Assembly (NCBI GenBank): GCA_036559405.1
Contig: DATBTF010000092.1
Location: forward strand, 1-59,552
Source: Bdellovibrionota bacterium
GTDB taxonomy: Bacteria; Bdellovibrionota; UBA1018; CAIPTA01
Reading direction: 5' to 3'
Length of the DNA: 59,552 nucleotides
Both the position numbers and the translations under genes were made by a program. The notes under the pieces are model-generated. The model was given only the letters and a program-made list of their open reading frames with translations, was not told the origin of the DNA and made no database searches. Positions 1-59,552 of the stretch are shown one piece after another. Every line of letters begins with the position of its first letter. Positions within the stretch are counted from its first letter, which is position 1.

Positions 1-396
1 CCGAACATCATCTCCGTGGCCGCCACGAACATTCACAACGACGTGATCCCGGTCTCGAACTTCGGTGCCGCCCGCGTGCACGTGGCCGCGCCCGGTGAAA
101 ACATCTTTTCGACCTTGCCTAAAGGCCGCTACGGCTACAACACGGGCACCAGCCAGGCCACGGCCTTCGTGACGGGCGTGGCGGCTCTCCTTCTGAGCGA
201 AAACTCGGAGCTGACGTACACCGACATCAAAAAGATCATCATGAACTCGACGGACAAGTACAGCCGCCTGAAAGGCAAAGTAGCCTCCTCCGGCCGATTG
301 AACGCCTTCAAGGCAGTAACCATGGGCCTTGAGACGAAGAAAGATGTCGTATCCGGCGAAGTTCAGCCGAACCGCTCAGTGGCCGGGGCTCGGTAG
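1..396 (+). CDS. Subtilisin-family (S8) serine peptidase, C-terminal fragment (5' end outside window)
   Basis: Frame 1 is open from base 1. Translation ..ISVAATN..NFGAARVHVAAPG..GTSQATAFVTGVAALLLS carries the catalytic-Ser block of subtilases. Stop at 394-396. Confidence 0.8.
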   Translation, partial: PNIISVAATNIHNDVIPVSNFGAARVHVAAPGENIFSTLPKGRYGYNTGTSQATAFVTGVAALLLSENSELTYTDIKKIIMNSTDKYSRLKGKVASSGRLNAFKAVTMGLETKKDVVSGEVQPNRSVAGAR

Positions 397-401
397 CCGG
401 T

Positions 402-2189
402 TCAAGAGGCAGCTTCCACAGCCAGGCGCGGCAGTGTGAAATAGAAGCTGGTGCCTTGTTTCTGCTCACTCCTGGCCCAGATCCTTCCGCCATGGGCCTC
501 GACGATTCCTTTGACAATCGAAAGTCCTAATCCGGTTCCCATGAAGGCCTTGTCTTTTGCCTGCCAGAAGCGGTCGAAGATGTGCGGCAGCTCATCCGCG
601 GAAATACCGGGGCCGTTGTCCGTGACGATAAAGCTCACCTTCTCCCCTTCGTCACTCACGCTCACGTCAACGACTCCCCCCTCGTGAGTGAATTTGAGGG
701 CATTTCCCACCACATTGGAAACTACCTGCATGATCCTTTGCCGGTCACATGGGAGCACGAGATTCCCCGGAGAAAAATGACGCCTGATGCGGATATTCTT
801 CTCCAGGGCCAGGGGTTCGAGACTCATAAGCACTTCCGAGACGATCTGGCCTGTATCCCACTCTCCCATCTCGATGGAAAGGCGGCCCGATTCGATTTTC
901 GTCACGTCGAGGAGATCGGATGTAAGCCTGGTCATGCGCAGGATGGAAGACTGCATGCTGCCTAGTTGCCTTTCCAGAACCTTCGCTTCCTGGTTTCCGT
1001 CCCGGGTTCTCTTGATCAGTTCGAGTCCCGTAGCCATCGCGGTAAGAGGATTCTTCAGCTCGTGGCTCACAACGGCCACAAGCTCGTCTCTGGCGCGTAC
1101 CGCTTGGATCCTTTGGTCTTCGATCTTTTTTCTCTCCGTGATATCCCGCAGAAATCCCGTGAACAAAGGATCATCTCCACCACGCGTGCGCGTGATCGTC
1201 AGCTCCACCGGGAATTCCTCCCATCCTCGGCGGATCCCCTTCAGCTCCAGCCGCTTGTCCAGAATGGGACCTTCGCCGGTGGCCAGGTACGTGCGCAGAC
1301 CCTTGCGATGGGCATCCCGAAACGCCGGCGGGATTATGATCTCGACCAGCTCTTTTCCCAACACCTCTTCACGGGAGTAGCCGAAGACCGCCTCTGCAGC
1401 AGGATTAAACTCAATGATCTTTCCGTTCCGGTCCATCGAAATCACGCAGTCCATTGCGGAGTCAATAATCTCTCCCATGAGCGCTTCGCTGCTTTTCTGC
1501 TTTTCGAGCGCATCTTCGGATTTTCTGTATAGGCCGGCGAGCGTCTTGGAAATCCCGGCCCAAAGAGCGGTTGCGACAAGAGTCAAAGAGATCATGAGCA
1601 CTGCTATCAGGAGGAGAATTCGGTTCGCGGTTTGCACAGCCGCCCGGCGCCCACCCATCCAAAGGCCTCGCTGGTGCTCCATGAAGAGATCGAGGTCTTC
1701 GCGAAGGCGAACTCGCTTGGGAATACCGAGCGATGCGAACTGGTCCAGCACAAGCAACGTCGTTCCCCCAATTCGTTTTAACTCCAAGATGGGTTTCGCC
1801 ACGTTTTCAAAGGCTTCGTTCCTGCGCGTGATCGCAATAAGCAGCCCCTGGCTGGCCAAGTCGGTCGCCTGTACCTGGAGCTTTTTCAGCGTACTTTCGA
1901 ATTCCTCCCGCTCTCGTTCGTAATTCTGGAAAAACTCTTCTCTTCCGGTAAGGAGAAACGCCCGGCCGTTAGCCGACCTCGCCTCGAAGAGGGCCAGTAG
2001 ATCCTTGGCATGCAGGAGATTCTCGCCTTGAATCGTGATCACACGGTTGCTGGAGTCACGGATAAGGAGCACGGCCTTCGCAGAGATGGCCGAGATGGCA
2101 AGCACGATCAGGATACTGCCGGCAAGCCACCACCAAAGCCTGCGCTTAAATATTTTTTGCCGGATCAGTGTCTTTGTACTCGCCAGCAT
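402..2189 (-). CDS. Sensor histidine kinase (TM - CHASE3-like sensor - TM - PAS - HisKA - HATPase_c)
   Basis: 595 aa, ATG at 2189. N-terminal TM then a CHASE3-like stretch (FLLTGREEFFQNYE). PAS block (DCVISMDRNGKIIEFNPAAEAVFGY). H-box VSHELKNPLTAM. N/G boxes (VGNALKFT, DNGPGI, GTGLGLSI). Confidence 0.9.
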   Translation of the reverse strand: MLASTKTLIRQKIFKRRLWWWLAGSILIVLAISAISAKAVLLIRDSSNRVITIQGENLLHAKDLLALFEARSANGRAFLLTGREEFFQNYEREREEFESTLKKLQVQATDLASQGLLIAITRRNEAFENVAKPILELKRIGGTTLLVLDQFASLGIPKRVRLREDLDLFMEHQRGLWMGGRRAAVQTANRILLLIAVLMISLTLVATALWAGISKTLAGLYRKSEDALEKQKSSEALMGEIIDSAMDCVISMDRNGKIIEFNPAAEAVFGYSREEVLGKELVEIIIPPAFRDAHRKGLRTYLATGEGPILDKRLELKGIRRGWEEFPVELTITRTRGGDDPLFTGFLRDITERKKIEDQRIQAVRARDELVAVVSHELKNPLTAMATGLELIKRTRDGNQEAKVLERQLGSMQSSILRMTRLTSDLLDVTKIESGRLSIEMGEWDTGQIVSEVLMSLEPLALEKNIRIRRHFSPGNLVLPCDRQRIMQVVSNVVGNALKFTHEGGVVDVSVSDEGEKVSFIVTDNGPGISADELPHIFDRFWQAKDKAFMGTGLGLSIVKGIVEAHGGRIWARSEQKQGTSFYFTLPRLAVEAAS

Positions 2190-2562
2190 TCAGTTCCCTT
2201 TCCTGATCGCAGTAGGGCCCGATGAATCTCAGCAGGCCTTCGAAGTCGAAAGGCTTCCTCAAGAAGCCCACCGCACCCCCCGTTAGTTCGGGCCGTTCGG
2301 AAACCCCTGAGACGATCGCCACTGGAATGGCGGCGATCAGGTCGTCGTCGCCTTTGGCCCGCAGGAACTCCGAGCCGTCCATGACGGGCATGAGCAGATC
2401 CAGCAGGATAATGCACGGACGCGGCATGGAGTGCAGAACTTTTAGACCCTCTTGGCCATTGGTGGCTATGTGAACCCGGTAACCCTCCAGCTCAAGAAGC
2501 TCTCGCAAGCTCTCCCTGATCTCGGTTTCATCCTCCACGATCAAAACGTCCTTGCACTTCAT
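2146..2562 (-). CDS. Single-domain response regulator (CheY-like receiver)
   Basis: 138 aa. VLIVEDETEIRESL..., phospho-acceptor block IILLDLLMPVMDG, conserved K (FLRKPF). Its 3' end overlaps the kinase start by 44 nt. Confidence 0.9.
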   Translation of the reverse strand: MKCKDVLIVEDETEIRESLRELLELEGYRVHIATNGQEGLKVLHSMPRPCIILLDLLMPVMDGSEFLRAKGDDDLIAAIPVAIVSGVSERPELTGGAVGFLRKPFDFEGLLRFIGPYCDQERELNAGEYKDTDPAKNI

Positions 2563-2634
2563 AGGCGCATTCTAAAACAAGGAAGCATCGCTCGGAGGAG
2601 CAGCGGCAAATTGGGCGGGCGAAGATGTTTGATC

Positions 2635-2674
2635 TAACGCAATGCGAACTCAGCGCTGAGTTCGCATTGCGTTA
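2635..2674. repeat. Perfect 40-bp palindrome TAACGCAATGCGAACTCAGC|GCTGAGTTCGCATTGCGTTA abutting the top6A stop codon
   Basis: Read directly; every position pairs around the centre 2654|2655. The arms TGCGAACTC/GAGTTCGCA recur at 19439-19470. Position fits a top6 operon terminator hairpin, but there is no T-tract. Confidence 0.9.
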
Positions 2675-3838
2675 TCACACGTACAAACCCTTCTTGATCT
2701 TCTCAAGAATGATCTTCTCCATCATCAGCTTGTCTTTGGGGTCCACGGAAAAGAGCGACTGCTGCTCGCAGCGGATCTTCTCCTTCATCAGCCAGCGGAG
2801 AATATCAGAGAGGCCTTTGTTCTTTTTATCGAGAAAGAAGGGATCGCCCTCGAGAGCATCTTTCGCCTTCTTCAGCGCGCGCGCTTCGGCCGGGTCATTT
2901 TCTTTTACTTTGTAGTAAGGCAGGTCGTATTTCTTCACGTCATCCGGCAGCACGCCGAGAAAACGCACAGAAGGAGCCGAGAAATGCTGGTTCCGGATCA
3001 GCGAGGCCGCTGAGCCCGCCTTCAAAGTACGGAAAATATTTTGCATCGTATAGGCGTCAAGATCGCCGAAGAAGTAGATTGGAATGTCGAGCTCTTCCTG
3101 GATCAGCTTACACCAGCCACGCACGCCGTTCGAAGGAACGCCTTGGGCACCGATCAGAATCGAATTATTGCGCTTGGTAAAACCGTTGCTCTGGAGAGTG
3201 TTCGCCGTGCCTTCGGATTCCACCACCAGAGCGAAATCGATCTTCTTCTTCGCCTTGAGCCTGAGCGACTGCGGCTTGTTCTTGGGCTGATAAGGCGCGG
3301 TTCCCAAGGTAGAGAGATCCACCGTCGCCTTGGTGCCGTCAGCCATGGTTTCCGTTACTACAAGCTGCTGGGAATAGGTTTGCCCGCCGCGGTCGTTGGC
3401 GAAGCAGTTGAGCTCCTCGCGATACACCTGAAGCATATCGCCGATAAAATCGATAATGGAGTCGCTCTCGTCCTGGTCTTCGAAGTCCAGAGGCTTGGTG
3501 CGCGGGTTCTTTTTGATGAGACCTTTACATATGTAATAGATCTCCCTTTTTGTGTTCACACTCTGGCTGGCCAGGTTATTGAGCAGGATCTCGAGGATGA
3601 ATACCACGCGAGCGAGCTTCTGCACCGAGCTTACGTTCAGCTCTGTTCGCACTACCTTATCGCCGGGAGTGAGATAGCCCACGCGCGGATTGTAAATAGC
3701 GTTATCGAGCGAGGCCTTCACCGCCTCGAGCACCGGCCGCTTGCTCTTCTCGAGGTCGGAAAGCATCCTGTCCGCGAGGATGCGCGCTTCTTTGGGAATA
3801 TCGATCTTAAGGTCGCGGATCGTAATCATCTTGGACAT
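2675..3838 (-). CDS. top6A: DNA topoisomerase VI subunit A (Spo11/Top6A family)
   Basis: 387 aa. KREIYY block (catalytic Tyr region of the 5Y-CAP domain). Toprim block IPIYFFGDLDAYTMQNIFRTLKAGS. Starts 9 nt after the top6B stop. Confidence 0.9.
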   Translation of the reverse strand: MSKMITIRDLKIDIPKEARILADRMLSDLEKSKRPVLEAVKASLDNAIYNPRVGYLTPGDKVVRTELNVSSVQKLARVVFILEILLNNLASQSVNTKREIYYICKGLIKKNPRTKPLDFEDQDESDSIIDFIGDMLQVYREELNCFANDRGGQTYSQQLVVTETMADGTKATVDLSTLGTAPYQPKNKPQSLRLKAKKKIDFALVVESEGTANTLQSNGFTKRNNSILIGAQGVPSNGVRGWCKLIQEELDIPIYFFGDLDAYTMQNIFRTLKAGSAASLIRNQHFSAPSVRFLGVLPDDVKKYDLPYYKVKENDPAEARALKKAKDALEGDPFFLDKKNKGLSDILRWLMKEKIRCEQQSLFSVDPKDKLMMEKIILEKIKKGLYV

Positions 3839-3847
3839 AATGTGTTC

Positions 3848-5650
3848 CTATTTCGACTTCGACGAAGATTTTTTGCCCGAGCTTTTCGCCTTTTTCTTGG
3901 CGGCCACTACCCCTGCTTTCGCGCCTGGAAAGAGTTCGGCCTGCTCCCCTGGCTTGAGCTTGGGAGCCTCGGGAGCCGGTGCCTCTTCTGCGGCGGCGGG
4001 CGGAGCATCGGGATCCTCGCCTCTTTTCTTGGCTTCGCGGGCGCGCAGGTCTTTGAGCTTGGCATCGGCCTCGGCCAGCTCCTCGTGGGCGTCTTTGGAG
4101 TCGCGTCCGAGCAGCTTCATCAGCCCTTCCTCGGCCTTTTTCTTTCGGGCCTCGGAGCTCTTCGTGATGTTCACAAGGCTTTCCACCAGGATCGGGCCGA
4201 ACTGCTCGATATGTGCTAATTTTCTTTCAAGATCAGCCTCTTTCGTCTCTTTTCTGATGTGGCGGCTGAGCTTCTGGCCGGCCTGAATCAGGGCCCGGCG
4301 GATCTCCTCCACCAGCTCTTCCGACGCGTCCACGGTCTCTTTCGAGGCGTTCTTAAATTTAATGAACGGAGACACCACCGAAACGGCGAATACATAGGGC
4401 CCGATCGGCAGGCTCTCTTTGGGCTGCCCCAGGCCATAGGTTTTCCAGTTCACGCTCTCGATCGCCCAGGTGATAGCGCAGCCCGATTTATCGAACTGCA
4501 GCGGTACACGGTTGGCGAATCGCAAAAGCTGTATGGGGGCATCCGCTTCCAAATTCCTATTTTTAAACCGCGCAAGTGCCACTTCCACGGCCACAGGCTT
4601 GAAGTCGCAGATCGCGGGCTTGCGGGTGACCACGGAGAAAAAGTCGATCTCACCGAGCCGACCGATGGATTTGCTCATCGCCTCTTCGCCCACGTTGAGC
4701 ACGCTCTTGGTGGAAGGCGCCATCAGCTCGATGTCCTGCATGGCGGAAAATACTTTTTTGAACTCATCCTCTTTCAAGGAGGTGAGCGACTTATCCAGCA
4801 GGCCTTTGGTGATGCCCTTGCCTTTGAGATCCTTGATGGCCTGGTCGGAAACCCGGGAAAATCCCGTGCGCAAAAACTTCTCGAACGAAACTTTCCCGAA
4901 CAAATGCGCATGCGTGATGAATTCACCCAGTTTAAAGGTGTGAGGATGCGGCAACGTGGCCTCGGGAACGCGCGGAACTTCCTGGCTCACCCGCTCCACA
5001 TGCACCCAGTCGTTGTCGAGCAGCTTATAATGCAGGGTCATGTGCGGGTTCACCAGCACCGTGCCCTCGAGATAGGTGATCAAGCCGCCGTCGCCGTTCA
5101 GCTGGATACGTCCGTCGAGGCTGAACTCGCAGCGCACGCCGCTTTTTTTATCGTCCCAGTCGATGGTGTCTTTTTTGCGGAGCACGCCCGTATTGGATTT
5201 GATGTCCACGTCCACCTGCGCGGTCACAGCCTTGCGCATATTCGCCTTTTTGGTGGTGACGAAGGCGCCCTTAGCGTTCGTGAGCTGGGCCCAGGTAGTG
5301 GCGGCCGAGATCCCGATCCCTTGCTGGCCACGCGAACATTGCCCTTTGCCGAACTTGGAGCTGGCCAGGTATTCGCCGAATACCTTGGCGAGGTCGTCGG
5401 GGTCGATGCCGGGACCGTTGTCTTCCACGGCGATATGGATGAGCTCGGTATTCTTGGTGGAGCCCACGCCCTTGCGTTTAATTTCTACCGTAAGCTCAGG
5501 CAGGATGCCTGCGTGCTCGCAGGCGTCGAGGGAGTTGTCCACGGCCTCTTTCAGCGTGGTGAGCACCGCCTTAAGGGGGGAAGAAAAGCCCACCTGCTGG
5601 AGGTTCTTGGCAAAGTATTCGGCTGTGCTGCTTTTTGTGATCTTGCTCAT
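3848..5650 (-). CDS. top6B: DNA topoisomerase VI subunit B (GHKL ATPase) with Lys/Ala-rich C-terminal tail
   Basis: 600 aa. Bergerat-fold motifs LKEAVDNSLDA (N-box), EDNGPGI (G1), GQQGIGIS (G2), followed by a transducer-like region. The last ~95 aa are low-complexity and end AKKKAKSSGKKSSSKSK. Confidence 0.9.
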   Translation of the reverse strand: MSKITKSSTAEYFAKNLQQVGFSSPLKAVLTTLKEAVDNSLDACEHAGILPELTVEIKRKGVGSTKNTELIHIAVEDNGPGIDPDDLAKVFGEYLASSKFGKGQCSRGQQGIGISAATTWAQLTNAKGAFVTTKKANMRKAVTAQVDVDIKSNTGVLRKKDTIDWDDKKSGVRCEFSLDGRIQLNGDGGLITYLEGTVLVNPHMTLHYKLLDNDWVHVERVSQEVPRVPEATLPHPHTFKLGEFITHAHLFGKVSFEKFLRTGFSRVSDQAIKDLKGKGITKGLLDKSLTSLKEDEFKKVFSAMQDIELMAPSTKSVLNVGEEAMSKSIGRLGEIDFFSVVTRKPAICDFKPVAVEVALARFKNRNLEADAPIQLLRFANRVPLQFDKSGCAITWAIESVNWKTYGLGQPKESLPIGPYVFAVSVVSPFIKFKNASKETVDASEELVEEIRRALIQAGQKLSRHIRKETKEADLERKLAHIEQFGPILVESLVNITKSSEARKKKAEEGLMKLLGRDSKDAHEELAEADAKLKDLRAREAKKRGEDPDAPPAAAEEAPAPEAPKLKPGEQAELFPGAKAGVVAAKKKAKSSGKKSSSKSK

Positions 5651-5897
5651 TCAACCAGCGCCTTGGAACGGGCGCTCCCCTCAACACAATAGGACCAACG
5701 CAGAAAACACAGGCCCCCCTGCGCCGCTTCCGACACATAGCGAAAAAATCCGAGCACGGGAACCTCATTAAAATATGGGGAGAAGGGAGGCGTTTTCGCA
5801 AGGGAAATTGTCAAACGAGCCCGGAAGTGGGTGAAAAGGAGGAAAACAGCGCAGAGCAGAAATAGAAAAGCCGCGTGAGCGGAGCAAAATGAATAAC

Positions 5898-5932
5898 CAA
5901 AAAAAAGAGCGCTGGGCGAAACCCAGCGCTCT
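5898..5932 (-). terminator. Rho-independent terminator downstream of 5963-6388
   Basis: Minus strand reads AGAGCGCTGGG-TTTCG-CCCAGCGCTCT followed by a T8 run (11-bp stem, 5-nt loop). Confidence 0.65.
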
Positions 5933-5962
5933 TCGAAATACCCATCATGGGCAGATCAATCG

Positions 5963-6388
5963 TTAATCTTCGTCGGTCTCCACCTTCACCGTGATGATTT
6001 GGGTCTCGCAGACCATCGCCCCGCGAACGTTGACGGCAACGTTCTGCTCGCCATCCTTCAACTTCGCCTTAATGCATTTCAGATAGGTGCGGTTATCCAG
6101 GTGCGCCGCATTCGCCATATAAGGTGAGATGCCGTAGGCGCCATAGGGCTGGTAGTACATCGGGCCATACATCGGCCCCCCCCAGTACATGGGCCGCCAG
6201 CCCACCCCGTACCAAGGCATAAAGCCCGTCGGACCCACTATGTAAGGAGTGGCAGGCGCTACGATCACCTTTTTAGTCACCACCGTACCCGTTACCACGA
6301 CCTCGTCAGAAAACGCCGTAGCCGAAGCCAGCAGAGCTGAGGCTCCGAATGCCAGGCCCACGGGCCATAGTCTTTTTGGGAATTTCAT
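5963..6388 (-). CDS. Secreted hypothetical protein (Gly/Pro/Tyr/Met-rich middle)
   Basis: Signal peptide MKFPKRLWPVGLAFGASALLASATAFS. ATG at 6388 sits after GGTGGAG; the ORF-track start at 6397 is a GTG three codons upstream. Own terminator. No family recognised. Confidence 0.6.
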   Translation of the reverse strand: MKFPKRLWPVGLAFGASALLASATAFSDEVVVTGTVVTKKVIVAPATPYIVGPTGFMPWYGVGWRPMYWGGPMYGPMYYQPYGAYGISPYMANAAHLDNRTYLKCIKAKLKDGEQNVAVNVRGAMVCETQIITVKVETDED

Positions 6389-6575
6389 ATTCTCCACCCC
6401 TATCCGTCTTCTTATTTTATCAGGGGAACAGAGCGCTTTCAGCTGTCTCTTCGCGGAGTCAGGGTGCCCTCAATTTCCCGTTGTTTTTTGGCGAAGAACT
6501 TTTGGACAGTTTCCGCCCCTGAACCCCCGGAGCTTCTATGAGAAATCTTGTTTATGCCGCGCTGGGCGTCACAGC

Positions 6576-6604
6576 TTGAGTTCTTCGTTTTAGTCTTCTA
6601 GACT
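6576..6604 (+). promoter_or_regulatory. Sigma70-like promoter candidate for the histone-fold gene (TTGAGT-17 nt-TAGACT)
   Basis: -35 TTGAGT at 6576-6581, 17-nt spacer, -10 TAGACT at 6599-6604, about 50 nt upstream of the ATG at 6658, which has GGAG 7 nt upstream. Motif match only. Confidence 0.35.
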
Positions 6605-6657
6605 AGCCGAAAGTAAAAAACAGCGCCCTTACCGGTGCACTTTCTATTGGAGAACTC

Positions 6658-6852
6658 ATGGCTAAGAAGAAAATGGAAGCTCTCGTGATCGCCAGCAAAG
6701 CAAAACAAATACTGAAAAAAGCGGGCTGCAACACCGCGGGTGACGCCTTCGACGGCCTCAATGGCGTAATCTACTGGTATCTCGAGTCGGCTGCTAAGCG
6801 CGCCAAGGCGAACGGCCGCAAAACCGTGCGCTCCCACGACTTCTGCGTCTAA
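6658..6852 (+). CDS. Bacterial histone-fold protein (singlet histone, HMf/Bd0055-like)
   Basis: 64 aa: MAKKKMEALVIASKAKQILKKAGCNTAGDAFDGLNGVIYWYLESAAKRAKANGRKTVRSHDFCV. The C-terminal AKRAKANGRKTVRSHDF matches the loop2/alpha3 signature ..AKHAGRKTIKAEDI.. of archaeal HMf-type histones. Length and helix pattern fit one histone fold. Monocistronic, with its own promoter candidate and terminator. Confidence 0.75.
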   Translation: MAKKKMEALVIASKAKQILKKAGCNTAGDAFDGLNGVIYWYLESAAKRAKANGRKTVRSHDFCV

Positions 6853-6870
6853 GCAAAGTCTCTGGAAACA

Positions 6871-6898
6871 AAAAAGCCTCCCGCCCGGGAGGCTTTTT
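6871..6898. terminator. Bidirectional rho-independent terminator between the histone gene and the J-protein gene
   Basis: AAAAAA-GCCTCCC-GCCC-GGGAGGC-TTTTT: A-run upstream and T-run downstream, between convergent genes. Confidence 0.65.
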
Positions 6899-6903
6899 GC
6901 TTT

Positions 6904-7737
6904 TCAGGAAGCCTTCTTTTCCCGAATCGACCTCACCGCATTCTCCAGTTCCGCGGAGATCACCTCCGGCAGCACGATCAGCAGCTTCACCAGCAGATCG
7001 CCCCTCGCCCCGCCCTTGGCGTGAATGCCCTTGCCGTTCACGCGCAATCGCCGGCCGCTATTGGAGTGGCGCGGGATGCGCAGCTGCACCTGCCCTTCCG
7101 GCGTGGGCACCGCGAGCTCACCCCCGAGCACGGCAGTTTCCAGCGGAACAGCCAGCTCGTGCACGAGCGTGGAGCCCTCCAAGGTGAAGCGTTCATCCGG
7201 CGCGAGAAAGAGCTCCACATACACATCTCCAGGCGCGCCTCCGCCCAGGCCCGGGCCGCCCTGTCCTTGAAAGCGCAGCTTTTGCCCCGGCGCAACGCCC
7301 CTGGGAATGCGCACATGCAGGCGTTTGCCCGAAGGAAGGCGGATCTCACGCTCGCCACCCAGAATGGATTCTCTCAGGCTCATCTCCATCTGGTACACCT
7401 CATCCACTCCGGGCATGTGGAAGCCGCCCGCACGCCCGCGCCGGCGTCCGCCGAAAAGTCCTGAGAAAAAATCCTCATCGAATTCATACTGCGGCTGGGC
7501 ACGGGGCCCGGCCCCGGCCTCGTCCATTCCCCACTCACCCTTGTCGAACTTCGCGCGGTTTTCGGGAGTGCCCACGATCTCGTAGGCCTGGTTGATATCT
7601 TTGAAGCGGTGCTCAGCCTGCTTGTTTCCCGGGTTGCGATCCGGATGGAATTTTTTCGCCAGCTTGCGGTAGGCGTTCTTGATCTCGTCCTGCGAGGCAG
7701 TACGGGAGACACCCAGCTGCTGATACGGGTCCAGCAT
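6904..7737 (-). CDS. DnaJ-class II / CbpA-like J-domain co-chaperone (no zinc finger)
   Basis: J domain DPYQQLGVSRTASQDEIKNAYRKLAKKFHPDRNPG (HPD). Gly/Phe/Arg linker. DnaJ C-terminal beta domains (GAPGDVYVEL, LRVNGKGI). No CxxCxGxG repeats. ATG at 7737 is preferred to the ORF-track start at 7857, which would overlap ftsH. Confidence 0.85.
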   Translation of the reverse strand: MLDPYQQLGVSRTASQDEIKNAYRKLAKKFHPDRNPGNKQAEHRFKDINQAYEIVGTPENRAKFDKGEWGMDEAGAGPRAQPQYEFDEDFFSGLFGGRRRGRAGGFHMPGVDEVYQMEMSLRESILGGEREIRLPSGKRLHVRIPRGVAPGQKLRFQGQGGPGLGGGAPGDVYVELFLAPDERFTLEGSTLVHELAVPLETAVLGGELAVPTPEGQVQLRIPRHSNSGRRLRVNGKGIHAKGGARGDLLVKLLIVLPEVISAELENAVRSIREKKAS

Positions 7738-7839
7738 GAAGGGAACGGAGCAAAGCCGGTGCCATAGTGCTGCGCCAATCTGTCCCAGCAAAAGGCGCTT
7801 TATGGTACGGAACCTGCTCCTCAATGCCCTGGAGGAAAA

Positions 7840-9711
7840 ATGGCAGCATCTCCCCAAGGTTCTCCGCCTCCCCTGCGCGGGCGCAGCTTCAATTTTTTCA
7901 TGCTCTTCGTGGTTTTATGGACCGCGCTGCTGGTGCGCGACTATATGAACTACCGCGCGAACGTGGAAACCATCCCCTACAGCCGCTTTCTCGCCCTGCT
8001 CGACGAAAAAAGGATAACCGAGGCCGAGGTGTCCGAGACAACTATCCGCGGTACCTTGAAGGAACCAGGGCCTGGAAAATCCGGTTTATTCTTCACGGTA
8101 CGTCTCGAGGATCCCACCCTCCCCCAGCACCTGCGTGAGGCCGGAGTAGGCACCTTCGCCGCGGTGTCGGAAAACAACTTCCTGCGCGACCTGCTTTCCT
8201 GGATCGTGCCCGCCGCTGTGATGGTGGGCCTGTGGTGGCTGCTGCTCTCGCGCATGGGCGGACAGGCCCGCACGGACTTCTTCTCGCTGGGAAAATCCAA
8301 AGCTAGGGTCTACGCCGAGAAAGATCTCACAACCCGCTTCAGCGACGTGGCCGGCGTGGACGAGGCAAAGGAGGAGCTGCGCGAGGTGGTGGAATTCCTG
8401 AAAAACCCATCGGCCTATTCGCGCCTCGGCGGCCGCATGCCGAAAGGAATTTTGCTGGTGGGCCCGCCCGGCACAGGCAAAACTTTGCTGGCGCGTGCTG
8501 TGGCCGGCGAGGCGGGCGTACCGTTCTTTTCCATCAACGGCTCCGAATTCGTGGAGCTCTTCGTGGGCATGGGTGCCGCCCGCGTGCGTGACCTCTTCCA
8601 GCAGGCGCGGGCCCAGGCGCCCTGTATCGTTTTCATCGACGAGCTGGATGCGCTGGGAAGGGCCCGCGGCCTTCACGCGATCACCGGAGGCTCCAATGAC
8701 GAAAAGGAACAAACCCTCAACCAGCTGCTCGCCGAGCTCGACGGCTTCGATCCCTCCTCGGGATTCGTACTGCTCGCCGCCACGAACCGCCCGGAGGTGC
8801 TCGACCCCGCCCTGCTCCGTGCCGGACGTTTCGACCGGCAGATTCTCGTGGACAAGCCCGACCGGCCCGGGCGCCGCCAGATACTTTCCGTACACTTGAA
8901 GCCGGTGCACGTCTCGAGCACCGTGGACCTCGACATGCTGGCCTCACTCACGGCGGGATTTTCGGGAGCCGACCTCGCCCGACTGGCCAACGAGGCGGCA
9001 CTGATCGCCACCCGCCGTAAAGCCGAGCTCGTGGAACCCCAGGATTTCACCGAGGCCATCGAACGCCTCGTGGCTGGGCTGGAACGCAAGACACGCCTTC
9101 TCAGCCCGGAGGAGAGGCAGCGCGTGGCGTTTCACGAGATGGGCCACGCCACTGTTGCCCTAGCTTTGGACAAGGGCGAGGCCGTGCACAAGGTGACGAT
9201 CATTCCCCGGGGATTAGGCTCGCTGGGATATACGTTTCGCCGCCCGATAGAGGACCGTTACCTCGTGAACCGCGCAGAACTTGAGGTCAAGCTGGCGATG
9301 ATCCTCGGGGGGAGAGCCGCCGAGCTGCTCTTCTTCCCCGACATCTCTACGGGCGCCGCTGACGATCTCGACAAGGCCACCGACATCGCGCGCAGCATGA
9401 TCACCCGTTATGGAATGAGCCGTGAGCTAGGCCCCGTGACCTTCGAAAAGGAATCGCAGAGCTTTCTGGGCGCCGGCGCGATGTTCCGGGAAAAGCTCTA
9501 TAGCGAGCAGACCGCGTACAGCATTGACCAGGAGGTGCGCCGGCTGATCGACACCGCCCTGAACGCCGCCGCGCGCTGCCTCCATGAAAATGAGGGCTTC
9601 GTGCGGGATTCAGCCCGCCGCCTGGTCGAACAGGAAACTCTGAACGAGGCGGAACTCAAAGCCCTCTGGGAAAAGCGCGGAAAGGCCCACAGCAGACCTC
9701 GATTGGCCTGA
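7840..9711 (+). CDS. ftsH: ATP-dependent zinc metalloprotease FtsH
   Basis: Two N-terminal TM segments. Walker [19 protein letters not shown]. Walker [10 protein letters not shown]. Zinc motif HEMGHA. GGAGG 4 nt upstream of the ATG. Confidence 0.95.
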
Positions 9712-9776
9712 AAAATTTTCAAACCACCACGGTCCTCCGGGAAGAAGCGGGCGGTATATGCTACGATCGCGTCCTG

Positions 9777-11621
9777 ATGCAGTCCCATCGGATCCATCCG
9801 AGCTCACTCCTGGCCTCCTTCCTTATGGAGCGCCTGCCCTGGCGGCTGCTGGTGCTGGGCATCTCACTCCTCGCCACCATCTTCGGGCTGCTCGCCCCCT
9901 ACGCCCAGAAGCGCTTCACCGAAGACCTTCTGGCCGGAGGATCCGGCGCATGGTGGATTGTCTGCGCTTTTCTGTGCCTCATCGCCTACCAGCTGCTCTG
10001 GCAGATCAATGTCTTCCTGTCGACACGCGAGAGCCTGATCTCCCAGAAGGCACTGAGCGACGCCGCCTTCCACCGCCTGCTCGAAGGCCCGGGCGGCCTG
10101 GTGGGCCGCGAGCCGACAGGCGTGGCGGTCTCGCTTTTCGCTGTGGACATTCCCGGGGCCGGAGCGCTTCTTGAACAATCGCTGCTGATGGCCAGCGGAA
10201 TGATCTTCCCGATCGTGCTGGCCCCCGTGGCCCTGCACTCCTTCTTCGGCATCCCCTGGTGGGCGAGCATCGGTGCCGTGGGCTTCCTCGCAGTGGTGAA
10301 CGTACTACTGGCCCGCCGCCAGTCGGGTTACTTCCTGGCTTTCAAACAGTTCGCGGCAGAGCGCACGGGCCTGGTTTCGGAATGGGTGCAGAACATCCGT
10401 ACCCTGCGGATCCTCGGCTGGGTCGAAGCCGCCGAGCAGAGGATCTTCGCCCTCCGCCGCAGGGAGACCGCCAACCGCCGAAAGATGCTGACCAACGGGC
10501 AGATCATGAACTCGATCGCCACCTCTTCGACCTTCAGCCTGAACCTGCTGGCCGTGATGCTCCTGATGCACATCCGCCGTATAGGCGGCCATGACCCGGA
10601 CCCCACGCCGGGTGAGCTGCTTTCCCTCCTGTGGATTCTCGGCATTTTCCTCACACGCCCGTTACGGCAGATGCCCTGGATGCTGGTAATGAGCTTCGAC
10701 GCCCTTTCGAGCCTCCAGCGGCTGCAGCGCGCCCTCAATCTCCCCATAGCGCGCCCCACCCTTTCCGACCATGGTGGCGCGAGCGCCCGGGAAAACGTGC
10801 CCGGGCCCTGGGCGCTGGAAGCGCGGGGCCTCAGCCTCGAAAGCGCAGGCAGGCCGCTTCTCCGCAGCATCGACATTTGTCTGAAAAAAGGCAGCTTGAC
10901 CGCACTTGTGGGCGAAGTGGGCAGTGGAAAATCGCTGCTACTCCAATCGCTGATCGGGGGAACGGGAGCGCGTTTCGACCGCTTCGCGCTGGCCGGCGAG
11001 TCCCTCCAGGGACCGCTTGACTCACGCGCGCGGGGCCGGCTGGCCTTTGTTCCCCAGGAAGGTTTCACGATCAGCGCCACCCTCCGCGAAAACGTGCTTT
11101 TCGACTACCTGGACGGCAAGGGCGTCTCCCCATCCGTGGACAAGGGCGTGAGCGGCTCGCTCACTGTCTGCCAGTTCCATCCCGCCTCCGAACGGGTGCC
11201 GCACGGCCTCGACTCCGAGGTCGGCGAACGAGGCGTGAATCTCTCCGGAGGGCAGCGGCAGCGCATCGGCCTCGCGCGGGCGCATTTCGCCTCCCGGGAG
11301 ATCGTGCTGCTTGACGACTGCCTCAGCGCCGTGGACGTGGACACCGAACGGCTGCTCATCGAAAAGCTGATCTGCGGCGCCTGGAAGGGCGAAACCCTGC
11401 TGCTGGCCACGCACCGCCTGAGCGTGCTCCCACACTGCGACGAAGTGATCTTTCTGAATGAGGGCGCGATCGAAGCGCGAGGGACCTATGAGGAGCTGCT
11501 CACCCGCTCGCCCCTCTTCCGCGAGTTCGTGAGACGCGAGGATCGAACGAAAGAGTCACCCTCCCCGGCCATCGAGCCGCTTCCGGGCAGCGCCGACGAG
11601 GGCGAAGGAGGAACACCATGA
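9777..11621 (+). CDS. ABC exporter, fused permease/ATPase (half-transporter 1)
   Basis: N-terminal 6-TM exporter domain. Walker A GEVGSGKS. Signature LSGGQRQRIGLARA. Walker B IVLLDD. The start could also be the downstream Met (MERLPW). Confidence 0.9.
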   Translation: MQSHRIHPSSLLASFLMERLPWRLLVLGISLLATIFGLLAPYAQKRFTEDLLAGGSGAWWIVCAFLCLIAYQLLWQINVFLSTRESLISQKALSDAAFHRLLEGPGGLVGREPTGVAVSLFAVDIPGAGALLEQSLLMASGMIFPIVLAPVALHSFFGIPWWASIGAVGFLAVVNVLLARRQSGYFLAFKQFAAERTGLVSEWVQNIRTLRILGWVEAAEQRIFALRRRETANRRKMLTNGQIMNSIATSSTFSLNLLAVMLLMHIRRIGGHDPDPTPGELLSLLWILGIFLTRPLRQMPWMLVMSFDALSSLQRLQRALNLPIARPTLSDHGGASARENVPGPWALEARGLSLESAGRPLLRSIDICLKKGSLTALVGEVGSGKSLLLQSLIGGTGARFDRFALAGESLQGPLDSRARGRLAFVPQEGFTISATLRENVLFDYLDGKGVSPSVDKGVSGSLTVCQFHPASERVPHGLDSEVGERGVNLSGGQRQRIGLARAHFASREIVLLDDCLSAVDVDTERLLIEKLICGAWKGETLLLATHRLSVLPHCDEVIFLNEGAIEARGTYEELLTRSPLFREFVRREDRTKESPSPAIEPLPGSADEGEGGTP

Positions 11622-13537
11622 GCCGGAAGTTCCTCGCCGAAGAGACCCGCTTTCAGGGGCGTTACGCCCATACCCTCCGCGACACCATCCGTCAGGCTTA
11701 CAGTCCGGTGATGGTCCGCATGCTCTTTGTGCTCCTCACCGGCCTGCTCGGACGCATCGTGCTCCTGGGCAACGCCAACCTGGTGGGCTACTGGGTCGAC
11801 TCCCTTTGCAAGGCTCCCACGGGCTGCCATTCCCCGCCCGCGCTCTTCCGCGGCTACGGCTCCCGCGACTTCCTATTCATCCTCGTGGTGGCCAACGTGC
11901 TCGGCTTCGCCCTCACCCTTTTCTTCCGCTCAGAGCTGGCCCGGCTTTCGGCGGAGGCGGTCAGCCGAATTTACGACGAAACCACCTTCCGCACCTCGCG
12001 CCTGCCGATGAGCTTCTTCGACCGCAACCCTTCGGGCCGGGTGATGACCCGTTTCACCAGCGATTACAACTCCATCTTCCGAATCTTCGGAGGCCCGATC
12101 GCGGAGTTCGTGAGCATCACCTTTGATTTGGTGGCCATGACCTTCCTGATCACGCTGGCGAGTCCCTGGCTCCTGCCATTTTGGGCTTTGCAGGGCATGC
12201 TCAACTTTGCCGTCTATCGCTTCTATCTTCCGTCCCTGAGACGGGAAAGGCGGGAACTCTCCCTGCGCCGCTCTCCCGCCATCGCCCACTTCGCGGAGAG
12301 CGCGGCGGGGGCAAACACGATCCGCGCCTTCGAGCGCGAACCCGTTTTCGAAGGGCGTTTTTCCCGGCTGAACGACGCCTTCCTCGAGCAGCGGCGCTCC
12401 ACGGTTGGCCTGTTTTCCCGCTTCTCTTTCGCGATGGGCTCGTGCACAGCCGTGACCTTCCTGGTCACCGGGCTGGCCAGCGCCTTCCTGATCTCACACG
12501 GCTGGATGGGCATCGGAGCAGTGGGCGTGGCCTTCGCCTACCTCGCCCTCTCCACCAACGCTGTACAGAGCTTCTTCGACTGGCTCGGACAGTTCGAGGA
12601 TGCGATGACGGGCATGGAACGGATGAACGAGTACCTGCGCCTTCCGCTCGAACCGGGAGCCAAGCTGCCCGCGTCGGCCCGCTTTGAAACAGGCCAGCCC
12701 AAAGAAAAGCCCGAAAAATCCAAGGCCCCCTTGCTCGGCGTGAGCGCGAAATCCGGAGCCACCGTGGAGATCCGGGACCTCTGGCTGCGTTACCGCGATG
12801 ACTTGCCCCCTGTGCTCCAAGGTGTTTCCGTTAACATCGTGGCGGGCGAGCGCGTGGCGGTGGTGGGAAAAACAGGAAGTGGGAAGACAAGCCTGGTGCA
12901 GGCCCTCTTCCGCCTCTATCCCTTGGAAAACGGAACCATCAAGGTGGGCGGCTTTGAGGCGGAGGTGGGCATGGATCTCCAGCCGAAGCATCCTTTCGTG
13001 GACCTCGTCTCCTATCGCTCGCTCCTCGCCTACATCACGCAAGAGCCCGCGCTCTTTCTTGGCAGCTTGCGGGAAAACCTCATGGCACCGGGAGCGGGTG
13101 GGAAAATCCCTGTGCGCGGAGCCTTCGTGCATACCGACGAAGAGCTGATCGAGGCGCTGAGACGTGTGCAATTCCTGCGCGACGATTCCACCGATGATGA
13201 GTACCGCTACTGGCTAGGATTCCGGGTGGAAGAGCGCGGCCGTAATTTGTCGGCGGGTGAGCGTCAGCTGATCTGCATGGCCCGCTGCCTTCTCCAGAAC
13301 GCCCCGGTAGTGATCCTCGACGAGGCCACCTCCGCGGTGGATCCCCGGTCCGAGGAGATCCTCACCCGTGCCACGGAAGAATTTTTTGCGGGAAAAACGC
13401 AGATCCTGATCGCCCACCGCCTGTCCACAGTGCGTTCCTGCGACCGCGTGATCTGGCTGCAGGAAGGGCGCGTACACCGGATCGGCAAGCCCGAAGAAGT
13501 GCTGCCGGAATTCGAGCACAGCGAGCTGAGAGTGTAG
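11618..13537 (+). CDS. ABC exporter, fused permease/ATPase (half-transporter 2)
   Basis: Walker A GKTGSGKTS. Signature LSAGERQLICMARC. Walker B VVILDEATS. The ATG overlaps the upstream stop (ATGA at 11618-11621), which implies a heterodimer partner. Confidence 0.9.
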   Translation: MSRKFLAEETRFQGRYAHTLRDTIRQAYSPVMVRMLFVLLTGLLGRIVLLGNANLVGYWVDSLCKAPTGCHSPPALFRGYGSRDFLFILVVANVLGFALTLFFRSELARLSAEAVSRIYDETTFRTSRLPMSFFDRNPSGRVMTRFTSDYNSIFRIFGGPIAEFVSITFDLVAMTFLITLASPWLLPFWALQGMLNFAVYRFYLPSLRRERRELSLRRSPAIAHFAESAAGANTIRAFEREPVFEGRFSRLNDAFLEQRRSTVGLFSRFSFAMGSCTAVTFLVTGLASAFLISHGWMGIGAVGVAFAYLALSTNAVQSFFDWLGQFEDAMTGMERMNEYLRLPLEPGAKLPASARFETGQPKEKPEKSKAPLLGVSAKSGATVEIRDLWLRYRDDLPPVLQGVSVNIVAGERVAVVGKTGSGKTSLVQALFRLYPLENGTIKVGGFEAEVGMDLQPKHPFVDLVSYRSLLAYITQEPALFLGSLRENLMAPGAGGKIPVRGAFVHTDEELIEALRRVQFLRDDSTDDEYRYWLGFRVEERGRNLSAGERQLICMARCLLQNAPVVILDEATSAVDPRSEEILTRATEEFFAGKTQILIAHRLSTVRSCDRVIWLQEGRVHRIGKPEEVLPEFEHSELRV

Positions 13538-13541
13538 TCGC

Positions 13542-13646
13542 CTTGACACTTCCGCTTTCGTTGCCATCTTGACTCAGTCCCGCGCAAGCGAACTATTTCT
13601 GTTCAGCATTCTCCATTCTTGACGTGAGCTTTTCCGCGCTCATCTT
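13542..13646 (+). promoter_or_regulatory. Two tandem heat-shock (sigma32)-like promoter candidates upstream of lon
   Basis: CTTGAC-N17-CATCTT occurs twice with identical spacing (13542-13570 and 13618-13646). This resembles CTTGAA-N-CCCCATNT. Motif-level evidence only. Confidence 0.3.
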
Positions 13647-13652
13647 TCTTTT

Positions 13653-16067
13653 ATGAGCACACCTGCATTCACTCTTTATCCTGTTCTTCCACTCCGCGGG
13701 GCCGTGGTTTTCCCAGGCATGACCCTCCCTCTTCGTGTGGGACGGCCCGCAAGCATGGCCGCCCTTCAGGCGGCAAAAGACCGCCCCTGGGCCCTGGTGC
13801 TGGCGCAAAAAAGTGAAATTCCGGGCGATGGAGAGCCGTCGCCCGACGATCTCTACAAAGTGGGTACGCTCGTGAAGATCGAAAAAGTGCTTGGCAACGA
13901 GAAGAGCGGCTTCCAGGTGCTCGCCCGCGGGGTCGCGCGCTTCCGCGTGCGCCATCTCCACAAGATCAGCGGGAAGGAAGGCGTCTATATTGAAGCAGAG
14001 GGCGAAGCCTGGGCCGACGAACACGACGTCGACGAGAAAACCAAGCAGGCGCTCCTCGAGAGCCTCAAGACAGCGGCCAAGGACATCCTCCAGCTGGTGC
14101 CCGCCGATACTGAGCAGTTTGTGGAGCTTCTGGAAAGCATCAACGATCTCGAGCTGCTCACCAACCTCTGTGCCGGAAATATCGACATCCCCCATCCGCA
14201 GAAACAGGAGCTGCTCGAAACCCCTTCGGTGAAGACGCGGGTGCTGAAGCTGCTCGACCTGATGGTGGCGCAAAAGGAGAATCTCGAGGTGCAGAGCCAG
14301 ATCCGCGAGAAGCTCACCCACAAGCTGGGCAAGAACCAGCGCGAAAGCATTCTCCGCGAGCAGCTGCGCCAGATCCGTGAGGAGCTAGGCGAAGGCGATG
14401 AAACGGATTCCGGCGACGACTACCGCAAGAAGATTGCCGACGCGGAAATGCCTGAAGAGGCGCGCAAGGTGGCCCTGGAAGAGCTCAAACGCCTGGAGGC
14501 GATTGGCAAGGCGTCTCCCGAAAGCCATGTGATCCGCAACTACCTCGATCTTCTCTGCGCCCTGCCCTGGAGCAAGAGCGCGAAAACGGAAATCAACCTC
14601 GAGGCGGCCCGCAAAACTCTCGACGACGACCACTATGGCCTCGACAAGATCAAAAAACGCATCCTGCAGCACCTGGCCGTGATGAAGCTCCGCAAGGAAG
14701 TGGGGCGCGGCACCATCCTTCTCTTTGTGGGCCCTCCGGGCGTCGGGAAAACCTCGCTTGGCCAGAGCATCGCGAAAGCTCTGGGCCGCAAGTTCGCACG
14801 CGCTTCGCTGGGCGGAGTGCGCGACGACGCGGAGATCAGGGGCCACCGCCGTACTTATATAGGCGCCATGCCCGGCCGGATCATCCAGTCCATCAAACGC
14901 GCCGGCGAGAACAATCCCGTGCTCATGTTAGATGAGATCGATAAGCTCGGCGCCTCGTTCCAGGGCGACCCGGCGGCCGCCCTGCTCGAGGTGCTTGATC
15001 CGGAGCAGAACTCCAACTTTCTCGACCACTATCTCGACGTGCCCTTTGATCTGTCGAAGGTGGTGTTCATCGCCACGGCGAACACTTTGGATACGATCCC
15101 CGGTCCTCTGAGAGACCGCATGGAGGTGATCGAGCTTTCCGGCTATACCACAGCCGAGAAGCTGCACATCGCCCAAAGGCATCTCGTTCCCAAACAACTT
15201 ACGGAGCATGGACTCGAGTCCAGCCAGCTGCAGATTTCCGACGAAGCCCTTCTCCACGTGATCACCCACTACACCCGGGAAGCCGGAGTGCGGGAACTCC
15301 AGAGAAAGATCGCCGAAATCTGCCGCGGCAGCACCGAAAAGGTGATCGCAAGCGGACCGGGCCTGGTGGTGCGCGTGGAGGTGAAGGACCTCGAAGATCT
15401 GCTAGGTGCCGAGCGCTACGAGCATGAGGTAGCCGAGCGGATCGTGCCCCCGGGCGTGGTCACGGGCCTCGCCTGGACTCCCGTGGGCGGCGACATCCTC
15501 TTCGTGGAAGCCGAACTCATGCCGGGAGCGGGCCACCTCACGATCACCGGCCAGTTGGGTGAGGTGATGAAGGAAAGCGCGCAGATCGCTCTCAGCCTCG
15601 TGCGTTCGCGGCAAGGTTCCTTCTTGCCCGACTTCGACTTCGCGAAAAACGATCTCCACCTGCACGTGCCCGCGGGAGCCATTCCCAAAGACGGGCCCTC
15701 GGCCGGCGTGACCATGCTCACGGCCATCGCCTCGCTCTTCTCCGGAAGACGGGTGAATCCCAAACTCGCGATGACGGGCGAAATCACATTGAGGGGCGCG
15801 GTGCTGCCTGTGGGAGGGATCAAGGAGAAGGTGATTGCAGCGCACCGTGCCGGGATCGAGAAGGTGCTGCTGCCCAAGCGCAACGAGAAAGACCTGCGCG
15901 ACGTGCCCGAAGAGGTGCGCAATCAACTGAAATTCGAGTTCATGGAGACCGCCACTGATGTGCTCAAGGCGGCGCTTGGCCTCAACTTCGCGCCGAGCCG
16001 GGTTTCCACGGACACGAACGAGCCCGCTGCCGGGACCGACAATCCGGCCTCGGCGGCGAGCGCGTAA
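13653..16067 (+). CDS. lon: ATP-dependent Lon protease (LonA)
   Basis: N-terminal [26 protein letters not shown]+ Walker [12 protein letters not shown]. Walker B LMLDEIDK. Proteolytic Ser block [11 protein letters not shown]. Confidence 0.95.
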
Positions 16068-16223
16068 AGCTGCCGGACAACGGCTACTGCGCGAAGCTCG
16101 ACCGCGGGAACTGAACCGTTCTTACCTGTCAGCGTTTAAGCCGCCCGCTCTTCTAAATTCCTCCCCAAAGTTGACGATAAATATGCACAGCTTTCTGTTC
16201 ACCTTACCTTTGGGGAGACCAAA

Positions 16224-17198
16224 ATGTTCAAGGCTACCGCACTGCTCGCCGCCCTTTTCGCCCTTTCCCTTCCGTCCTTTGCCGATGACTCCACCGAAGC
16301 CGGCGAATCACTGGACCTCGACTCCGAGGGCGGAGCCTGGATCAACGACACCTCTTACGTGGAAGGCACCACCGGAAAACCCGCTGATCTGCATGCTGAG
16401 GTGGTGAAAGCGATGGAAGGCCCCGAAGGCTCGACCATTCTCTACCTGCGCCCCACGGAAGCCCGCAAAACCGTGGGCGGCGAGGAGACGAAAGTTTCGC
16501 TTACCGCCGAACCCCGCGCGATGGTTGTGAGAGACGACTGGAAGATGTTCGATGCCGAGCACCAGCCCACGAGCGATCCGCAGTTCGCGTCCAGCGTGAT
16601 CATCCCCTATCCCATGGAAAGCGCCGACGCCGCCATGTTCGAGGTGGTGTGGAACGAGTGTGAGGGTGCCATTCAGGGCAACTATGTCGGCACCAAATGC
16701 CGCTCGAAGGAGTTCCTCGCCGACGACTATATGGCCTTTATGAAGAAAAACTACCTCAACTGCGTGAACGCCGGCATGGCGAATGCCGGACTCGCTCCGG
16801 CCGTGAAGATTCACATCATGCACGACGGCACCGCTGGCGACATGAGCCACAAGCGCACTCCCAGCCTCCACAACGCGGGCCGCGCCATCGACCTGCAGAC
16901 GCTCACCACCACCGACAAAGACGGCAAGAAAAACGTATTCAACTTCCGTAGCACCAGTCCCAGCCATGCGCTCTCAAGCCGCTGCACTCCGGCCGCCACT
17001 CCTACCTGCAAGGTTTTCGAAGGCTTCCGCTCCTGCTGGCACAAACTGCATGTCGCGAGAAAATGCCCGCCCCGCGCCAAAGGCGCACCCATTGGTACTC
17101 TTGGCTGGGAAGACAAAAAACACGTCGCTCACCATCTGCATACCTCGATGCCCTTCTGCCCGAGCCGCCAGGGACACTATATTACCCAAACCAAGTAA
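16224..17198 (+). CDS. Secreted protein with LAS-type (peptidase M15/Hedgehog-like) zinc-site motifs
   Basis: Signal peptide MFKATALLAALFALSLPSFA. SLHNAGRAIDL matches the SxHxxGxAxD / Hx6D zinc motif of LAS peptidases. A downstream HHLH matches the HxH motif. SD GGGGAG upstream. Function inferred from short motifs only. Confidence 0.55.
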   Translation: MFKATALLAALFALSLPSFADDSTEAGESLDLDSEGGAWINDTSYVEGTTGKPADLHAEVVKAMEGPEGSTILYLRPTEARKTVGGEETKVSLTAEPRAMVVRDDWKMFDAEHQPTSDPQFASSVIIPYPMESADAAMFEVVWNECEGAIQGNYVGTKCRSKEFLADDYMAFMKKNYLNCVNAGMANAGLAPAVKIHIMHDGTAGDMSHKRTPSLHNAGRAIDLQTLTTTDKDGKKNVFNFRSTSPSHALSSRCTPAATPTCKVFEGFRSCWHKLHVARKCPPRAKGAPIGTLGWEDKKHVAHHLHTSMPFCPSRQGHYITQTK

Positions 17199-17207
17199 GG
17201 AAGGCCC

Positions 17208-18386
17208 ATGAAACTCCTCCTCCTGATCGCAGCGCTCTTACCCAGCAGCGCATTCGCACGGATGTCGGAAGCCTGCTTCACTCCCGAAGAGGTACGGAAG
17301 ATGGCCGAAGTGCGGTCAGATTTCTCCCTAGCTGCCGCCAAATGCCTCAAGTCGTATGCGGGAACCCACGCGAGTTTCTATAAGGAGAACGGCTACTCGA
17401 AATACTTCGGCAACAGAAACAAGGCGATCGACACCCAGGAGAAGCGCAAGAAGATCATCCTTCTCGCCGTGCGGCCGCGCCTTCCGAAGATGCTGCAAGA
17501 TGACGAGATCGAATACATCGGCAACGACTACCCCACGCTGGCCGATCTCGAAAACTACCTCCGCACCGAGAAACCCAAGCGCTACAAGGAATACCTCGGC
17601 ATGGTGACCACGGTGAAGCTCGACGAGCGTGCCCGCGACGAGATGCAGGACCTTCCCGACCTTGCGGATTCCGTGAACGTGCTCCGCCCGAACCTAGGAC
17701 CCAAGCTGCAGAACATCAGCTGCGTGGACATGGCCCGCCGCTGTCTCAGCGAAGGATTCAAACAAGTAGGAATGGAAGACACCTGGCGCAAGATCGACCG
17801 CGAGGTGCGCGCCCGCGACCTCGACGGAACCTACCTGCAGAAAGCGCTGGCCGATCTCGGCTGGAAGACGCTTTACTGGAACCCCGACACTTCGAAAAAC
17901 GCTGAGTGGGACACCGAAGAGCAGCAGCATCCGCCCGAAGAGGGAAAAACCTGGAACCCGGTCTGGGGCGGACACGCCCAGCGCTGGGCTATGGTACGCG
18001 ACCGCGGCTACTACTCCGTGGGCACCAAGTTTCCGATCTATATCGACGACAAGCAGACCCTGGTGGACTTCGGCAGCAACACGCCCCGCTCCTTCCAGGC
18101 GGCCGCCTTCTTCTTGGGAACGGCGCATTCCGGCTACCACGTTTTCCCCGGTTTCTACGGCCGCGTGATCGAGGCGCACAGCATGCGGGCGCTTACGGCG
18201 AAAGAAAATATCGAGGTCAGCGAGTTTGATCCGATCAACGGGCTCAAGGGCGGCGGCCCGCGCTGGACGAATTTCGAACACTACCGCTCCGGCGTGATCG
18301 TGGTGCCTCCTGGCGCCATGGGCGATCGTCCCTTCGCTCCCGCCGTTATCGACAGCCAGGGCTGCGTGGACCTGAGGCCGCACTAG
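17208..18386 (+). CDS. Secreted hypothetical protein, possible papain-fold peptidoglycan amidase
   Basis: Signal peptide MKLLLLIAALLPSSAFA. Cys block NISCVDMARRCLSEGFKQVG and His block GTAHSGYHVFPGFYG resemble the Cys/His arrangement of Tae4/NlpC-P60-like amidases. Starts 9 nt after the previous gene, with an AAGGAAGG SD. The coding call is solid; the function is tentative. Confidence 0.5.
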   Translation: MKLLLLIAALLPSSAFARMSEACFTPEEVRKMAEVRSDFSLAAAKCLKSYAGTHASFYKENGYSKYFGNRNKAIDTQEKRKKIILLAVRPRLPKMLQDDEIEYIGNDYPTLADLENYLRTEKPKRYKEYLGMVTTVKLDERARDEMQDLPDLADSVNVLRPNLGPKLQNISCVDMARRCLSEGFKQVGMEDTWRKIDREVRARDLDGTYLQKALADLGWKTLYWNPDTSKNAEWDTEEQQHPPEEGKTWNPVWGGHAQRWAMVRDRGYYSVGTKFPIYIDDKQTLVDFGSNTPRSFQAAAFFLGTAHSGYHVFPGFYGRVIEAHSMRALTAKENIEVSEFDPINGLKGGGPRWTNFEHYRSGVIVVPPGAMGDRPFAPAVIDSQGCVDLRPH

Positions 18387-18420
18387 ATAAGGAGCGCCTC
18401 AATCCGGCGCGACAAAATAA

Positions 18421-19386
18421 TTAATTCGGACGTTTGCTGGATGCAGAGGCGCTATAGCCCTGGCTCTGCTGCATGCTCATCAGCTGCTTGATGGTGCGCT
18501 CCATGCCTTCGGAAGATCCGTCGAGAAAGATCGTATTCCCGCGGCCGTTCTCGGCGAAGTGCTTGATGGCGTCCGTCCACATCGAGAAAAGCATCACGGA
18601 AACATCCATGCCCGATTGCTTCATCTCTTCGGCGGCAAGGCGCATGCCCTTGGCCACTTCTTCTCTGAACAGCGCCACCCCTTGTCCGCGCAGCTGAGCG
18701 GCGAGACGCTCGGCTTCGGCGGCGATCTGAATCGCCTTCCCTTCGGCCTCGGCCTGCTTGGTCTTGGTGATCAGGAGCGCCTGGCCTTCGTTCTCAGCGG
18801 CGGCACGCAGGTTGCTCGAGGCCACCACGCGCGCCATTGACTGGATGATCTCGGGGTCGAAGCTGACATCGTTCATCTGCAGGTCGATGAGGTGGTAGCC
18901 CCAGCTTTCGAGGCTGTGGTCGAGCTGGGTCTTCACGGCCTCCACAATGTCGCGTCTCAGAAGCAGAATTTCGGCCTGCTTCTTGGTGGCTACGAACGAG
19001 CGCACGCAGCCTTCCACGGTACGCACGAGGGCCGTCATCAGGCTGGAATGGTCAATGAATTTAAAGGCCACGTTCTTGATCGTCTGCTCTTCTTGGTTAA
19101 GCACCGAGTACAGCAGCATCGCCTTGAAGTGCACGTTGGCTTGGTCGAGGGTGATCGCTTGGAAGTTCATCTCCACGCTTTGGTTCTGAATGGACACGCG
19201 GCGGGAAACCACTTCGATGATCGGGATGCGGAGGTTCAGGCCGGGCATCATGATGCGGCGGTATTTTCCGAACATCGTGATCACGCCCACGGTACCTTGC
19301 GCGATGGTTACGAACGGACCAAGAACCAGGAAGAGAACAACGACACCTATGAGAATTACGGGAGTGGGCATATTAGAAATCTCCAT
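18421..19386 (-). CDS. SPFH/Band-7 (stomatin/prohibitin-like) membrane protein
   Basis: N-terminal TM PTPVILIGVVVLFLVLGPF. SPFH core GVITMFGKYRRIMMPGLNLRIPIIE... Ala/Glu-rich coiled-coil tail. ATG 19386 or ATG 19371 is preferred to the ORF-track start 19467, which runs through the palindrome. Confidence 0.85.
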   Translation of the reverse strand: MEISNMPTPVILIGVVVLFLVLGPFVTIAQGTVGVITMFGKYRRIMMPGLNLRIPIIEVVSRRVSIQNQSVEMNFQAITLDQANVHFKAMLLYSVLNQEEQTIKNVAFKFIDHSSLMTALVRTVEGCVRSFVATKKQAEILLLRRDIVEAVKTQLDHSLESWGYHLIDLQMNDVSFDPEIIQSMARVVASSNLRAAAENEGQALLITKTKQAEAEGKAIQIAAEAERLAAQLRGQGVALFREEVAKGMRLAAEEMKQSGMDVSVMLFSMWTDAIKHFAENGRGNTIFLDGSSEGMERTIKQLMSMQQSQGYSASASSKRPN

Positions 19387-19438
19387 GGCTTCGGTTATGT
19401 CCCACTCCCTCAGCTTTGCCAAGGGAAGCCGGACTGAC

Positions 19439-19470
19439 GCAGTGCGAACTCGACGTCGAGTTCGCACTGC
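19439..19470. repeat. Perfect 32-bp palindrome GCAGTGCGAACTCGAC|GTCGAGTTCGCACTGC (second copy of the TGCGAACTC/GAGTTCGCA element)
   Basis: Read directly. Lies in the divergent intergenic region between the SPFH gene and the MFS gene. Confidence 0.9.
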
Positions 19471-19570
19471 ATTAAAACCCTAACCATCCCCCGATTGACT
19501 CCCCCCGTCCCCTCCCTTACATTTCCCCCCGGCTTCCCGTGGGGGGAAGTGTACGGGGGCAATCTTCACC

Positions 19571-20890
19571 ATGGTCAAGCACAGCAGCGCTTTCCAAAAG
19601 CGGCGCATCCTCAACTGGTTTCCTCTCGGTCTCACCTACGCCACCTTCTATATGGGCCGCTACAACTTCAACGTGGTGAAGGGCGATATGGGCAAGATGT
19701 TCAACCTCGACAAGGCCGAGATGGGCATGATCGCCACCCTCGGCTTCTGGACCTATGCCTTGAGCGTGATGTTCAACGGGCTGTTGGCAGACAGATTGGG
19801 CGGCCGCAAAGCCATTCTCTTTGGCGGCGTGGGCACGGCTCTGCTCAACCTCATCATAGGAATTCTTTTCTTAAGCGGCTGGCAGACCAAGATCGTCGTC
19901 GGCATGTCGCTGCTCTATTCCGTGAATATGTACTTCCAGAGCTTTGGTGCGCTTTCGGTGGTGAAAGTGAACGCCTCCTGGTTCCATGTCAAAGAGCGGG
20001 GCGTATTCGGCGGCATCTTCGGCACCATGATCTCGCTCGGCTATATGTTCGCGATTTCCGTGGGCGGCTGGATTCTCGCCTCCATGCACTGGACGATGAT
20101 CTTCCTGATCCCTTCCGCCGCCATCCTTACGATGGTCGTGGTCGACTACTTCCTCGTGCGTGACCTCCCGTCTCATGCCGGGCACAAAGACTTTGACACC
20201 GGCGATGCCTCATCCGGAGACAAAACTCCTGTGGACCTCGCCTATATCTTCAAAAAAGTTTTCACCAACCCGGTGATGCTCACGCTCGCGGCCGCCGAGT
20301 TCTGTACCGGCTTTGTACGCCAGGGCCTGCTGCTCTACTTCGTGGAGTTCCTCAAAGAGGTGCACCACGTGGAGCACGGCACCCCGCTCTTCTGGTGGGC
20401 CGGCACCGGCATTACGATCGGAGGCATTATCGGCGGCCTCCTCTGCGGATGGATGAGCGATAAGCTCTTCGACTCGCGCCGCGCTCCCGTGGCGTTCATC
20501 TTTTACTGCATGCAGGTCGTGGCGCTGCTGATGCTCGGCTTCGCAAACAGCGCCGTGGCGGCCTGCGCGCTGGTCGGTTTTGCCTGCATCTGGATCTTCG
20601 GCGTGCACGGAATGCTTTCCGGCACAGCCTCCGCCGATTTCGGCGGAAAAAAGGCCGCGGCCTCCGCCACTGGCATGCTGGATGGCGTGCAGTACGTGGC
20701 CTCAGGCTTCACGGGCTTCGGCCTCGGTTGGATCCTGAAAACCTACGGCTGGGATGGCGTCACCGAAGCCGGCCACCAGGCCACGAATGCACCGGTCTGG
20801 GTCTACTCGATCATTCCCTTCTCCGTTCTCGGCGGGCTGATCATTCTGCGCCTTTGGAATGCGCGCCCCAAACCGGGCGGAGCGCACTAA
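19571..20890 (+). CDS. MFS transporter (organophosphate/sugar-phosphate antiporter-like)
   Basis: 439 aa, about 12 predicted TM segments. MFS-type loop motif LADRLGGRKAILFG between TM2 and TM3. Confidence 0.8.
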   Translation: MVKHSSAFQKRRILNWFPLGLTYATFYMGRYNFNVVKGDMGKMFNLDKAEMGMIATLGFWTYALSVMFNGLLADRLGGRKAILFGGVGTALLNLIIGILFLSGWQTKIVVGMSLLYSVNMYFQSFGALSVVKVNASWFHVKERGVFGGIFGTMISLGYMFAISVGGWILASMHWTMIFLIPSAAILTMVVVDYFLVRDLPSHAGHKDFDTGDASSGDKTPVDLAYIFKKVFTNPVMLTLAAAEFCTGFVRQGLLLYFVEFLKEVHHVEHGTPLFWWAGTGITIGGIIGGLLCGWMSDKLFDSRRAPVAFIFYCMQVVALLMLGFANSAVAACALVGFACIWIFGVHGMLSGTASADFGGKKAAASATGMLDGVQYVASGFTGFGLGWILKTYGWDGVTEAGHQATNAPVWVYSIIPFSVLGGLIILRLWNARPKPGGAH

Positions 20891-20893
20891 AAA

Positions 20894-20911
20894 GGGGGCC
20901 TCTCGGCCCCC
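20894..20911. terminator. GC-rich hairpin between convergent genes (GGGGGCC-TCTC-GGCCCCC)
   Basis: 7-bp stem flanked by AAAAA upstream. No clear T-run on the plus side. Confidence 0.45.
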
Positions 20912-20934
20912 TCTCCTTGCCACCTACGCCAAGA

Positions 20935-21804
20935 CTACTCGCCAATGTCCCCTTCTTCCAGCCGGGCACGGATTCTATCCTGCACGGAAGGCACGGCATC
21001 GCGATGGGCGGTCACGATCGGCAGAGCCTGGTCGTAGAGGGGGCGGGCCGCAGAAGAGTCCGGTAGATCGTCCCTCACCATCGTAAGTTCCTCCACCATC
21101 TGGTCGTTCCCGCGATTCATCACCCGCAAGAAAGCCGCCTCGAACATCGGACCGCGTTTGATCTGGTTTAACCGCCGGGCCAACGCCTTCTCATAGGTCG
21201 CAGGCTGGTAGTTGGCCAGCGTGATCCCCCGGCGAGCGGCCAGAGCTCTCGTTTTCAGATCAAGCAGTTGATGCTCGTTGCGAACCCTATGGGCGTAGTT
21301 GAGCACTTGCGGATTGGTTGCTTTCGTCTCCGCCATTTTTGCCATCGCGATCTCGCTTTGGTTCACGTGGTGCAGACGGTTCAAAGCGTTTTCCAGCTGA
21401 AGCCCGCGGAGCGCCACGATGTCTTCGCCGAAGAAGGCGAAGCGGGTGCGTTCCGGAGCAGCGGCGCGAACAATGATCCGTTCCCGCTCCACCATCCCGT
21501 GCCGGGGCGCCTGCATGCGCTCCCTCATAGCCTGCCGGGCCCGTTCGCGAGCTCCGTAAATGTCAAAGTGCTCCCGCTTCATCATGCCGTTCCCACCAGA
21601 ATCCACGATGGACATGCTGCCGCCTGGATATCCGTTGGGAGGCATGACCACAGGCGGTGGTGCATCGGGAGAACGGACGGTCTGGCTACCCAAGGTGTTA
21701 CTGCCGATCCTCTCCCTGACCCATTGGCGGGCGGTCTCGGCCTTACTGTCCGCGGCAAATAGCGCCGCTAGCAGCGCGGCCCCTGAAATAATTCTGGTGT
21801 TCAT
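20935..21804 (-). CDS. Secreted DUF4142-like protein
   Basis: Signal peptide MNTRIISGAALLAALFAADSKA. The C-terminal half HVNQSEIAMAKMAETKATNPQVLNYAHRVRNEHQ resembles the DUF4142 repeat. AAGGAGG 6 nt upstream of the ATG at 21804. Confidence 0.65.
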   Translation of the reverse strand: MNTRIISGAALLAALFAADSKAETARQWVRERIGSNTLGSQTVRSPDAPPPVVMPPNGYPGGSMSIVDSGGNGMMKREHFDIYGARERARQAMRERMQAPRHGMVERERIIVRAAAPERTRFAFFGEDIVALRGLQLENALNRLHHVNQSEIAMAKMAETKATNPQVLNYAHRVRNEHQLLDLKTRALAARRGITLANYQPATYEKALARRLNQIKRGPMFEAAFLRVMNRGNDQMVEELTMVRDDLPDSSAARPLYDQALPIVTAHRDAVPSVQDRIRARLEEGDIGE

Positions 21805-21860
21805 TGGCATCCTCCTTCGCGAAAAATTGATCCGGAAAGAACGATGCAGGAATCGTGGCA

Positions 21861-21892
21861 AAAAAAAGAACCGCGGCTTGTAGCCGCGGTTC
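21861..21892 (-). terminator. Rho-independent terminator of the RRM-protein gene
   Basis: Minus strand: GAACCGCGGC-TACAA-GCCGCGGTTC followed by a T8 run (10-bp stem). Confidence 0.7.
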
Positions 21893-21921
21893 CTCTCTAT
21901 CCGATTTGAATCGGCTTTGGA

Positions 21922-22215
21922 CTAGTAACGTCCGCCGCCGAAGCCACGGCCGCCGCCTTCACGGGGCGCCTGGGGACGGGCTTCCGATACGTTGATGGCG
22001 CGGCCTTCAATCATCTGGCCGTTCATCTGCTCGATTGCCTTGGTGGCTTCCGATTCCGAGCTCATTTCCACGAAGCCGAAGCCTTTGGAACGGCCGGAGT
22101 CACGGTCCGTGATTACACGAGCCGATTCTACGGTGCCAACTTTAGAGAAAACATCCATGAGCCCATCATCGCTCATCGAATACGACAGATTACCTACATA
22201 CAATTTCTTACCCAT
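21922..22215 (-). CDS. RRM-type RNA-binding protein with Gly/Arg tail
   Basis: 97 aa. RNP2 KLYVGNL, RNP1 KGFGFVEM. C-terminal GGGRGFGGGRY. Confidence 0.9.
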   Translation of the reverse strand: MGKKLYVGNLSYSMSDDGLMDVFSKVGTVESARVITDRDSGRSKGFGFVEMSSESEATKAIEQMNGQMIEGRAINVSEARPQAPREGGGRGFGGGRY

Positions 22216-22353
22216 ACAGCCTCCTTAGGCAGGGTGCCACTTCAGAGGAGCCAGGTACCATTACCAGGAATCTAAAGGAGCGTAACATTGAGCCCAAGTG
22301 TGTAGCATGGGGGATGGGCGAACTGAAGCCCCTTTTTTACGTTCAGCGGCATT

Positions 22354-23178
22354 TTACTGCACTATAGGCGCGCCTGTTCCGTACTTCACCGGCGCGTGCT
22401 GGTAGACGCCTGCCGCGTTCGGCAGCCAGGCCGTCAGGTTGTTCCGCCGGGTCTCGTCCGAGGGGTGGGTCGAAAGCCATTCCGGCGGTGCCTTACCCTT
22501 GGTGGCTGCCCCCATCCGCTCCCAAAGCTTGATGGATTCCGCGGGCTCGTAACCAGCCTTGGCCATATAGACTTGGCCATATTGGTCGGCCTCGGTTTCG
22601 TCGCCCCGGGAAAATTTCCGGTCGAAAAAGGCCACGGCGAAGCCGGCGGCCGCCCCTCCGAGGGCCGTAAGCAGCTTACATTCCTTGGTCTTACAGAGGA
22701 GCTGGCCTCCCAATACGGCCCCCACCCCCACTCCGAGCGCGATCATATTGCCCGTCATCGCCCTGGCGTAGCGCTGTTTTCCATGCGACCTCGTGGCATG
22801 CGCCACTTCGTGCCCCAGCACCGCGGCCAGCGCGCCCTCGGTTTTTAGGATGGGCATGATGCCGGTATAGACCGCCATCTTCCCGCCGGGCATGCACCAG
22901 GCGTTGGGCTCTGGGTTTTCCAGCAGCACCCATTCCCACTGATAGTTTACGCCCGAGGAGTCGGCGATCCGCTTGGCCACCCGGTTCACCATGGCCGTCC
23001 ATTCGGCATTGGTGGAAACTTTGGATTTGCTCTTCACCTCAGCATAGGCCTTGGCTGCCTCGGCATTGATTTCGGCGTCGCTGGGCTCCTTTGTCATGTG
23101 CGCGCAGCCGGGGAGCAGAAGGGCGGTGAGCAGGGAAAGAGAAACGAACTTCTTAGACAGGGGATTGGTCTTTTTCAT
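22354..23178 (-). CDS. M48-family zinc metallopeptidase lipoprotein (BepA/LoiP-like)
   Basis: Lipobox LLLPGC. HEVAH zinc motif in VLGHEVAHATRSHG. Downstream E (GDETEAD). Confidence 0.85.
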   Translation of the reverse strand: MKKTNPLSKKFVSLSLLTALLLPGCAHMTKEPSDAEINAEAAKAYAEVKSKSKVSTNAEWTAMVNRVAKRIADSSGVNYQWEWVLLENPEPNAWCMPGGKMAVYTGIMPILKTEGALAAVLGHEVAHATRSHGKQRYARAMTGNMIALGVGVGAVLGGQLLCKTKECKLLTALGGAAAGFAVAFFDRKFSRGDETEADQYGQVYMAKAGYEPAESIKLWERMGAATKGKAPPEWLSTHPSDETRRNNLTAWLPNAAGVYQHAPVKYGTGAPIVQ

Positions 23179-23581
23179 TGCCGTCTAGCTTAGCAGCAGG
23201 AAGGGCTTGCGCAAAGGCGCTCAGCCAGTCTTTGCGCGTAAGTGGGCGCAGGCCGTAGCGGGCCCTGGCCTCATCGCAGCGGGGCTGGTGGTTTCCGTCT
23301 TCAAAAGAGGGAAGGAATTCACGGCAGGGCGAGGGGCGGAGGGTATAAATCGAGCAAGCTACTTGCTCCCCTACCTTTCCCTCCAGGGCCACACAGCGGG
23401 AGTGGTGCTTTCGATTCGTGCCACGCATGGAGCGCCGGAAGGAGGAGTAGTCTTCGGTGAGCTCCACCGGCACGGCACCGGGGTTCTCGCTGGTCTCGGC
23501 CTCACGCCAATAGAACGAAACCCGATAGTAGGCGCAGCAGGCGCCACAGGTCTGGCAGGGATGTGGTGCGGGAGCCTCCAT
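23153..23581 (-). CDS. YkgJ-family cysteine-cluster protein (UPF0153, CxxCxxCC)
   Basis: CQTCGACCAYYRVSF plus later Cys residues. GAGGAGG SD upstream of the ATG at 23581. The 3' end overlaps the M48 gene start by 26 nt. Confidence 0.75.
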   Translation of the reverse strand: MEAPAPHPCQTCGACCAYYRVSFYWREAETSENPGAVPVELTEDYSSFRRSMRGTNRKHHSRCVALEGKVGEQVACSIYTLRPSPCREFLPSFEDGNHQPRCDEARARYGLRPLTRKDWLSAFAQALPAAKLDGNEKDQSPV

Positions 23582-23631
23582 GGCCCTCCTCTAACTCAGG
23601 ATGTCCGTCTCCCGCCGCGATTGCAAGCCGA

Positions 23632-24135
23632 TCAAGCGGCTTCGCGGGAGCGATCGCGCATCCGCTGAAGCGTGGTACCTTCCCGATAGCAGGCCTGCAC
23701 TCCACCCCCGCAGCAGGCCACGGCCGCCAAAGCGTAGGTCAGGAAGATCGTCCAGGCCAATCCGGGAGATAGGTATGTGCCGGGGTTGGGAGCCAGGGCG
23801 AATCCGGGCGCGCCCACGAAAACCGCGCGGGTGAAAAAGAAGGGCACGAAAACCCCGGCGGTGGCGAAGGCGGTGAGCGCATGCAGACAAGCGCGGGCGG
23901 GCTCGTGCATGTCCACGAGGCGAACCGTGCAGTACCCGGCGAGAGCGAAGGAAACCACGGCCGTGAACACCGCATAGGCGGCCGCCCCGAGAGTGATGGT
24001 CGAGGCGAGTGGCTCCACCACGTTCATCCCGCTGATGCCTACGGCGAGACCGAAGAGCGAGAAAAACACCATGCCCGACATGCCGATGAAGGCGCCTGCA
24101 AAGATGGCGCCCCAGTGAACTTTTGAATGCAGCAT
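23632..24135 (-). CDS. Hypothetical integral membrane protein (4-5 TM)
   Basis: 167 aa, hydrophobic throughout. Strong SD (AAGGAGG 4 nt before the ATG at 24135). Confidence 0.7.
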   Translation of the reverse strand: MLHSKVHWGAIFAGAFIGMSGMVFFSLFGLAVGISGMNVVEPLASTITLGAAAYAVFTAVVSFALAGYCTVRLVDMHEPARACLHALTAFATAGVFVPFFFTRAVFVGAPGFALAPNPGTYLSPGLAWTIFLTYALAAVACCGGGVQACYREGTTLQRMRDRSREAA

Positions 24136-24236
24136 ACGACCTCCTTCGTGGCCAATTGATGCTCTTCATGCCGCAAGGGAGGTGCCAGAAACGGGAGTGC
24201 GCGCCAGACTGCCGCGTCCGGGCGCGCCCCGGGATT

Positions 24237-25385
24237 TTAGTCCGCTCTAATCTGCACCACGTGGTTCGCCAGGGTGCGGATCCAGTCATACTCGAGAAGC
24301 ACGGTGCTCTTCCCATAAGGGGCTTCTTCCCCCTTGCGTGAGCGATCGTAGTCGTAGACCGGGCCGTTCGGATCGCCATAGATCGAGTCGCGCACGAAGA
24401 ACACGCCCTTGGGATGGCAGCCGCCGCCGCTGTCCCAGGCGCCTTTGGCGCCTCGGTAGGCGCGCTCTGTTTTCTCCGCGACCCGCAACAGACGCGCTCG
24501 TTCACTGGGGTCTTTGGTGCGTTCCGCTTCGCTGCGGTAGCCCTCGGCTTTTTTCGGCATCGTCCCGAGAAAGCGGCGCACGAAGGCGCAGCTCTGGTTG
24601 TCCTGCTCGTCGTCGAAGCCGAGAATCACGGTGGCATGCCAGAAGCCGAAGTGGTTGTAGATCACGTGCACCGGAGCCTTCTTCTCCCGCAGCGCGGCTT
24701 TGATTTTGTCGACGATCTCGAAGGGCGCGACCCCCGTATTCCACTGGTTCGAGGCCGGATCGGCGAAAAGAATCTCGCGGCGGAAGCGCGGCAGCCGCAC
24801 AAGCTCGAATGTGCCGGGCCGGGGCCGCGCCTCGATCCAATTATAAGAAGTGCCGTAGCTCGCGCCGGGCTGCCCGGGTCTGGCCGGCCGGATATTGCCC
24901 TGCCTGTCTTTGGCGTACCAGCCTTTGGTGAAACGAAAGTCGGCGTTCCGCAGTGCCCCGCCCTCGCGCTGGAAAAGATAAATAGAATCTGTTTTCCAAT
25001 TGGCGATTCCGTTGCTATCTTCTGAAAAACCGGCCACGTTCATCAGATAGCGTTCGGAAAGATCGAGCGGGCCATCAGGAGTGCGCAGCTCGCCCGGATG
25101 CAGCCGCGCCAGCCACCATTCGGCGATGCCCGTAAGGCTCATGTAGAGGCACGAGCCGGCCTCGCTCTGGTTGGGCGAGCGGAGGGAGAACGGAAGGAGC
25201 TCCGTGAATCCATTCAGGCGGCCTGCCTCCGGCGCTCTCACGGAAACGGATACGGGCTCGCCTTCGTCTCCCAGATCCGGGAACTTCGTGCCCACCACCT
25301 CTTTCAACGCTAGCGGTACCTCCGCCCTGGCCTCCGTAGAAAAATGTCCGATAAAAACACAAAGGAAAATACTTAAGAGTTTCAA
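24237..25385 (-). CDS. Secreted putative papain-like (clan CA) cysteine peptidase
   Basis: Proposed TTG start at 25385 with AGGAGG 9 nt upstream, giving signal peptide LKLLSIFLCVFIGHFSTEARA. NQSEAGSC has the same Q-x5-C spacing and GSC as papain. His block FWHATVILGFDD. Later VRDSIYG. The longer ORF-track start would collide with the divergent gene at 25501. Confidence 0.5.
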   Translation of the reverse strand: MKLLSIFLCVFIGHFSTEARAEVPLALKEVVGTKFPDLGDEGEPVSVSVRAPEAGRLNGFTELLPFSLRSPNQSEAGSCLYMSLTGIAEWWLARLHPGELRTPDGPLDLSERYLMNVAGFSEDSNGIANWKTDSIYLFQREGGALRNADFRFTKGWYAKDRQGNIRPARPGQPGASYGTSYNWIEARPRPGTFELVRLPRFRREILFADPASNQWNTGVAPFEIVDKIKAALREKKAPVHVIYNHFGFWHATVILGFDDEQDNQSCAFVRRFLGTMPKKAEGYRSEAERTKDPSERARLLRVAEKTERAYRGAKGAWDSGGGCHPKGVFFVRDSIYGDPNGPVYDYDRSRKGEEAPYGKSTVLLEYDWIRTLANHVVQIRAD

Positions 25386-25500
25386 TGGGATAACCCTCCT
25401 TGTTCCGACCGCGAAATTACAGCAAGTGTGCGGCACTTTGGCGAGCTTTTTCTTGTGCTGGAAGGGAATCCTGCCGAACAGAAGAGCAGAAAGGACCCCC

Positions 25501-26916
25501 ATGAAACACCCCTTCCTCCTTCCGATCACTCTCCTTCTCCTCGCCGCCTGCTCGAGCCAACCGGCCTTGAACCGCAAGGTAGCCTTCGTTTCGAAGCACG
25601 CCACTGAAGCCAAACTCACCTTTGAATTCGAAGCGCATATGGTGAAGGAATCCAAGCCCACGATGGCCGAGGCCAAAGCGCAGGTGGAAAGCCAAGTGCA
25701 GCATATGTTCGGCCCGATGGAGAGAGCGAAAGTCTCTGCGGCCCCGAAAGAAGATCATGTGGTATCGATCCGCTCGGGCGATATCGAGCCGGTGGAAGAC
25801 GAGGCTGGCACCTGGCGGATTCCGTACAAATACGAAGGCACGATTGTGATCGAAAAAGGCCCGCGCACAAAATACGATTTCCCGCTCCCCGTTGACCCCA
25901 CCGCGATCTTCACCAACGCCCAAGGCAACAGCTCGCATAATCCCTGCACCGACGAGCACTACCAAAGCGAGGGCGACTTCTGGTACTTCTGGAGTCCGGC
26001 CGGATGGGGCAACAACGAATATCCCAGCTGCAAGCTGCGTTCGAACAAGAACGGCATCATCCAGCCGGGCGAAGACTATGAGATCGTGAGCGCCCGGATC
26101 GACCGTTTCCCCAGCGAGCGCGCCACCTATCCTGAATACGACCGCCTCGCCGACGACAACGTGATCGACGTGGTATTTTTCTACGGCAAAGACGAGCCGA
26201 CCGGCAGCAACGATCCCTACAGGTCCAGTGACATAAGCGCCGGCCTGTACCGCGACACAGTGAACATCCTCAAAGCGACCGGCGGTGACGCCATGGAGTT
26301 CCAGGTGCGCAAGTGGAGCAAGGCGGAGATCGAAGCCATTTATCCCCCCGACCAGCGTGACGCTAACGTTTTCGTGGAAGAGGCAGTGAAAACCTACATT
26401 ACCGGCCTCAAGCTGCGAGTGCGCCTCTTCTTCGGAAACATCGGCATCGACCAAAAGAGCACGGGCTTTCACTACTTCTTCCGCGACGCCCTGAAAAACT
26501 CCTCTGTGATGGTGTACAACGGGCATAGCGGCCTCGGCGGCAACCTGGATCTTTCCGAGATCGCGGCGAGCCACAGCTTCCGGCTCACTCCCAACAAGAA
26601 CCGCTACCAGATCTACTTCTTCAACAGCTGCACCTCGTATACCTACTACAATACGATGTACTTCAACCGGAAACGCACCAAGAGTGCCCGCCGGCTCACC
26701 GATCCCAAGGGAACGAAGAACCTCGACATCCTGGCGAACGGGCTTTCCACGGCCTTCAACGTGATGCACGACACGGACATGGCGCTGCTGAAGGCGATCG
26801 ACAAATACATGGCACGCGGCACCTGGACCAGCTACCAAAAGCTGGCGCGTGACATTGACTCCGACAACCTCTTTACCGTGAACGGGGACGAAGACAACCC
26901 GACCAAGCCACGTTAG
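25501..26916 (+). CDS. Lipoprotein, possible clan-CD (caspase/gingipain-like) cysteine peptidase
   Basis: Lipobox LLLAAC in MKHPFLLPITLLLLAACSS. A His-Gly block after a hydrophobic strand (VMVYNGHSGLGG) and a Cys after a hydrophobic strand (QIYFFNSCTSY) fit the clan-CD His/Cys dyad pattern. Function tentative. Confidence 0.45.
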   Translation: MKHPFLLPITLLLLAACSSQPALNRKVAFVSKHATEAKLTFEFEAHMVKESKPTMAEAKAQVESQVQHMFGPMERAKVSAAPKEDHVVSIRSGDIEPVEDEAGTWRIPYKYEGTIVIEKGPRTKYDFPLPVDPTAIFTNAQGNSSHNPCTDEHYQSEGDFWYFWSPAGWGNNEYPSCKLRSNKNGIIQPGEDYEIVSARIDRFPSERATYPEYDRLADDNVIDVVFFYGKDEPTGSNDPYRSSDISAGLYRDTVNILKATGGDAMEFQVRKWSKAEIEAIYPPDQRDANVFVEEAVKTYITGLKLRVRLFFGNIGIDQKSTGFHYFFRDALKNSSVMVYNGHSGLGGNLDLSEIAASHSFRLTPNKNRYQIYFFNSCTSYTYYNTMYFNRKRTKSARRLTDPKGTKNLDILANGLSTAFNVMHDTDMALLKAIDKYMARGTWTSYQKLARDIDSDNLFTVNGDEDNPTKPR

Positions 26917-26920
26917 AGGC

Positions 26921-27763
26921 ATGGGTAAGAAGAAAAAAAGCAGCGCTAGTGGAGTGGCCGAGGGCTACATCCACGGCTTCACCAAAACCGAGCAGGATCG
27001 CCTCTTTCAGCAAGCCCGCGTGCACGAGGACTATGTCTTCTCGAGCGTAGACCTTTCCGCCTGCAAATCCATTCTGGAGGTCGGTAGCGGCGTGGGCGCG
27101 CAGACACAGATCCTGCTCGAACGTTTTCCCGAAGCGAAAATCCACTGCGTCGACGCCTCCGCGGAACAAGCGGCACGCGCCAAAAGCGCTTTGAAGCAGG
27201 CGGTAGGCGAAGGCCGGGTAAATGTAACTGTGGCTGATGCCCTCCATCTGCCCTTTGGAGAGAATTCCTTCGACGGAGCCTTTCTTTGCTGGTTCCTGGA
27301 GCATGTGCAAAACCCCGTGGGCATTCTGGCGGAGGCGAAGAGAGTTTTGAAACCGGGGGGCGTGATCTATTGCAATGAGGTGTTCAATTCCACCTTCTAT
27401 ATGCACCCCTACTCACCGGCCACACTGAAATACTGGTTCGAATTCAACGACTACCAGTGGTCGCTCAAGGGCGACCCCTTCGTGGGTGGCAAGCTCGCCA
27501 ACTATCTGATGGCGTCGGGCTTCCAGAATATCACCACCAAGGTGATCACCCACCAGTACGACAACCGCATGCCCAAGAAGCGCGCCGCTTTCATCGACTA
27601 CTGGACCGATCTCCTCCTGAGTGGCGCCACTAGCTTGATCGCTGCCAAGCGCGTGACCCCCGAGATCGTGAAGGAGATGCGGGAAGAGTCCGAGCGCCTG
27701 AAAAACGCGCCGGATTCGGTGATCTTTTATTCCTGGATACAAGCGAGAGCGGAAGCTTTCTAG
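26921..27763 (+). CDS. Class I SAM-dependent methyltransferase
   Basis: Motif I ILEVGSGVGAQT. Post-I D (HCVDAS). Motif II-like FDGAFLCWFLEH. LKPGGVIY. Confidence 0.85.
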   Translation: MGKKKKSSASGVAEGYIHGFTKTEQDRLFQQARVHEDYVFSSVDLSACKSILEVGSGVGAQTQILLERFPEAKIHCVDASAEQAARAKSALKQAVGEGRVNVTVADALHLPFGENSFDGAFLCWFLEHVQNPVGILAEAKRVLKPGGVIYCNEVFNSTFYMHPYSPATLKYWFEFNDYQWSLKGDPFVGGKLANYLMASGFQNITTKVITHQYDNRMPKKRAAFIDYWTDLLLSGATSLIAAKRVTPEIVKEMREESERLKNAPDSVIFYSWIQARAEAF

Positions 27764-28257
27764 GCCGCAATCTCGAGCGCCCTTCCGTAAGTTCCGATGA
27801 TACTGACCTTACCCAGGATTCCACCTTCCATCGCCTTCAGAAGATGCTCTTTCATCGGCCGCACCGGCAGCTTCAGCCAACGCGAGAGCGCGAACAGCTG
27901 GAAATAGTAGCGGTGCATGCCGCTGCCCTCCGGAGGCGAAGGCCCGTGGTAGCCGGGCCGCCCGAAAGAGTTCAGCCCCTGCTCCACCTTCACATGGTTG
28001 TCGACTGACCACTCCTTCGGCAAGCCTTCGGGCAGCATCCCGGCGTCCGGCGGAATATTGAAAGCAATCCAATGTACGAAAGGATAATCGCGGCCAGGCC
28101 GCCGGGGCGCGTCGGGGTCTTCGCAAATCAGTGCCAGGGACTGGCATCCAAGGGGAAGATCCGCCCAGAGGATGGGGGGCGAGATGTCCTCACCATCCGC
28201 GGTAAAGCGAAGTGGGATGGTTTCGATGTGTTGGAAAGCCGTGCTCGTGATCTGCAT
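27760..28257 (-). CDS. YbhB/YbcL-family PEBP (Raf-kinase-inhibitor-like) protein
   Basis: DPDAP and GPSPPEGSGMHRYYFQLFAL blocks typical of bacterial PEBP. ATG at 28257 (SD GAAAGGGG) is preferred to 28278. The stop overlaps the methyltransferase stop within CTAG. Confidence 0.85.
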   Translation of the reverse strand: MQITSTAFQHIETIPLRFTADGEDISPPILWADLPLGCQSLALICEDPDAPRRPGRDYPFVHWIAFNIPPDAGMLPEGLPKEWSVDNHVKVEQGLNSFGRPGYHGPSPPEGSGMHRYYFQLFALSRWLKLPVRPMKEHLLKAMEGGILGKVSIIGTYGRALEIAA

Positions 28258-28538
28258 AGTGCCCCTTTCGCCTGGCATTTCAACTTAGGGAAACGGAGCA
28301 ACGCCCGCACCATATATAAGGAGGCTGGGACGAATCGCCACATCTGGGGATTTCTTGTGTGAAACGGCGCCATCGTGCGATTTGTTTTTCTCCGTCTTCT
28401 CACCCCGTCTCCCGCCGGAGAGTCTCTCCAGGGGCGCAATGGTGAGCTTCGCCGCCAAGGCGTATCCTGGATCTATGTGCCGCTGCGCCGTGATCTTTCA
28501 TGGCCCGGGCCTGTGGAACGTCTTGTGGGGGGGGATCT

Positions 28539-29240
28539 ATGAACTACCAATCGCGCATTTCGCTTTTTGTATTAAGCGGGATTCTCGCCCTTGGCGTAAG
28601 CGCCAGAGCGGAAGGCGAAAAGAAACATCCGTCTAATGGTGGTGGCTTCTTTGGTGGTGGCAATGCTGAAGCCAAGAAAAAAGAGGAGCCAAAGGCGGAG
28701 GCGGGCGTGGCCGTGGGTGAGCCGAATCCTGGCGCTCCGAAAGCCGAAGAAAAGCGCGAAGAGCATGCAAAGGGAGAAACGCATGCTAAGGGCGGTGTGC
28801 ATGGCAAGGGCCATCACGGTCACCATCACCTGCCCTTCCAGTTCAACCACCGCATTGAGATGATGGAGAAGTTCCTCGAACGCCGCCATGCCAAAGGAAA
28901 GATAAGCGACGAGGCCTATAGCGCCGCAAAGGCGAAGATAGAGGCCATGAAAGCGAAGTACGCCGCGAAAGCAGCCAGCGTGAAGTCGGTGGGCGAACTC
29001 AATAAAGAGATCAATGTGGTGAAGATGGAAGTCGCCGAGCATGCTGCCGGGGGGGCACAGAATATCGTCGTGGGTGACGAGCGCCCGGCGGCCGCGAACC
29101 CGGAAGAGAAGCCTCTGGTGGATCCCTCTACTGCCATCAACAAGCCCGTGGATCGCCCTGTCGTGGTCACGCTTCCGGCCGTGACGGGCGCTCCGAAAAC
29201 GGCGGAGGATGGCCCGCCCACAACCTCTCCGGCCTTCTAA
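28539..29240 (+). CDS. Secreted Lys/Glu/Ala-rich protein with a His cluster (GKGHHGHHH)
   Basis: Signal peptide MNYQSRISLFVLSGILALGVSARA. Charged low-complexity stretch, His-rich patch, Ala/Lys helical segment, Pro-rich tail. No family recognised. Confidence 0.6.
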   Translation: MNYQSRISLFVLSGILALGVSARAEGEKKHPSNGGGFFGGGNAEAKKKEEPKAEAGVAVGEPNPGAPKAEEKREEHAKGETHAKGGVHGKGHHGHHHLPFQFNHRIEMMEKFLERRHAKGKISDEAYSAAKAKIEAMKAKYAAKAASVKSVGELNKEINVVKMEVAEHAAGGAQNIVVGDERPAAANPEEKPLVDPSTAINKPVDRPVVVTLPAVTGAPKTAEDGPPTTSPAF

Positions 29241-29252
29241 CGGCCGGAGAGG
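29224..29252 (+). terminator. 11-bp-stem hairpin spanning the stop codon of 28539-29240 (CCTCTCCGGCC-TTCTAAC-GGCCGGAGAGG)
   Basis: Perfect stem read directly. No T-tract follows, so terminator or attenuator function is uncertain. Confidence 0.35.
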
Positions 29253-29368
29253 TGTTGGCATAGAGGTCTTTCCGTTAAGTATTTGAAAGTAATGTGGATT
29301 TTATCAGCGATGGACCCATGCCGGACTGAAGAAATCGGGTTAAATCGCCGATAAGAATCCGGGGGAGT

Positions 29369-30847
29369 ATGAGGCTCATTTTCGTAACTGGAATTCTTTT
29401 GGGACTGCTGGTTTGCGTTCTGCAAAGCCAGGCGGGTTCGAATGTTCGTGTTGTGACAAACGGCAAGCCGACCCCTGCGCCTGCGCCCTTCCCCACGCCC
29501 AATACCACCTTCACAAGCGCTACCTTCCAAGGCAGCCCTAACGATAGAAGCGGCACTAGCAATACCTCCTACAGCAGTAAGCGAGCTTCGGCCCAGCGTA
29601 CGATAGATGCACAGAGCCTCCAGCAGCTGAAGGACACGCTCAGTGGCAAATCCTGGTCCGCTCCCGCTCCTTCCCCTGCTCCCAAATCCGTAGAGGCTCC
29701 CAAAGCCGCGGCGGCGCCAAAACCGGCGCCCGCTCCTGCATCCGCTCCCCAAGCAGCAGAGGCTCCCAAAGCGGCCCCGGCCGCCGCTGCCGCGGAAGAG
29801 AGAGAAGAGAAGCAGGCGGAACGTAACCTCCCTTCCACAGCCTCACAAGCCGCCCGCGAAGCCACGGGCCGGGAAATCAGCACGAGCTCGCTTTCTCCCA
29901 ATTCGGAATCTACCCGGCAGATAAACACTGAATCCGTGGCGGAACGCGTGGCCCGCCTCGACCGCGATGGTTCCGACAACTTCCACAAAGGCGCGATGGG
30001 CGTGGCCAAAGGGATTACCAAACTCTCGGAGGCCGGCCAGGAGCAAGCCGCCAGCGGTGGCGCCAATCTGGAGGTCGCCGCCGTTCACGATGACGCCATC
30101 AAGCAGATCAGCGAAGGCAGCCAGCAACTCGAAGCCGGCCGCGCCGCCGTGACCAAGGCGAACGAGATCAAAGCCCAGCAGAACAACCTGGCCAGCATTG
30201 GTGTAGGAACAACCTTCAAAGCCAACAATCTGAAGTTTGATGCCGCCAAGGCCTCAGGTGAAACCAAAAGCGCGCTGGACGATCTGGAAAAGATCGCGGG
30301 GGTTTCGGCTTCCGCCTTGGCAGAGGCCGTGAACCAAGGGGGCAGCGACGCCATCGCGGAGCTCGCCACTACGGCGAAAGATGTCACGGATACCAAGGAA
30401 GAAGTGGTGGCGAAAATGTCGGACTTCCCTGTCTCCGGCGGCCTCTTCGCCTCTTCCGCCGCGCCTTCTCGCATCGTGGGGAGCGAGTCGTCCTTCAAAC
30501 CGCAGTGGATCGAAACTCCGAGAGGCGCAACGGCGGTAATCAAAGCAACGGAAAATCGCGCTCCGGCTTCCACGGGAGGATTGCCGGTTCCGGAGCAGGC
30601 CGGGGTGCGGGCCCCGCCGGTTTGGGCGAAGGCCAACGGGCTCGACTCCTACAATGGCAGCTTGCAGCCGCTCGTGCGTGAACAGCTTTTCGAAACGCTC
30701 GATGAGAAAAACAAAGCCAGCCGTGACGAGGCCGGAGAGACAATCGATACGCTCTTCCGCCGCGTGAAAAGGCAATATACGAAACGCCATGAGGAGATGG
30801 CCGACGCCGAAGCGCGGCCGGCGCCACTGGGAACTGGCGCTCAGTGA
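29369..30847 (+). CDS. Secreted Pro/Ala-rich protein, tandem paralog A (unknown family)
   Basis: Signal peptide MRLIFVTGILLGLLVCVLQSQA. P/A-rich spacer. The conserved core and C-terminal motif are shared with the next two genes. SD GGGGGAG. Confidence 0.75.
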   Translation: MRLIFVTGILLGLLVCVLQSQAGSNVRVVTNGKPTPAPAPFPTPNTTFTSATFQGSPNDRSGTSNTSYSSKRASAQRTIDAQSLQQLKDTLSGKSWSAPAPSPAPKSVEAPKAAAAPKPAPAPASAPQAAEAPKAAPAAAAAEEREEKQAERNLPSTASQAAREATGREISTSSLSPNSESTRQINTESVAERVARLDRDGSDNFHKGAMGVAKGITKLSEAGQEQAASGGANLEVAAVHDDAIKQISEGSQQLEAGRAAVTKANEIKAQQNNLASIGVGTTFKANNLKFDAAKASGETKSALDDLEKIAGVSASALAEAVNQGGSDAIAELATTAKDVTDTKEEVVAKMSDFPVSGGLFASSAAPSRIVGSESSFKPQWIETPRGATAVIKATENRAPASTGGLPVPEQAGVRAPPVWAKANGLDSYNGSLQPLVREQLFETLDEKNKASRDEAGETIDTLFRRVKRQYTKRHEEMADAEARPAPLGTGAQ

Positions 30848-30866
30848 AGAAAGGCAGAGGTGGCAA

Positions 30867-32333
30867 ATGCGGATCCTGAATTTTAGATTGGTAGCTGCGT
30901 CGCTGGCGCTTTTGCTGTGCGGGAACGCGGCCTTTGCGGGATCATTCCCCGGTACCACTCCCACGACCGACTTCCGAGGCCTACCTAACAATCCTGCACC
31001 GGCCCCGACCCCGGCTACTGTGTACCCGGGCACGGCGACCATCAATCCCGCGGACCCCTTGGCCGCCCAGCAACTTTTGAATCTGCTGAATGGCACCGGT
31101 CAGACAGCGGTGACTACACCAATTGGTATTCCGATCACCACCAGCGCACCCGGTCAGGTTCCGAATTGGACTTTTTTGCCGGCCACGGCACCCGCTCCGA
31201 CCGCCTCTACACCGGTTTTCAATCCTGTAACAGCTCTTGGCTCATTCCTCCCGGTGCCTGTGCCGGGTTCAGGCAATGGTACTGCCCCCACGCCGGCACC
31301 AGCTTCGAATCCCACCTCCACGGTAGCCGAAGAACGGGCTGTATCCAGGAATGTGTCAGAGATGGGTGAATCTCGTGTCACGGAAACAGCCGCCGTGCAG
31401 GCCTCGCGCCTCGATACCGAAGGCACGAAAAACTTTTACGGAGGCGTAGTGGATGTGGCCAGAGGCATCACCAAGCTTTCGCGCGCGGAACAGGGAGAAG
31501 AAACAGAGGAGGAGGGCATGGCCGACCTTGCATCTGTCCGGCCTTCCGCGGCCACCCCTGTTCTTCCTTCCTCCGCTGGGGCGCCAACGTCCGGTCCCGT
31601 ATTGGATGCCGTACGCACTCTGGGAAACGGTGTGCGCCGGCTCGAAACTGGGCGCGCCACCGTGGACCACGCCAATGAAATCATCCGCCGGGAAGCCAGC
31701 GCTGCCAGTATGGGCACCGACTCCGGTCTGAAAACGCACGAACTGGCCTTCGATCGTGAAAAACTGAACGAGAGTGACAACCAGGTGCTCAACCAGATGG
31801 AGGAAACCGCGGGAGTGCCCGTTTCCGCCCTCGTAAATGCCGTGAACAAGGGAGCCAGCGGCTGGGATCTCTACGAGCTGGCGTCTTCGGCCAAAGGAGT
31901 GAATCTTTCCACTGCTGATATCGCAGCCAATGTCCCGGCCGTGCCTTCCAGTCCCTTGCTCGCGAAGCCCCTCTCCCCGACGCAGTCCGGGGTTGATGGC
32001 ATGGACGCGGGAGCCAAGTCGGTACTCGGAAGTGTGACGCCTGCGCAGGCGCAAAAGGCCGACAAACGCGACATGGCTTCCACTTTGAACAAGGCTTCGA
32101 CCCTGCCCGCCGACAACCGGAACGCCGCACCCGCCTGGGCAAGGGCCGGGCTCGATTCGAACAACGGCAGCCTCGCCCCGATCCCGCGGGACCAGCTGTT
32201 CGCCTCTTTCGATTCACAGGGAAGCCGCGATGGAAGTGGCGAGCCGATCGACTCGCTCTTCTCGCGCGTGCGCAAACAATTAGCCAAGCGCCAAGAGGAA
32301 CTGGGCACTTCAGAGGCGCGGAACGCCCGCTAG
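30867..32333 (+). CDS. Secreted Pro/Ala-rich protein, tandem paralog B (unknown family)
   Basis: ATG at 30867 gives signal peptide MRILNFRLVAASLALLLCGNAAFA (the ORF-track start at 30789 overlaps paralog A). Same architecture as A and C. Confidence 0.75.
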   Translation: MRILNFRLVAASLALLLCGNAAFAGSFPGTTPTTDFRGLPNNPAPAPTPATVYPGTATINPADPLAAQQLLNLLNGTGQTAVTTPIGIPITTSAPGQVPNWTFLPATAPAPTASTPVFNPVTALGSFLPVPVPGSGNGTAPTPAPASNPTSTVAEERAVSRNVSEMGESRVTETAAVQASRLDTEGTKNFYGGVVDVARGITKLSRAEQGEETEEEGMADLASVRPSAATPVLPSSAGAPTSGPVLDAVRTLGNGVRRLETGRATVDHANEIIRREASAASMGTDSGLKTHELAFDREKLNESDNQVLNQMEETAGVPVSALVNAVNKGASGWDLYELASSAKGVNLSTADIAANVPAVPSSPLLAKPLSPTQSGVDGMDAGAKSVLGSVTPAQAQKADKRDMASTLNKASTLPADNRNAAPAWARAGLDSNNGSLAPIPRDQLFASFDSQGSRDGSGEPIDSLFSRVRKQLAKRQEELGTSEARNAR

Positions 32334-32346
32334 GTTTTGGGGGAGT

Positions 32347-33810
32347 ATGAGATTTTTGTCGCTCGCAACCTGCACCTTGGCCATCCTTTGGATGGAAGGC
32401 GCCTTCGCGGGCACTACGGCGCCTAAGACTGCCCCTGCCCCTGCGCCTGTCCCGACAAGCGGCATATTGGGAGGCGGCCAGACCGGTGGACTGGGGACCA
32501 GCAGCACCAATAGTCCTTTCGGCAATATTAGTCCGACGCCCCTACCAACGCCTACTACCGCTCCGGCCCCGCGTCCCGCGCCACGCCCGGATCCCAAACC
32601 CAGGCCCAAGCCGAGTCCGGCGCCGGCGCCGGTGCCTCCATTAGTTTCGGCTCCCACAAGGCCGCCTGTTTCTCCCAGCCCCACAACGCCTTCGCCTGGG
32701 AATACACCCACCACGGGCTCGCCTTCGATCACTCCGTCGGCCGGTCCTGCGCCCGGCCCAGGCCCATCCCCCTCCGTGGGCACCAACGACCAATCGGGTG
32801 AGAGCGTAACTCATCCGCCTTCCCCAGTGGCCAATCCCTTTCCCACTCCTTCGCCCAACGCGATGAATTCGGAACGCGCTGATCGACCGGAAGGCGATAC
32901 TACGGCGCTACCCGAAACCTTCGTTCCCACCACCGGCATCAACGCCGCCCAAGCCGCGGCGGAGCTGGGCAACGAAGGCTCCTCTGCCTTTCACCAGGGT
33001 GTGCTCGAGCTGGCCGCCGGGATTACGCGTCTTTCCCGGGCCGACCAGACCCATGTTCCCGAGATGCATAGCGAGGCGATCCAATATCTTGGCTCCGGCA
33101 ACCAGAATGTCGAAGCCGGCCGCGTGGCCGTGGACCAGGCGAACGAGATCATCAGCGCGGAAAACCGGATCGCCAGCGTGGGCGTCGATACGGGACTCGA
33201 AACCCACGAACTCACCTTCGACGCCAGAAACCTCACGGAAGAAGGCCGCAGCACTCTCGAGCAGATGGAGACCCAGGCCGGAGTTCCCGTTTCGAGCCTC
33301 GTGAGCGCTGTGAACAACGGAGGAAGGATCGACAGCTTCGTGGAACTCGCCACCAGCGCCAAGGGGGTGACGACCACCAAGGAGCAGATCCTGTCGGAAA
33401 TGTCAGACCTGCCGCCGCCGGTGCCCTCCAAGCTCTTCGCTTTGCTCGCGCAGTTCGGAAAAGCGCCGGGGACGCTTTTCGGCAACAAGCTTCAGGATCC
33501 GGCCAAGCTGCCGGCTGACGCGAAGATCATCCCCCTGAAGTTCGAAGACCACCGCAGGCCGGCGCTGGCCGCCCTCGCCGCCGCGAACGGCGCCAAAGGC
33601 AACAGCTTGCGGAACGGCCCTCCGGAATGGGTGAAAGCCGGCGGCAAGCTGCAGCCTCTCGGAAGCGAACAGTTTTTCGGCTCGATCGGCGCGGCCCAGG
33701 CCAGCCGCGATGAATTCGGTGACGCTTCGGAAACTCTTTTTACCCGCGTGCGCCGCCAGCATGCCAAGCGCCAGGATGAGCTGCGTAGCAAGTCCGTCGG
33801 CGCACACTAG
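32347..33810 (+). CDS. Secreted Pro-rich protein, tandem paralog C (unknown family)
   Basis: Signal peptide MRFLSLATCTLAILWMEGAFA. Very Pro-rich ~160-aa spacer. Conserved core and C-terminal motif. Initiation region GGGGGAGTATGAG is identical to paralog A. Confidence 0.75.
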   Translation: MRFLSLATCTLAILWMEGAFAGTTAPKTAPAPAPVPTSGILGGGQTGGLGTSSTNSPFGNISPTPLPTPTTAPAPRPAPRPDPKPRPKPSPAPAPVPPLVSAPTRPPVSPSPTTPSPGNTPTTGSPSITPSAGPAPGPGPSPSVGTNDQSGESVTHPPSPVANPFPTPSPNAMNSERADRPEGDTTALPETFVPTTGINAAQAAAELGNEGSSAFHQGVLELAAGITRLSRADQTHVPEMHSEAIQYLGSGNQNVEAGRVAVDQANEIISAENRIASVGVDTGLETHELTFDARNLTEEGRSTLEQMETQAGVPVSSLVSAVNNGGRIDSFVELATSAKGVTTTKEQILSEMSDLPPPVPSKLFALLAQFGKAPGTLFGNKLQDPAKLPADAKIIPLKFEDHRRPALAALAAANGAKGNSLRNGPPEWVKAGGKLQPLGSEQFFGSIGAAQASRDEFGDASETLFTRVRRQHAKRQDELRSKSVGAH

Positions 33811-34233
33811 TCAGACGTCCCAGCTCCCTTTCGAACGGCTGCGTTTCTTATCTCCGTGTTGGCGCTTCTTCTCTTTCCTGCGCTCCTTCGCAGCCCGGCT
33901 CGGCTTGGTTTTCTTCCGCGGCTTGGGCGGATGCAATACCGACAATAAAATCGCGCGCAGTTTTTCCAGGCAATCTTCCTGGTTGCGCAGGCGATCGCGA
34001 AACCGGTCACTGACGATCAGCAGCTCGCCTTCCACGGTAAGCTGCGAGCCATAGCGCTGTAGAAAACGTTCGCGCATACCCGCGGGCAAGGTCATATTGC
34101 GCGCAAAATCCCAGCGCAGAAGCGCCTTGGAGTTCACCTTATTGACGTTCTGCCCTCCGGGACCGCCGCTCCGGGCGAAGGAAAACTGCAGCTCCGCGCT
34201 GGGGATCACAACCTCGGGAGTCAGAAGGAGCAA
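33811..34233 (-). CDS. arfB: Alternative ribosome-rescue factor ArfB (peptidyl-tRNA hydrolase, GGQ)
   Basis: 140 aa. GGPGGQNVNKVNSKA GGQ block. Basic C-terminal tail KKTKPSRAAKERRKEKKRQHGDKKRSRSKG. Confidence 0.9.
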   Translation of the reverse strand: MLLLTPEVVIPSAELQFSFARSGGPGGQNVNKVNSKALLRWDFARNMTLPAGMRERFLQRYGSQLTVEGELLIVSDRFRDRLRNQEDCLEKLRAILLSVLHPPKPRKKTKPSRAAKERRKEKKRQHGDKKRSRSKGSWDV

Positions 34234-34237
34234 GCCA

Positions 34238-35005
34238 CTACCCTTTACGCGCCATGAAAATGGGCTGGTAATATTCCGTCTGGTTGGCGAACAGCCATTC
34301 GCCGGATTCGAAACCGGTTTTCTCGGCCTCGGTCACGATCTCGCCCCGGGAATAAGCGCGCATTTTTGTGAGCAGCGGCTGGGCTTCCCAGTTCGCGCCC
34401 GTGGGCTTGAGCACGAACAGGCGCAGATCGTAGGAGCGCCCGTCTTCCGACCAGTCCCAGGTCTGAACATAAACGCGCTCTCCCATGGAATCCTTGATGT
34501 GACGGGGAATGGTGCCCGTGGGCCGCTCGTTTTTCAGGGCATCGTAGTCACGCAGGCTGCAAAGGAATACTCCCTTAGGCCGCAGCATGCTCAGGACCGA
34601 CGAAAGCGCGAAGGCGAGGTCGGCCTCGGTGGTCAGGTGCGCCACCGAATTATCGAAAGAAAGCACGGCATCAAAGGGACCCTCGATCCCCTCCAGGCTC
34701 CGCATATCCGCCTCGAAAAACTTCACGGGCAAGCTGAGCCTCGCGGCCTCCGATTTCGCCTTCATGATGGCGCGGGAGGAAATGTCCACGCCCGTCACCT
34801 GATGTCCCAGGCGTGCCAGACCGAACGCCTGTGTGCCCACCCCGCAGGAGCAGTCCAGCACACGGAAGGGGCCATTCCCACCCAAGGCTGTTCGCAGCAG
34901 TTTATCAATGATCTCGCCTTGGCGCTCGCTCGTCATGGGCGACCCGCCGCTAAAAATCAGATGATAGTCCACCGCCATGCGGTCATAGAATTCTTTGGCG
35001 TCCAT
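34238..35005 (-). CDS. Class I SAM-dependent methyltransferase
   Basis: Motif I VLDCSCGVGTQAFGLA. Post-I VTGVDIS. FDAVLSFDNSVAHL. Sits 4 nt upstream of arfB on the same strand. Confidence 0.85.
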   Translation of the reverse strand: MDAKEFYDRMAVDYHLIFSGGSPMTSERQGEIIDKLLRTALGGNGPFRVLDCSCGVGTQAFGLARLGHQVTGVDISSRAIMKAKSEAARLSLPVKFFEADMRSLEGIEGPFDAVLSFDNSVAHLTTEADLAFALSSVLSMLRPKGVFLCSLRDYDALKNERPTGTIPRHIKDSMGERVYVQTWDWSEDGRSYDLRLFVLKPTGANWEAQPLLTKMRAYSRGEIVTEAEKTGFESGEWLFANQTEYYQPIFMARKG

Positions 35006-35056
35006 GGCGACTATCGTCCCATAGCCGGGCGTTCTTCTCGATGTTAAAGTTCCGTT

Positions 35057-35422
35057 ATGAGCAAAGACGCCCGCCTCGTATTCAGCTCGGATCCCGAGCT
35101 CAACAAAAAGTGTCCCAAGTGTAAGGAAATCTTAGCGGCCTGCACTTGCGTCGAAGAAGGCCCCGTCAAGAGCTACAAATTCGTCGCCATTTTGCGGCTG
35201 GAAAAGCAGGGGCGGGGCGGAAAAATCGTGACAGTGATCGACCGTCTGCCCAAGCAGGAACTTTTTCTGAAGGACCTCACGAGCGAGCTGAAGAAAAAAT
35301 GCGGCACGGGTGGCACCTATCTTACGGATGGCAAAGACGGCGTGATCGAGATCCAAGGCGACCAGCGCGAGAAAATCCGCGCGCTCCTCAGCGCCAAGGG
35401 AATCACCGTCAAGGGAATGTAG
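35057..35422 (+). CDS. yciH: SUI1/eIF1-family translation initiation factor YciH
   Basis: 121 aa. N-terminal CPKC..C.C zinc-ribbon-like Cys residues, then the SUI1 core RLEKQGRGGKIVTVI...LKKKCGTGGT...IEIQGD. Confidence 0.85.
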   Translation: MSKDARLVFSSDPELNKKCPKCKEILAACTCVEEGPVKSYKFVAILRLEKQGRGGKIVTVIDRLPKQELFLKDLTSELKKKCGTGGTYLTDGKDGVIEIQGDQREKIRALLSAKGITVKGM

Positions 35423-35437
35423 TCATGCTCTTGCGCA

Positions 35438-35809
35438 TCAAGCGCAGTAGAGCTCTACGAAGTCCATCAGGCGCTGCAGGTCGATCGGTTTCTTGAGACA
35501 AGCCAGCGCTCCCGGCACATAAGGCTTGCCCGGCACAGCCGAGAGCACCAGCACGGGAACATCCGAAAGCTCAGGAGTTTTATTCTTGTGCTCGAGAAAC
35601 TCCCATCCGTTCATCACCGGCATCATCAGATCGAGAAGCACCAGTCCAGGCTTGTGCTTCTCCAGCTGCAGAAGCGCCTCTTTTCCGTTGGCGGCGGTCT
35701 CCACGTGATAGCCCTCCTCGGAAAGAAACTCCCCGAGGCTGGAGCGCACATCGCTATCGTCCTCCACCACCAGCACGCTGCGCGCATTCTTTTCCAGTTC
35801 GCTCGACAT
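35438..35809 (-). CDS. Single-domain response regulator (CheY-like receiver)
   Basis: 123 aa. VLVVEDDSDVRSSL, LVLLDLMMPVMNGWEF, CLKKPI. No kinase gene adjacent. Confidence 0.9.
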   Translation of the reverse strand: MSSELEKNARSVLVVEDDSDVRSSLGEFLSEEGYHVETAANGKEALLQLEKHKPGLVLLDLMMPVMNGWEFLEHKNKTPELSDVPVLVLSAVPGKPYVPGALACLKKPIDLQRLMDFVELYCA

Positions 35810-35866
35810 GGCCCCACTCTAGGAGGATTCCGCTCCTTCGCCCCGCACCAAAACGCCGCATTTCCC

Positions 35867-35900
35867 GGAATTGGCACACACGGTCGCAGGTGCCAATTCC
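35867..35900. repeat. Inverted repeat GGAATTGGCAC-N12-GTGCCAATTCC in a divergent promoter region
   Basis: 11-bp perfect arms read directly. Lies between the response-regulator start (35809) and the small gene at 36112. Confidence 0.85.
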
Positions 35901-36111
35901 CACTCTTCTTGGTTGCCGCCTCCCCATCTTCTGCCTAAACTAGAATCCGAAGCCCGACCAATCAACGCCAGGAGGCGCCTTTGGTCGCACGCATTGTCTT
36001 CTTTGGATTGCTGATTTTCTTTTTTATCTGGGGCACGAGCCGGGCCGGGACATCCGAACCCGCCAGCGCAGACCCCTCTTCGGAAAGCTCAAAATCAGCA
36101 GGGGGTGAGAG

Positions 36112-36375
36112 ATGTCCGATACCGATATGAAAGCCGAACTGGAAAAGCTGCGCCGGGAAAACGAGGAATTGAAACAAGGCCGGAAGCGCGGAGGCGCCTT
36201 GAACCTCAAAGTGAGCCAGAAGGGAGCCGTTTCTCTTTACGGAATGGGCCGCTTTCCCGTGACCCTCTACAAAGAACAGTGGCAGCGTGTGCTCGAATTC
36301 GCCGATGAAATCAAAAAATTCATCGATGAGAACTCGGGATCCCTGAAGACGAAGGGCGACAAGGACGAAGAATAG
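36112..36375 (+). CDS. Small hypothetical protein (N-terminal coiled coil, acidic tail)
   Basis: 87 aa. SD GGGGGTGAG upstream. Its stop is 1 nt before the thioredoxin ATG. No family recognised. Confidence 0.55.
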   Translation: MSDTDMKAELEKLRRENEELKQGRKRGGALNLKVSQKGAVSLYGMGRFPVTLYKEQWQRVLEFADEIKKFIDENSGSLKTKGDKDEE

Positions 36376-36376
36376 G

Positions 36377-36748
36377 ATGCCGACCCATAAAGTGACCATG
36401 GAGAACTTCGAGGAAGTGGTGGAGGGCCACGAGATGGTGCTTCTCGACTTCTGGGCCGCATGGTGCCAGCCGTGCAAGCTGCTGGGCCCGGTTTTCGAGG
36501 AGATGTCCAACCACAATTCCGATATTTTTTTCGGGAAGGTGAATACGGAGCAAAGCCAGGACCTCGCCCAGGCCTTCCAGGTGCGGTCGATCCCGACGAT
36601 AATGGCGTTCAAGAAAGGCGAGCTGGTGTTTGAGCAGAGCGGCCTGCTCCCGCCGGCCCAGTTAGAAAAACTGCTCGAGAACCTGCGCAAGCTGGAGCTG
36701 CCGCCCCCCGACGATCTGGAAGAAGAAATGGCAGGAGAAGAGGCCTAG
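36377..36748 (+). CDS. trxA: Thioredoxin
   Basis: FWAAWCQPCK (WCxPC active site). IPTIMAFKKGE (cis-Pro block). Unusual acidic C-terminal extension. Confidence 0.85.
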   Translation: MPTHKVTMENFEEVVEGHEMVLLDFWAAWCQPCKLLGPVFEEMSNHNSDIFFGKVNTEQSQDLAQAFQVRSIPTIMAFKKGELVFEQSGLLPPAQLEKLLENLRKLELPPPDDLEEEMAGEEA

Positions 36749-36948
36749 GACTTCCCCGGCTCGTGTGCGAACCCGTAAGGGCAGTGCCGGCAACCGCTTC
36801 CACAACAGGTTCCGCGCTTTCTTAAATAGGCCTCCGTCATCACCAGCAGGCCCGTTTCCTTGTCGATGTAATAGTCCCGGCCCTCGAGAAGCTTCCCATC
36901 CTGTTGCTCGCGCTCAGCCTTGTTCTCGTTTTTTTTGGAATCCGTCAC
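36745..36948 (-). CDS. Small Cys-rich protein ([11 protein letters not shown] motif, DUF5522-like)
   Basis: 67 aa. The GTG start overlaps the betA stop (GTGA). C-terminal [13 protein letters not shown] block. The family name is from memory. Confidence 0.55.
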
Positions 36949-38606
36949 TTCTTATGCCGGTAAAATTCCACCTTCGCGGGTGGCAACGGGCTTCTCCCCA
37001 AAATCAGATCGGCCGCCTTCTCCGCGATCATCATCACGGGAGCATAGAGGTTGCCGTTGGTAATATACGGCATCACGGAAGCATCCACCACACGCAGGCC
37101 CTCCACTCCATGCACGCGCATGGACTTCGGATCCACGACGGCCATCCTATCGGTGCCCATTTTGCAGGTGCAAGACGGGTGAAGCGCCGTCTCCGAATCT
37201 TTCGCGACCCAATCCAGAATTTCCTGGTCTGTTTCAACCCTCGGACCCGGGCTCACCTCTCCTCCATTGAATTCGGCAAAGGCCGGCTGGGTGAGGATTT
37301 TCCGCGAAGTGCGCACCGCTTCGATCCACTCCTGGCGGTCGGTTGTCGTCGATAAATAGTTGAAACGCAAAGCGGGATACTGGGCCGGATCCCTGGATTT
37401 TATTTTTATCGAACCCCTGACGTCCGAATTCATCGGGCCCACGTGCACCTGATAGCCATGGCCACCCGAGGGCGAAGTACCGTCGTAGCGGATCGCGATC
37501 GGAAGGAAGTGGTACTGCAGATTGGGATACTCCACCGTATCGTTCGAGCGCACGAAGCCGCCCGCCTCGAAGTGGTTCGTGGCTCCCAGTCCCTTGCGCA
37601 AAAATAGCCACTGAAAGCCGATCCACGGGCGATTCCACCATTTGAGCGCGGGATAAACGCTCACCGGTTTCTTGCAGGCATATTGAATGTACACCTCCAG
37701 ATGATCCTGGAGATTTTCCCCCACTCCCGGCAGGTCATGCACCACCGGTATTCCCATGGCCTCGAGCTCTTTCCTGTTTCCCACCCCCGAAAGCTGCAGC
37801 AGCTGGGGAGAATTGATCGCGCCCCCGCAGAGGATCACTTCTTTGGCGCGCACCTGGTGGAGTTTGCCGCATTTCCTGAACTCCACGCCCACGGCCTTTT
37901 TGCCCTCGAACAGAACTCTCGTGGTCAGAGCACGGGTCACAACTTCGAGGTTTCTGTTTTTGCGCTCTTTCAGGGCAGGATGCAGATACGCTCTTGCGGC
38001 GGACAGCCTTCTGGCACGGAAAATATTTCTATCAAACGGGGCAAAACCCTCCTGCTTGAAACCGTTCACGTCCTCGGTAAGCGGGTAGCCAGCCTGCTGC
38101 ACGGCCTGAAAAAATGCCTTGAAGAGCGGGTTGGTGCAGGGGCCGAACTCAAGCTTCAGCGGGCCTTTGTCGCCATGGAATTTATCGGCCCCTTTGATGC
38201 GGGTTTCCGAGCGCATGAAGTACGGCAGGCAATGTGCGTAGTCCCAGCTTTCCATGCCGGGGTCCTTCGCCCATTTCTCAAAGTCCATGGGATTGCCACG
38301 AATGAAGATCATTCCATTGATCGAGCTCGAGCCGCCGAGCAATTTCCCTCGCGCATGATAGACGGTGCGCCCGTTCATGAAAGGCTCAGGCTCGGAGCGG
38401 AAACCCCAGTCGTAAAACCTGTTCCCCAGCGGGAAGGAAAGTCCGGCGGGCATATGGATGAAGATGTCCCAGAGAGAGTCCCAGCGGCCCGCCTCCAGCA
38501 CCAGCACCTTGTGCCCGGGATCCTCGCTCAGCCGGTTCGCCAGAACGCAGCCAGCGGAGCCTCCGCCCACGATGATGGTGTCGTATGTGGAATATTTGGT
38601 CTTCAT
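36945..38606 (-). CDS. betA: Choline dehydrogenase (GMC oxidoreductase)
   Basis: [25 protein letters not shown] fold. Long collinear blocks match my recollection of E. coli BetA ([44 protein letters not shown]). Confidence 0.9.
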
Positions 38607-38629
38607 TTTCTTTTTTTGGCTGCTGCTTT

Positions 38630-40093
38630 CTAAAAAGGCGAAGGCAGATCCCCCATCTCCACGTAGACGCTCTTCACCCTCGTATAGTGCTCGAGCGCCT
38701 CAAGCCCGTTCTCCCTTCCGAGGCCCGAACGTTTCACCCCGCCGAACGGAATCTCCACGGGTGTGATGTTGTAGTGGTTGATCCAGCAGGTGCCGGCATC
38801 GAGCCGCGCCACCACGCGATGCGCTCGCTGGATGTCGCGGGTGAAAACGCCCGCGGCAAGGCCGAAATCCGTCGAGTTGGCGCGCACGATCGCTTCCTCT
38901 TCGTTCCGGAAAGGCAGCACCGCCATCACGGGGCCGAAGATCTCCTCCTTCACCAGTTTCATATGGTCGCGGCAGTCGGCGAAAACCGCCGGAGTGAGGA
39001 AGTTGCCTTTGCGCAAGTCATAGTCCGCGCCGCGGAAATCCGGGGTCTCGCCTCCGCAAACCAGGCGTGCCCCCTCGCCCATGCCCAGCTCGATATGGTT
39101 TTTCACCTTCTCGAGATGCGCCTTGGAGATCAGCGCGCCCATCTGGGTTTTGGGGTCCATCGGATTGCCCACCCGGATCGCCTGGGTGCGCGGCACCAGC
39201 GCCTCCAGAAAGTCGTCGTAGATTTTTTCCTGTACGAAAACGCGGGTGCCGTTCGAGCACACCTCTCCCTGGGTGAAGAAGTTCGCCAGCAGGGCCCCGC
39301 TCACAGCCTGCTCCAGCGGAGCGTCTTCGAATATCAGCAGCGGGCTTTTACCTCCGAGCTCCATGGTGACGCTCTTGAGCGTTGTGGCCGCGTCTTTCAT
39401 GGCGGCGATTCCGGTGCCCACGGAGCCCGTCAGCGAAAGTTTTGCAATGCCTTTGTGGAGGGAAAGCGCCCTGCCCACTTCAGCGCCACCTTGAACCACA
39501 TTAAATACGCCGGGCGGCAGTCCTGCCTCGACGAGAATCTCCGCCAGGGCAAGCGCCGTCATCGGCGTGAGCTCAGATGGTTTGAAGACCATCGTATTTC
39601 CGGCAGCCAAGGCGGGAGCGAGCTTCCAGCAGGCGATCTGCAGCGGATAATTCCAGGCGCCGATGGCACCGCAAACCCCCAGGGGCTCTCGGCGGGTATA
39701 GGCGAAGGATTTGCCGAGGTCCACGTAACGCCCGCTCAGGCCGGAGACCACTCCCGCGAAAAATTCCAGTGCGTCGGCTGCCGAAGGAATGTCGACGGTC
39801 TTGGATTCCGTGATCGGCTTGCCATTATCGGTGGTCTCGAGCTCGGCAAGCGTGGCTACTTTCTCCCGGAGCAAGCCCGCGGCCCGGCGGAGAACACGCC
39901 CCCGCTCTGTGGCCGACTGCGCGGCCCAGCCGGGAAAGGCATTCTGCGCACTTTCCACGGCATGGTCCACTTCCTTCAGTGTTGCCGGGTGTACAATCGC
40001 GAACTCCTCGCCGGTCGCCGGATTCACCGAGGGAAAGGGGGAACCGGTTCCCAGAGTCACGCGTCCGTTCAAAAACAATCCGGCCTTTTTCAT
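38630..40093 (-). CDS. betB: Betaine-aldehyde dehydrogenase
   Basis: 487 aa ALDH. ELGGKSP, catalytic Cys block [19 protein letters not shown]. Sits upstream of betA on the same strand. Confidence 0.88.
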
Positions 40094-41019
40094 GTGGACC
40101 TCCGAACGCCCGGAGCCAGGAAGATCCAGGCCACCGAACCGAGCACGATCGCCATTCCCGCGAAGGAGCGCACTCCGAGCTTTTCATCCATTACGAGGGC
40201 TCCGAGAACCAGGGCCACCACGGGATTCACGTAAGCGAAACTCATCAGCAGGTTCACGGGAAGAACCCGCAGCGTATGGGCGTAGGCCAGAAAGGCCAGC
40301 ACGGTGCCGACGAAGAGAAGATAGCAGCCCGCGAGCAGCGCTTCCCCTCCGGGAATCACCCGGCTTTCTCCCGCGAGCAAGGCAATCAGGAACGAGACCA
40401 GGCTGGCGCTCAGCAGCTGATAGCCCCCCGTCAATGCAAGCGGCAGGTGCCGGGCGGGACCGTCGCCGAGCACCGAGCCCAGGGCCCAGAAGAAAGCAGA
40501 TAAAACAAGAGCGGCGCCATCAATCCAGAGACCGCCCCCCAGCGACGAGCCGTCGAGCGGCAGCACCAGCGAAACGCCGAGAAAACCTACCAGTACAGGC
40601 AGAAGTTTTTTTGCCTGCCAATCGTTCTTGCGCCAGCACTCCAGTAGAACCGCCCAGAGCGGCACGGAAGCGAAGATCAGAGCCGCGAGACCGGAGTCCA
40701 CCCGCTGCTCAGCCCAGATCACGAGCGCGTGCCCGCCGATCCAGAACAACAAGCCCGTGAACGCCAGCCAGGCGAACGGTTTCCAGCCGACACGAAGCGA
40801 GTGTCCGCAGGCAAGGGCAACGAGCAGGAGCACCAGGCCGGCGCCACCTGTGCGGAAGGCGGCCAGCATGAAAGGAGCGAAAGAATGGTCGCCGCGGATC
40901 GCAATGCGGATCGCCAGAAAGGTGGAGCCCCACACAAAGTAGACGAAGAGTAATGCCAGCAGGCCAGATCGAGAGATTTGCACCGTGCCCCAAGAATAGC
41001 ACGGCGCCTTTACGGGCAC
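40090..41019 (-). CDS. EamA/DMT-family transporter
   Basis: About 10 TM segments, two EamA-type halves (FVWGSTFLAIRIA...). The stop overlaps the betB ATG (ATGA). The start is uncertain: the ORF-track start is a GTG immediately next to an upstream terminator. Confidence 0.8.
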   Translation of the reverse strand: MPVKAPCYSWGTVQISRSGLLALLFVYFVWGSTFLAIRIAIRGDHSFAPFMLAAFRTGGAGLVLLLVALACGHSLRVGWKPFAWLAFTGLLFWIGGHALVIWAEQRVDSGLAALIFASVPLWAVLLECWRKNDWQAKKLLPVLVGFLGVSLVLPLDGSSLGGGLWIDGAALVLSAFFWALGSVLGDGPARHLPLALTGGYQLLSASLVSFLIALLAGESRVIPGGEALLAGCYLLFVGTVLAFLAYAHTLRVLPVNLLMSFAYVNPVVALVLGALVMDEKLGVRSFAGMAIVLGSVAWIFLAPGVRRST

Positions 41020-41053
41020 AAAAAAGGCCGGGGCCCGTTTCCAGGCACCCGGC
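41020..41053 (-). terminator. Rho-independent terminator downstream of 41068-41457
   Basis: Minus strand: GCCGGGTGCC-loop-GGCCCCGGC stem (9 bp with one bulge) followed by TTTTTT. Confidence 0.45.
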
Positions 41054-41067
41054 TCAGGGGAAATCGA

Positions 41068-41457
41068 TTAACGCAATTTCAGGGTGCAGCGCACATAGGC
41101 CAGGATCGTGGGGGGCATGTCACGGTTTTCCGAAGGCTGGAGCACGGTGCCCGTGGTTACCTGCTCCGTCCTGGCGCGGAGGAGTCCGCCGTTGAGGGCG
41201 AGCTTATATTCCGTTCCTTTATCGCTGATCAGATCGATGATCGTCATTTCGGAGGTGCTGCCTTGGCCCACGGAGGCCAGGAAGTTCTTCTGGAAGACTC
41301 CCCAGTAGGTTTTCAGCTTGAGACCGAAAGCCGACGACTCAGTCCCCTTCATGGTCACGCCGTTGGAGGCGTAGCACTCGAGGGAGGAAAGGCTGGCGGC
41401 CCGGGAAACTTGGGTGGAAACAATTAAAACGGCGAGGGCGAATAGGAAGGTTTTCAT
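41068..41457 (-). CDS. Small secreted hypothetical protein
   Basis: Signal peptide MKTFLFALAVLIVSTQVSRA. AAGGAG SD 6 nt upstream. AT-rich promoter region upstream. Confidence 0.65.
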   Translation of the reverse strand: MKTFLFALAVLIVSTQVSRAASLSSLECYASNGVTMKGTESSAFGLKLKTYWGVFQKNFLASVGQGSTSEMTIIDLISDKGTEYKLALNGGLLRARTEQVTTGTVLQPSENRDMPPTILAYVRCTLKLR

Positions 41458-41551
41458 CTTTAGCTCCTTGAGAATTTGGTGTCCTTGAATCGAGAAATAC
41501 TCGACGACGACCCATTTGCAAATAGCTAAATAAAAAATTTATTATTTTAGG

Positions 41552-41581
41552 TTTTTTACTCTAGTTAGATTTTTTACTCTA
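41552..41581. repeat. Direct repeat TTTTTTACTCTA x2 (18-bp period) in an AT-rich intergenic island
   Basis: Copies at 41552-41563 and 41570-41581. Upstream of 41068-41457 and immediately downstream of the GATase gene. Confidence 0.8.
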
Positions 41582-41583
41582 AA

Positions 41584-42345
41584 TCAAACGGGTTTCCCAT
41601 GGCCGGAGCGGGCCAGAGGCGAACGCTCCCCGACGCCAAACAGCCGCACGAACTCGAGAAAAACTTTCTTACTCAGCTCCAGCGAGCGGCCGAGATAAAG
41701 GCCGGTCTCCTGCTCCATCCGCGCGACAGCCTGTTTGCCTCCGAACTCTTCCACTTCGTCCCGGTTCGCGGGCACATCGAGAAAACGGCGGATCATTGCG
41801 GCATCGACCTCAAGATGGAACTGCAGGCCATAGGCCTTTTCGCCGTAGCGGAAGGCCTGTCCGGCGCAAAGGGACGATTGAGCAAGATGCACGGCGCCCC
41901 GGGGAATGTCGAAGGTATCCCCATGCATCTGAAACACTTTTTCCTTGGGCCGAAAATGCCGCAGGAGAGCGTCGCTCCTCCCCTCCTCCGTAAGCTCCAC
42001 CCCGTGCCAGCCCACCTCTTTCTCCTCGTGCCGGCGCACATTCGCCCCGAGCACATGGGCGAGGATCTGGGAGCCCAGGCAGATGCCCAGAACAGGAATG
42101 TTGCGGCCGAGGGCCTCTTCAATCAGCTGGCATTCCACCTTGATGTGCGGATAGAGATCGGCCTCGTACACGCCCATCCAGCCGCCGAACACCACCAGGC
42201 CCTGGTATTTTTCCAGAGAGGGACGGGCCTCTGGCTCCCGCTCGAAGTTCACGTAGCGGATCCGAAAGCCCTGCTCCCGCAGCAGGGGGTTTAGGGTTCC
42301 GAGCACCTCATGGGCCACATGCTTGAAAACAATTACCCGCCGCAT
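41584..42345 (-). CDS. Class I glutamine amidotransferase-like protein
   Basis: Nucleophile elbow PVLGICLGSQILAHVLG. Later LQFHLE (His/Glu of the triad). Confidence 0.85.
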   Translation of the reverse strand: MRRVIVFKHVAHEVLGTLNPLLREQGFRIRYVNFEREPEARPSLEKYQGLVVFGGWMGVYEADLYPHIKVECQLIEEALGRNIPVLGICLGSQILAHVLGANVRRHEEKEVGWHGVELTEEGRSDALLRHFRPKEKVFQMHGDTFDIPRGAVHLAQSSLCAGQAFRYGEKAYGLQFHLEVDAAMIRRFLDVPANRDEVEEFGGKQAVARMEQETGLYLGRSLELSKKVFLEFVRLFGVGERSPLARSGHGKPV

Positions 42346-42466
42346 GCATTCAGGTTAACGGCTTATGCCACGCTTGGCCAACTATTCCGCCGCAGCGTCA
42401 AGCTGGGCACAACGCTTCCGGGAGTGGAATGATACGTTCGTCCAGAAAACTCCTGGAGGAAATCCC

Positions 42467-43696
42467 ATGCGACACATCAAGCTTGCTCCCCTGCTAGCTC
42501 TCGTTCTCGGCTTTCCCCTGTTTTACGCCAATGGAGACGATTCTCCCGGCCGCTGCTACCGCTTCACCAGCAGCAACCTGCCCAATATGGAGAAGAAGGT
42601 TTCCCCACGCATCGAGCGCTGGTGCTACCAGAAAATCTCGAGCGGTCTTTACGTTTACAACGTCGACGGCGAAAAGGTGAAACCGGAGCTCGCATTCGTG
42701 AAAGCCACCAACGGAGTGTTGACCCACGGGTCTCTACACGCCGGCAAGCTCACCATGCACAGCCTGCGCTACGATCAGTTCAACCCCTTTCCCGTGCCGC
42801 TCGACGAGCCGACCAACACGAGCTACGAAGATCCTCCGTCGAAGCCCGACTTTGTTGACGGCGCCAAAAAAGTTCTGGCCTACCTTCTGCTCGCCCAGAG
42901 CCCGAATCCTGTTACCCTAGCCATCAACGAAGGCGTGATAAAGGCCGAAAGCTCCGAGCAGCCCTGGCGCGGCTACTGGTGGCCGAACAAGGGACAGCCG
43001 ATGGTGGGGCCGATGTCCAAGTATGACTCCTATGTGTCCGCCCGTGGCGTCAGCGGTGGCGCGGCCAGCTGGGAATCCGGGCATCATCTGAGCCATGGCA
43101 TCTGGTGGGAAGGCCACTGCAACGGCTGGGCCGCGGCAGCCATTCTGCGCGCCGAGCCCACCACTCCCGTTCTCGATTCCCAGTCCGGGGTCACCTTCAG
43201 TGTCAGCGACCTGAAAGGCATCTTCACCGAGGCCGACTACTGCGCCAATGCCTCGATGTTCGGCCACCGCTACGACGGCCGGGGCGACGATCTCTACGAC
43301 ATCGATGCAGCCCTCTTCCATCGCACCCTCACCTACTATATCGGGAACCTCCACAAACCCGTGGCCATGGACTACCGGCGCGACGAAGTGATCGACAACC
43401 ACATCGTCTCCGGCTATTCGATGGAAATCGAAGAGAACAGCCCTACCGTGGTGACGGTGACTGCAACTCTTAACGTGCACAAATACGACGGATCGCGGAT
43501 CGAGGAACCAGGCGTCGCTCCGATCTACACCCGTGTATACCGCTATACGCTCACGCGGGACAGCGACGGGCTGATTACCGGAGGCAAGTGGCTGAGTGAA
43601 AACCCGGACTTCCTCTGGGTGCCCCTGAGCACGGGACGCTGCCGCTCGGGCAACCCGAATCTCGACGAGAGCATGATCAGCGGGATCCTGCGCTGA
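42467..43696 (+). CDS. Secreted hypothetical protein, possible papain/calpain/transglutaminase-fold enzyme
   Basis: ATG at 42467 (GGAGGA SD) gives signal peptide MRHIKLAPLLALVLGFPLFYANG. Cys block WEGHCNGWAAAAIL (compare the C-W-x-x-A of clan CA). His block IDNHIVSGYSME. Function tentative. Confidence 0.5.
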   Translation: MRHIKLAPLLALVLGFPLFYANGDDSPGRCYRFTSSNLPNMEKKVSPRIERWCYQKISSGLYVYNVDGEKVKPELAFVKATNGVLTHGSLHAGKLTMHSLRYDQFNPFPVPLDEPTNTSYEDPPSKPDFVDGAKKVLAYLLLAQSPNPVTLAINEGVIKAESSEQPWRGYWWPNKGQPMVGPMSKYDSYVSARGVSGGAASWESGHHLSHGIWWEGHCNGWAAAAILRAEPTTPVLDSQSGVTFSVSDLKGIFTEADYCANASMFGHRYDGRGDDLYDIDAALFHRTLTYYIGNLHKPVAMDYRRDEVIDNHIVSGYSMEIEENSPTVVTVTATLNVHKYDGSRIEEPGVAPIYTRVYRYTLTRDSDGLITGGKWLSENPDFLWVPLSTGRCRSGNPNLDESMISGILR

Positions 43697-43700
43697 ATCC

Positions 43701-44888
43701 CTAGTACGGCTGGCTGGCGGTGGAATTCCCCAGATCCATCGCCATCACCAGCGCGATCTTGGCAAACATCAGCGAGTGCGCGAAGCTCATGCGAGTGTCG
43801 ATCACGTCGCCGGCCGTATGGATGTTGTGGTTCATCCGGTCGAAGTCGGCTTCGAACGGCATCACTGTGGGAAACCCCTGGCGGTACCAGCTGGCGTGGT
43901 CGCTGCAGCCATAACCGCAGGTATCGGTGATGAGCTGCGCACCCACGTATGTATCATTGACGGCCACGACGTAGTCGCGCAGCCAGGCAGAGGTAAAATC
44001 TTCCATGCTGCCGATCACTCCCTGACCCGCGCCCGGGAATAGCGTCATATCCAGCTGGAGCACGGCCACGACATTCTTGGTTTCCGCCTTATATTTCCCG
44101 GCGATCTCTTTCGAGCCGAGCAGTCCCGACTCCTCGCCCGCGTACCAGAAAAACTCGATGGTTCGCTCGGCGGGTCCCTTGCTGAGGAAAACCCGCAGGG
44201 CTTCGAGAATGCTGGCCGAGCCCGAGGCGTTGTCGTCCGCACCGGGCGCGTTGCCCATGCGGCTGATGGAATCGAGGTGTCCGCCGATCACCACGATCTG
44301 GCGCGGGCGGGTGGTCCCTTCGATATGGAGGCGCAGGCTCTTCTGCTGCGTGGAGGTGTGAGCGATCTGCTCAAGCTTCCAGGAGCCGCGGAAACCCGTC
44401 ATGAGGTTACGCAGCCTGCCCTCGAACTGGTCCACGTGCACGTTCGGGCGCGGATCCTTGTTATAGCGGTTCGGAAACGCGGCCAGCCACTCCACAGTAG
44501 TGCGGATATTGTTCTCGTCGAGCTCTTTCAGGGCCGCCACGATCTCCGGCTTTTTCTCCAGCGTAAGCAGCTTGCGCTTCTTGGCGTAGGCCCGGTCTTT
44601 TTCCACCAACGATTTCAGCGAGGCGAGCACGTCCCCCGCTTTCAGATCAGGCGAAAGGCTCTCGAAGCCCCCGCAGCGCCCGTTCTCGTGCATGATTTCG
44701 GAGATTTTTTCCTGTTGAGCCGGGTTGGCCAGGCCGTATCCGAGATTGAGACCGGCATCGGAAGAGACGACTTTCGCGCCTGCTGCTTGCAGCACATTCA
44801 GGCTGGCCAAAACGGGTTTAGCCGGGTCTGTTTTCGCGAAGGCGGAAAGGGAAAAAAGGGTTACGAGGAAAAAGGGGGATAATTTCAT
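43701..44888 (-). CDS. M28-family zinc aminopeptidase (secreted)
   Basis: Signal peptide. IGGHLDS, APGADDNASGSASILE, WYAGEESGLLGS, CSDH blocks of peptidase M28. Confidence 0.9.
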   Translation of the reverse strand: MKLSPFFLVTLFSLSAFAKTDPAKPVLASLNVLQAAGAKVVSSDAGLNLGYGLANPAQQEKISEIMHENGRCGGFESLSPDLKAGDVLASLKSLVEKDRAYAKKRKLLTLEKKPEIVAALKELDENNIRTTVEWLAAFPNRYNKDPRPNVHVDQFEGRLRNLMTGFRGSWKLEQIAHTSTQQKSLRLHIEGTTRPRQIVVIGGHLDSISRMGNAPGADDNASGSASILEALRVFLSKGPAERTIEFFWYAGEESGLLGSKEIAGKYKAETKNVVAVLQLDMTLFPGAGQGVIGSMEDFTSAWLRDYVVAVNDTYVGAQLITDTCGYGCSDHASWYRQGFPTVMPFEADFDRMNHNIHTAGDVIDTRMSFAHSLMFAKIALVMAMDLGNSTASQPY

Positions 44889-44988
44889 CTAGCCGTCCTT
44901 GGTAGAAGTGATTTGTCTTAAAGGATACGCTCGGGCAAAGGGCCCGCCAAGCGCTTTATCCTGAAGCGCCGCCAAAAAATCCTGACAA

Positions 44989-45441
44989 TTACTCGTCTTT
45001 GCTGCCGACCAGGCGTTGGATGCGTTTGCCGTACAGCGTGCAGCTCTCCAGGGCTTTCGCTGCCGTGAAATTCTTTCCCGCCTCATCCGCACAGCCGCGC
45101 TTCTCGATCTCGTCTTTCAGAGTGTCCACGATGGCGCACGTAAACGCGTACTCCATTACGGCCCCCATTACATTCTTCCCGGAGAAAATGTCCATTTCGA
45201 GAGGGCCAAGAATGCTGTCGGGGTCAGAAAGCAGGGAGTGGAAACGGGCCCGCTGCTTCGGAAGATCGGCGCGGTCGTCGGGCGAAAGGTTTTGCTCTTC
45301 GGAGGTTCCGGGGACACAAAGCAGCTGGTAGCCCTTTTCTTTTTCTTTCTGTTCCTGCTCAGCATCGGCTGCCTCGTCGGCGTGGGCGGGCAGAGAGAGC
45401 ACGAGAAAAAGAATCGCCATCAGGGAAAAGAAAGACTTCAT
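44989..45441 (-). CDS. Small secreted hypothetical protein
   Basis: ATG at 45441 gives signal peptide MKSFFSLMAILFLVLSLPAHA. The ORF-track TTG start at 45480 overlaps the helicase stop. No SD seen. Confidence 0.5.
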   Translation of the reverse strand: MKSFFSLMAILFLVLSLPAHADEAADAEQEQKEKEKGYQLLCVPGTSEEQNLSPDDRADLPKQRARFHSLLSDPDSILGPLEMDIFSGKNVMGAVMEYAFTCAIVDTLKDEIEKRGCADEAGKNFTAAKALESCTLYGKRIQRLVGSKDE

Positions 45442-45476
45442 AGGGGAGCCTAAACTATCGTAATTTAGTATTTTAG

Positions 45477-47894
45477 TCAACTATACGAAAGTTGGCGACC
45501 ATCCCAAAAGTCTTCGATTTCTTTAAGGATTTGTCCAGAGACCAGCTCCTGGGGGCTGTCGGAGAACCAGTCTTCCGGCATCGACTTTCCATAGGACGGC
45601 TGGAGGAAGCGTGAGTCCATCAAAACGATCAAACCCCGGTCGGTCTCGGAACGGATCACCCGGCCCGCCGCCTGCACCGCCTTGGCCATCGCGGGAAAGG
45701 TATAGGCGTAGTCAAAGCCGGCCTTGTAGTGCTTCTCATAGTAGGCGCGCATCTCTTCGCGCTCTAGCTCGAAACTCGGAAGGGGCGGACCCACCACGAA
45801 GGCCCCGATCGCCATCTCTCCGGGATAATCCACGCCCTCGGCAAATACGCCGCCGGAAACCGCGAACAGGATGGTGGGCTTGTCAGCGGCCTTGAGGTGC
45901 GCCAGCACATCCTCGATCTCATCGGCGCGCATATAGCGCTCCTGGCGAAGCACACAGAATCCCGGAGGTGTCTGGAAAAGCGCGAGGGTTTTTTCGAGAA
46001 ACTCGAAGGATGGGAAGAAGGCGAAGTAGTTGCCCGGGCGAAGCGCGGAGATACGGGCGATGGTTTCCGCCACTTTCGGATAGTTGCGCTGGCGGTCAGC
46101 GTACTTCGAAGAGATCTGCGGAATGATCAGCAGTTTGCGCTGGCTCTTGGGAAAGGGCGAGCGGAACTCCGCCGTCTTGAGCGTTTCCGCCTTGAGACCA
46201 GCCAGCTGGCTATAAAAATCGAAAGGCTTGAGAGTGGCGGAAAAGCCCACGACTTGCTCGTAGTCATCGTAGCAGGCTTTCAGGAAACTCGAGGCGTCGC
46301 AGCAGGTGATGCGCACCACTCCCCCGCTGGGATGCGGGGCGAAGGTGGTGAAAAACTCCTCGCGCGCTCCGCCCTCCACGAACTCGAGGGCCGCGGTGAA
46401 CTCCGACCAGTAGAAACAGAGCCGCAGCACGGGATCCCCTGCGAGAATCTCCTCGTCGCTCTCGAGATAGCGGGAGAGAAAAGCCCGCAGCAGAAGATCG
46501 TGGTCGTGGAAAAGCGCTGCCGGCGGGTCGATTTTTCTGGGCGCATTCGTGCCGGGAGGCGCGCACTGTTTCAGGACGGCGATCGCGCCTTCGAGAAGCT
46601 CCAGGGCCTCAATCCGAAAACGGGCGTGCAGCTCCGTGAGCTGTTCGCGCATCTTCGTAAGCGTGAACGACGATAATTCCGGGGAATGGTAGTCCATCGC
46701 GCGGGCAGGGAGGTTGTGGGCCTCGTCGATCACAAGGTTCGGCTTCCCGTCCTGGTCGAGCCCGGAGGCGGAAAGACGGGTGAAGGCCGAACGCGGGGCG
46801 AACACATAGTTGTAATCGCAAACCACGGTCTCGGCGTCCTGCGCGGCCTCGAGCTGCAGCTCGAACGGGCAAACCTCGTGCGTGCGCGCCAGGTCCTGGA
46901 AAGTCTTCTTCGTGAGCTTTTTCTTCTTCGCGAGCTTCTCGAGCACCTTATGCTCGGCCATCTTCGTGTAATGATCCTTGGCGTACTCGCAATAGCCCGG
47001 ATTGCAAAGCGGCTCATTCTTGAAGCAGATCTTGCTCTTGGCGGTGATGGTGAGCGAGCGGATCTTCGCGCCCTTCTCCTGCAGCCGCTCCACCGCGTCT
47101 TCCGCCACGGCATGCTGGCTATTCTTCGGAGTCACATAGACCACACGCTGCCCGCGCTGGAGTGCGTTTTGCAGCGAGGGATAGAGCACGCCCACGGTTT
47201 TCCCGAGGCCCGTGGGCGCCTGGATCAGCATGCGCTTCCTCTCCAGCATCCCCTCTTCCACCGAGCCGATCAGCTCCAACTGGCCGGTCCGGGGCTGCGC
47301 GAAGGGAAACGCCAGACGGCCCGCTTCTTTCCGCCGGCGGTCCGCTCGTTTCACGGCGGCCTCGGCCTCTTCCTCCAGCTCGTCGAGGCGTTTCTCGAGC
47401 CATTCTTCATATTCGCCCAGGTCAAAATCGAGGAGGAAGGTATCCGATTCGAAATTGCGCGTGCTCACCAGATGAAAGGCCAGCTCCGGCAGCACTTCCT
47501 CCTGCTTGTAAAAAAAGTAACCGTAGGAAAGCAGCTGCAGGCAGTAGGGATGCTCGAGGGTGCCCGAGCGCAGGCGTTTGGCGAGCTCCTTCACCTGGAA
47601 GGTGCTCTTGATTTCTTCGATGCGCGGCTCTTTATCACGAAAAAGCCCGTCGATACGGCCGGCGACACGGAAAAGAAAATCGCCCCGCTCGAACTCCATC
47701 GCGATCGGCACTTCCGCCTCATAGTTGCCGTACTCCCGGGCACGCCGCTTTTGTACCTGCTGGTGGATTTCAATCCCCATCTGGGTGGCTCGGCCATAGC
47801 CGGAGAGCGCGTCGATGCTGCCCTTGCGTGGCACGGGCAGGGCGAAGTCGCCCACGCTCAGCAGAACTTTCTTCTTTTCCCCCATCTCCCCCAT
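45477..47894 (-). CDS. PD-(D/E)XK (RecB/Cas4-like) nuclease domain fused to a DinG/XPD-family (Rad3-like, Fe-S) SF2 helicase
   Basis: N-terminus: GIEIHQQVQ, GRIDGLF...IEEIKST (D...ExK), QLLSYGYF (QxxxY). Helicase: Walker A QAPTGLGKT, Fe-S Cys cluster CFKNEPLCNPGYCEY...C, DEAH box IDEAHNL, C-terminal AAGRVIRSETDRG. Confidence 0.85.
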   Translation of the reverse strand: MGEMGEKKKVLLSVGDFALPVPRKGSIDALSGYGRATQMGIEIHQQVQKRRAREYGNYEAEVPIAMEFERGDFLFRVAGRIDGLFRDKEPRIEEIKSTFQVKELAKRLRSGTLEHPYCLQLLSYGYFFYKQEEVLPELAFHLVSTRNFESDTFLLDFDLGEYEEWLEKRLDELEEEAEAAVKRADRRRKEAGRLAFPFAQPRTGQLELIGSVEEGMLERKRMLIQAPTGLGKTVGVLYPSLQNALQRGQRVVYVTPKNSQHAVAEDAVERLQEKGAKIRSLTITAKSKICFKNEPLCNPGYCEYAKDHYTKMAEHKVLEKLAKKKKLTKKTFQDLARTHEVCPFELQLEAAQDAETVVCDYNYVFAPRSAFTRLSASGLDQDGKPNLVIDEAHNLPARAMDYHSPELSSFTLTKMREQLTELHARFRIEALELLEGAIAVLKQCAPPGTNAPRKIDPPAALFHDHDLLLRAFLSRYLESDEEILAGDPVLRLCFYWSEFTAALEFVEGGAREEFFTTFAPHPSGGVVRITCCDASSFLKACYDDYEQVVGFSATLKPFDFYSQLAGLKAETLKTAEFRSPFPKSQRKLLIIPQISSKYADRQRNYPKVAETIARISALRPGNYFAFFPSFEFLEKTLALFQTPPGFCVLRQERYMRADEIEDVLAHLKAADKPTILFAVSGGVFAEGVDYPGEMAIGAFVVGPPLPSFELEREEMRAYYEKHYKAGFDYAYTFPAMAKAVQAAGRVIRSETDRGLIVLMDSRFLQPSYGKSMPEDWFSDSPQELVSGQILKEIEDFWDGRQLSYS

Positions 47895-47900
47895 CCTACT

Positions 47901-48908
47901 TCAGAACAGGCTCAGCTGCGAAGCCGGTGTTTTCGCCAGTTCTTCTTCCGGAAAAGCTTCGAGTCCCAGCGAATTGAGGTGACGTACCAGGGCGCCCGGG
48001 CCGCGATGCTGCACATAAACGCGTTTGGCACCCGTTTCTCTGATGGTGCGCAGAAGATCGTTCCAGTCGGCATGGTCGCTCATCGTAAAGCCCCGGTCGT
48101 AAGCGGAGGCGACGCCGTATCCTTGGTTCTGCGCCATCCAGCCGGAAGCGAAGGCCGTTTCGAATTCATTTCCGAGAAAAACGGCATTGGGTCCGGACAA
48201 AAAGGAATGTGGTGCAATGATGAGCTCGCCTTTGAGGCGGGCTTCCTTTCCGAGATTCGCAATATCGATCGTTGGTAGCAGCCTGACGCCTTCCGCGCGG
48301 TAGCAGTCGGTGAGCGCCGCCGCGGCAGGGTCGAGATAGGCCGCCCGGTCGGTGAGGTTGTTTAGGAGTCCCAGCACCCGCTGGGTCTTGCCGAGAGAAT
48401 AGGCGCAGAGAACGGAGTTCGTCCCTCTTTTACGGTTCTTCTCCCACCAGTCAAAGATCTCGCGGCCCAGATCGGCATCTTTCTTCCACTGGTAGGCGGG
48501 AGTACCGAAAGTGGCCTCGGTCACGAATACATCGCAAGGTACAGGCTCGAAGGGCTCGCAGGTGGGATCGAACTCACGCTTATAGTCGCCGCTCGCCACC
48601 CAAACCTCGCTCCCATATTCGAGTCTTACTTGAGAGGAGCCCAAAATATGCCCTGCGGGATGGAAAGAAACCGTCACTCCTCCCAGCCGGAATTTCTCGC
48701 CAAATTCATGTCCCTCGATCGCGATCTTCTGGCCAAGGCGGGCGCGCACCAGGGCAACGCCGCTCCGGGGGGTATAGTATTGCTTTGCCCCCCGCCGTGC
48801 GTGGTCGGAATGGGCATGGGTCACCACGGCCCTGTCCACCCCACCTTTAGGATCGATGTAGAAGTCGCCAGCTTCGCAGTAGAGGCCTTGCTTACGGAGA
48901 ACGAGCAT
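47901..48908 (-). CDS. Metallo-beta-lactamase/beta-CASP exonuclease of the ligase-associated DNA damage response type
   Basis: 335 aa. GLYCEAGDFYIDP...AVVTHAHSDHAR (HxHxDH), HPAGHILGS, EVWVASGDYK, TEATFG. Collinear with my recollection of the 'exonuclease, DNA ligase-associated' family. Sits 6 nt upstream of the helicase gene. Confidence 0.8.
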   Translation of the reverse strand: MLVLRKQGLYCEAGDFYIDPKGGVDRAVVTHAHSDHARRGAKQYYTPRSGVALVRARLGQKIAIEGHEFGEKFRLGGVTVSFHPAGHILGSSQVRLEYGSEVWVASGDYKREFDPTCEPFEPVPCDVFVTEATFGTPAYQWKKDADLGREIFDWWEKNRKRGTNSVLCAYSLGKTQRVLGLLNNLTDRAAYLDPAAAALTDCYRAEGVRLLPTIDIANLGKEARLKGELIIAPHSFLSGPNAVFLGNEFETAFASGWMAQNQGYGVASAYDRGFTMSDHADWNDLLRTIRETGAKRVYVQHRGPGALVRHLNSLGLEAFPEEELAKTPASQLSLF

Positions 48909-49021
48909 TACGTTCAGGGTAGCAAAGGGCGTTTCCCGAAACGACAGTTTGACCGCCTGCGCTATTAACTTTATAACATATTGAATTTATTGATTTTTAT
49001 CACTGAAGAAACACCCCCCTC

Positions 49022-50863
49022 TTGGCCGATCAAAAATATAGGTATCGAAGCTTGAACACACCCCCTCAGGCCTTTCCCCGGGCCGCCCTAGTTTTGGTTC
49101 TCCTCCTCTCACCCCTCCCTTCGGGTGCCCATGACGGCATCGACTGTGAGAAGGTCAACCAGGATCTCTTAAGAGAACTCCACACCCTGCGCACCGGAAC
49201 CGGAGAACCTCTCCACCGCTGCCAGCTGAACCTGGCCGCCCCGGCCAATGGCGGTGTCTGCGAGCACACCTATACCGATATCAACCAGCAGCTCGACAAA
49301 ATCGACGCCAAGGCCGAAGAAGCCTGCAACCTGATCCGCCAGGCACGCGACCAGAAAAGCGAGTGCGAGAACGGGCAAACGGCCTGCTTCCAGGCAGCCG
49401 CCCCGAAGTTCCAGGAGGCCTCCGCCAAGCTCAGCGACGCCGCAAGCCTGGTCAGCCAGGCCAAGTTCAGCGTGGAGATCCGCCGGGACGAAAACCGCGC
49501 CGTTGCGAAACACTATGGGGAATTCCTCAGACGGGCCGGGAAGCAAAAAGCCCTGGAACCCGCGTTAAGACAGACGAACCCTTCGGAGGATCCTTGGGCG
49601 CAGCTGGATCCTTTCTCCCGCAAACTTTTCAACACCGACCCCCAGTCGGCTCTTCGGGCCAACAAGCTCGAAAACAGCAGCGGTGAAGAAGTGGCCGCCA
49701 ATAAAGAACGAATCCGCAGCTTCATTGAAAACGGAGGCACGGAAGCGTCGCTAAGCACCATCGCCCTGCTTCCCCAGGAGCAGCTGCGGGCCGAGCTGCA
49801 TGCCCGCAACTTCATCGCCGCCGCAGGCTTGGCTGCCGATGAGCTTCTCGTCCGGGCGGGGCGCCTGGATAAAGTCTCCAAAAGAATGATTGTGGCAGGC
49901 GAGAAGCTCGCGCCCCCGGCCGTTACGGAAAAGAAATCCACGTCCTATACCGTGAACGTAGACACAAACGTTGCGCCGCCCGCCAGGAACAGCGATATCC
50001 ACCTTGCCCTGAACACCCTTCTGGCCCCGGCCCAAGCGCTTGCGCAGGCCACTCTCGATCCGAAAAAAGGGGCCGTGCTCGCCCTCGCCGGAGGCGCCCT
50101 CATGGCGGCTCGTCGAGGGTCCAACATCACCCTCGACCGTGACTATGGTGCTCCCGTAAAAATGGCTGTCGCGAACGGCGACCGTCAGCTGATGAGAGTG
50201 ACAGACAAAGAACTGGCCGCCGATCCCTCTTCCTATCCGGCCTCCTCCCCCGCCTCCCCGGCCCGGGCTTCCGCGGCCCAGGAGGCAGCCAAGGCGGCGG
50301 CCCAAGACCCAGCTAAGCCTGTGGTGGCAAGCCCGGTAGGCGATACGGCCGCCGCGCGCGCACCCGCCTCCAAAGAAGAATCCGAGCGCCATCCGGCCGT
50401 AGAGAATCGCCCTCCCGTGATCTCGCCCGAATCCCTTGCCGCGCCCCTGGAATACACCCTAGGCGCCTCTCGTGAGCCCGCCAAAAAAGAAGAGAAGAAA
50501 AACGAACCCGCCAAGACAGGCCCCCGCGAAGCCCTCAGTGCCTACAATTCCGGTGCCGGCTCGGGCGACCTTTTCGCTGCAACCGCCCGGGACCGCCTGC
50601 GCGAAATGCTCCGGCGCCGCACGGCGGGCGAGAAAAGCAATGCCGGCGACGAGGACAATGCCGGACAGCAAACCGTGGCCGATGTTCTGCAAAACACGAG
50701 TGCGGCCCCCCTTTCAGCGTTTTCCGGCGAGGGAGAAATGCTTCAGGAAAGCTTTCAGAGCGACGGCGATTTCACCCCCCTCTTCCGCCGTGTACATAGC
50801 GCCCACCGGCGCTTTCACCATTGGCTGGAAAATGACCGCTGGCCAGGGCGGCCTGACCTATAA
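49022..50863 (+). CDS. Secreted Ala/Pro/Glu-rich hypothetical protein (start uncertain)
   Basis: Hydrophobic AALVLVLLLSPLPSGAHD near the N-terminus. TTG starts are possible at 49022 or 49052; no SD seen. C-terminal DFTPLFRRVHSAHRRF resembles the C-terminal motif of the 29369-33810 paralogs. Confidence 0.5.
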   Translation: MADQKYRYRSLNTPPQAFPRAALVLVLLLSPLPSGAHDGIDCEKVNQDLLRELHTLRTGTGEPLHRCQLNLAAPANGGVCEHTYTDINQQLDKIDAKAEEACNLIRQARDQKSECENGQTACFQAAAPKFQEASAKLSDAASLVSQAKFSVEIRRDENRAVAKHYGEFLRRAGKQKALEPALRQTNPSEDPWAQLDPFSRKLFNTDPQSALRANKLENSSGEEVAANKERIRSFIENGGTEASLSTIALLPQEQLRAELHARNFIAAAGLAADELLVRAGRLDKVSKRMIVAGEKLAPPAVTEKKSTSYTVNVDTNVAPPARNSDIHLALNTLLAPAQALAQATLDPKKGAVLALAGGALMAARRGSNITLDRDYGAPVKMAVANGDRQLMRVTDKELAADPSSYPASSPASPARASAAQEAAKAAAQDPAKPVVASPVGDTAAARAPASKEESERHPAVENRPPVISPESLAAPLEYTLGASREPAKKEEKKNEPAKTGPREALSAYNSGAGSGDLFAATARDRLREMLRRRTAGEKSNAGDEDNAGQQTVADVLQNTSAAPLSAFSGEGEMLQESFQSDGDFTPLFRRVHSAHRRFHHWLENDRWPGRPDL

Positions 50864-50977
50864 TCGTCCCTGAAAAAATTTCCATACGCCCCTGCCAGCC
50901 CAAGTAAGAACAAGGCATGGAAAAGGCATTCGCAATCCCTTATACTCCGGCGATCCTATCGGAAACCGGAGGGAATC

Positions 50978-52051
50978 ATGATCAGATCGGCTTTCATTGC
51001 ATATGCGTTTTTTTCCATTCTTCCTTTGGCCGCTCTGGCTGAATCCAGCCCGGTGATTTCGAGCTACTTCCTGCCTCCGTCAGAATTCGCGCAGCTCCCC
51101 AAAGTCTCCAGGCTGTTCGAGATCGAGCACCGCCAGGGGAACGGCTTCGTCGTGGACATTCCCGCCGACCAGTCCCCGCTCCTGCTCGCGCTGGCCCCCG
51201 GCGCCCAGCTGATGGAACGCGACGTATCCGCCGCAATCCGGCGCAAGCTGCAGGAATACCGGCTCACGGCTGGCGTGCCTGGCTATCACAGCTTCGACCA
51301 GGTTCAGGACTGGATGCATGCCCACCAGGCCGCCCGGTCCGATCTGGTGCAGGTGGTGGACTACGGCCTGAGCAAAGCGGGCCGCGCCCTCACAGCGCTC
51401 CACCTCGCCTCCGAGCAGAGCAAAGGCAAACCCGTGGTGATGATCACGGCAGCCACCCATGGCGACGAACTGATCACCACGGAGGTGCTGATGCATCTCG
51501 TGGACAGACTCGTGGCGGCCTACCACAAGGAAGACCGCCTTACGAAGCTCGTCGATTCCCACGACATCTACTTCGTGCCGGTGCTGAACCCCGACGGCTT
51601 CGCGAGCTCCAACCGCTACGACGGCAACCGCGATCCCAACCGTTCCTATCCCTACCCCAACCACGAGAACATGGAGCCCACCCCGAGCATTGCCGGCATC
51701 ATCAAGCTGTTCTCGTCTCTCAACGTCAAAGCGAGCATCGATTTCCACGCCTATGGCGAGCTGATCATGTACCCCTGGGCCTACACCCACGATCCGGTGG
51801 ACCCGACCTCCAGAACACGCTTCGATGCCCTCACCAGGCACATGGCTGAAACCAATCGCTATACCTACGGCCCCATTGCAGATGTGATCTACGTCGCTCC
51901 GGGCTCCTCGGCCGACTACTACTTCTGGAAAAAAGGTTCCACGAGCCTGGGGATCGAGATCGGCGACACCAAGATTCCGTCGCCCGCGAAGTTCCCTGAA
52001 TATTTCGAAAGCCAGGAAGAGAGCACCTGGCGCTTCCTCGAAGGAATCTAA
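50978..52051 (+). CDS. M14-family zinc carboxypeptidase (secreted)
   Basis: Signal peptide. HxxE zinc motif in ATHGDELITTEV, NPDGF, DFHAYGE blocks. GGAGGG SD. Confidence 0.88.
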   Translation: MIRSAFIAYAFFSILPLAALAESSPVISSYFLPPSEFAQLPKVSRLFEIEHRQGNGFVVDIPADQSPLLLALAPGAQLMERDVSAAIRRKLQEYRLTAGVPGYHSFDQVQDWMHAHQAARSDLVQVVDYGLSKAGRALTALHLASEQSKGKPVVMITAATHGDELITTEVLMHLVDRLVAAYHKEDRLTKLVDSHDIYFVPVLNPDGFASSNRYDGNRDPNRSYPYPNHENMEPTPSIAGIIKLFSSLNVKASIDFHAYGELIMYPWAYTHDPVDPTSRTRFDALTRHMAETNRYTYGPIADVIYVAPGSSADYYFWKKGSTSLGIEIGDTKIPSPAKFPEYFESQEESTWRFLEGI

Positions 52052-52305
52052 AGCACAACGTCCACGTAGGTCACCCCCGCCGCCAGACTGCTGCTGGGCT
52101 TGGCGGGCTGGCCTTTGATCAACACCCGTTTCTCGTCGAAAAGCTTTTTGAACTGCGAGCGCGAGATGCGCTTGAGATCGCCATTCTCTTCTTGCCCCCG
52201 CAGCGCTTCGAGCAGATGCGTGTCCAGCCTCGGCTGGCGGGCATTCATCGTAAGAACGACCCGGAAAGTACCGGGCGGCTGAGGGGGGACATTGTTTTGG
52301 TCCAT
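52048..52305 (-). CDS. Small S4-domain RNA-binding-like protein
   Basis: RLDTHLLEAL...ISRSQFKKLFDEKRVLIKGQPAKPSSSL..G resembles the S4 domain at the N-terminus of RluD-type proteins. ATG at 52305 is preferred to the TTG at 52323. Confidence 0.55.
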   Translation of the reverse strand: MDQNNVPPQPPGTFRVVLTMNARQPRLDTHLLEALRGQEENGDLKRISRSQFKKLFDEKRVLIKGQPAKPSSSLAAGVTYVDVVL

Positions 52306-52367
52306 AGGCGTACCTTCGCACAATGGCCAAGTTTGTACAGGGGAAAGAGCGGTGCTATAAGCCCGGC

Positions 52368-53933
52368 ATGTCCCGCATCCTCAACGACCTCAAGGTGCCC
52401 CTCGACGAGGACCTCGCCGACCGCCTCGCCTGGATGACGCCGGATCATGGGCCCTACCGCATCCTGCGACAGAGCGTGGACGCACGCCAACGCCATTCGC
52501 CCCACTTCGTGTATTCCGTGGAAGTCGCCGAAAAGGGCGAGGAGCTGCGCGTGGAACAGTTCACGCTGGAGAAGATCGAAGTCGCACCGGGCACCGAGCG
52601 ACCGATCATCGTGGGCTCTGGCCCAGCCGGTCTATTCGCGGCCCTGCGCCTCGTGGAGAGGGGCGTACCTTGCCTGCTGCTCGAGCGCGGATCGGAGAGC
52701 GCAGCGCGGATCAAAGGCATCTCCAAATTCTGGCGGCATGGCGAGCTCGACCGCCGCAATAATGTTTGCTACGGGGAAGGCGGCGCCGGCCTCTACTCCG
52801 ACGGCAAGCTGATCACGCGGATCAAATCACCTCATATCCCCTACGTAATGAACCGGCTCGTGCAGTTCGGTGCTCCAGCGGAAATTCAGTGGCTAGCAAA
52901 TCCACACGTTGGCTCCGACCGCATCCGCCGCGTGATTCCCCTTTTGCGGGAATTTCTGCGCGCCAACGGCTGCGAAATTCATTTCGATACGCAGGTCACC
53001 GAGCTGCTTGTGGAAGGCGGCGCGATCGCCGGAGTGCGCACCGAGCACGGCCAGGTTCTCCGCTCGCCCCAGGTTGTGCTGGCCACGGGGCATTCCGCCG
53101 AGGACATGCTACTGCATCTGCGCGACCTGGGAGTCGCGCTCGAAGGCAAGAGCTTCGCGATGGGCCTGCGGATCGAGCATCCCCAGGAGCTCATCAATAA
53201 AATCCAATACCGCGACGCCTGGGAGCATCCGAAACTTGGCTCTGCCAATTACAGACTCGCCGAACACGATCCCTACGACAACGTAGGCGTCTACAGCTTC
53301 TGCATGTGCCCGGGAGGCTACGTTCTCTCCTCGGGAACCGAGGCCGATGGAATCGTGTGTAATGGGATGAGCAACTACCACCGCAACTCGCCCTTCGCCA
53401 ATGCCGCCATTGTCGTAAGCGTGGATCACCAAAAAAGTTTCGGAAACGACCTCTGGGGCGGCATGAAACTACGCCGCGCTTTGGAAGAGCGCGCCTTCCA
53501 AGCCGTGCGCGAGGCCGGAGGCACGAGAGAGCTGCCGGCCCAGAAGCTCACGGATTTTGCCGCGGGCAAAGCCGGTGCCGTGTCGAAGGGATCTTCGCCC
53601 TCCCACGCCATCGGCGTTCGCCTGGACGAAATCCTGCCTAAGGATCTCGGCACCCGCATCATCGGCGCCCTGGAAAAATTCGAGCGCAATATGCGGGGCT
53701 TTGTCTGCGCCGAAGCCCAGTTCTACGGCATTGAGTCACGCACGTCTTGTCCCGTTCGGGTTACGCGTTCGGAAGACAGTCTGGAAAGCATTTCCCATCC
53801 CGGTCTCTTCCCCGCTGGGGAGGGCGCCGGCTATGCCGGAGGAATCACCTCCGCGGCCTGCGACGGAGTGCGCATCGCCGAAAAGATCGTCGCGCTCACG
53901 ACGCAGCGAAGTTTGCTCAAGCCGCGCGCATAA
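52368..53933 (+). CDS. FAD-dependent oxidoreductase (COG2509-like)
   Basis: Dinucleotide fold IIVGSGPAGLFAALRL. N-terminal ..YRILRQSVDAR.. typical of this family, so the ATG at 52368 is preferred to 52323. Confidence 0.8.
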   Translation: MSRILNDLKVPLDEDLADRLAWMTPDHGPYRILRQSVDARQRHSPHFVYSVEVAEKGEELRVEQFTLEKIEVAPGTERPIIVGSGPAGLFAALRLVERGVPCLLLERGSESAARIKGISKFWRHGELDRRNNVCYGEGGAGLYSDGKLITRIKSPHIPYVMNRLVQFGAPAEIQWLANPHVGSDRIRRVIPLLREFLRANGCEIHFDTQVTELLVEGGAIAGVRTEHGQVLRSPQVVLATGHSAEDMLLHLRDLGVALEGKSFAMGLRIEHPQELINKIQYRDAWEHPKLGSANYRLAEHDPYDNVGVYSFCMCPGGYVLSSGTEADGIVCNGMSNYHRNSPFANAAIVVSVDHQKSFGNDLWGGMKLRRALEERAFQAVREAGGTRELPAQKLTDFAAGKAGAVSKGSSPSHAIGVRLDEILPKDLGTRIIGALEKFERNMRGFVCAEAQFYGIESRTSCPVRVTRSEDSLESISHPGLFPAGEGAGYAGGITSAACDGVRIAEKIVALTTQRSLLKPRA

Positions 53934-53948
53934 GCTACAGTTTTCTTC

Positions 53949-55319
53949 GTGAAATCATTCATTTCTTTATCGTCGGCCCTTACCCTCACCCTTCTGCTTC
54001 CTAGCCTGGGACTCGCGGCTTCGAAGTCACGCACGACTTCCGGAGGCACTGAGATAAAATACAGCGTCGGCACCACCCTCGATCTGCAGGGCCAATACTA
54101 TCCAGACACCCTCTCCCCCCACGTGAAGCAGGGATTCGGAGTTCTGAATGCCGAGGTCGCCTCAAGCCTCAAGGCGGGCAAAACATTTCTGATGAAAGCC
54201 CGCCCTACGGGCCACTGGGACCCTGCCAATCCCACCAAATCGGAGGAAAGCTGGGTGGATCTTCCGGAAGGGTATTTCCAGATCAAGGATTCCCTCAGCG
54301 ATAGCACCACCTTCACCACTCAGGTAGGTTTCAATACCTTCACCTGGGGAGTCACGGATGGATTCAATCCCGTCGACGTGGTCTCCGCACGCCGCTACAG
54401 CGATCCCATCCGATCCGAAAAACTAGGCGCCTTTTCTCTGGCGGGCAAGCTGGACTTCGACGGCCTGCTCTTCGAAGGGATTTACATTCCCGTACAGCGC
54501 CGCTCCATTCTGCCGGGCGACAAATCCCGCTGGCTCCCGAGAGAGATCGGAGGCGATGTCGTGAAAGGAACCACCACTTTCCACCCTCCGCGCCAGCCGG
54601 AATACCAGTACGCCCCTTACTATGAATATGATGCCGCCCTGAAAAACAATTTCGGGGCGCGGATCTCTTCCCACTTCTGGGGCATGGACGCAGCGGCCTA
54701 CTATTTCGACGGAGCCTCTTCGCTGCCGGCGACGGGCACAGAGCTGAACGGCACAACCGTAGCTGTTCTGCCCAGGGTCGAGGTAAACGCCAACAGCATG
54801 ATTGGCCTGCGCCCCATCTACCACCGCATTACGATGACCGGCGGCAGCCTCACCTTCCCCTTCTGGGAGCTACTCGTGCGCAGTGAGCTAGCCATCACCA
54901 AGGCCTATCGCAAAAACAATGCGAGCATCACGGAAAACATCACCGAGGCGGCGCTCGAACTCGAACACACCTTCTCGGGCGAATCGAGCAGCTTCACCGC
55001 GATCGGGCTCCTCACCTTCGCCGATCTCCAGGAAAACGCCGGTCAGTCCACAAGCACGCCTTCGCTTGCCCGGATGTTCGACCGCGGCATCACCCTGGGC
55101 GGGCGCTGGCAGCCGGCAGACGCATTCACCTCAGAGATGTTTGCCGTGTTCGACACCAAAGCCACTGGCGTGCTCTACCACCTGGAAGGAACCTATAAGC
55201 TGGACGATGCGTGGAAAGTCTACGGCCTGGGCGAGATGTTCCAAGGCAAGACGAACACGCCAATTGGCGTCTACCACAAGAACAACCGGATCTTCGCCGG
55301 CATCAAGGTAAGTATCTAG
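53949..55319 (+). CDS. Putative outer-membrane beta-barrel protein
   Basis: Signal peptide MKSFISLSSALTLTLLLPSLGLAAS (GTG start). Alternating hydrophobic beta-strand pattern through to the C-terminus (YKLDDAWKVYGLGEMF...IFAGIKVSI). No family recognised with certainty. Confidence 0.55.
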   Translation: MKSFISLSSALTLTLLLPSLGLAASKSRTTSGGTEIKYSVGTTLDLQGQYYPDTLSPHVKQGFGVLNAEVASSLKAGKTFLMKARPTGHWDPANPTKSEESWVDLPEGYFQIKDSLSDSTTFTTQVGFNTFTWGVTDGFNPVDVVSARRYSDPIRSEKLGAFSLAGKLDFDGLLFEGIYIPVQRRSILPGDKSRWLPREIGGDVVKGTTTFHPPRQPEYQYAPYYEYDAALKNNFGARISSHFWGMDAAAYYFDGASSLPATGTELNGTTVAVLPRVEVNANSMIGLRPIYHRITMTGGSLTFPFWELLVRSELAITKAYRKNNASITENITEAALELEHTFSGESSSFTAIGLLTFADLQENAGQSTSTPSLARMFDRGITLGGRWQPADAFTSEMFAVFDTKATGVLYHLEGTYKLDDAWKVYGLGEMFQGKTNTPIGVYHKNNRIFAGIKVSI

Positions 55320-58300
55320 CTACTTGCGGATGATGGTGTAGTTGAGGCGGAAGTTCGCGCCCTGCAGATCACCGCTGCCGAACTTCAGCCGCACCGTTGA
55401 GTTCAGATCCTGTTGCGGCAACGCAAAGGTCCAGCCTTTGGTGAGCAAGGATTGCTGCAGGCTGGGCGTGATCTTCGCCCAATTGATGGCGCCCGTGGGA
55501 TGGTACTTTGCCACGTAGCTAGGAACGAATCCACCCGAGACGGTGAGTTTGCCCGCCTTCTCCGGCTTGATATTCACGGCGCCATCCACCACAGAGATCT
55601 GCACAGGGCCGGAATACGTGGCGAGCGCGCCCACATACGGCACGAGCGTCCCGCCGCGGGGGGCGTACATGTCCACGTCCAGCGGCTGGATCAGATTGGC
55701 CGAGATCAGGTTCGCACCGGCGCTCTTCTCATTCGAAAGCTGGGGAGCGGCGGCCGAGTTCCCTGCGAAGTGGAAAATGGAGGTATCGTTAAAGTTGTTC
55801 AAGTCCGGCCAAACGGCATCCTTGGCCATATGACTCGCCATCAACTGTTGAAAGGCCGGAAAGTCTCTGCTGCTGGCCCTGAAGGCAAGCGAGCGGTCAG
55901 AATGCGTGCAGGCGAGAATTGCTTTTAAGGTCGCGAGGGGCACATAGAGGGCGGCCTCTCCTACCCTCGGCTTGGGCTCAGCGGGAAACTCGCGCACTTC
56001 GGCGCCGCATTCGCCTCTCACGGAGGCGAATGTGAAATAAGCATCGCCACGTACGCGCATATCGCCGTTCTCATCGGCACGGCTGGGCGGTGCGAGCAGG
56101 CGGATGTTCTGGCCGTTCTGCAGTGGGTTGGTGAATGCGATGTCGATGTCCTTGGCAAGGCTCGCCTGGTCCAGCTGGTCCTGGATACCCTTGGCAAGCT
56201 CGGCGCGATAAGGATCGATCCGCTGAAGCTGCTTGAGCGCCTCGTTTCTCACTACTTCACCAAAGCCCTGGGGACCCGTGCAGTCCATCGAAACGGCCTG
56301 CCACGAGCCGGGAACCCAGTCAGCCTTGAAGTTCTGAAGGACGAGCCGGGGCGTTCCCGCCGTCTGGGTAAGAGTCAGTTTACCCGAAGCAGAGGCGGTG
56401 CCCTCGGGGAGCGCGAGCTTCACGTCACGGCAGCTGCCGTCGATGCGAACGTTCACCACATCCTCACCATTCACCACGCGGATGGTCTGGTGAGCTTCCA
56501 CGCTGTCGACGAGAATTTCCGCATTCATCCGGCGGCTCTTGAGGTTCCATTCCGAAGGGTTATTGGGATTCTGCGGGGCATCGAGCTGATAGTTCAGCTT
56601 CACTTTAATCCCGCTCACCTGAACCTCGAAAGGGTTGGTCACAACGATCGGATTCAAGGAAATTACCTGCTGACCCTTGGTCGCTTTAGCGATCACGTTG
56701 TCATGCAACAGGCGGGCGAACTCCGCCTTCTTCATAGTGAGAAGGAAGGGCGAGCGCACCACGTTGTCTGCAGCGGCAGCGGCCGAGGGGCCCATGCCGA
56801 TCGCAAGCGCGAAGATCATGAGCGCCATGCGGGGGCGCGGACGGCTCTTGGCTTTCACAGGCTCAGCGTCACCAGGGAAGATGAACCAGGGAAACATACG
56901 GAGCAGAGCCGGCAGGAAGATCAGGTCGCCGACCAATCCCACGCCGATCGACCAAAGCATATAGGCGCCGAAGGTACGGTTCGGAGTGAAATAGGAAGCG
57001 AGGAACACCGCGAAGCCACCGAGCACCGCGAGCGAGGAGAACAGGCAAGGGTTCCCTTCCTGATACCACGTGCGCATGATCACATCGGCCGCGCCCTTGA
57101 AGGTCTGCTGGACCTTCTTCAGGCGGGTGAGCAGAAAAACAGTGTTGTTATACGCCAGGCCGAGCGCGATCGAGAAGATGATGGCCACCACTGGCTTGAT
57201 CGGCGTCTTGAGGTACGACATCGTGAGCAACAGCGCGAGGGGCGGCAACAAGTTCGGTACAGCCGCGATCAGCGCAAGTCGCACCGAGCGGAACACCAGG
57301 ATCAGCAGAATCGAGATCAGCACGAGCGAGTGCCACAGACCGTAGATCAGGTCGGAGGAAAGCTCGGCGTTCAGCGGGTGCACCATCGCTGCCATCCCGC
57401 CGGCGTATACGTCCGAACCAGGGAAAGTACGCTTCACGTCGGCCGTGATCTTGCGGATCGCAGTGCTCATGCGATCGGCATCCACGTCCTTCATGCGGAA
57501 GCTGAGGCGGGTGGACTCACCGTCGTTCGAAAGAAAGTGTGCAATCGGGTTGTCGGCACCGGAGAATCCGTAAAGAAAGATGGTCTCGGCCACTGCTTTA
57601 CGGGAATCCAGGGACTGGATGCCGGTATTCAGGAAATCGGGCAGACCGATCACCGAACCTACGGCAGGGTCCTTACGCCACTTGACGAGCACATCCTTGA
57701 GCTTCTGGATGCGAACCGGCTCGTTCCACGGGTTCTCTTCGCCTTCCTGTTTGATCATCAAGTCGAGCGGGATCATTCCGCCGAGCTTGTGGTCCATCAG
57801 GTCGGTGGACTTCTGGAGATCGCCCACCTTCGGAAGGTCGTCATAGAGGCGAACGGACCAGTTGAGGCTCGTGCCTACCCCGGCGAACATAATCACCACG
57901 CCCGCCATCACTCCGAACACCACCATACGGCGGTGGTGGATCACCCAAAGGGCCCAGCGCGCTTTGGCGCCGGTCCAGGAGCGGGCCACTGGAATCGGGA
58001 AGAGATACATGAGTGAAGGCAGCGCGATCGACATACAAATGCAGCTCATCAGGATCCCGGCGCTCACACTTTGCGAGAACTGGCGGATCAGCGGCACTTG
58101 GCTCAGTACGAGCGTGGCAAATCCGATGATCGTAGTGGTCGACATCAGAAAGTTGGGGAAGAGAAGCGAGCGATAAGTGCTCCAAACCACACGCGCCTTC
58201 GAGGGCGGGTTTGGCTGGTTCATCGCCAGGCGATAGTTATCCCCGAAAATCAGCAAGGTATGCGAGCCAATGGCTAGAGCCTCGATACTGCAGATGATCG

Positions 58301-59132
58301 GCAAAGCAGAGCTGAGCACCGAGAAGGGAATCCCGAGCACTGCCAGGCAGGTGAAGGTCGCGATATTGGCGATGATCACGAGCACCAGGCACACAAATAC
58401 GGTGCTGAGCGAGCGGAAGTAGCAGAGAAGCGTGACCAGGCACACCAGAAAGGCCAGGCCGAAAAAGTTCACGAGCTCTTTGCTAAGCAGCGTGGTGATC
58501 TGCGTCTGCACGGGCAGCACGCCGCTCACCATTACCGTCGCGCCCTGTTCCGAGGCGATCTTGCCCAGGCGCGCGCGCACCTGCGCCATCACGTCGTTCA
58601 TCTGGTTCTCGGTCACGGGAGGCATGTCGGCGATCAAGGTCACGGCATGGCCGTCCTGAGAAATCAGGCCGGGGGTGAGCAGCGGATCCTTCAGGATGCG
58701 TTCAGCCCAACTCGCCTGGGGAACCATCCCGATGAGGCGGTCCACTTGGATCCCTTCCTTCTCGGTGGAGTTGGCCACTTCCACGTTGGAAAGGCTCAGC
58801 ACCTTTTCGATGTTTTCAATTTTGGCGATTTCGTCCGTGGCCCGCTCCAGACTAGCCATGCGCGCCTTGGTCAGCCAGGTGCCCTTGACGCCTTCGCCGA
58901 GCACCAAGTTCACGATCATGGGCTCGCGCTCGTTGATCCGGAAAGTTTTCTTCACGAGACGGTCGCTGTTGTAAAGCGGGTGGTCCTTAGGCATGAACTG
59001 GCTCATCGAATAGTGCGTGTTGAGCTCGCGCATCTTATGCACGCCCATGCCCATACCAACGCCCACAAGGGCGAGCACGGCTACGGCGACAGCTTTTAAC
59101 AGCTTCTCATTCGACAACTTCAACCACTGCAT
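55320..59132 (-). CDS. RND-superfamily (MMPL/COG1033-type) exporter fused to a ~500-aa C-terminal extracytoplasmic domain of unknown family
   Basis: 1270 aa. Residues 1-~755 show the 1+5 TM / loop / 1+5 TM layout of predicted RND exporters. Residues 769-788 (MALMIFALAIGMGPSAAAAA) look like a retained signal peptide. The remaining ~480 aa are soluble and beta-rich. AGGAG SD 6 nt upstream of the ATG at 59132. Confidence 0.85.
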   Translation of the reverse strand: MQWLKLSNEKLLKAVAVAVLALVGVGMGMGVHKMRELNTHYSMSQFMPKDHPLYNSDRLVKKTFRINEREPMIVNLVLGEGVKGTWLTKARMASLERATDEIAKIENIEKVLSLSNVEVANSTEKEGIQVDRLIGMVPQASWAERILKDPLLTPGLISQDGHAVTLIADMPPVTENQMNDVMAQVRARLGKIASEQGATVMVSGVLPVQTQITTLLSKELVNFFGLAFLVCLVTLLCYFRSLSTVFVCLVLVIIANIATFTCLAVLGIPFSVLSSALPIICSIEALAIGSHTLLIFGDNYRLAMNQPNPPSKARVVWSTYRSLLFPNFLMSTTTIIGFATLVLSQVPLIRQFSQSVSAGILMSCICMSIALPSLMYLFPIPVARSWTGAKARWALWVIHHRRMVVFGVMAGVVIMFAGVGTSLNWSVRLYDDLPKVGDLQKSTDLMDHKLGGMIPLDLMIKQEGEENPWNEPVRIQKLKDVLVKWRKDPAVGSVIGLPDFLNTGIQSLDSRKAVAETIFLYGFSGADNPIAHFLSNDGESTRLSFRMKDVDADRMSTAIRKITADVKRTFPGSDVYAGGMAAMVHPLNAELSSDLIYGLWHSLVLISILLILVFRSVRLALIAAVPNLLPPLALLLTMSYLKTPIKPVVAIIFSIALGLAYNNTVFLLTRLKKVQQTFKGAADVIMRTWYQEGNPCLFSSLAVLGGFAVFLASYFTPNRTFGAYMLWSIGVGLVGDLIFLPALLRMFPWFIFPGDAEPVKAKSRPRPRMALMIFALAIGMGPSAAAAADNVVRSPFLLTMKKAEFARLLHDNVIAKATKGQQVISLNPIVVTNPFEVQVSGIKVKLNYQLDAPQNPNNPSEWNLKSRRMNAEILVDSVEAHQTIRVVNGEDVVNVRIDGSCRDVKLALPEGTASASGKLTLTQTAGTPRLVLQNFKADWVPGSWQAVSMDCTGPQGFGEVVRNEALKQLQRIDPYRAELAKGIQDQLDQASLAKDIDIAFTNPLQNGQNIRLLAPPSRADENGDMRVRGDAYFTFASVRGECGAEVREFPAEPKPRVGEAALYVPLATLKAILACTHSDRSLAFRASSRDFPAFQQLMASHMAKDAVWPDLNNFNDTSIFHFAGNSAAAPQLSNEKSAGANLISANLIQPLDVDMYAPRGGTLVPYVGALATYSGPVQISVVDGAVNIKPEKAGKLTVSGGFVPSYVAKYHPTGAINWAKITPSLQQSLLTKGWTFALPQQDLNSTVRLKFGSGDLQGANFRLNYTIIRK

Positions 59133-59552
59133 CGGTTTCTCCTAAGAACGGGGCGCATCCAGGGATTTTGTATCGCGCTCCAGACAGCAGATCCGCACAG
59201 GTTGCGGGCTGACTTTTAAGCACGTTTTACCTTCCGTAGATGAGGCCTAATTTCGCATAGCGTGAGAGCGGAAACAAGTTTGTGTGTCCTGAAAAATAAT
59301 TAAAGTTTTTTAATCTCTGCAAGGGGTTACGCGAGTGAAAAAACCTACGCACGCTTGACTATCAAAATTTCCGAATGAATTTCGGGAGTAAGAATTATCA
59401 AAAAAAATGGGAGAAAAAATTCCCTAAACATTGACAGTAGATAGCGTTTTTTGTCGATTTTCCCCTATGAAAACTCGCTATCAGATCGAAATTAAGGGGG
59501 GCGCCGAGATTAAAAATCTTTCATTAAAATTTTTTAATGCGTAGAAATTTCT

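What the first reader, a model, noticed from the sequence alone, without database searches (positions are those of the whole stretch)
2675..5650. Archaeal/eukaryote-type topoisomerase VI operon (top6B-top6A) about 1 kb from the histone gene and next to a CbpA-like J-protein
Both subunits are recognisable from catalytic motifs (GHKL N/G boxes; REIYY and the Toprim DxD). Their spacing of 9 nt suggests translational coupling. Type IIB topoisomerases are sporadic in bacteria. Here the operon, one secreted-protein gene, the histone-fold gene and a CbpA-like gene lie within 5 kb; E. coli CbpA is nucleoid-associated. This suggests, but does not prove, a linked chromatin and topology module.
Basis: partly seen in the sequence, partly recalled or inferred. 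Interest (0 to 1): 0.6.

Follow-up and report, generated by a model that had tools for sequence, protein, structure and literature searches.

The report
Bacterial topoisomerase VI operon beside histone
This is a real, intact two-gene topoisomerase VI operon in an uncultured Bdellovibrionota bacterium, which is normal for that phylum; I found no evidence that the neighbouring histone and J-protein genes form a working unit with it, although a histone gene does lie next to topo VI in many related families.

Summary
top6B (3848-5650, minus strand) and top6A (2675-3838, minus strand) are intact and 9 nt apart. Both pass NCBI's topo VI equivalog cut-offs and keep every catalytic residue I checked.

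The enzyme is not sporadic in this lineage. It was found in 122 of 127 genomes of the window's class and 265 of 401 of the phylum. Relatives have no second GyrA/GyrB-type gene, so topo VI is probably their dedicated decatenase.

The 'chromatin and topology module' reading is only partly supported:
- This histone paralog (HA) lies beside top6BA in only three genomes of one genus.
- It does so in 1 of 80 family-level loci and 0 of 20 loci from other families.
- The J-protein, FtsH, the 144-aa protein and the kinase pair never recur next to top6.
- The genes are separate transcription units.
- One large family has histones (112/114) but no topo VI (0/114).

Two results are new:
- In other families of the class, a different histone (HBb-like, HB) lies within 10 kb downstream of top6A in 41 of 104 genomes. 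It sits inside a conserved block of unrelated housekeeping genes.
- Trees show this family's top6BA came by horizontal transfer from the Bdellovibrio/Pseudobdellovibrio lineage.

Overall this is an ordinary enzyme with a modestly interesting history.

The parts
3848..5650 (-). top6B: topoisomerase VI subunit B (GHKL ATPase, then transducer, then a 96-aa Ala/Lys/Glu-rich C-terminal tail)
   Evidence: NF003218 scores 507 bits (cut-off 274). Pfam finds Topo-VIb_trans and HATPase_c. Best solved relative is M. mazei 2Q2E_B, E 1.8e-78. E35, N39, D77, the G-loop 106-117 and K437 are conserved.
2675..3838 (-). top6A: topoisomerase VI subunit A (5Y-CAP with catalytic Tyr102, then Toprim)
   Evidence: NF003335 scores 437.5 bits (cut-off 424). 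Pfam finds TP6A_N and Toprim. Best solved relative is 1D3Y, E 6.9e-35. R98, Y102, E207, D259 and D261 are invariant in relatives.
3839..3847 (-). 9-nt top6B-top6A spacer; the AGGA ribosome-binding motif overlaps the top6B stop codon
   Evidence: Sequence read directly. Junctions are tight in 33 related loci.
5651..5903 (-). 253-bp upstream region that should hold the operon's own promoter (not identified)
   Evidence: It lies between the terminator of the upstream gene and the top6B ATG. The sigma-70 consensus scan found nothing here.
5904..5934 (-). Intrinsic terminator of the 144-aa gene (14-bp stem plus T run); it insulates top6BA from upstream transcription
2635..2674 (.). Perfect 40-bp palindrome directly after the top6A stop; probably a terminator-like hairpin, with no T tract
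Evidence: Sequence read.
5963..6397 (-). 144-aa ORF with a hydrophobic N-terminus, probably exported; not part of the operon
   Evidence: No Pfam or NCBIfam hit. No homolog near top6 in any other locus.
6658..6852 (+). HA-type bacterial histone gene; monocistronic and divergent from top6B
   Evidence: Weak NF043032 hit. 558 homologs were found. It has its own RBS and shares a bidirectional terminator. In G001 and G002 it lies within 250 bp downstream of top6A; G004 also carries it, but on a contig without top6.
6866..6895 (.). Bidirectional terminator hairpin shared by the histone gene and the convergent J-protein gene
   Evidence: Sequence aaaaaagcctcccgcccgggaggctttttg.
6904..7857 (-). Class-B J-protein (J domain plus DnaJ_C, no zinc finger). 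The true start is probably the ATG at 7737 (Met41 of the listed ORF). Not linked to top6 elsewhere.
   Evidence: Pfam DnaJ and DnaJ_C. CbpA model NF007618 scores 138.6 bits against a cut-off of 403. No homolog in any other top6 locus.

Best explanation
The two genes encode a working A2B2 type IIB topoisomerase (topo VI).

Inferred mechanism, taken from the solved archaeal enzymes:
- The B subunits dimerise on ATP (GHKL fold; E35 general base, N39 Mg2+ ligand, K437 switch lysine) and capture one DNA duplex.
- The A subunits cut a second duplex with Tyr102 and the Mg2+-binding Toprim residues E207, D259 and D261.
- The first duplex passes through the break, which is then resealed.
- The net effect is relaxation of supercoils and unlinking of daughter chromosomes.

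Relatives have gyrase but no second GyrA/GyrB-type pair, meaning no topo IV. Topo VI is therefore probably the dedicated decatenase of this lineage. It is transcribed as its own two-gene operon with coupled translation.

The operon in this family (f1) is a xenolog, acquired from the Bdellovibrio/Pseudobdellovibrio lineage of the same phylum. It replaced or re-supplied the native copy.

Its position next to an HA-type histone gene, a J-protein gene and an FtsH paralog is a local, genus-level arrangement. Nothing I tested gives it functional meaning.

What is shown: gene identity, residue conservation, distribution, synteny counts and tree incongruence. What is inferred: enzymatic activity, the decatenase role, and that the adjacency has no function.
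For: Identity and residues.

Operon anatomy.

Distribution: top6A in 39/41 relatives, 122/127 of the class and 265/401 of the phylum.

No topo IV:
- Each of 24 relatives has one GyrA-type gene. The exceptions are one genome with a split gene and one with a second, 80-bit partial hit.
- All 15 genomes checked have one GyrB-type gene.
- This agrees with Allen & Maxwell 2024 (PMC11302465), who report topo VI-bearing bacteria outside Pseudomonadota and Terrabacteria as lacking topo IV.

Horizontal transfer:
- The Top6A and Top6B trees place f1 inside the f21+f34 clade, which holds B. bacteriovorus and Pseudobdellovibrio. Support is 98 and 95 (SH-aLRT) on the full sets and 100/100 on a 14-taxon set.
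- Monophyly of the window's own class is rejected, AU p = 1.6e-53, 1.1e-56 and 5.6e-66.
- GyrB from the same 14 genomes recovers the class (82/79) and f1+f2 (100/100). It rejects an f1+f21+f34 clade (p = 2.4e-5).
- Identities agree. Top6A is 83% between f1 and f21 but about 70% between f1 and f4/f5. GyrB is 52% against 57-59%, and GyrA 57-58% against 57-61%.

Local nature of the adjacency.
Against: - No activity, expression or interaction data exist for this organism, which is a 76%-complete MAG.
- A histone gene next to top6A does recur in other families of the class (41/104 genomes). Schwab et al. 2024 (PMC11390915, Fig. 7b legend) colour topo VI-like genes beside IHF-type histone operons in other phyla. 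A functional link is therefore not excluded.
- Within the genus, the HA gene stays near top6BA through at least one rearrangement. That could reflect selection.
- The transfer inference uses one control gene tree (GyrB) plus GyrA identities, not a multi-marker species tree.
- There is no compositional signature of transfer: GC3 is 0.72-0.74, within the window's range.
Confidence: 0.8

Rival explanations
1. Topo VI and bacterial histones are functional partners: the enzyme is adapted to work on histone-coated DNA or is co-regulated with it. On this reading gene proximity is kept by selection. The J-protein could be a third, chaperone-type member.
For: There are two separate proximity patterns, involving different histone paralogs and different top6 lineages:
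- HB sits next to the native operon in at least 7 families of the class (41/104 genomes, always downstream of top6A; convergent in 40 of 41).
- HA sits next to the imported operon in three genomes of this genus, on either side of it.

Random placement would put a given histone gene within 10 kb of top6BA in under 1% of genomes. A published figure legend also shows topo VI-like genes beside IHF-histone operons (PMC11390915). Top6B often carries a Lys-rich tail.
Against: - The genes are never co-oriented or co-transcribed.
- The HB linkage sits in a block where FKBP, UppP, a globin-like gene and aconitase are kept equally well. Family f5 keeps the block without HB. Parts of the block (FKBP, aconitase) flank top6 even in families with no histone nearby.
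- No histone lies within 8-10 kb in 79/80 and 20/20 other loci, including complete Bdellovibrio genomes.
- Family f22 has histones (112/114) but no topo VI (0/114). About 14 genomes have top6A with no detectable histone.
- The J-protein never recurs.
- Related genomes are not independent samples.
Confidence: 0.12
2. The pair is not a housekeeping topoisomerase. It would instead be a mobile-element type IIB enzyme (topo VIII or Mini-A-like) or a Spo11-like break-maker carried on an island.
For: The operon was horizontally acquired. Its neighbours in this genus are variable.
Against: - The A and B subunits are separate and full-length, and both pass the topo VI equivalog cut-offs.
- Identity to the near-universal Bdellovibrionota copies is 70-88%.
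- No integrase, repeats or plasmid genes appeared in the ORFs of the first 9 kb.
- The ATPase and transducer residues needed for strand passage are intact.
Confidence: 0.03

Closest known systems
Topoisomerase VI of Bdellovibrio bacteriovorus (Bd2864/Bd2865; listed in PMC11318664 and PMC11302465)
   Same: Same two-gene operon. Top6A is 83% identical and Top6B 76-77% identical. The window's copy groups with it in the trees. In neither organism is the main (HBb-like) histone gene next to top6; in strain Bd5 the best-scoring listed histone match lies about 178 kb from top6A.
   Different: The host belongs to a different class by GyrB. The window's Top6B ends in a Lys/Ala-rich tail. An HA-type histone gene lies 1 kb upstream.
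Archaeal topo VI with solved structures (M. mazei 2Q2E, S. shibatae 2ZBK, M. jannaschii 1D3Y)
   Same: Same domain order and all catalytic residues. The mechanism is inferred from these enzymes.
   Different: These are much more distant matches than the Bdellovibrionota copies (E 1.8e-78 for Top6B, 6.9e-35 for Top6A). The host is bacterial and has gyrase. The C-terminal region after the transducer differs.
IHF-histone operons with neighbouring topo VI-like genes (Schwab et al. 2024, PMC11390915, Fig. 7b)
   Same: A histone-fold gene and a type IIB topoisomerase gene lie in one neighbourhood in bacteria.
   Different: The histone class is different (a C-terminal dimerising tail). Those histones are in an operon with an IHF-like gene, and the phyla differ. 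The paper does not discuss the topoisomerase. I could not inspect those loci. The one Elusimicrobiota-labelled genome I could read showed no obvious histone-fold ORF beside its distant top6 pair; I read the ORFs by eye, and my histone profile would not detect IHF-type histones.
E. coli CbpA/CbpM (for the neighbouring J-protein)
   Same: J domain plus DnaJ C-terminal domain, with no zinc finger.
   Different: It is far below the CbpA equivalog cut-off (138.6 against 403 bits). There is no cbpM-like partner gene next to it. DNA binding is untested.

Membership tests
DNA topoisomerase VI (type IIB), subunit A | 5Y-CAP/winged-helix domain with the catalytic tyrosine and its arginine (RExYY) | tested here: met
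   KREIYY at 97-102. Y102 aligns to M. jannaschii Y103. Invariant in 12 relatives.
DNA topoisomerase VI (type IIB), subunit A | Toprim domain with a Glu and a DxD motif for Mg2+ | tested here: met
   E207, D259 and D261 align to E197, D249 and D251. Pfam PF21180, E 7.5e-38.
DNA topoisomerase VI (type IIB), subunit A | Score above the curated equivalog cut-off | tested here: met
   NF003335 scores 437.5 bits against 424. The margin is narrow.
DNA topoisomerase VI (type IIB), subunit B | GHKL ATPase with the N-box (Glu base, Asn-Mg2+), the adenine-binding Asp and the glycine-rich ATP lid | tested here: met
   E35, N39, D77 and SRGQQGIGISAA 106-117, aligned to S. shibatae E38/N42 and following residues.
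DNA topoisomerase VI (type IIB), subunit B | Transducer domain with the switch lysine that contacts the gamma-phosphate | tested here: met
   PF09239, E 1.4e-44. K437 aligns to S. shibatae K427.
DNA topoisomerase VI (type IIB), subunit B | Helix-two-turn-helix (H2TH) module between the ATPase and the transducer | tested here: inconclusive
   The region (about residues 230-310) aligns continuously with M. mazei and S. shibatae Top6B. I did not model or score the module on its own.
DNA topoisomerase VI (type IIB), holoenzyme | Separate A and B genes, adjacent and co-transcribed (unlike fused topo VIII) | tested here: met
   The gap is 9 nt, both genes are on the same strand, and terminator-like hairpins flank the pair.
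DNA topoisomerase VI (type IIB), holoenzyme | ATP-dependent relaxation and decatenation, with 2-nt staggered cleavage | not testable with these tools
   Needs purified enzyme.
CbpA (curved-DNA-binding J-protein) | Score above the CbpA equivalog cut-off | tested here: not met
   NF007618 scores 138.6 bits against 403.
CbpA (curved-DNA-binding J-protein) | Adjacent cbpM-type modulator gene | tested here: not met
   The neighbours are the histone gene (convergent) and an FtsH paralog (divergent).
   The J-protein never recurs. HA is next to top6 in three genomes only.
   44 of 111 genomes holding both genes have them within 10 kb on one contig. However, the linkage sits within a larger conserved block.

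The most novel reading that the evidence does not exclude
Bacterial histones and topo VI are a recurrent functional pair. On this reading, the native operon was ancestrally linked to the major HBb-type histone gene in this class. After the operon was replaced by horizontal transfer in family f1, a different histone (HA) again came to lie beside it. Together with the topo VI-like genes beside IHF-histone operons in other phyla, that would mean the enzyme is specialised for histone-coated bacterial chromatin.
Probability: 0.1. Interest if true: 0.7.

Novelty: new member of a known kind. Interest (0 to 1): 0.3.

Why it matters
Taken alone, the operon is ordinary. Topo VI is already recorded in Bdellovibrio bacteriovorus, and in this phylum it is the rule.

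Three points add something:
- These bacteria seem to rely on topo VI instead of topo IV. Its role in separating the many chromosome copies made during filamentous, non-binary growth is therefore worth testing in the laboratory model B. bacteriovorus.
- The operon moved between classes within the phylum, which shows that even a core decatenase can be replaced.
- The major histone gene sits beside top6A in many families. I found no paper reporting this. It gives a cheap, testable lead on whether bacterial histones and topo VI work together, although the present evidence favours simple inherited gene order.

Tried and rejected
- **Reaching other phyla.** I scanned genome contigs with a Top6A alignment to reach Planctomycetota, Myxococcota and Omnitrophota. 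The 80 loci kept were all 79-88% identical Bdellovibrio-type copies. This was useful for family-level synteny, but the cross-phylum test could not be done.
- **HA as a local duplicate of HB.** I rejected the idea that the window's histone arose by local duplication of the class's HB gene. HA homologs at 73-85% identity occur in MAGs labelled Elusimicrobiota and in family f27, none next to top6. The HB ortholog of this family sits in a different conserved context (G000:C202).
- **IHF-histone link.** I looked for it in one Elusimicrobiota-labelled complete genome that has a distant top6 pair. No obvious histone-fold ORF lay beside it, though my profile would not detect IHF-type histones.
- **Compositional evidence for transfer.** There is none. 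GC and GC3 of top6BA are within the window's range.
- **rpoB as a species marker.** It is missing from this 76%-complete MAG, so I used GyrA and GyrB from same-genus genomes instead.
- **FtsH and Lon as controls.** Both have several paralogs with patchy distribution, so they are unsuitable.
- **Promoter.** The sigma-70 consensus scan found none in the 253-bp region upstream of top6B.
- **Structure prediction.** Not run. The sequence matches to solved structures already settle the fold.
Full report
**1. What is in the sequence**

On the minus strand, a 600-aa ORF (3848-5650) is followed after 9 nt by a 387-aa ORF (2675-3838).

The first ORF is Top6B:
- Pfam finds the topo VI-B transducer (E 1.4e-44) and a GHKL ATPase.
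- NCBIfam NF003218 gives 507 bits against a cut-off of 274.

The second ORF is Top6A:
- Pfam finds the type IIB N-terminal domain and the Top6A/Spo11 Toprim domain.
- NF003335 gives 437.5 bits against a cut-off of 424.

Both align to solved archaeal enzymes. Top6A keeps R98, Y102 (M. jannaschii Y103), E207, D259 and D261. These residues are invariant in twelve relatives. Top6B keeps E35 and N39 (S. shibatae E38/N42), D77, the glycine-rich lid (106-117) and K437, which aligns to the switch lysine K427.

The junction reads TAG-gaacacatt-ATG, with AGGA overlapping the stop codon. Tight or overlapping junctions are the rule in 33 related loci. Coupled translation is therefore plausible.

Transcription boundaries:
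- A strong terminator (5934-5904) ends the upstream 144-aa gene.
- A perfect 40-bp palindrome follows the top6A stop.
- The histone gene (6658-6852, plus strand) has its own ribosome-binding site. It shares a bidirectional terminator with the convergent J-protein gene.

These are therefore separate transcription units.

**2. How common topo VI is in this lineage**

The window is contig C92 of a 76%-complete MAG. Contigs of same-genus genomes match, by length and coordinates, NCBI records titled uncultured Bdellovibrionales, Bacteriovoracia or Oligoflexia bacterium.

Top6A was found in:
- 39 of 41 close relatives;
- 122 of 127 genomes of the same class;
- 265 of 401 genomes sampled across the phylum.

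It is not sporadic here. Topo VI of B. bacteriovorus is already listed in the literature (Bd2864; PMC11318664, PMC11302465).

Relatives carry a single GyrA-type gene and a single GyrB-type gene, so they have no topo IV. This agrees with Allen & Maxwell 2024. It makes topo VI the likely dedicated decatenase, which is an inference.

**3. Is the histone adjacency conserved?**

A histone profile built from hits in relatives separates three kinds of histone gene in the class:
- HB, which is HBb-like, 60-75 aa, and the main copy;
- HA, the kind in this window;
- HC, a longer form with a Cys-rich N-terminal extension.

In the class, 111 genomes hold both a histone gene and top6A. In 44 of them the two lie within 10 kb on one contig. 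This is a lower bound, because many assemblies are fragmented.

Outside family f1 the figure is 41 of 104. In those 41 genomes the histone is always HB and always downstream of top6A, and it is convergent with top6A in 40 of them. This holds in at least seven families. None of the genomes sampled from four other families shows the linkage (f5 0/19, f8 0/7, f2 0/2, f3 0/1).

Gene maps show that HB sits in a conserved block: top6B, top6A, a globin-like gene, HB, an FKBP isomerase, UppP, two further genes, then aconitase.
- The non-chromatin genes are kept near top6A at least as often as HB.
- Family f5 keeps the whole block without HB.
- FKBP and aconitase flank top6 even in families of other classes that have no histone nearby.

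The simplest reading is inherited gene order in a slowly rearranging region.

**4. The window's own family**

In family f1 the HB ortholog lies in a different conserved context. In this genome that is contig C202. The histone next to top6BA is HA.

HA is close to top6BA in only three genomes of the genus:
- G001 and G002 have it 87 and 243 bp downstream of top6A, convergent.
- The window has it 1 kb upstream of top6B, in the same orientation relative to the operon.

This implies a small transposition rather than an inversion.

G004 keeps HA next to the lon block, but a contig break hides any link to top6. G003 has no HA.

Wider sampling does not extend the pattern:
- Of 80 top6 loci from GTDB species with 79-88% identical Top6A, including complete Bdellovibrio and Pseudobdellovibrio genomes, only the G002 contig has a histone ORF within 10 kb.
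- Twenty loci from eight other families have none within 8 kb.
- HA homologs at 73-85% identity occur in MAGs labelled Elusimicrobiota and in family f27, never beside top6.
- The J-protein, the FtsH paralog, the 144-aa protein and the kinase/regulator pair have no counterpart in any other top6 locus.

**5. Co-occurrence across the phylum**

Histone genes were found in 373 of 401 genomes and top6A in 265 of 401.
- Family f22 has histones in 112 of 114 genomes and top6A in none.
- Families f15 and f19 have neither gene.
- About 14 good-quality genomes have top6A but no histone detectable with this profile.

Neither gene depends on the other.

**6. Horizontal origin**

The window's Top6A is 83% identical to that of B. 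bacteriovorus and Pseudobdellovibrio (family f21, a different class). It is only about 70% identical to Top6A from families of its own class, including f2 of its own order.

Tree results:
- Maximum-likelihood trees of 55 Top6A and 52 Top6B sequences nest f1 inside f21+f34 (SH-aLRT 98 and 95).
- They reject monophyly of the class (AU p = 1.6e-53 and 1.1e-56).
- On 14 genomes with both markers, GyrB recovers the class (82/79) and f1+f2 (100/100). It rejects an f1+f21+f34 clade (p = 2.4e-5).
- On the same 14 genomes, Top6A gives f1+f21+f34 at 100/100 and rejects the class (p = 5.6e-66).
- GyrA and GyrB identities agree with the GyrB tree.

The operon of this family was therefore acquired from the Bdellovibrio-type lineage. 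That also explains why it lies outside the ancestral block. GC and GC3 show no foreign signature, so the transfer is not recent.

Two f1 genomes lack top6A altogether, at 97% and 86% completeness. This fits a history of loss and re-supply.

**7. Comparison with what is known**

The enzyme meets every sequence-level criterion for topo VI that I could test. The H2TH module was aligned but not scored on its own.

The J-protein has CbpA-like architecture but fails the CbpA model and has no cbpM partner.

I found no paper linking Bdellovibrionota histones with topo VI. The nearest hint is a figure legend in Schwab et al. 2024, which colours topo VI-like genes beside IHF-histone operons in other phyla. 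I could not inspect those loci.

**8. Verdict**

This is a real and ordinary topo VI operon for this phylum, with an intra-phylum horizontal origin.

The proposed chromatin and topology module is not supported for the gene set in this window. A weaker version of the idea survives as a lead: histone genes lie near top6A more often than chance in this class. Inherited synteny explains most of that, and I put about 10% on a true functional link.

Noticed in passing
window 3848-4135 (Top6B residues 505-600); related loci L025-L061: The Ala/Lys/Glu-rich C-terminal tail of Top6B varies widely across the phylum. It ends in a Lys-rich run in f1, f2 (G009), f3, f8, f11, f12 and some f4 genomes. It is short and acidic in family f5.
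   Followed up: partly
genomes G006 and G008 (family f1): Neither genome has a detectable top6A, at 97% and 86% completeness. G006 has just one GyrA-type gene; no GyrA match was found in G008. On this evidence G006 has no dedicated decatenase.
   Followed up: no
window 7840-9711 (+): This FtsH is an accessory paralog with patchy distribution. It is 62% identical to a copy in a family-f5 genome and 54% to one in Pseudobdellovibrio, but only 47% to the best match in a same-genus genome. It lies divergent from the J-protein and about 4 kb from lon, which looks like a protein-quality-control cluster.
   Followed up: partly
loci L030-L039, L080, L090, L096, L102-L104: An FKBP-type isomerase gene with a hydrophobic N-terminus lies directly upstream of the HB histone gene and is co-oriented with it. 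This holds in most families of the class, even where top6 is not nearby. It is a tighter pairing than HB with top6A.
   Followed up: no
loci L088, L089, L091-L093, L097: A third histone type (HC) carries a long N-terminal extension. Where that extension is complete it has a Cys-rich, zinc-ribbon-like segment (CTTCK...CS..C...C) and a conserved NHRDAGAFE motif. It resembles the ZZ/Bd3044-type histones described by Schwab et al..
   Followed up: no
G249 (= B. bacteriovorus strain Bd5, NZ_CP168968.1) C1:2772286-2773904 and C1:4172-6564: In this complete genome top6B is split into two overlapping frames, and gyrB matches in two pieces, each with an in-frame TGA. These are probably assembly or sequencing errors rather than biology.
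   Followed up: no
L220 9381-12429 (G431, complete genome labelled Elusimicrobiota, CP096137.1): This genome carries a distant top6A (E 1e-23 to the class profile) and a top6B read as two overlapping ORFs. It also has an HA-type histone (82% identical to the window's) about 950 kb away.
   Followed up: partly
window 2635-2674: A perfect 40-bp palindrome (taacgcaatgcgaactcagcgctgagttcgcattgcgtta) starts right after the top6A stop and has no T tract.
   Followed up: no

What the first reader, a model, noticed from the sequence alone, without database searches (positions are those of the whole stretch)
6658..6852. Stand-alone histone-fold protein in a bacterium, with its own promoter and terminator
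The 64-aa product has the size and helix pattern of a single histone fold. Its C-terminus AAKRAKANGRKTVRSHDF closely matches the loop2/alpha3 signature of archaeal HMf-type histones (..AKHAGRKTIKAEDI..). It also matches my recollection of the Bdellovibrio singlet histone Bd0055/HBb. The gene is monocistronic. A TTGAGT-17-TAGACT promoter candidate, a GGAG SD and a strong bidirectional terminator are consistent with high expression. Bacterial histones are known but rare and poorly characterised, and the genomic context here is new to me.
Basis: partly seen in the sequence, partly recalled or inferred. Interest (0 to 1): 0.7.

Follow-up and report, generated by a model that had tools for sequence, protein, structure and literature searches.

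The report
Bacterial face-to-face-type histone gene
This is a real, stand-alone gene for a small histone in a Bdellovibrionota bacterium; it belongs to an already described class of bacterial histones, and its closest studied relative forms tetramers that wrap about 60 bp of DNA.

Summary
The 64-aa ORF at 6658-6852 (+) is real and under purifying selection. It has 558 close homologues and relatives in at least 540 species genomes. It is monocistronic: the upstream gene is divergent and the downstream gene is convergent. It has a GGAG SD, a phylogenetically conserved TTGAGTTC-17-TAGACT promoter block, and a bidirectional GC hairpin terminator.

The AlphaFold2 model (pLDDT 90.6) is a histone fold with a 4-residue alpha3. 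Its best PDB matches are bacterial histone HLp of Leptospira perolatii (TM 0.97, rmsd 0.6 A, 46% id), then HBb/Bd0055 (37% id), then archaeal HTkC.

The protein carries the full face-to-face (FtF) signature K16/R48/N52/R54/T56/D61. This includes the two tetramerisation residues (R48, N52) that HBb-type dimer histones lack. I therefore predict an HLp-like torus tetramer that wraps DNA, not an HBb-like bender. The oligomeric state could not be modelled here.

FtF histones in Bdellovibrionota, Myxococcota and related groups are already published. This is therefore a new member of a known kind.

One side observation may be new. In one sub-lineage the histone gene sits next to the topoisomerase VI operon, in two different arrangements. 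The linkage is not universal.

The parts
6576..6604 (+). Candidate sigma-70-type promoter: -35 TTGAGT (6576-6581), 17-nt spacer, -10 TAGACT (6599-6604)
   Evidence: Read directly from the sequence. It matches the consensus at 8/12 and the scan did not call it. A TTGAGTTC...TAnAnT block with 16-17 nt spacing is conserved upstream of orthologues in L012, L023, L084, L088, L090, L095 and (partly) L091. The transcription start site has not been mapped.
6649..6652 (+). Shine-Dalgarno GGAG, 5 nt upstream of the ATG
   Evidence: An SD core (GGAG/GAGG/AGGA) lies within 20 nt of the start codon in 64 of 76 related loci.
6658..6852 (+). Histone gene: 64 aa, 7.0 kDa, pI 9.9, 13 K+R against 5 D+E. It has an alpha3-truncated histone fold with the FtF signature K16, R48, N52, R54, T56, D61.
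   Evidence: Helices in the AF2 model are 12-21, 30-51 and 59-62.
6872..6904 (.). Bidirectional intrinsic terminator. The GC stem is 6876-6882/6887-6893 with loop GCCC, an A-run on the 5' side and a U-run on the 3' side. It is shared with the convergent J-protein gene.
   Evidence: Folding on both strands gives -21.9 and -25.3 kcal/mol with z -3.1 and -3.5. In the downstream folds printed, most related loci show a strong GC-rich hairpin, often with a T-run, within 70 nt of the stop codon; I did not count them.
2675..5650 (-). Topoisomerase VI operon (Top6B 3848-5650, Top6A 2675-3838), divergent from the histone gene. This is a linked neighbour in this sub-lineage; a functional link is not established.
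   Evidence: Pfam hits Topo-VIb_trans 1.4e-44, TOP6A-Spo11_Toprim 7.5e-38 and TP6A_N 1.1e-14. The same pairing is seen in 9 other loci. It is absent from 4 of 4 further Top6BA loci.

Best explanation
The gene encodes a bacterial histone of the alpha3-truncated family, face-to-face (FtF) class. It is expressed from its own promoter as a monocistronic transcript that ends at a bidirectional terminator.

By analogy with HLp of Leptospira perolatii, I propose the following mechanism. Two chains form the handshake histone dimer through antiparallel alpha2 helices. Two dimers then join through the C-terminal end of alpha2, loop L2 and the one-turn alpha3 (R48, N52 and R54 against H60 and F62) to give a closed torus-shaped tetramer. 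DNA is bound without sequence specificity on the basic perimeter. The contacts are the N-terminus of alpha1 (A12-S13-K14, K16, K20), loop L1 (T26, G28) and loop L2 (K55, T56). The DNA is wrapped, about 60 bp per tetramer in HLp. The protein would thus act as an abundant nucleoid-organising protein.

Shown here: the ORF is real and under selection, it has a histone fold with a truncated alpha3, it is closest to HLp, the RD clamp and the FtF signature residues are present, and the gene is monocistronic.

Inferred: dimer and tetramer formation, DNA wrapping, abundance, and a global chromatin role.

The confidence of 0.6 applies to the full statement including the tetramer-and-wrapping mechanism. 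That the gene encodes an alpha3-truncated bacterial histone is near certain (about 0.97).
For: Fold:
- AF2 gives pLDDT 90.6 with helices 12-21, 30-51 and 59-62.
- Foldseek gives HLp 9qt0 TM(target) 0.97, rmsd 0.6 A, 46% id. HBb gives 0.85-0.89, rmsd 1.2-1.3 A, 37% id. HTkC gives 0.88. HMfA/B give only 0.52-0.58.

Sequence:
- HLp scores 45.9 bits (E=3.3e-11) against 30.4 bits for HBb.
- With the family profile, HLp scores 64.6 bits against 42.1 for HBb.

FtF signature:
- Schwab et al. 2024 (PMC11390915) name HMM-logo positions K16, R48, N52, R54, T56 and D61 as the conserved FtF residues. They state that bacterial dimer histones lack R48 and N52.
- Hu et al. 2025 (PMC12701072) show that HLp R49, N53 and R55 build the tetramer interface and are conserved in predicted tetrameric bacterial FtF histones.
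- In the gap-free alignment these residues are R48, N52 and R54 of this protein. They are invariant in 66 family members.
- hmmalign gives KRNRTD for both the query and HLp, and KSDRTD for HBb. The R48+N52 pair is present in 94 of 106 singlet cluster representatives.

DNA contacts:
- HLp residues A13, S14, K15, K17, K21, T27, G29, T56 and T57 map to A12, S13, K14, K16, K20, T26, G28, K55 and T56. That is 8 of 9 identical, and the ninth is Lys.
- The protein is strongly basic (pI 9.9, net charge about +8).

Gene architecture.

Other FtF or dimer histones (L. interrogans, HBb) are among the most abundant proteins and are essential (PMC10627809 and PMC11390915).
Against: - The oligomeric state was not modelled.
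- Two of the six HLp interface residues differ (S52->A51, T61->H60).
- This family carries 1-3 extra, variable C-terminal residues after F62, whereas HLp ends at F63. This could disturb the dimer-dimer contact.
- Several HLp dimer-core residues are replaced (V16->A15, L42->Y41, L47->A46), and a family-specific W40 is present.
- Schwab et al. list Elusimicrobiota alpha3 histones under 'bacterial dimers'. Near-identical proteins occur in MAGs labelled Elusimicrobiota. Part of this family may therefore have been classed as dimers when AlphaFold gave no confident tetramer.
- There are no expression or DNA-binding data for this protein.
Confidence: 0.6

Rival explanations
1. It is an HBb/Bd0055-like 'bacterial dimer' histone. 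It stays a dimer, binds the minor groove through alpha1 and the L1-L2 loops, and compacts DNA by sharp bending, as HU/IHF do, rather than by wrapping.
For: - It belongs to the same alpha3-truncated family and the match to HBb is significant (E=3e-6; TM 0.85).
- 7 of the 10 HBb DNA-contact residues listed by Hu et al. 2024 are conserved: S9, K10, K12, K16, N22, K52 and T53 map to S13, K14, K16, K20, N25, K55 and T56.
- It has 'RKT' in L2 as HBb does, whereas HLp has 'RTT'.
- It has a C-terminal extension beyond F62, and HBb also continues past its alpha3.
- Elusimicrobiota alpha3 histones are listed as bacterial dimers in PMC11390915.
Against: - The published diagnostic for the dimer class is absence of R48 and N52. 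This protein and all 66 aligned relatives have both.
- It is clearly closer to HLp than to HBb in sequence (64.6 against 42.1 bits) and in structure (rmsd 0.6 against 1.3 A).
Confidence: 0.27
2. It is a histone-fold protein that is not a general chromatin protein. For example, it could be a specific partner or regulator of the neighbouring topoisomerase VI, or of another factor, using the histone fold as a protein-protein module.
For: - The gene lies within about 1 kb of the Top6BA operon here and in 9 other loci, in two arrangements.
- Schwab et al. caution that not all prokaryotic histone-fold proteins need be global organisers.
Against: - Relatives of this protein (60-91% identical) occur in more than 150 loci without Topo VI nearby.
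- 4 of 4 other Top6BA loci of the clade lack it.
- The DNA-contact residues and the basic surface are invariant.
- The gene has its own promoter and terminator and is not co-transcribed with top6.
Confidence: 0.05
3. It is a spurious ORF or a non-coding region in GC-rich DNA.
For: Short ORFs are abundant by chance in this 59.5% GC window: 49 ORFs of at least 40 aa lie within 6 kb. Two overlapping ORFs lie on the minus strand.
Against: - 558 homologues and relatives in at least 540 species genomes.
- Synonymous codon differences outnumber non-synonymous ones 1336 to 720.
- A confident fold.
- An SD and a terminator are conserved across loci.
Confidence: 0.01

Closest known systems
HLp, face-to-face histone of Leptospira perolatii (PDB 9QT0/9QT1/9QT2; Hu et al. 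2025, PMC12701072)
   Same: - 46% identity with no gaps over 58 residues.
- rmsd 0.6 A to the model.
[quoted passage not shown]
- The RD clamp is shared (R54-D61 against R55-D62).
- The tetramer residues R49, N53 and R55 correspond to R48, N52 and R54.
- 8 of 9 DNA-contact residues are identical.
- Both have a short basic N-terminal tail.
   Different: - L2 reads RKT, not RTT.
- S52 is replaced by A51 and T61 by H60 at the tetramer interface.
- There are 2 extra C-terminal residues.
- W40 and Y41 sit in alpha2.
- The genomic context differs: SMC/MAP/DUF350 in Leptospira, Topo VI here.
- The host phylum differs.
- The tetramer and the wrapping are not demonstrated for this protein.
HBb / Bd0055, bacterial dimer histone of Bdellovibrio bacteriovorus (PDB 8CMP, 8FVX, 9EZZ, 9F0E)
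   Same: - Same alpha3-truncated fold.
- 37% identity.
- Shared S-K motif at the alpha1 N-terminus, RKT motif and RD clamp.
- Same phylum label.
- Stand-alone small gene.
   Different: - HBb has S and D where this protein has R48 and N52, and it is strictly dimeric and bends DNA.
- HBb has a one-residue insertion in loop L1.
- The sequence score is lower than for HLp (30 against 46 bits).
HTkC, archaeal FtF histone of Thermococcus kodakarensis (PDB 9F2C)
   Same: A torus-tetramer class with the same conserved R/N/R-T-D signature. TM 0.88, and E=1.3e-6 with the family profile.
   Different: 28% identity, an archaeal host, and no N-terminal basic tail.
Archaeal nucleosomal histones HMfA/HMfB
   Same: The histone fold, the GRKT motif in L2 and the RD clamp.
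   Different: - Alpha3 is about 10 residues and alpha2 is longer.
- They have a four-helix-bundle tetramer interface and form hypernucleosomes.
- TM is only 0.52-0.61 and E=0.25.
- Pfam PF00808 does not detect this protein.

Membership tests
Histone-fold superfamily | Helix-loop-long helix-loop-helix (alpha1-L1-alpha2-L2-alpha3) architecture | tested here: met
   AF2 gives pLDDT 90.6 with helices 12-21, 30-51 and 59-62. All 50 best PDB fold matches are histone or histone-fold proteins.
Histone-fold superfamily | L2 'R-K/T-T' DNA-contact motif and intramolecular R-D clamp | tested here: met
   R54-K55-T56 and D61 align with R55-T56-T57/D62 of HLp and R51-K52-T53/D58 of HBb. They are invariant in 66 relatives.
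Histone-fold superfamily | Match to the curated sequence models (Pfam PF00808 CBFD_NFYB_HMF; NCBIfam NF043032 archaea_histone) | tested here: not met
   No Pfam hit even at E<=10. NCBIfam gives 16.8 bits against a cutoff of 50. The curated models do not reach this subfamily. Homology is shown instead by PDB sequence and profile searches.
Histone-fold superfamily | Obligate handshake dimer | not testable with these tools
alpha3-truncated histones (Schwab et al. 2024) | Alpha3 of only 3-4 residues and a shortened alpha2 | tested here: met
   Alpha3 is residues 59-62 and the protein ends at residue 64. Alpha2 is 22 residues. The model superposes on HLp, HBb and HTkC (TM 0.85-0.97) far better than on HMfA/B (0.52-0.58).
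Face-to-face (FtF) histones | Conserved signature K16, R48, N52, R54, T56, D61 of the FtF HMM logo | tested here: met
   The query reads KRNRTD, identical to HLp. R48, N52, R54, T56 and D61 are invariant in alignments A1 and A2. The definition comes from PMC11390915.
Face-to-face (FtF) histones | Torus-shaped homotetramer formed by two dimers through both faces (the feature that defines the class) | not testable with these tools
Of the six HLp interface residues, four are identical (R48, N52, R54, F62) and two are substituted (A51, H60).
Face-to-face (FtF) histones | Sequence and structure closer to verified FtF members than to other histone classes | tested here: met
   HLp is the best hit in phmmer, in the profile search and in Foldseek.
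Bacterial dimer histones (HBb class) | Absence of the FtF tetramerisation residues R48 and N52 | tested here: not met
   Both residues are present and invariant. HBb has S and D at these columns.
Archaeal nucleosomal (HMf-type) histones | Full-length alpha3 (about 10 residues) that forms the four-helix-bundle tetramer interface | tested here: not met
   Alpha3 has 4 residues and only 2 residues follow it. HMfA gives E=0.25 and TM 0.52-0.56.
DUF1931 pseudodimeric histones | Two histone folds in one chain that match PF09123 | tested here: not met
   The protein has a single fold of 64 aa and gives no PF09123 hit. The depositors' label 'DUF1931 domain-containing protein' on 9QT0 is only a name.

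The most novel reading that the evidence does not exclude
In a Bdellovibrionota sub-lineage, the FtF histone and the archaeal-type topoisomerase VI form a selectively maintained chromatin module. The two genes stay within about 0.1-1 kb of each other through at least one rearrangement. The top6BA operon is upstream and divergent in the window, L084, L090 and L091. It is downstream and convergent in L012, L023, L085, L088 and L095. The other flanking genes change. This would suggest that Topo VI handles the supercoils or catenanes created by histone wrapping. It might also suggest that both genes were acquired together from archaea. The near-identity of this histone across MAGs labelled as different phyla (members of one 90% cluster carry Bdellovibrionota and Elusimicrobiota labels) would then point to either eukaryote-like sequence constraint or recent inter-phylum transfer.
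Probability: 0.12. Interest if true: 0.6.

Novelty: new member of a known kind. Interest (0 to 1): 0.3.

Why it matters
Bacterial histones were recognised only recently, and only two (HBb and HLp) have been characterised. They use opposite DNA-binding modes: bending by a dimer and wrapping by a tetramer.

This gene belongs to a very large, very highly conserved and so far unstudied branch, with relatives in at least 540 species genomes labelled Bdellovibrionota, Elusimicrobiota, Myxococcota, Krumholzibacteriota and others. The branch combines HLp-type tetramer residues with the HBb/archaeal 'RKT' loop. It is therefore a good test case for which sequence features decide between wrapping and bending.

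For genome annotation, NCBI calls this protein 'hypothetical' and Pfam misses it, so the family is under-annotated.

In itself the finding adds a member to a published class, not a new kind of system.

Tried and rejected
1. Pfam and NCBIfam scans of the protein gave no usable hit. Identification came from PDB sequences and the fold.
2. I tried to predict a tetramer by submitting four copies joined by (GGGGS)6 linkers with a matched 13-row alignment. The oligomeric state remains inferred.
3. I looked for a neighbourhood conserved across the whole family by clustering all ORFs within 4 kb of the histone gene in about 75 loci. Only within-lineage synteny appeared. One example is aspartate kinase, homoserine kinase, an RNase T-like exonuclease and P5C reductase in an Elusimicrobiota group. 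Nothing is shared across phyla.
4. I tested whether Topo VI linkage is general. It occurs in 9 non-self loci, but 0 of 4 further Top6BA loci carry the histone. I therefore rejected it as a family-level feature and kept it as a sub-lineage observation.
5. I searched the supplements of Schwab et al. for this sequence motif or for Elusimicrobiota class assignments and found nothing held as text.
6. Rfam and tRNA scans of the window found nothing.
7. tblastn found no HU/IHF gene and no second histone copy in the window.
8. Both were assessed by folding and by comparison across loci instead.

Full report
OBSERVATION

The window holds an ATG-to-TAA ORF at 6658-6852 (+). It encodes MAKKKMEALVIASKAKQILKKAGCNTAGDAFDGLNGVIYWYLESAAKRAKANGRKTVRSHDFCV, 64 aa. 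GGAG lies at 6649-6652, 5 nt before the start codon.

The gene upstream (5963-6397) is on the opposite strand and has its own promoter-like and terminator-like sites. The gene downstream is a J-protein at 6904-7737/7857 and is convergent. The histone gene is therefore necessarily monocistronic.

The 51-nt gap to the convergent gene holds a GC hairpin, GCCUCCC-GCCC-GGGAGGC. An A-run and a U-run flank it. It folds at -21.9 kcal/mol on the + strand and -25.3 kcal/mol on the - strand (z -3.1 and -3.5). This is a bidirectional intrinsic terminator. The consensus scan did not list it.

It matches the sigma-70 consensus at only 8/12 and is not beyond chance on its own. A loose version of the pattern occurs 0.21 times per kb per strand in the window. 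However, a TTGAGTTC...TAnAnT block at the same spacing recurs upstream of the orthologue in L012, L023, L084, L088, L090, L095 and, cut by the 110-nt frame, L091. The surrounding sequence diverges in all of them. I take this as reasonable comparative evidence for a real promoter.

An SD core is present in 64 of 76 related loci. In the downstream folds printed, most related loci show a strong hairpin just after the gene; I did not count them.

IS IT A GENE?

Yes.
- The protein database holds 558 homologues with E<=1e-3. The top 120 are 63-67 aa apart from four of 59-93 aa, and 73-97% identical.
- A profile search of 1.84 billion cluster representatives found 1026 clusters at E<=1e-3.
- Across 74 loci, codons that differ synonymously outnumber those that differ non-synonymously, 1336 to 720.
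- The exact protein is deposited as HEY8279267.1, 'hypothetical protein [Bdellovibrionota bacterium]'. JGI names it 'histone H3/H4'.
- The window appears to be the whole 59,552-bp contig of that MAG.

WHAT IT IS

Curated profile libraries do not recognise it. Pfam gives no hit. NCBIfam archaea_histone scores 16.8 bits against a cutoff of 50.

Sequences of solved structures do recognise it:
- HLp of Leptospira perolatii (9QT0): E=3.3e-11
- HBb/Bd0055 (8CMP, 8FVX): about 3e-6
- HTkC (9F2C): 2.7e-3
- Archaeal histones: 0.05-0.1

With a 66-sequence family profile these become 6e-17, 6.5e-10 and 1.3e-6, and 4e-4 for the M. kandleri histone-fold protein 1F1E.

AlphaFold2 with that alignment gives pLDDT 90.6 and helices at 12-21, 30-51 and 59-62. 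Foldseek against the PDB returns only histone or histone-fold proteins in the top 50. HLp is first (TM 0.97, rmsd 0.6 A over 56 residues, 46% id). HBb follows (TM 0.85-0.89, rmsd 1.2-1.3 A, 37% id), then HTkC (0.88). HMfA/B reach only 0.52-0.58.

The protein is thus a member of the alpha3-truncated histone family defined by Schwab et al. 2024 (PMC11390915). It is not an HMf-type histone.

WHICH CLASS, AND HOW IT PROBABLY WORKS

Two alpha3 classes have been characterised in bacteria.
- HBb is a strict dimer that bends DNA (PMC11317129).
- HLp is a stable face-to-face (FtF) tetramer that wraps about 60 bp (PMC12701072).

The published diagnostics are explicit. The strongest conserved FtF positions are K16, R48, N52, R54, T56 and D61. 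[quoted passage not shown] In HLp the tetramer interface is R49, S52 and N53 against R55, T61 and F63, and R49, N53 and R55 are conserved in predicted tetramers.

The alignment to HLp has no gaps. These residues therefore map to R48, A51 and N52 against R54, H60 and F62. hmmalign gives KRNRTD for both the query and HLp, and KSDRTD for HBb. The R48+N52 pair occurs in 94 of 106 singlet representatives. R48, N52, R54, T56 and D61 are invariant in the family alignments.

HLp's DNA-contact residues are A13, S14, K15, K17, K21, T27, G29, T56 and T57. They map to A12, S13, K14, K16, K20, T26, G28, K55 and T56. Eight are identical and the ninth is Lys.

The protein is very basic (pI 9.9, 13 K+R against 5 D+E) and has a short KKK tail.

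I therefore consider an HLp-like mechanism most likely (about 0.6): handshake dimer, torus tetramer, non-specific wrapping of DNA around a basic perimeter, and an abundant nucleoid-organiser role.

The main rival (about 0.27) is an HBb-like dimer that bends DNA. Points in its favour:
- the A51 and H60 substitutions
- the 1-3 variable residues after F62, whereas HLp ends at F63
- the 'RKT' loop
- the listing of Elusimicrobiota alpha3 histones under 'bacterial dimers' in PMC11390915

I could not settle the question.

CONTEXT

Immediately upstream and divergent lies a topoisomerase VI operon:
- Top6B: 3848-5650 (-)
- Top6A: 2675-3838 (-)
- A 144-aa signal-peptide protein of unknown family lies between the operon and the histone gene.

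Downstream lie a CbpA-like J-protein, FtsH, two ABC exporters and Lon.

Across the whole family no neighbour is conserved.

Topo VI is different. It lies within 0.1-1 kb of the histone gene in 9 further loci whose Top6 proteins are 81-100% identical to the window's. Two arrangements occur. In the window, L084, L090 and L091 the operon is upstream and divergent. In L012, L023, L085, L088 and L095 it is downstream and convergent. The outer flanks differ. Four other Top6BA loci of the same clade (79-85% id) have no histone within 4 kb. The linkage is therefore recurrent in a sub-lineage, not obligatory, and its meaning is open.

COMPARISON WITH WHAT IS KNOWN, AND NOVELTY

- Hocher et al. 2023 already reported phylogenetically persistent histones in Bdellovibrionota, Leptospirales, Planctomycetota and Elusimicrobia.
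- Schwab et al. 2024 placed bacterial FtF histones in Spirochaetota, Planctomycetota, Bdellovibrionota and Myxococcota.
- Hu et al. 2025 solved HLp.

This gene is a new, uncharacterised member of that known class. What I did not find in the four histone papers I read:
1. the extreme conservation of this particular branch across MAGs labelled as different phyla; one 90% cluster contains members labelled Bdellovibrionota and Elusimicrobiota
2. the Topo VI linkage; a word search of Hocher et al. 2023 for 'topoisomerase' found no occurrence

Both are side observations that need phylogenetic work.

Verdict: observation confirmed, interpretation supported with a class refinement, interest modest (0.3).

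Noticed in passing
window 2675-5650 (-) and 6658-6852 (+); also L012, L023, L084, L085, L088, L090, L091, L095: The histone gene and the topoisomerase VI operon (top6B-top6A) are neighbours, 0.1-1 kb apart, in the window and in 9 other loci. They occur in two different arrangements: operon upstream and divergent, or downstream and convergent. The other flanking genes vary. Four other Top6BA loci of the same clade (L170-L173) have no histone nearby.
   Followed up: partly
cluster of the window protein; loci L005-L008 against the window: The 90%-identity cluster of this histone includes proteins from MAGs labelled Bdellovibrionota and Elusimicrobiota. Relatives in Myxococcota, Krumholzibacteriota and Nitrospiria MAGs are 66-88% identical. 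This points to extreme constraint, recent inter-phylum transfer or mislabelled bins. These were not distinguished.
   Followed up: no
P0121-P0129: The best-scoring 50%-cluster representatives are tandem doublets of about 118-128 aa, with two copies of this fold. Both halves carry the ...NGRKTVR..D motif. P0121 and P0124 come from Candidatus Poseidoniales / Euryarchaeota MAGs. They match Pfam DUF1931 and PF00808 only below the cutoffs.
   Followed up: partly
window 6904-7737 (-): The convergent neighbour that shares the terminator is a J-protein. It has DnaJ and DnaJ_C domains but no zinc-finger domain hit, which is the architecture of the E. coli curved-DNA-binding protein CbpA. It is not conserved next to the histone in other loci (L084 has a CLC channel there).
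   Followed up: no
window 5963-6397 (-): A 144-aa ORF (JGI aa) lies between top6B and the histone gene. It has an N-terminal signal-peptide-like segment and a Y/P/M/G-rich middle. It has no Pfam family and was found only in contigs of the same population (L001-L003).
   Followed up: partly
window 3848-4010 (-), C-terminus of Top6B: Top6B ends in a low-complexity tail of about 55 aa that is rich in Lys, Ala and Glu (...AAKKKAKSSGKKSSSKSK). Related Top6B proteins vary in length (549-650 aa), and tblastn matches to them stop at about residue 544.
   Followed up: no
L173 9082-9755: In a related Bdellovibrionota contig, a bacterial type IB topoisomerase gene (Top1B_N_bact/Topoisom_I) lies about 2 kb from the Topo VI operon.
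   Followed up: no
window 6872-6904: The consensus terminator scan did not report this hairpin. It appears to meet the scan's stated criteria: 7 G-C/A-T pairs, a loop of 4 and a T-rich tail. Folding shows it clearly.
   Followed up: yes

Follow-up and report, generated by a model that had tools for sequence, protein, structure and literature searches.

Three tandem genes of a Bdellovibrionota bacterium encode members of a previously undescribed protein family with a conserved basic C-terminal helix

Three adjacent genes, here called A, B and C, are real genes of a previously undescribed, rare and fast-evolving protein family. They lie in a window of 59,552 nucleotides, which is the whole stretch of DNA that was analysed. 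The three proteins are paralogues with one modular architecture, and they result from a local expansion of a family confined to one bacterial lineage and without known relatives. The best-conserved element of the family is a basic C-terminal helix, [ST]LFxRVxxQYxKRxxxL, whose conserved residues all fall on one side. The most plausible role for A-C, held tentatively, is that of an exported scaffold or tether.

Gene Triplet and Paralogy

The following features were identified in the triplet:
29369 to 30847, plus strand: paralogue A, 492 aa (NCBI HEY8279287.1, VIH99_06675, "hypothetical protein")
29939 to 30421, plus strand: core of A, made of a helical hairpin, a loop and four short helices
30749 to 30814, plus strand: tail helix ("tag") of A, beginning TLFRRVKRQYTKRHEEM
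30848 to 30866, plus strand: A-B spacer, 19 nt, with a Shine-Dalgarno-like AGAGGTGG and without a strong hairpin
30867 to 32333, plus strand: paralogue B, 488 aa, with its core from 31389 and its tag SLFSRVRKQLAKR from 32253
32334 to 32346, plus strand: B-C spacer, 13 nt, containing the first 8 bases of the 13-mer GGGGGAGTATGAG
32347 to 33810, plus strand: paralogue C, 487 aa, with its core from 32944 and its tag TLFTRVRRQHAKR from 33733

The original prediction described three paralogous genes on one strand, separated by 19 and 13 nt, with three aligned blocks and an identical initiation region in A and C. Positions and spacers were reproduced, and all three blocks were found in the alignment of A, B and C. 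Pairwise identity is 37-42%, alignable across the whole core and the C-terminus, and the similarity is far beyond chance and composition. The low-complexity linkers of the three proteins do not align with one another. The 13-mer GGGGGAGTATGAG is identical around the starts of A (29361-29373) and C (32339-32351). The start of B was set at the ATG at 30867, where a canonical signal peptide begins; a longer open reading frame from 30789 overlaps A. Gene A is included in the GenBank annotation. At the other end of the triplet, the stop codon of C abuts that of a convergent arfB-like gene (33811-34233, minus strand). The window is a contig of a Bdellovibrionota metagenome-assembled genome (MAG), and a fourth paralogue (VIH99_13135) is present on another contig of the same MAG. 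Comparison of the three genes at the DNA level revealed no tracts of high identity between copies, and the duplication is therefore old.

Family Extent and Search for Known Relatives

An exhaustive profile search of 1.84 billion (1.84e9) representative proteins returned 20 matches, including 15 non-self proteins with the architecture of A-C. The blocks reappeared in remote homologues of other organisms, with E values from 3e-44 to 5e-05 in this set, and the homologues that keep them differ in composition and GC content. Named family members are "hypothetical protein" entries of Bdellovibrionota or Oligoflexia MAGs, and the family was found only in such MAGs and in metagenome contigs. Two large proteins, P0014 (2972 aa) and P0017 (2646 aa), were rejected as members; they are repeat adhesin-like or lipoprotein-like, and their scores were summed over 13-14 stretches. 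The original prediction was to be abandoned if its blocks proved to be driven by composition. They lie outside the low-complexity parts and are kept in orthologues, so this test does not refute it.

No match to Pfam, NCBIfam, PHROGs or PDB sequences was obtained for any of 18 members. Foldseek with the core model (pLDDT>90) gave no significant structural match, and in profile searches of the PDB with the whole family, the core or the small domain, all matches were either insignificant or due to low complexity. The earlier statement that the core cannot be assigned to a known family therefore holds. Word-index searches with the core of A, an 18-sequence core profile or a small-domain profile returned self fragments and one member, or nothing; they missed the family because low-complexity words swamp the candidate list. 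Among GTDB species representatives, patterns derived from A-C and covering part of the family gave no confirmed locus.

Protein Architecture and Predicted Structure

The layout of A is as follows:
aa 1-23: signal peptide
up to about aa 190: Pro/Ala/Ser/Thr linker
aa 191-351: helical core
aa 357-452: disordered region
aa 462-482: C-terminal helix

Each of the three N-termini has, as read by eye, an n-region, an h-region and an AxA-type signal peptidase I site (SQA-GS, AFA-GS and AFA-GT). These features agree with the Sec signal peptide originally predicted for each protein, and from them we infer that A, B and C are exported via Sec and cleaved by signal peptidase I. The signal peptide is the sole hydrophobic segment of A-C. 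Lipoprotein status was rejected: A-C share a Cys within the h-region, but it has no lipobox around it and is missing from most homologues. The Pro/Ala/Thr-rich spacer described after the signal peptide is present in each protein as a linker of 150-175 aa (aa 26 to about 175-199) in which Pro, Ala, Thr, Ser and Gly make up 60-72%.

The core of A consists of a hairpin and a small module. The long hairpin helices (aa 191-229 and 234-275) contain invariant small residues along with xxx[LIV]xx[GA] heptads, and they are charged, not hydrophobic. The small module has four short helices (aa 297-351) with LxxMExxAGVxxxxLxxAVNxGG...LAxxAK, and the loop between helix 2 and this module is polar (IGVGTTFKANNLKFDAAK). 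AlphaFold2 with an 18-sequence alignment modelled core residues 1-165 at pLDDT 90-98 and residues 168-225 at pLDDT <50. The C-terminal helix occupies residues 273-293 of the model, with a block-mean pLDDT of 71-85; this relatively good confidence could merely reflect a conserved isolated helix.

C-Terminal Tail Helix

Nine positions of the tail helix carry at least 3.2 bits (L1, F2, R4, V5, Q8, Y9, K11, R12 and L16). All nine, specific polar residues included, fall within one 180-degree arc of the helical wheel. The helix has a net charge of +2 to +6 and a hydrophobic moment of 0.6-1.7 per residue, and its mean hydropathy is negative in 18 of 18 members (-0.3 to -1.8). Judged from sequence, such a pattern speaks for specific recognition more than for non-specific insertion into a membrane.

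Weaker versions of this tail terminate a few further exported proteins. One is a 222-aa exported protein encoded directly upstream of member P0012 (E 2.5e-4 to 5e-4), and another is a 411-aa relative in locus L020 that combines the tail helix with the small helical module (E 7e-8). A family-derived regular expression had one extra match in the window, in a 613-aa Pfam-less exported protein (49022-50863); the match lies 15 residues before the stop, and about 0.003 such matches are expected by chance. Tail sharing beyond the family amounts to four proteins, two of which are weak by HMM (1.1 and 6.5 bits). A degenerate DNA pattern of the tail helix gave 13 matches in GTDB, 12 of them chance-like and one a contig-end fragment in a Planctomycetales-binned MAG. 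In JGI metagenomes the same pattern picked up L030, which is a known member, and two fragments at contig ends; the remainder are chance matches. The tail helix may be a portable docking or sorting tag specific to Bdellovibrionota, by which several Sec-exported proteins not related to one another would reach one shared receptor or structure in the envelope. A-C would then be its most abundant clients, or the core would itself be the receptor, giving a self-assembling mesh in the periplasm or on the surface. We regard this as a rather doubtful extension of the docking idea.

Locus, Synteny and Transcription

Two further features lie upstream of A:
28539 to 29240, plus strand: upstream neighbour U, 233 aa, with a predicted signal peptide, rich in Lys, Glu and Ala, with the tract HGKGHHGHHH
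29218 to 29258, plus strand: stem-loop spanning the stop codon of U, with 17-nt arms that are 88% complementary

A-C sit within a conserved housekeeping neighbourhood. Locus L019 and a JGI contig share its gene order: methyltransferase, PEBP, a variable gene, one family gene and convergent ArfB, followed further on by SUI1, a response regulator, thioredoxin and GMC oxidoreductase. The family gene also adjoins ArfB in L030, and it adjoins the methyltransferase in L002 and L018. Syntenic relatives have a single family gene at the locus, not a triplet, and the triplication is therefore lineage-specific. Neighbour-joining grouped A, B and C as a clade in 58% of bootstraps. Relative to L019, neighbouring genes show 59-84% identity, whereas the family orthologue shows just 31-33%. 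No conserved operon partner of the family gene was found among nine loci compared.

The original prediction raised the question of whether the triplet and its upstream neighbour are conserved in relatives. The family gene is conserved at the locus as a single copy; the triplet and the upstream gene are not. U has the putative signal peptide and the His-rich tract described earlier, and profile searches against families gave only sub-threshold matches for it. It is not homologous to the gene in the same position in L019; syntenic relatives have there an unrelated beta-barrel-like protein (with a weak, sub-threshold OprB match) or no gene. The stem-loop has a predicted folding energy of -36.4 kcal/mol (z = -4.8; none of 200 shuffles was equally stable) and probably marks the 3' end of the U transcript, so that A-B-C would start from the 110-nt spacer after it. 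U was rejected as a partner of A-C, being not conserved in relatives and cut off from A by this stable hairpin. The suggested multi-gene system including the upstream neighbour was not borne out, given the single family gene in relatives, the unrelated or missing upstream gene and the intervening hairpin. What is new is the family; none of the evidence shows a new kind of system.

A, B and C are probably co-transcribed; the short spacers without a strong hairpin and the strong hairpin upstream of A point to an operon. One terminator-like plus-strand match lies near the A-B spacer (30897-30909, within B), and such matches occur at background frequency. A sigma-70 scan found no promoter-like site, and an Rfam search of the window found nothing.

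Proposed Role and Alternative Explanations

We tentatively propose that A-C are exported modular proteins acting as an envelope or cell-surface scaffold or tether docked through the tail helix, a reading to which we give somewhat less than an even chance. The mature protein would have four modules: a disordered Pro/Ala/Thr/Ser spacer of 150-175 aa; an all-helical domain of about 165 aa, in which a hairpin of about 40 residues per arm with invariant Gly/Ala is joined to the four-helix module; another disordered region, about 100 aa long, with short conserved motifs; and the basic C-terminal helix. The helical domain would be carried on long flexible linkers. The tail helix would be a docking peptide that recognises, in a sequence-specific way, either a partner protein or an anionic polymer of the envelope. 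One possible partner is a conserved polar patch (GITxLSxAxQ / ExGRxxVxxANxI) in the helical domain of the family itself; docking there would produce chains or meshes. The triplet originated by tandem duplication at the ancestral single-copy locus with strong divergence afterwards, and such divergence is expected for exposed proteins under diversifying or relaxed selection. It is export, localisation and docking function that we infer here; a structural role is the default reading for helical proteins with disordered regions and is hard to falsify in silico.

A-C could instead be secreted membrane-active effectors against prey or competitors, of an alpha-helical pore-forming or membrane-perturbing type, in which the hairpin would rearrange to enter a target membrane and the basic tail would bind anionic lipids or LPS. 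Predators occur in the phylum, the family evolves fast, and invariant Gly/Ala in the hairpin are as in tightly packed or membrane helices. The distant relative in L020 (11075-12310) has, where helix 1 would be, two Gly-zipper helices that are hydrophobic throughout, and it has weak holin and DUF998 matches. The top Foldseek matches repeatedly include ClyA, AhlB, MakA and designed membrane-lysis bundles, but none is significant (E at least 0.35, TM at most 0.25, and probability at most 0.54 for toxins). The charged hairpin helices of A-C also argue against insertion, as does the lack of a beta-tongue or hydrophobic head, and no toxin, immunity or secretion-system genes were found near A-C in their conserved neighbourhood. 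We consider an effector function unlikely.

The tail helix might also be a peripheral membrane anchor on the periplasmic face, like that of E. coli PBP5/PBP6, and not a partner-specific dock. A Sec signal together with a cationic amphipathic C-terminal helix of the measured moment and charge speaks for such an anchor. However, the consistently negative hydropathy and an invariant Arg in the middle of the apolar face do not suit an anchor, and R4, Q8, K11 and R12 are conserved like the hydrophobic positions, which lipid binding alone does not need. We consider anchoring quite unlikely.

Less probable still is that A-C are periplasmic envelope-stress or chaperone-like helical proteins, with a function like that of Spy/CpxP, under an ECF sigma factor. 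In L023, genes for an ECF sigma factor, an anti-sigma factor and a DUF3106 protein form a module directly upstream of P0015 and in its orientation; L003 has this module 3.5 kb downstream of P0012. The core, too, is a helical hairpin. The module is, however, absent from the window and from L019, L020, L021, L024 and L030, members have no LTXXQ or Metal_resist Pfam match, and long disordered linkers with rapid divergence are atypical of chaperones.

That the similarity is a low-complexity by-product, or that the open reading frames are not genes, has a negligible chance of being true: the N-terminal halves are of low complexity and swamped the word-index searches, but the profile search, the alignment, the conserved synteny, the confident fold prediction and the GenBank annotation of A together refute it.

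Significance

Bdellovibrionota are mostly uncultured, and their exported proteome is in great part unannotated. The present family is now delimited by its domain boundaries and invariant residues, by its subfamilies, by a core model of high confidence and by a syntenic anchor locus, and the one-sided conserved tail helix offers an easy experimental handle. If the tail is a shared localisation or docking signal, it would join the few C-terminal sorting signals listed for bacteria, as a new type without a transmembrane segment, and would aid the annotation of other orphan exported proteins of the phylum. If it is not, the result is still a clean account of an envelope protein family that is lineage-specific, diverges rapidly and would suit a Pfam/DUF entry.

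Comparison With Known Systems

Helix 2 recalls TIGR03057 (X-X-X-Leu-X-X-Gly), the heptad repeat of YhgE/Pip and EsaA-type extracellular stalks, in that it can be read as a run of xxx[LIV]xx[GA] heptads. The alignment, judged by eye, shows three to four of them, against four or more xxxLxxG heptads in a row expected of that repeat, and Gly is often replaced by Ala, Gln or Ser; those of A are IKQISEG SQQLEAG RAAVTKA NEIKAQQ. JGI names member P0011 as an X-X-X-Leu-X-X-Gly heptad-repeat protein. Matches to TIGR03057 fall below its cut-off (2 of 18 members, best E 0.049; none of A-C at E up to 1). A-C are much smaller than YhgE/Pip/EsaA and lack flanking polytopic membrane domains. EsaA and Pip are comparable in structure to the A-C family in that both presumably form extracytoplasmic helical hairpins; neither appears in the Foldseek lists for the core model. 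A literature search on the heptad-repeat family and Bdellovibrio secretome motifs found nothing relevant.

The ClyA-family alpha-pore-forming toxins (ClyA, AhlB and MakA) are likewise exported, and they too are elongated helical bundles based on a long hairpin. Their Foldseek matches in the PDB to the pLDDT>90 core are not significant (E 0.62-2.4, TM about 0.2). A-C differ in lacking the hydrophobic head or beta-tongue, and in that a basic tail helix and two long disordered stretches are part of the protein. Spy/CpxP differ from the family in that none of 18 members matches LTXXQ/Metal_resist. The neighbouring DUF3106 protein in L003 has a weak Metal_resist match.

Like the periplasm-spanning proteins TonB and TolA, A-C have a hydrophobic segment at the N-terminus and, after it, a long spacer rich in Pro, Ala and Lys, for example APKAAAAPKPAPAPASAPQAAEAPKAAP in A. 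In contrast, no member has a TonB_C or TolA domain (Pfam), no ExbBD/TolQR genes are nearby, and the AxA cleavage sites after the h-region suggest that the N-terminus of A-C is removed.

The tail is reminiscent of PEP-CTERM/exosortase, LPXTG/sortase, GlyGly-CTERM, MYXO-CTERM and T9SS CTD signals, which are short conserved motifs at the extreme C-terminus of Sec-exported proteins. Further likenesses are restriction to one lineage and possible occurrence in unrelated exported proteins. Unlike sortase- or exosortase-type tags, the A-C tail is not followed by a transmembrane segment (the last 30 residues of the family are basic/acidic and helical, without a hydrophobic run), and no sortase-like partner gene was seen. 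NCBIfam models for C-terminal sorting tags do not match the family. The T9SS CTD is a beta-sandwich of about 70-100 aa, whereas the family model has a single helix after disorder and no Pfam/NCBIfam match.

In E. coli PBP5/PBP6, a C-terminal amphipathic helix acts as a peripheral membrane anchor. The family shares with these proteins a Sec signal and, at the C-terminus, an amphipathic helix attached to a periplasmic protein that is otherwise soluble. It differs in that its tail helix has an overall polar character and a face on which conservation extends to individual residues.

Triplet Genes and Their Products

The three tandem paralogous genes encode putative exported proteins of similar length:

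29369-30847, + strand: A, ORF of 492 aa
30867-32333, + strand: B, ORF of 488 aa
32347-33810, + strand: C, ORF of 487 aa

Spacers are 19 nt (A-B) and 13 nt (B-C). For B, the ATG at 30867 was taken as the start; it is preceded by AGAGGTGG and opens a canonical signal peptide, while the alternative ORF from 30789 is longer but overlaps A. A and C each have the 13-mer GGGGGAGTATGAG in front of, and extending into, their start codon. Neither spacer contains a strong hairpin, so the three genes are probably co-transcribed. By exact-sequence look-up, the window is a 59,552-bp contig of the GenBank MAG "Bdellovibrionota bacterium" (locus tags VIH99_), in which A is HEY8279287.1, a "hypothetical protein".

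All three proteins begin with a short, basic n-region and a hydrophobic h-region, followed by an AxA-type site (SQA|GS, AFA|GS, AFA|GT), which points to Sec export and cleavage by signal peptidase I. The Cys common to the three proteins sits inside the h-region, is not part of a lipobox, and shows no conservation among homologues. A, B, and C are 37-42% identical and can be aligned from about residue 175-200 to the C-terminus; their N-terminal linkers (60-72% P+A+T+S+G) are mutually unalignable. Imperfect internal DNA repeats in the A linker (29660-29781) code AP(x)PxxAPKxxEAPKAAA-type units, suggesting that this linker grows and shrinks by slippage. Every detail of the triplet in the original prediction (ORFs, spacers, signal peptides, linkers, and blocks) was correct.

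Family Size and Distribution

A, B, and C have no sequence match in Pfam, NCBIfam, PHROGs, or PDB. None of the 18 sequences in the family set matches any Pfam family, and TIGR03057 matches only two of the 18, at E 0.049 at best. Word-index homology searches were uninformative because low-complexity words dominate. An exhaustive HMMER profile search with the three cores against 1.84 billion representative proteins gave only 20 matches. Three of these are A-C themselves, present as fragments in a JGI metagenome; two others, giant repeat proteins with scores summed over many stretches, were rejected as members. The other 15 are proteins of 262-441 aa (E 3e-44 to 5e-05). Where their N-terminus is complete, they have a signal peptide, low-complexity linker, conserved blocks 1 and 2, disordered stretch, and C-terminal motif. 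No variation is seen across the 18 sequences at seven columns (G19, A24, G26, G61, L114, E118, and F274 in A-core numbering).

Named members other than A are likewise annotated as hypothetical and derive from MAGs of Bdellovibrionota or Oligoflexia; JGI labels one member "X-X-X-Leu-X-X-Gly heptad repeat protein". A fourth, divergent paralogue (VIH99_13135, P0034) is on another contig of the MAG that contains the window, flanked by genes for a sigma-54 activator and a GGDEF protein. The family is undescribed and very rare; to date, all its known members are from Bdellovibrionota/Oligoflexia MAGs and metagenome contigs. On a 2.2-kb metagenome contig (L041, 330-488, - strand), a family-type C-terminus (…GDPNESLFHRVQGQYAKRRPLF…) lies in a 53-codon stop-to-stop ORF, which may reflect a pseudogene, a frameshift, or faulty assembly.

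Predicted Structure

AlphaFold2, fed the 18-sequence alignment, modelled core residues 1-165 at pLDDT 90-98. The modelled core is a hairpin of two ~40-residue helices, a 20-residue loop, and four short helices bearing LxxMExxAGVxxxxLxxAVNxGG...LAxxAKG. These are followed by ~100 disordered residues (pLDDT below 50) and a C-terminal helix (block-mean pLDDT 71-85). Foldseek found nothing significant in PDB (best E 0.56; 0.35 with an earlier model) or in BFVD (best E 0.039, TM 0.27, an uncharacterised protein), in agreement with the original remark that the core could not be assigned to any family.

We tentatively favor an exported scaffold or tether of the envelope or surface, in which the helical domain would be borne on long flexible linkers and the tail helix would dock it to one specific partner, perhaps the core of the family itself. 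A secreted membrane-active effector is unlikely. ClyA, AhlB, and MakA appear in the Foldseek lists, together with MCP four-helix sensor domains, syntaxin, and ferritin, and these lists consist of generic helical bundles. The remainder of the window yielded neither a secretion system nor a toxin or sigma factor.

C-Terminal Helix

Nothing in the family is better conserved than the tail [ST]LFxRVxxQYxKRxxxL. The nine positions that carry 3.2 bits or more of information (L1, F2, R4, V5, Q8, Y9, K11, R12, and L16) all fall inside one 180-degree arc of a helical wheel, and the opposite face varies freely. Such residue-specific polar conservation on one face is the pattern of a recognition helix. 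A peripheral membrane anchor like that of PBP5 is less likely than the effector. The tail helix has a net charge of +2 to +6 and negative mean hydropathy, and a lipid-binding amphipathic helix would not require residue-specific polar conservation.

Tail-like sequences also occur in other exported proteins:

L003 464-1132, directly upstream of family member P0012: 222-aa exported Pro/Ala-rich protein with only the C-terminal module GSLFRQVRSAYRAR, without the helical core
L020 11075-12310: 411-aa exported Pfam-less protein that has the small helical module of the family along with its tail motif (profile E 7e-8), and two hydrophobic Gly-zipper helices in place of helix 1
L020 12314-13879, adjoining the 411-aa protein: 521-aa exported Pfam-less protein with STLFERVSLSYRRH near the C-terminus and a weaker tail
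Window 49022-50863, + strand: 613-aa exported Pfam-less protein with a signal-peptide-like N-terminus, Ala/Pro-rich stretches, and a tail-like C-terminus, TPLFRRVHSAHRRF (weak HMM score)

The 613-aa protein may also bear the upstream PLS motif. A loose regular expression, built from the family before this protein was seen, had four matches in the six-frame translation of the window (A, B, C, and the 613-aa protein), each 12-19 residues before the stop. Shuffled controls gave 0.17 matches per window, and such C-terminal positions make up 1.9% of residues, suggesting that the tail helix may be a portable module.

Genomic Context and Evolution

The original prediction also raised a possible envelope or secreted system; a multi-gene system that takes in the upstream gene is not supported:

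28539-29240, + strand: U, His-rich exported protein
29218-29258: hairpin across the U stop codon, an inverted repeat with 17-nt arms and the stop codon in the loop (-36.4 kcal/mol, z = -4.8; no T-run after)

The position upstream of the family gene is not conserved: at L019 it holds an unrelated 333-aa beta-barrel-like protein with a weak, sub-threshold OprB match, and L002 has no gene there. The hairpin, which lacks a U-tract, probably acts as a terminator or 3' stabiliser, and together these features indicate that U is probably a separate transcription unit.

The neighbours of the triplet are unrelated housekeeping genes (two methyltransferases, PEBP, ArfB, SUI1, response regulator, thioredoxin, and GMC oxidoreductase). 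The same order recurs in L019 and in a JGI contig, with a single family gene between PEBP and convergent ArfB; ArfB adjacency is kept in L030, and methyltransferase adjacency in L002 and L018. The locus is thus ancestrally single-copy, and the triplet is a local, lineage-specific expansion (A+B+C clade in 58% of neighbour-joining bootstraps). The copies no longer share any high-identity DNA tracts, which makes the duplication an old one, with no recent gene conversion. Between the window and L019, flanking proteins share 59-84% identity, whereas the family orthologue shares just 31-33%; by this sequence comparison, the family evolves far faster than the genes around it.

Two members of a shorter subfamily lie near a module of an ECF sigma factor, a small putative anti-sigma factor, and a DUF3106 protein:

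L023 6404-7923: module directly upstream of P0015, same strand
L003 5726-7126: module 3.5 kb downstream of P0012

This subfamily may therefore be under envelope-stress regulation. The module is missing at other loci, and an envelope-stress or chaperone role for the family is improbable.

Other genes were observed at these loci:

Window 2675-5650, - strand: adjacent topoisomerase VI genes, subunit A (TP6A_N + Toprim) and subunit B (Topo-VIb transducer + HATPase)
Window 25504-26913, + strand, just upstream of the triplet locus: 470-aa Pfam-less predicted lipoprotein (lipobox LLLAAC|SS)
Window 42365-43696, + strand, further downstream: transglutaminase-elicitor-domain protein beside M28 and M14 peptidases
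L030 5317-7722, - strand, near the family/ArfB locus: 801-aa protein with a signal peptide, long Gln/Ala-rich regions resembling coiled coils, a (PG)n run, and ~19 residues of poly-Pro

Topoisomerase VI is chiefly archaeal and eukaryotic and is sporadic in bacteria.

Comparison with Known Systems

A compositional artefact is refuted and has practically no probability left: the blocks are kept in the 15 relatives, and members vary widely in composition (P0015, for example, is Lys/Asn-rich), so the blocks are conserved sequence, as originally claimed. The feature that could raise the importance of the family is its one-sided, sequence-specific tail helix, maybe common to unrelated exported proteins. 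No membership test was passed for any of the known families considered. Likeness is architectural only to xxxLxxG heptad proteins and ClyA-type bundles, to TonB/TolA spacers (linkers), and to C-terminal sorting tags (tail). The general build, a Sec-exported modular helical/disordered envelope protein, is of a known kind, with no new mechanism evidenced; the novelty lies in the family and in its fold assignment.
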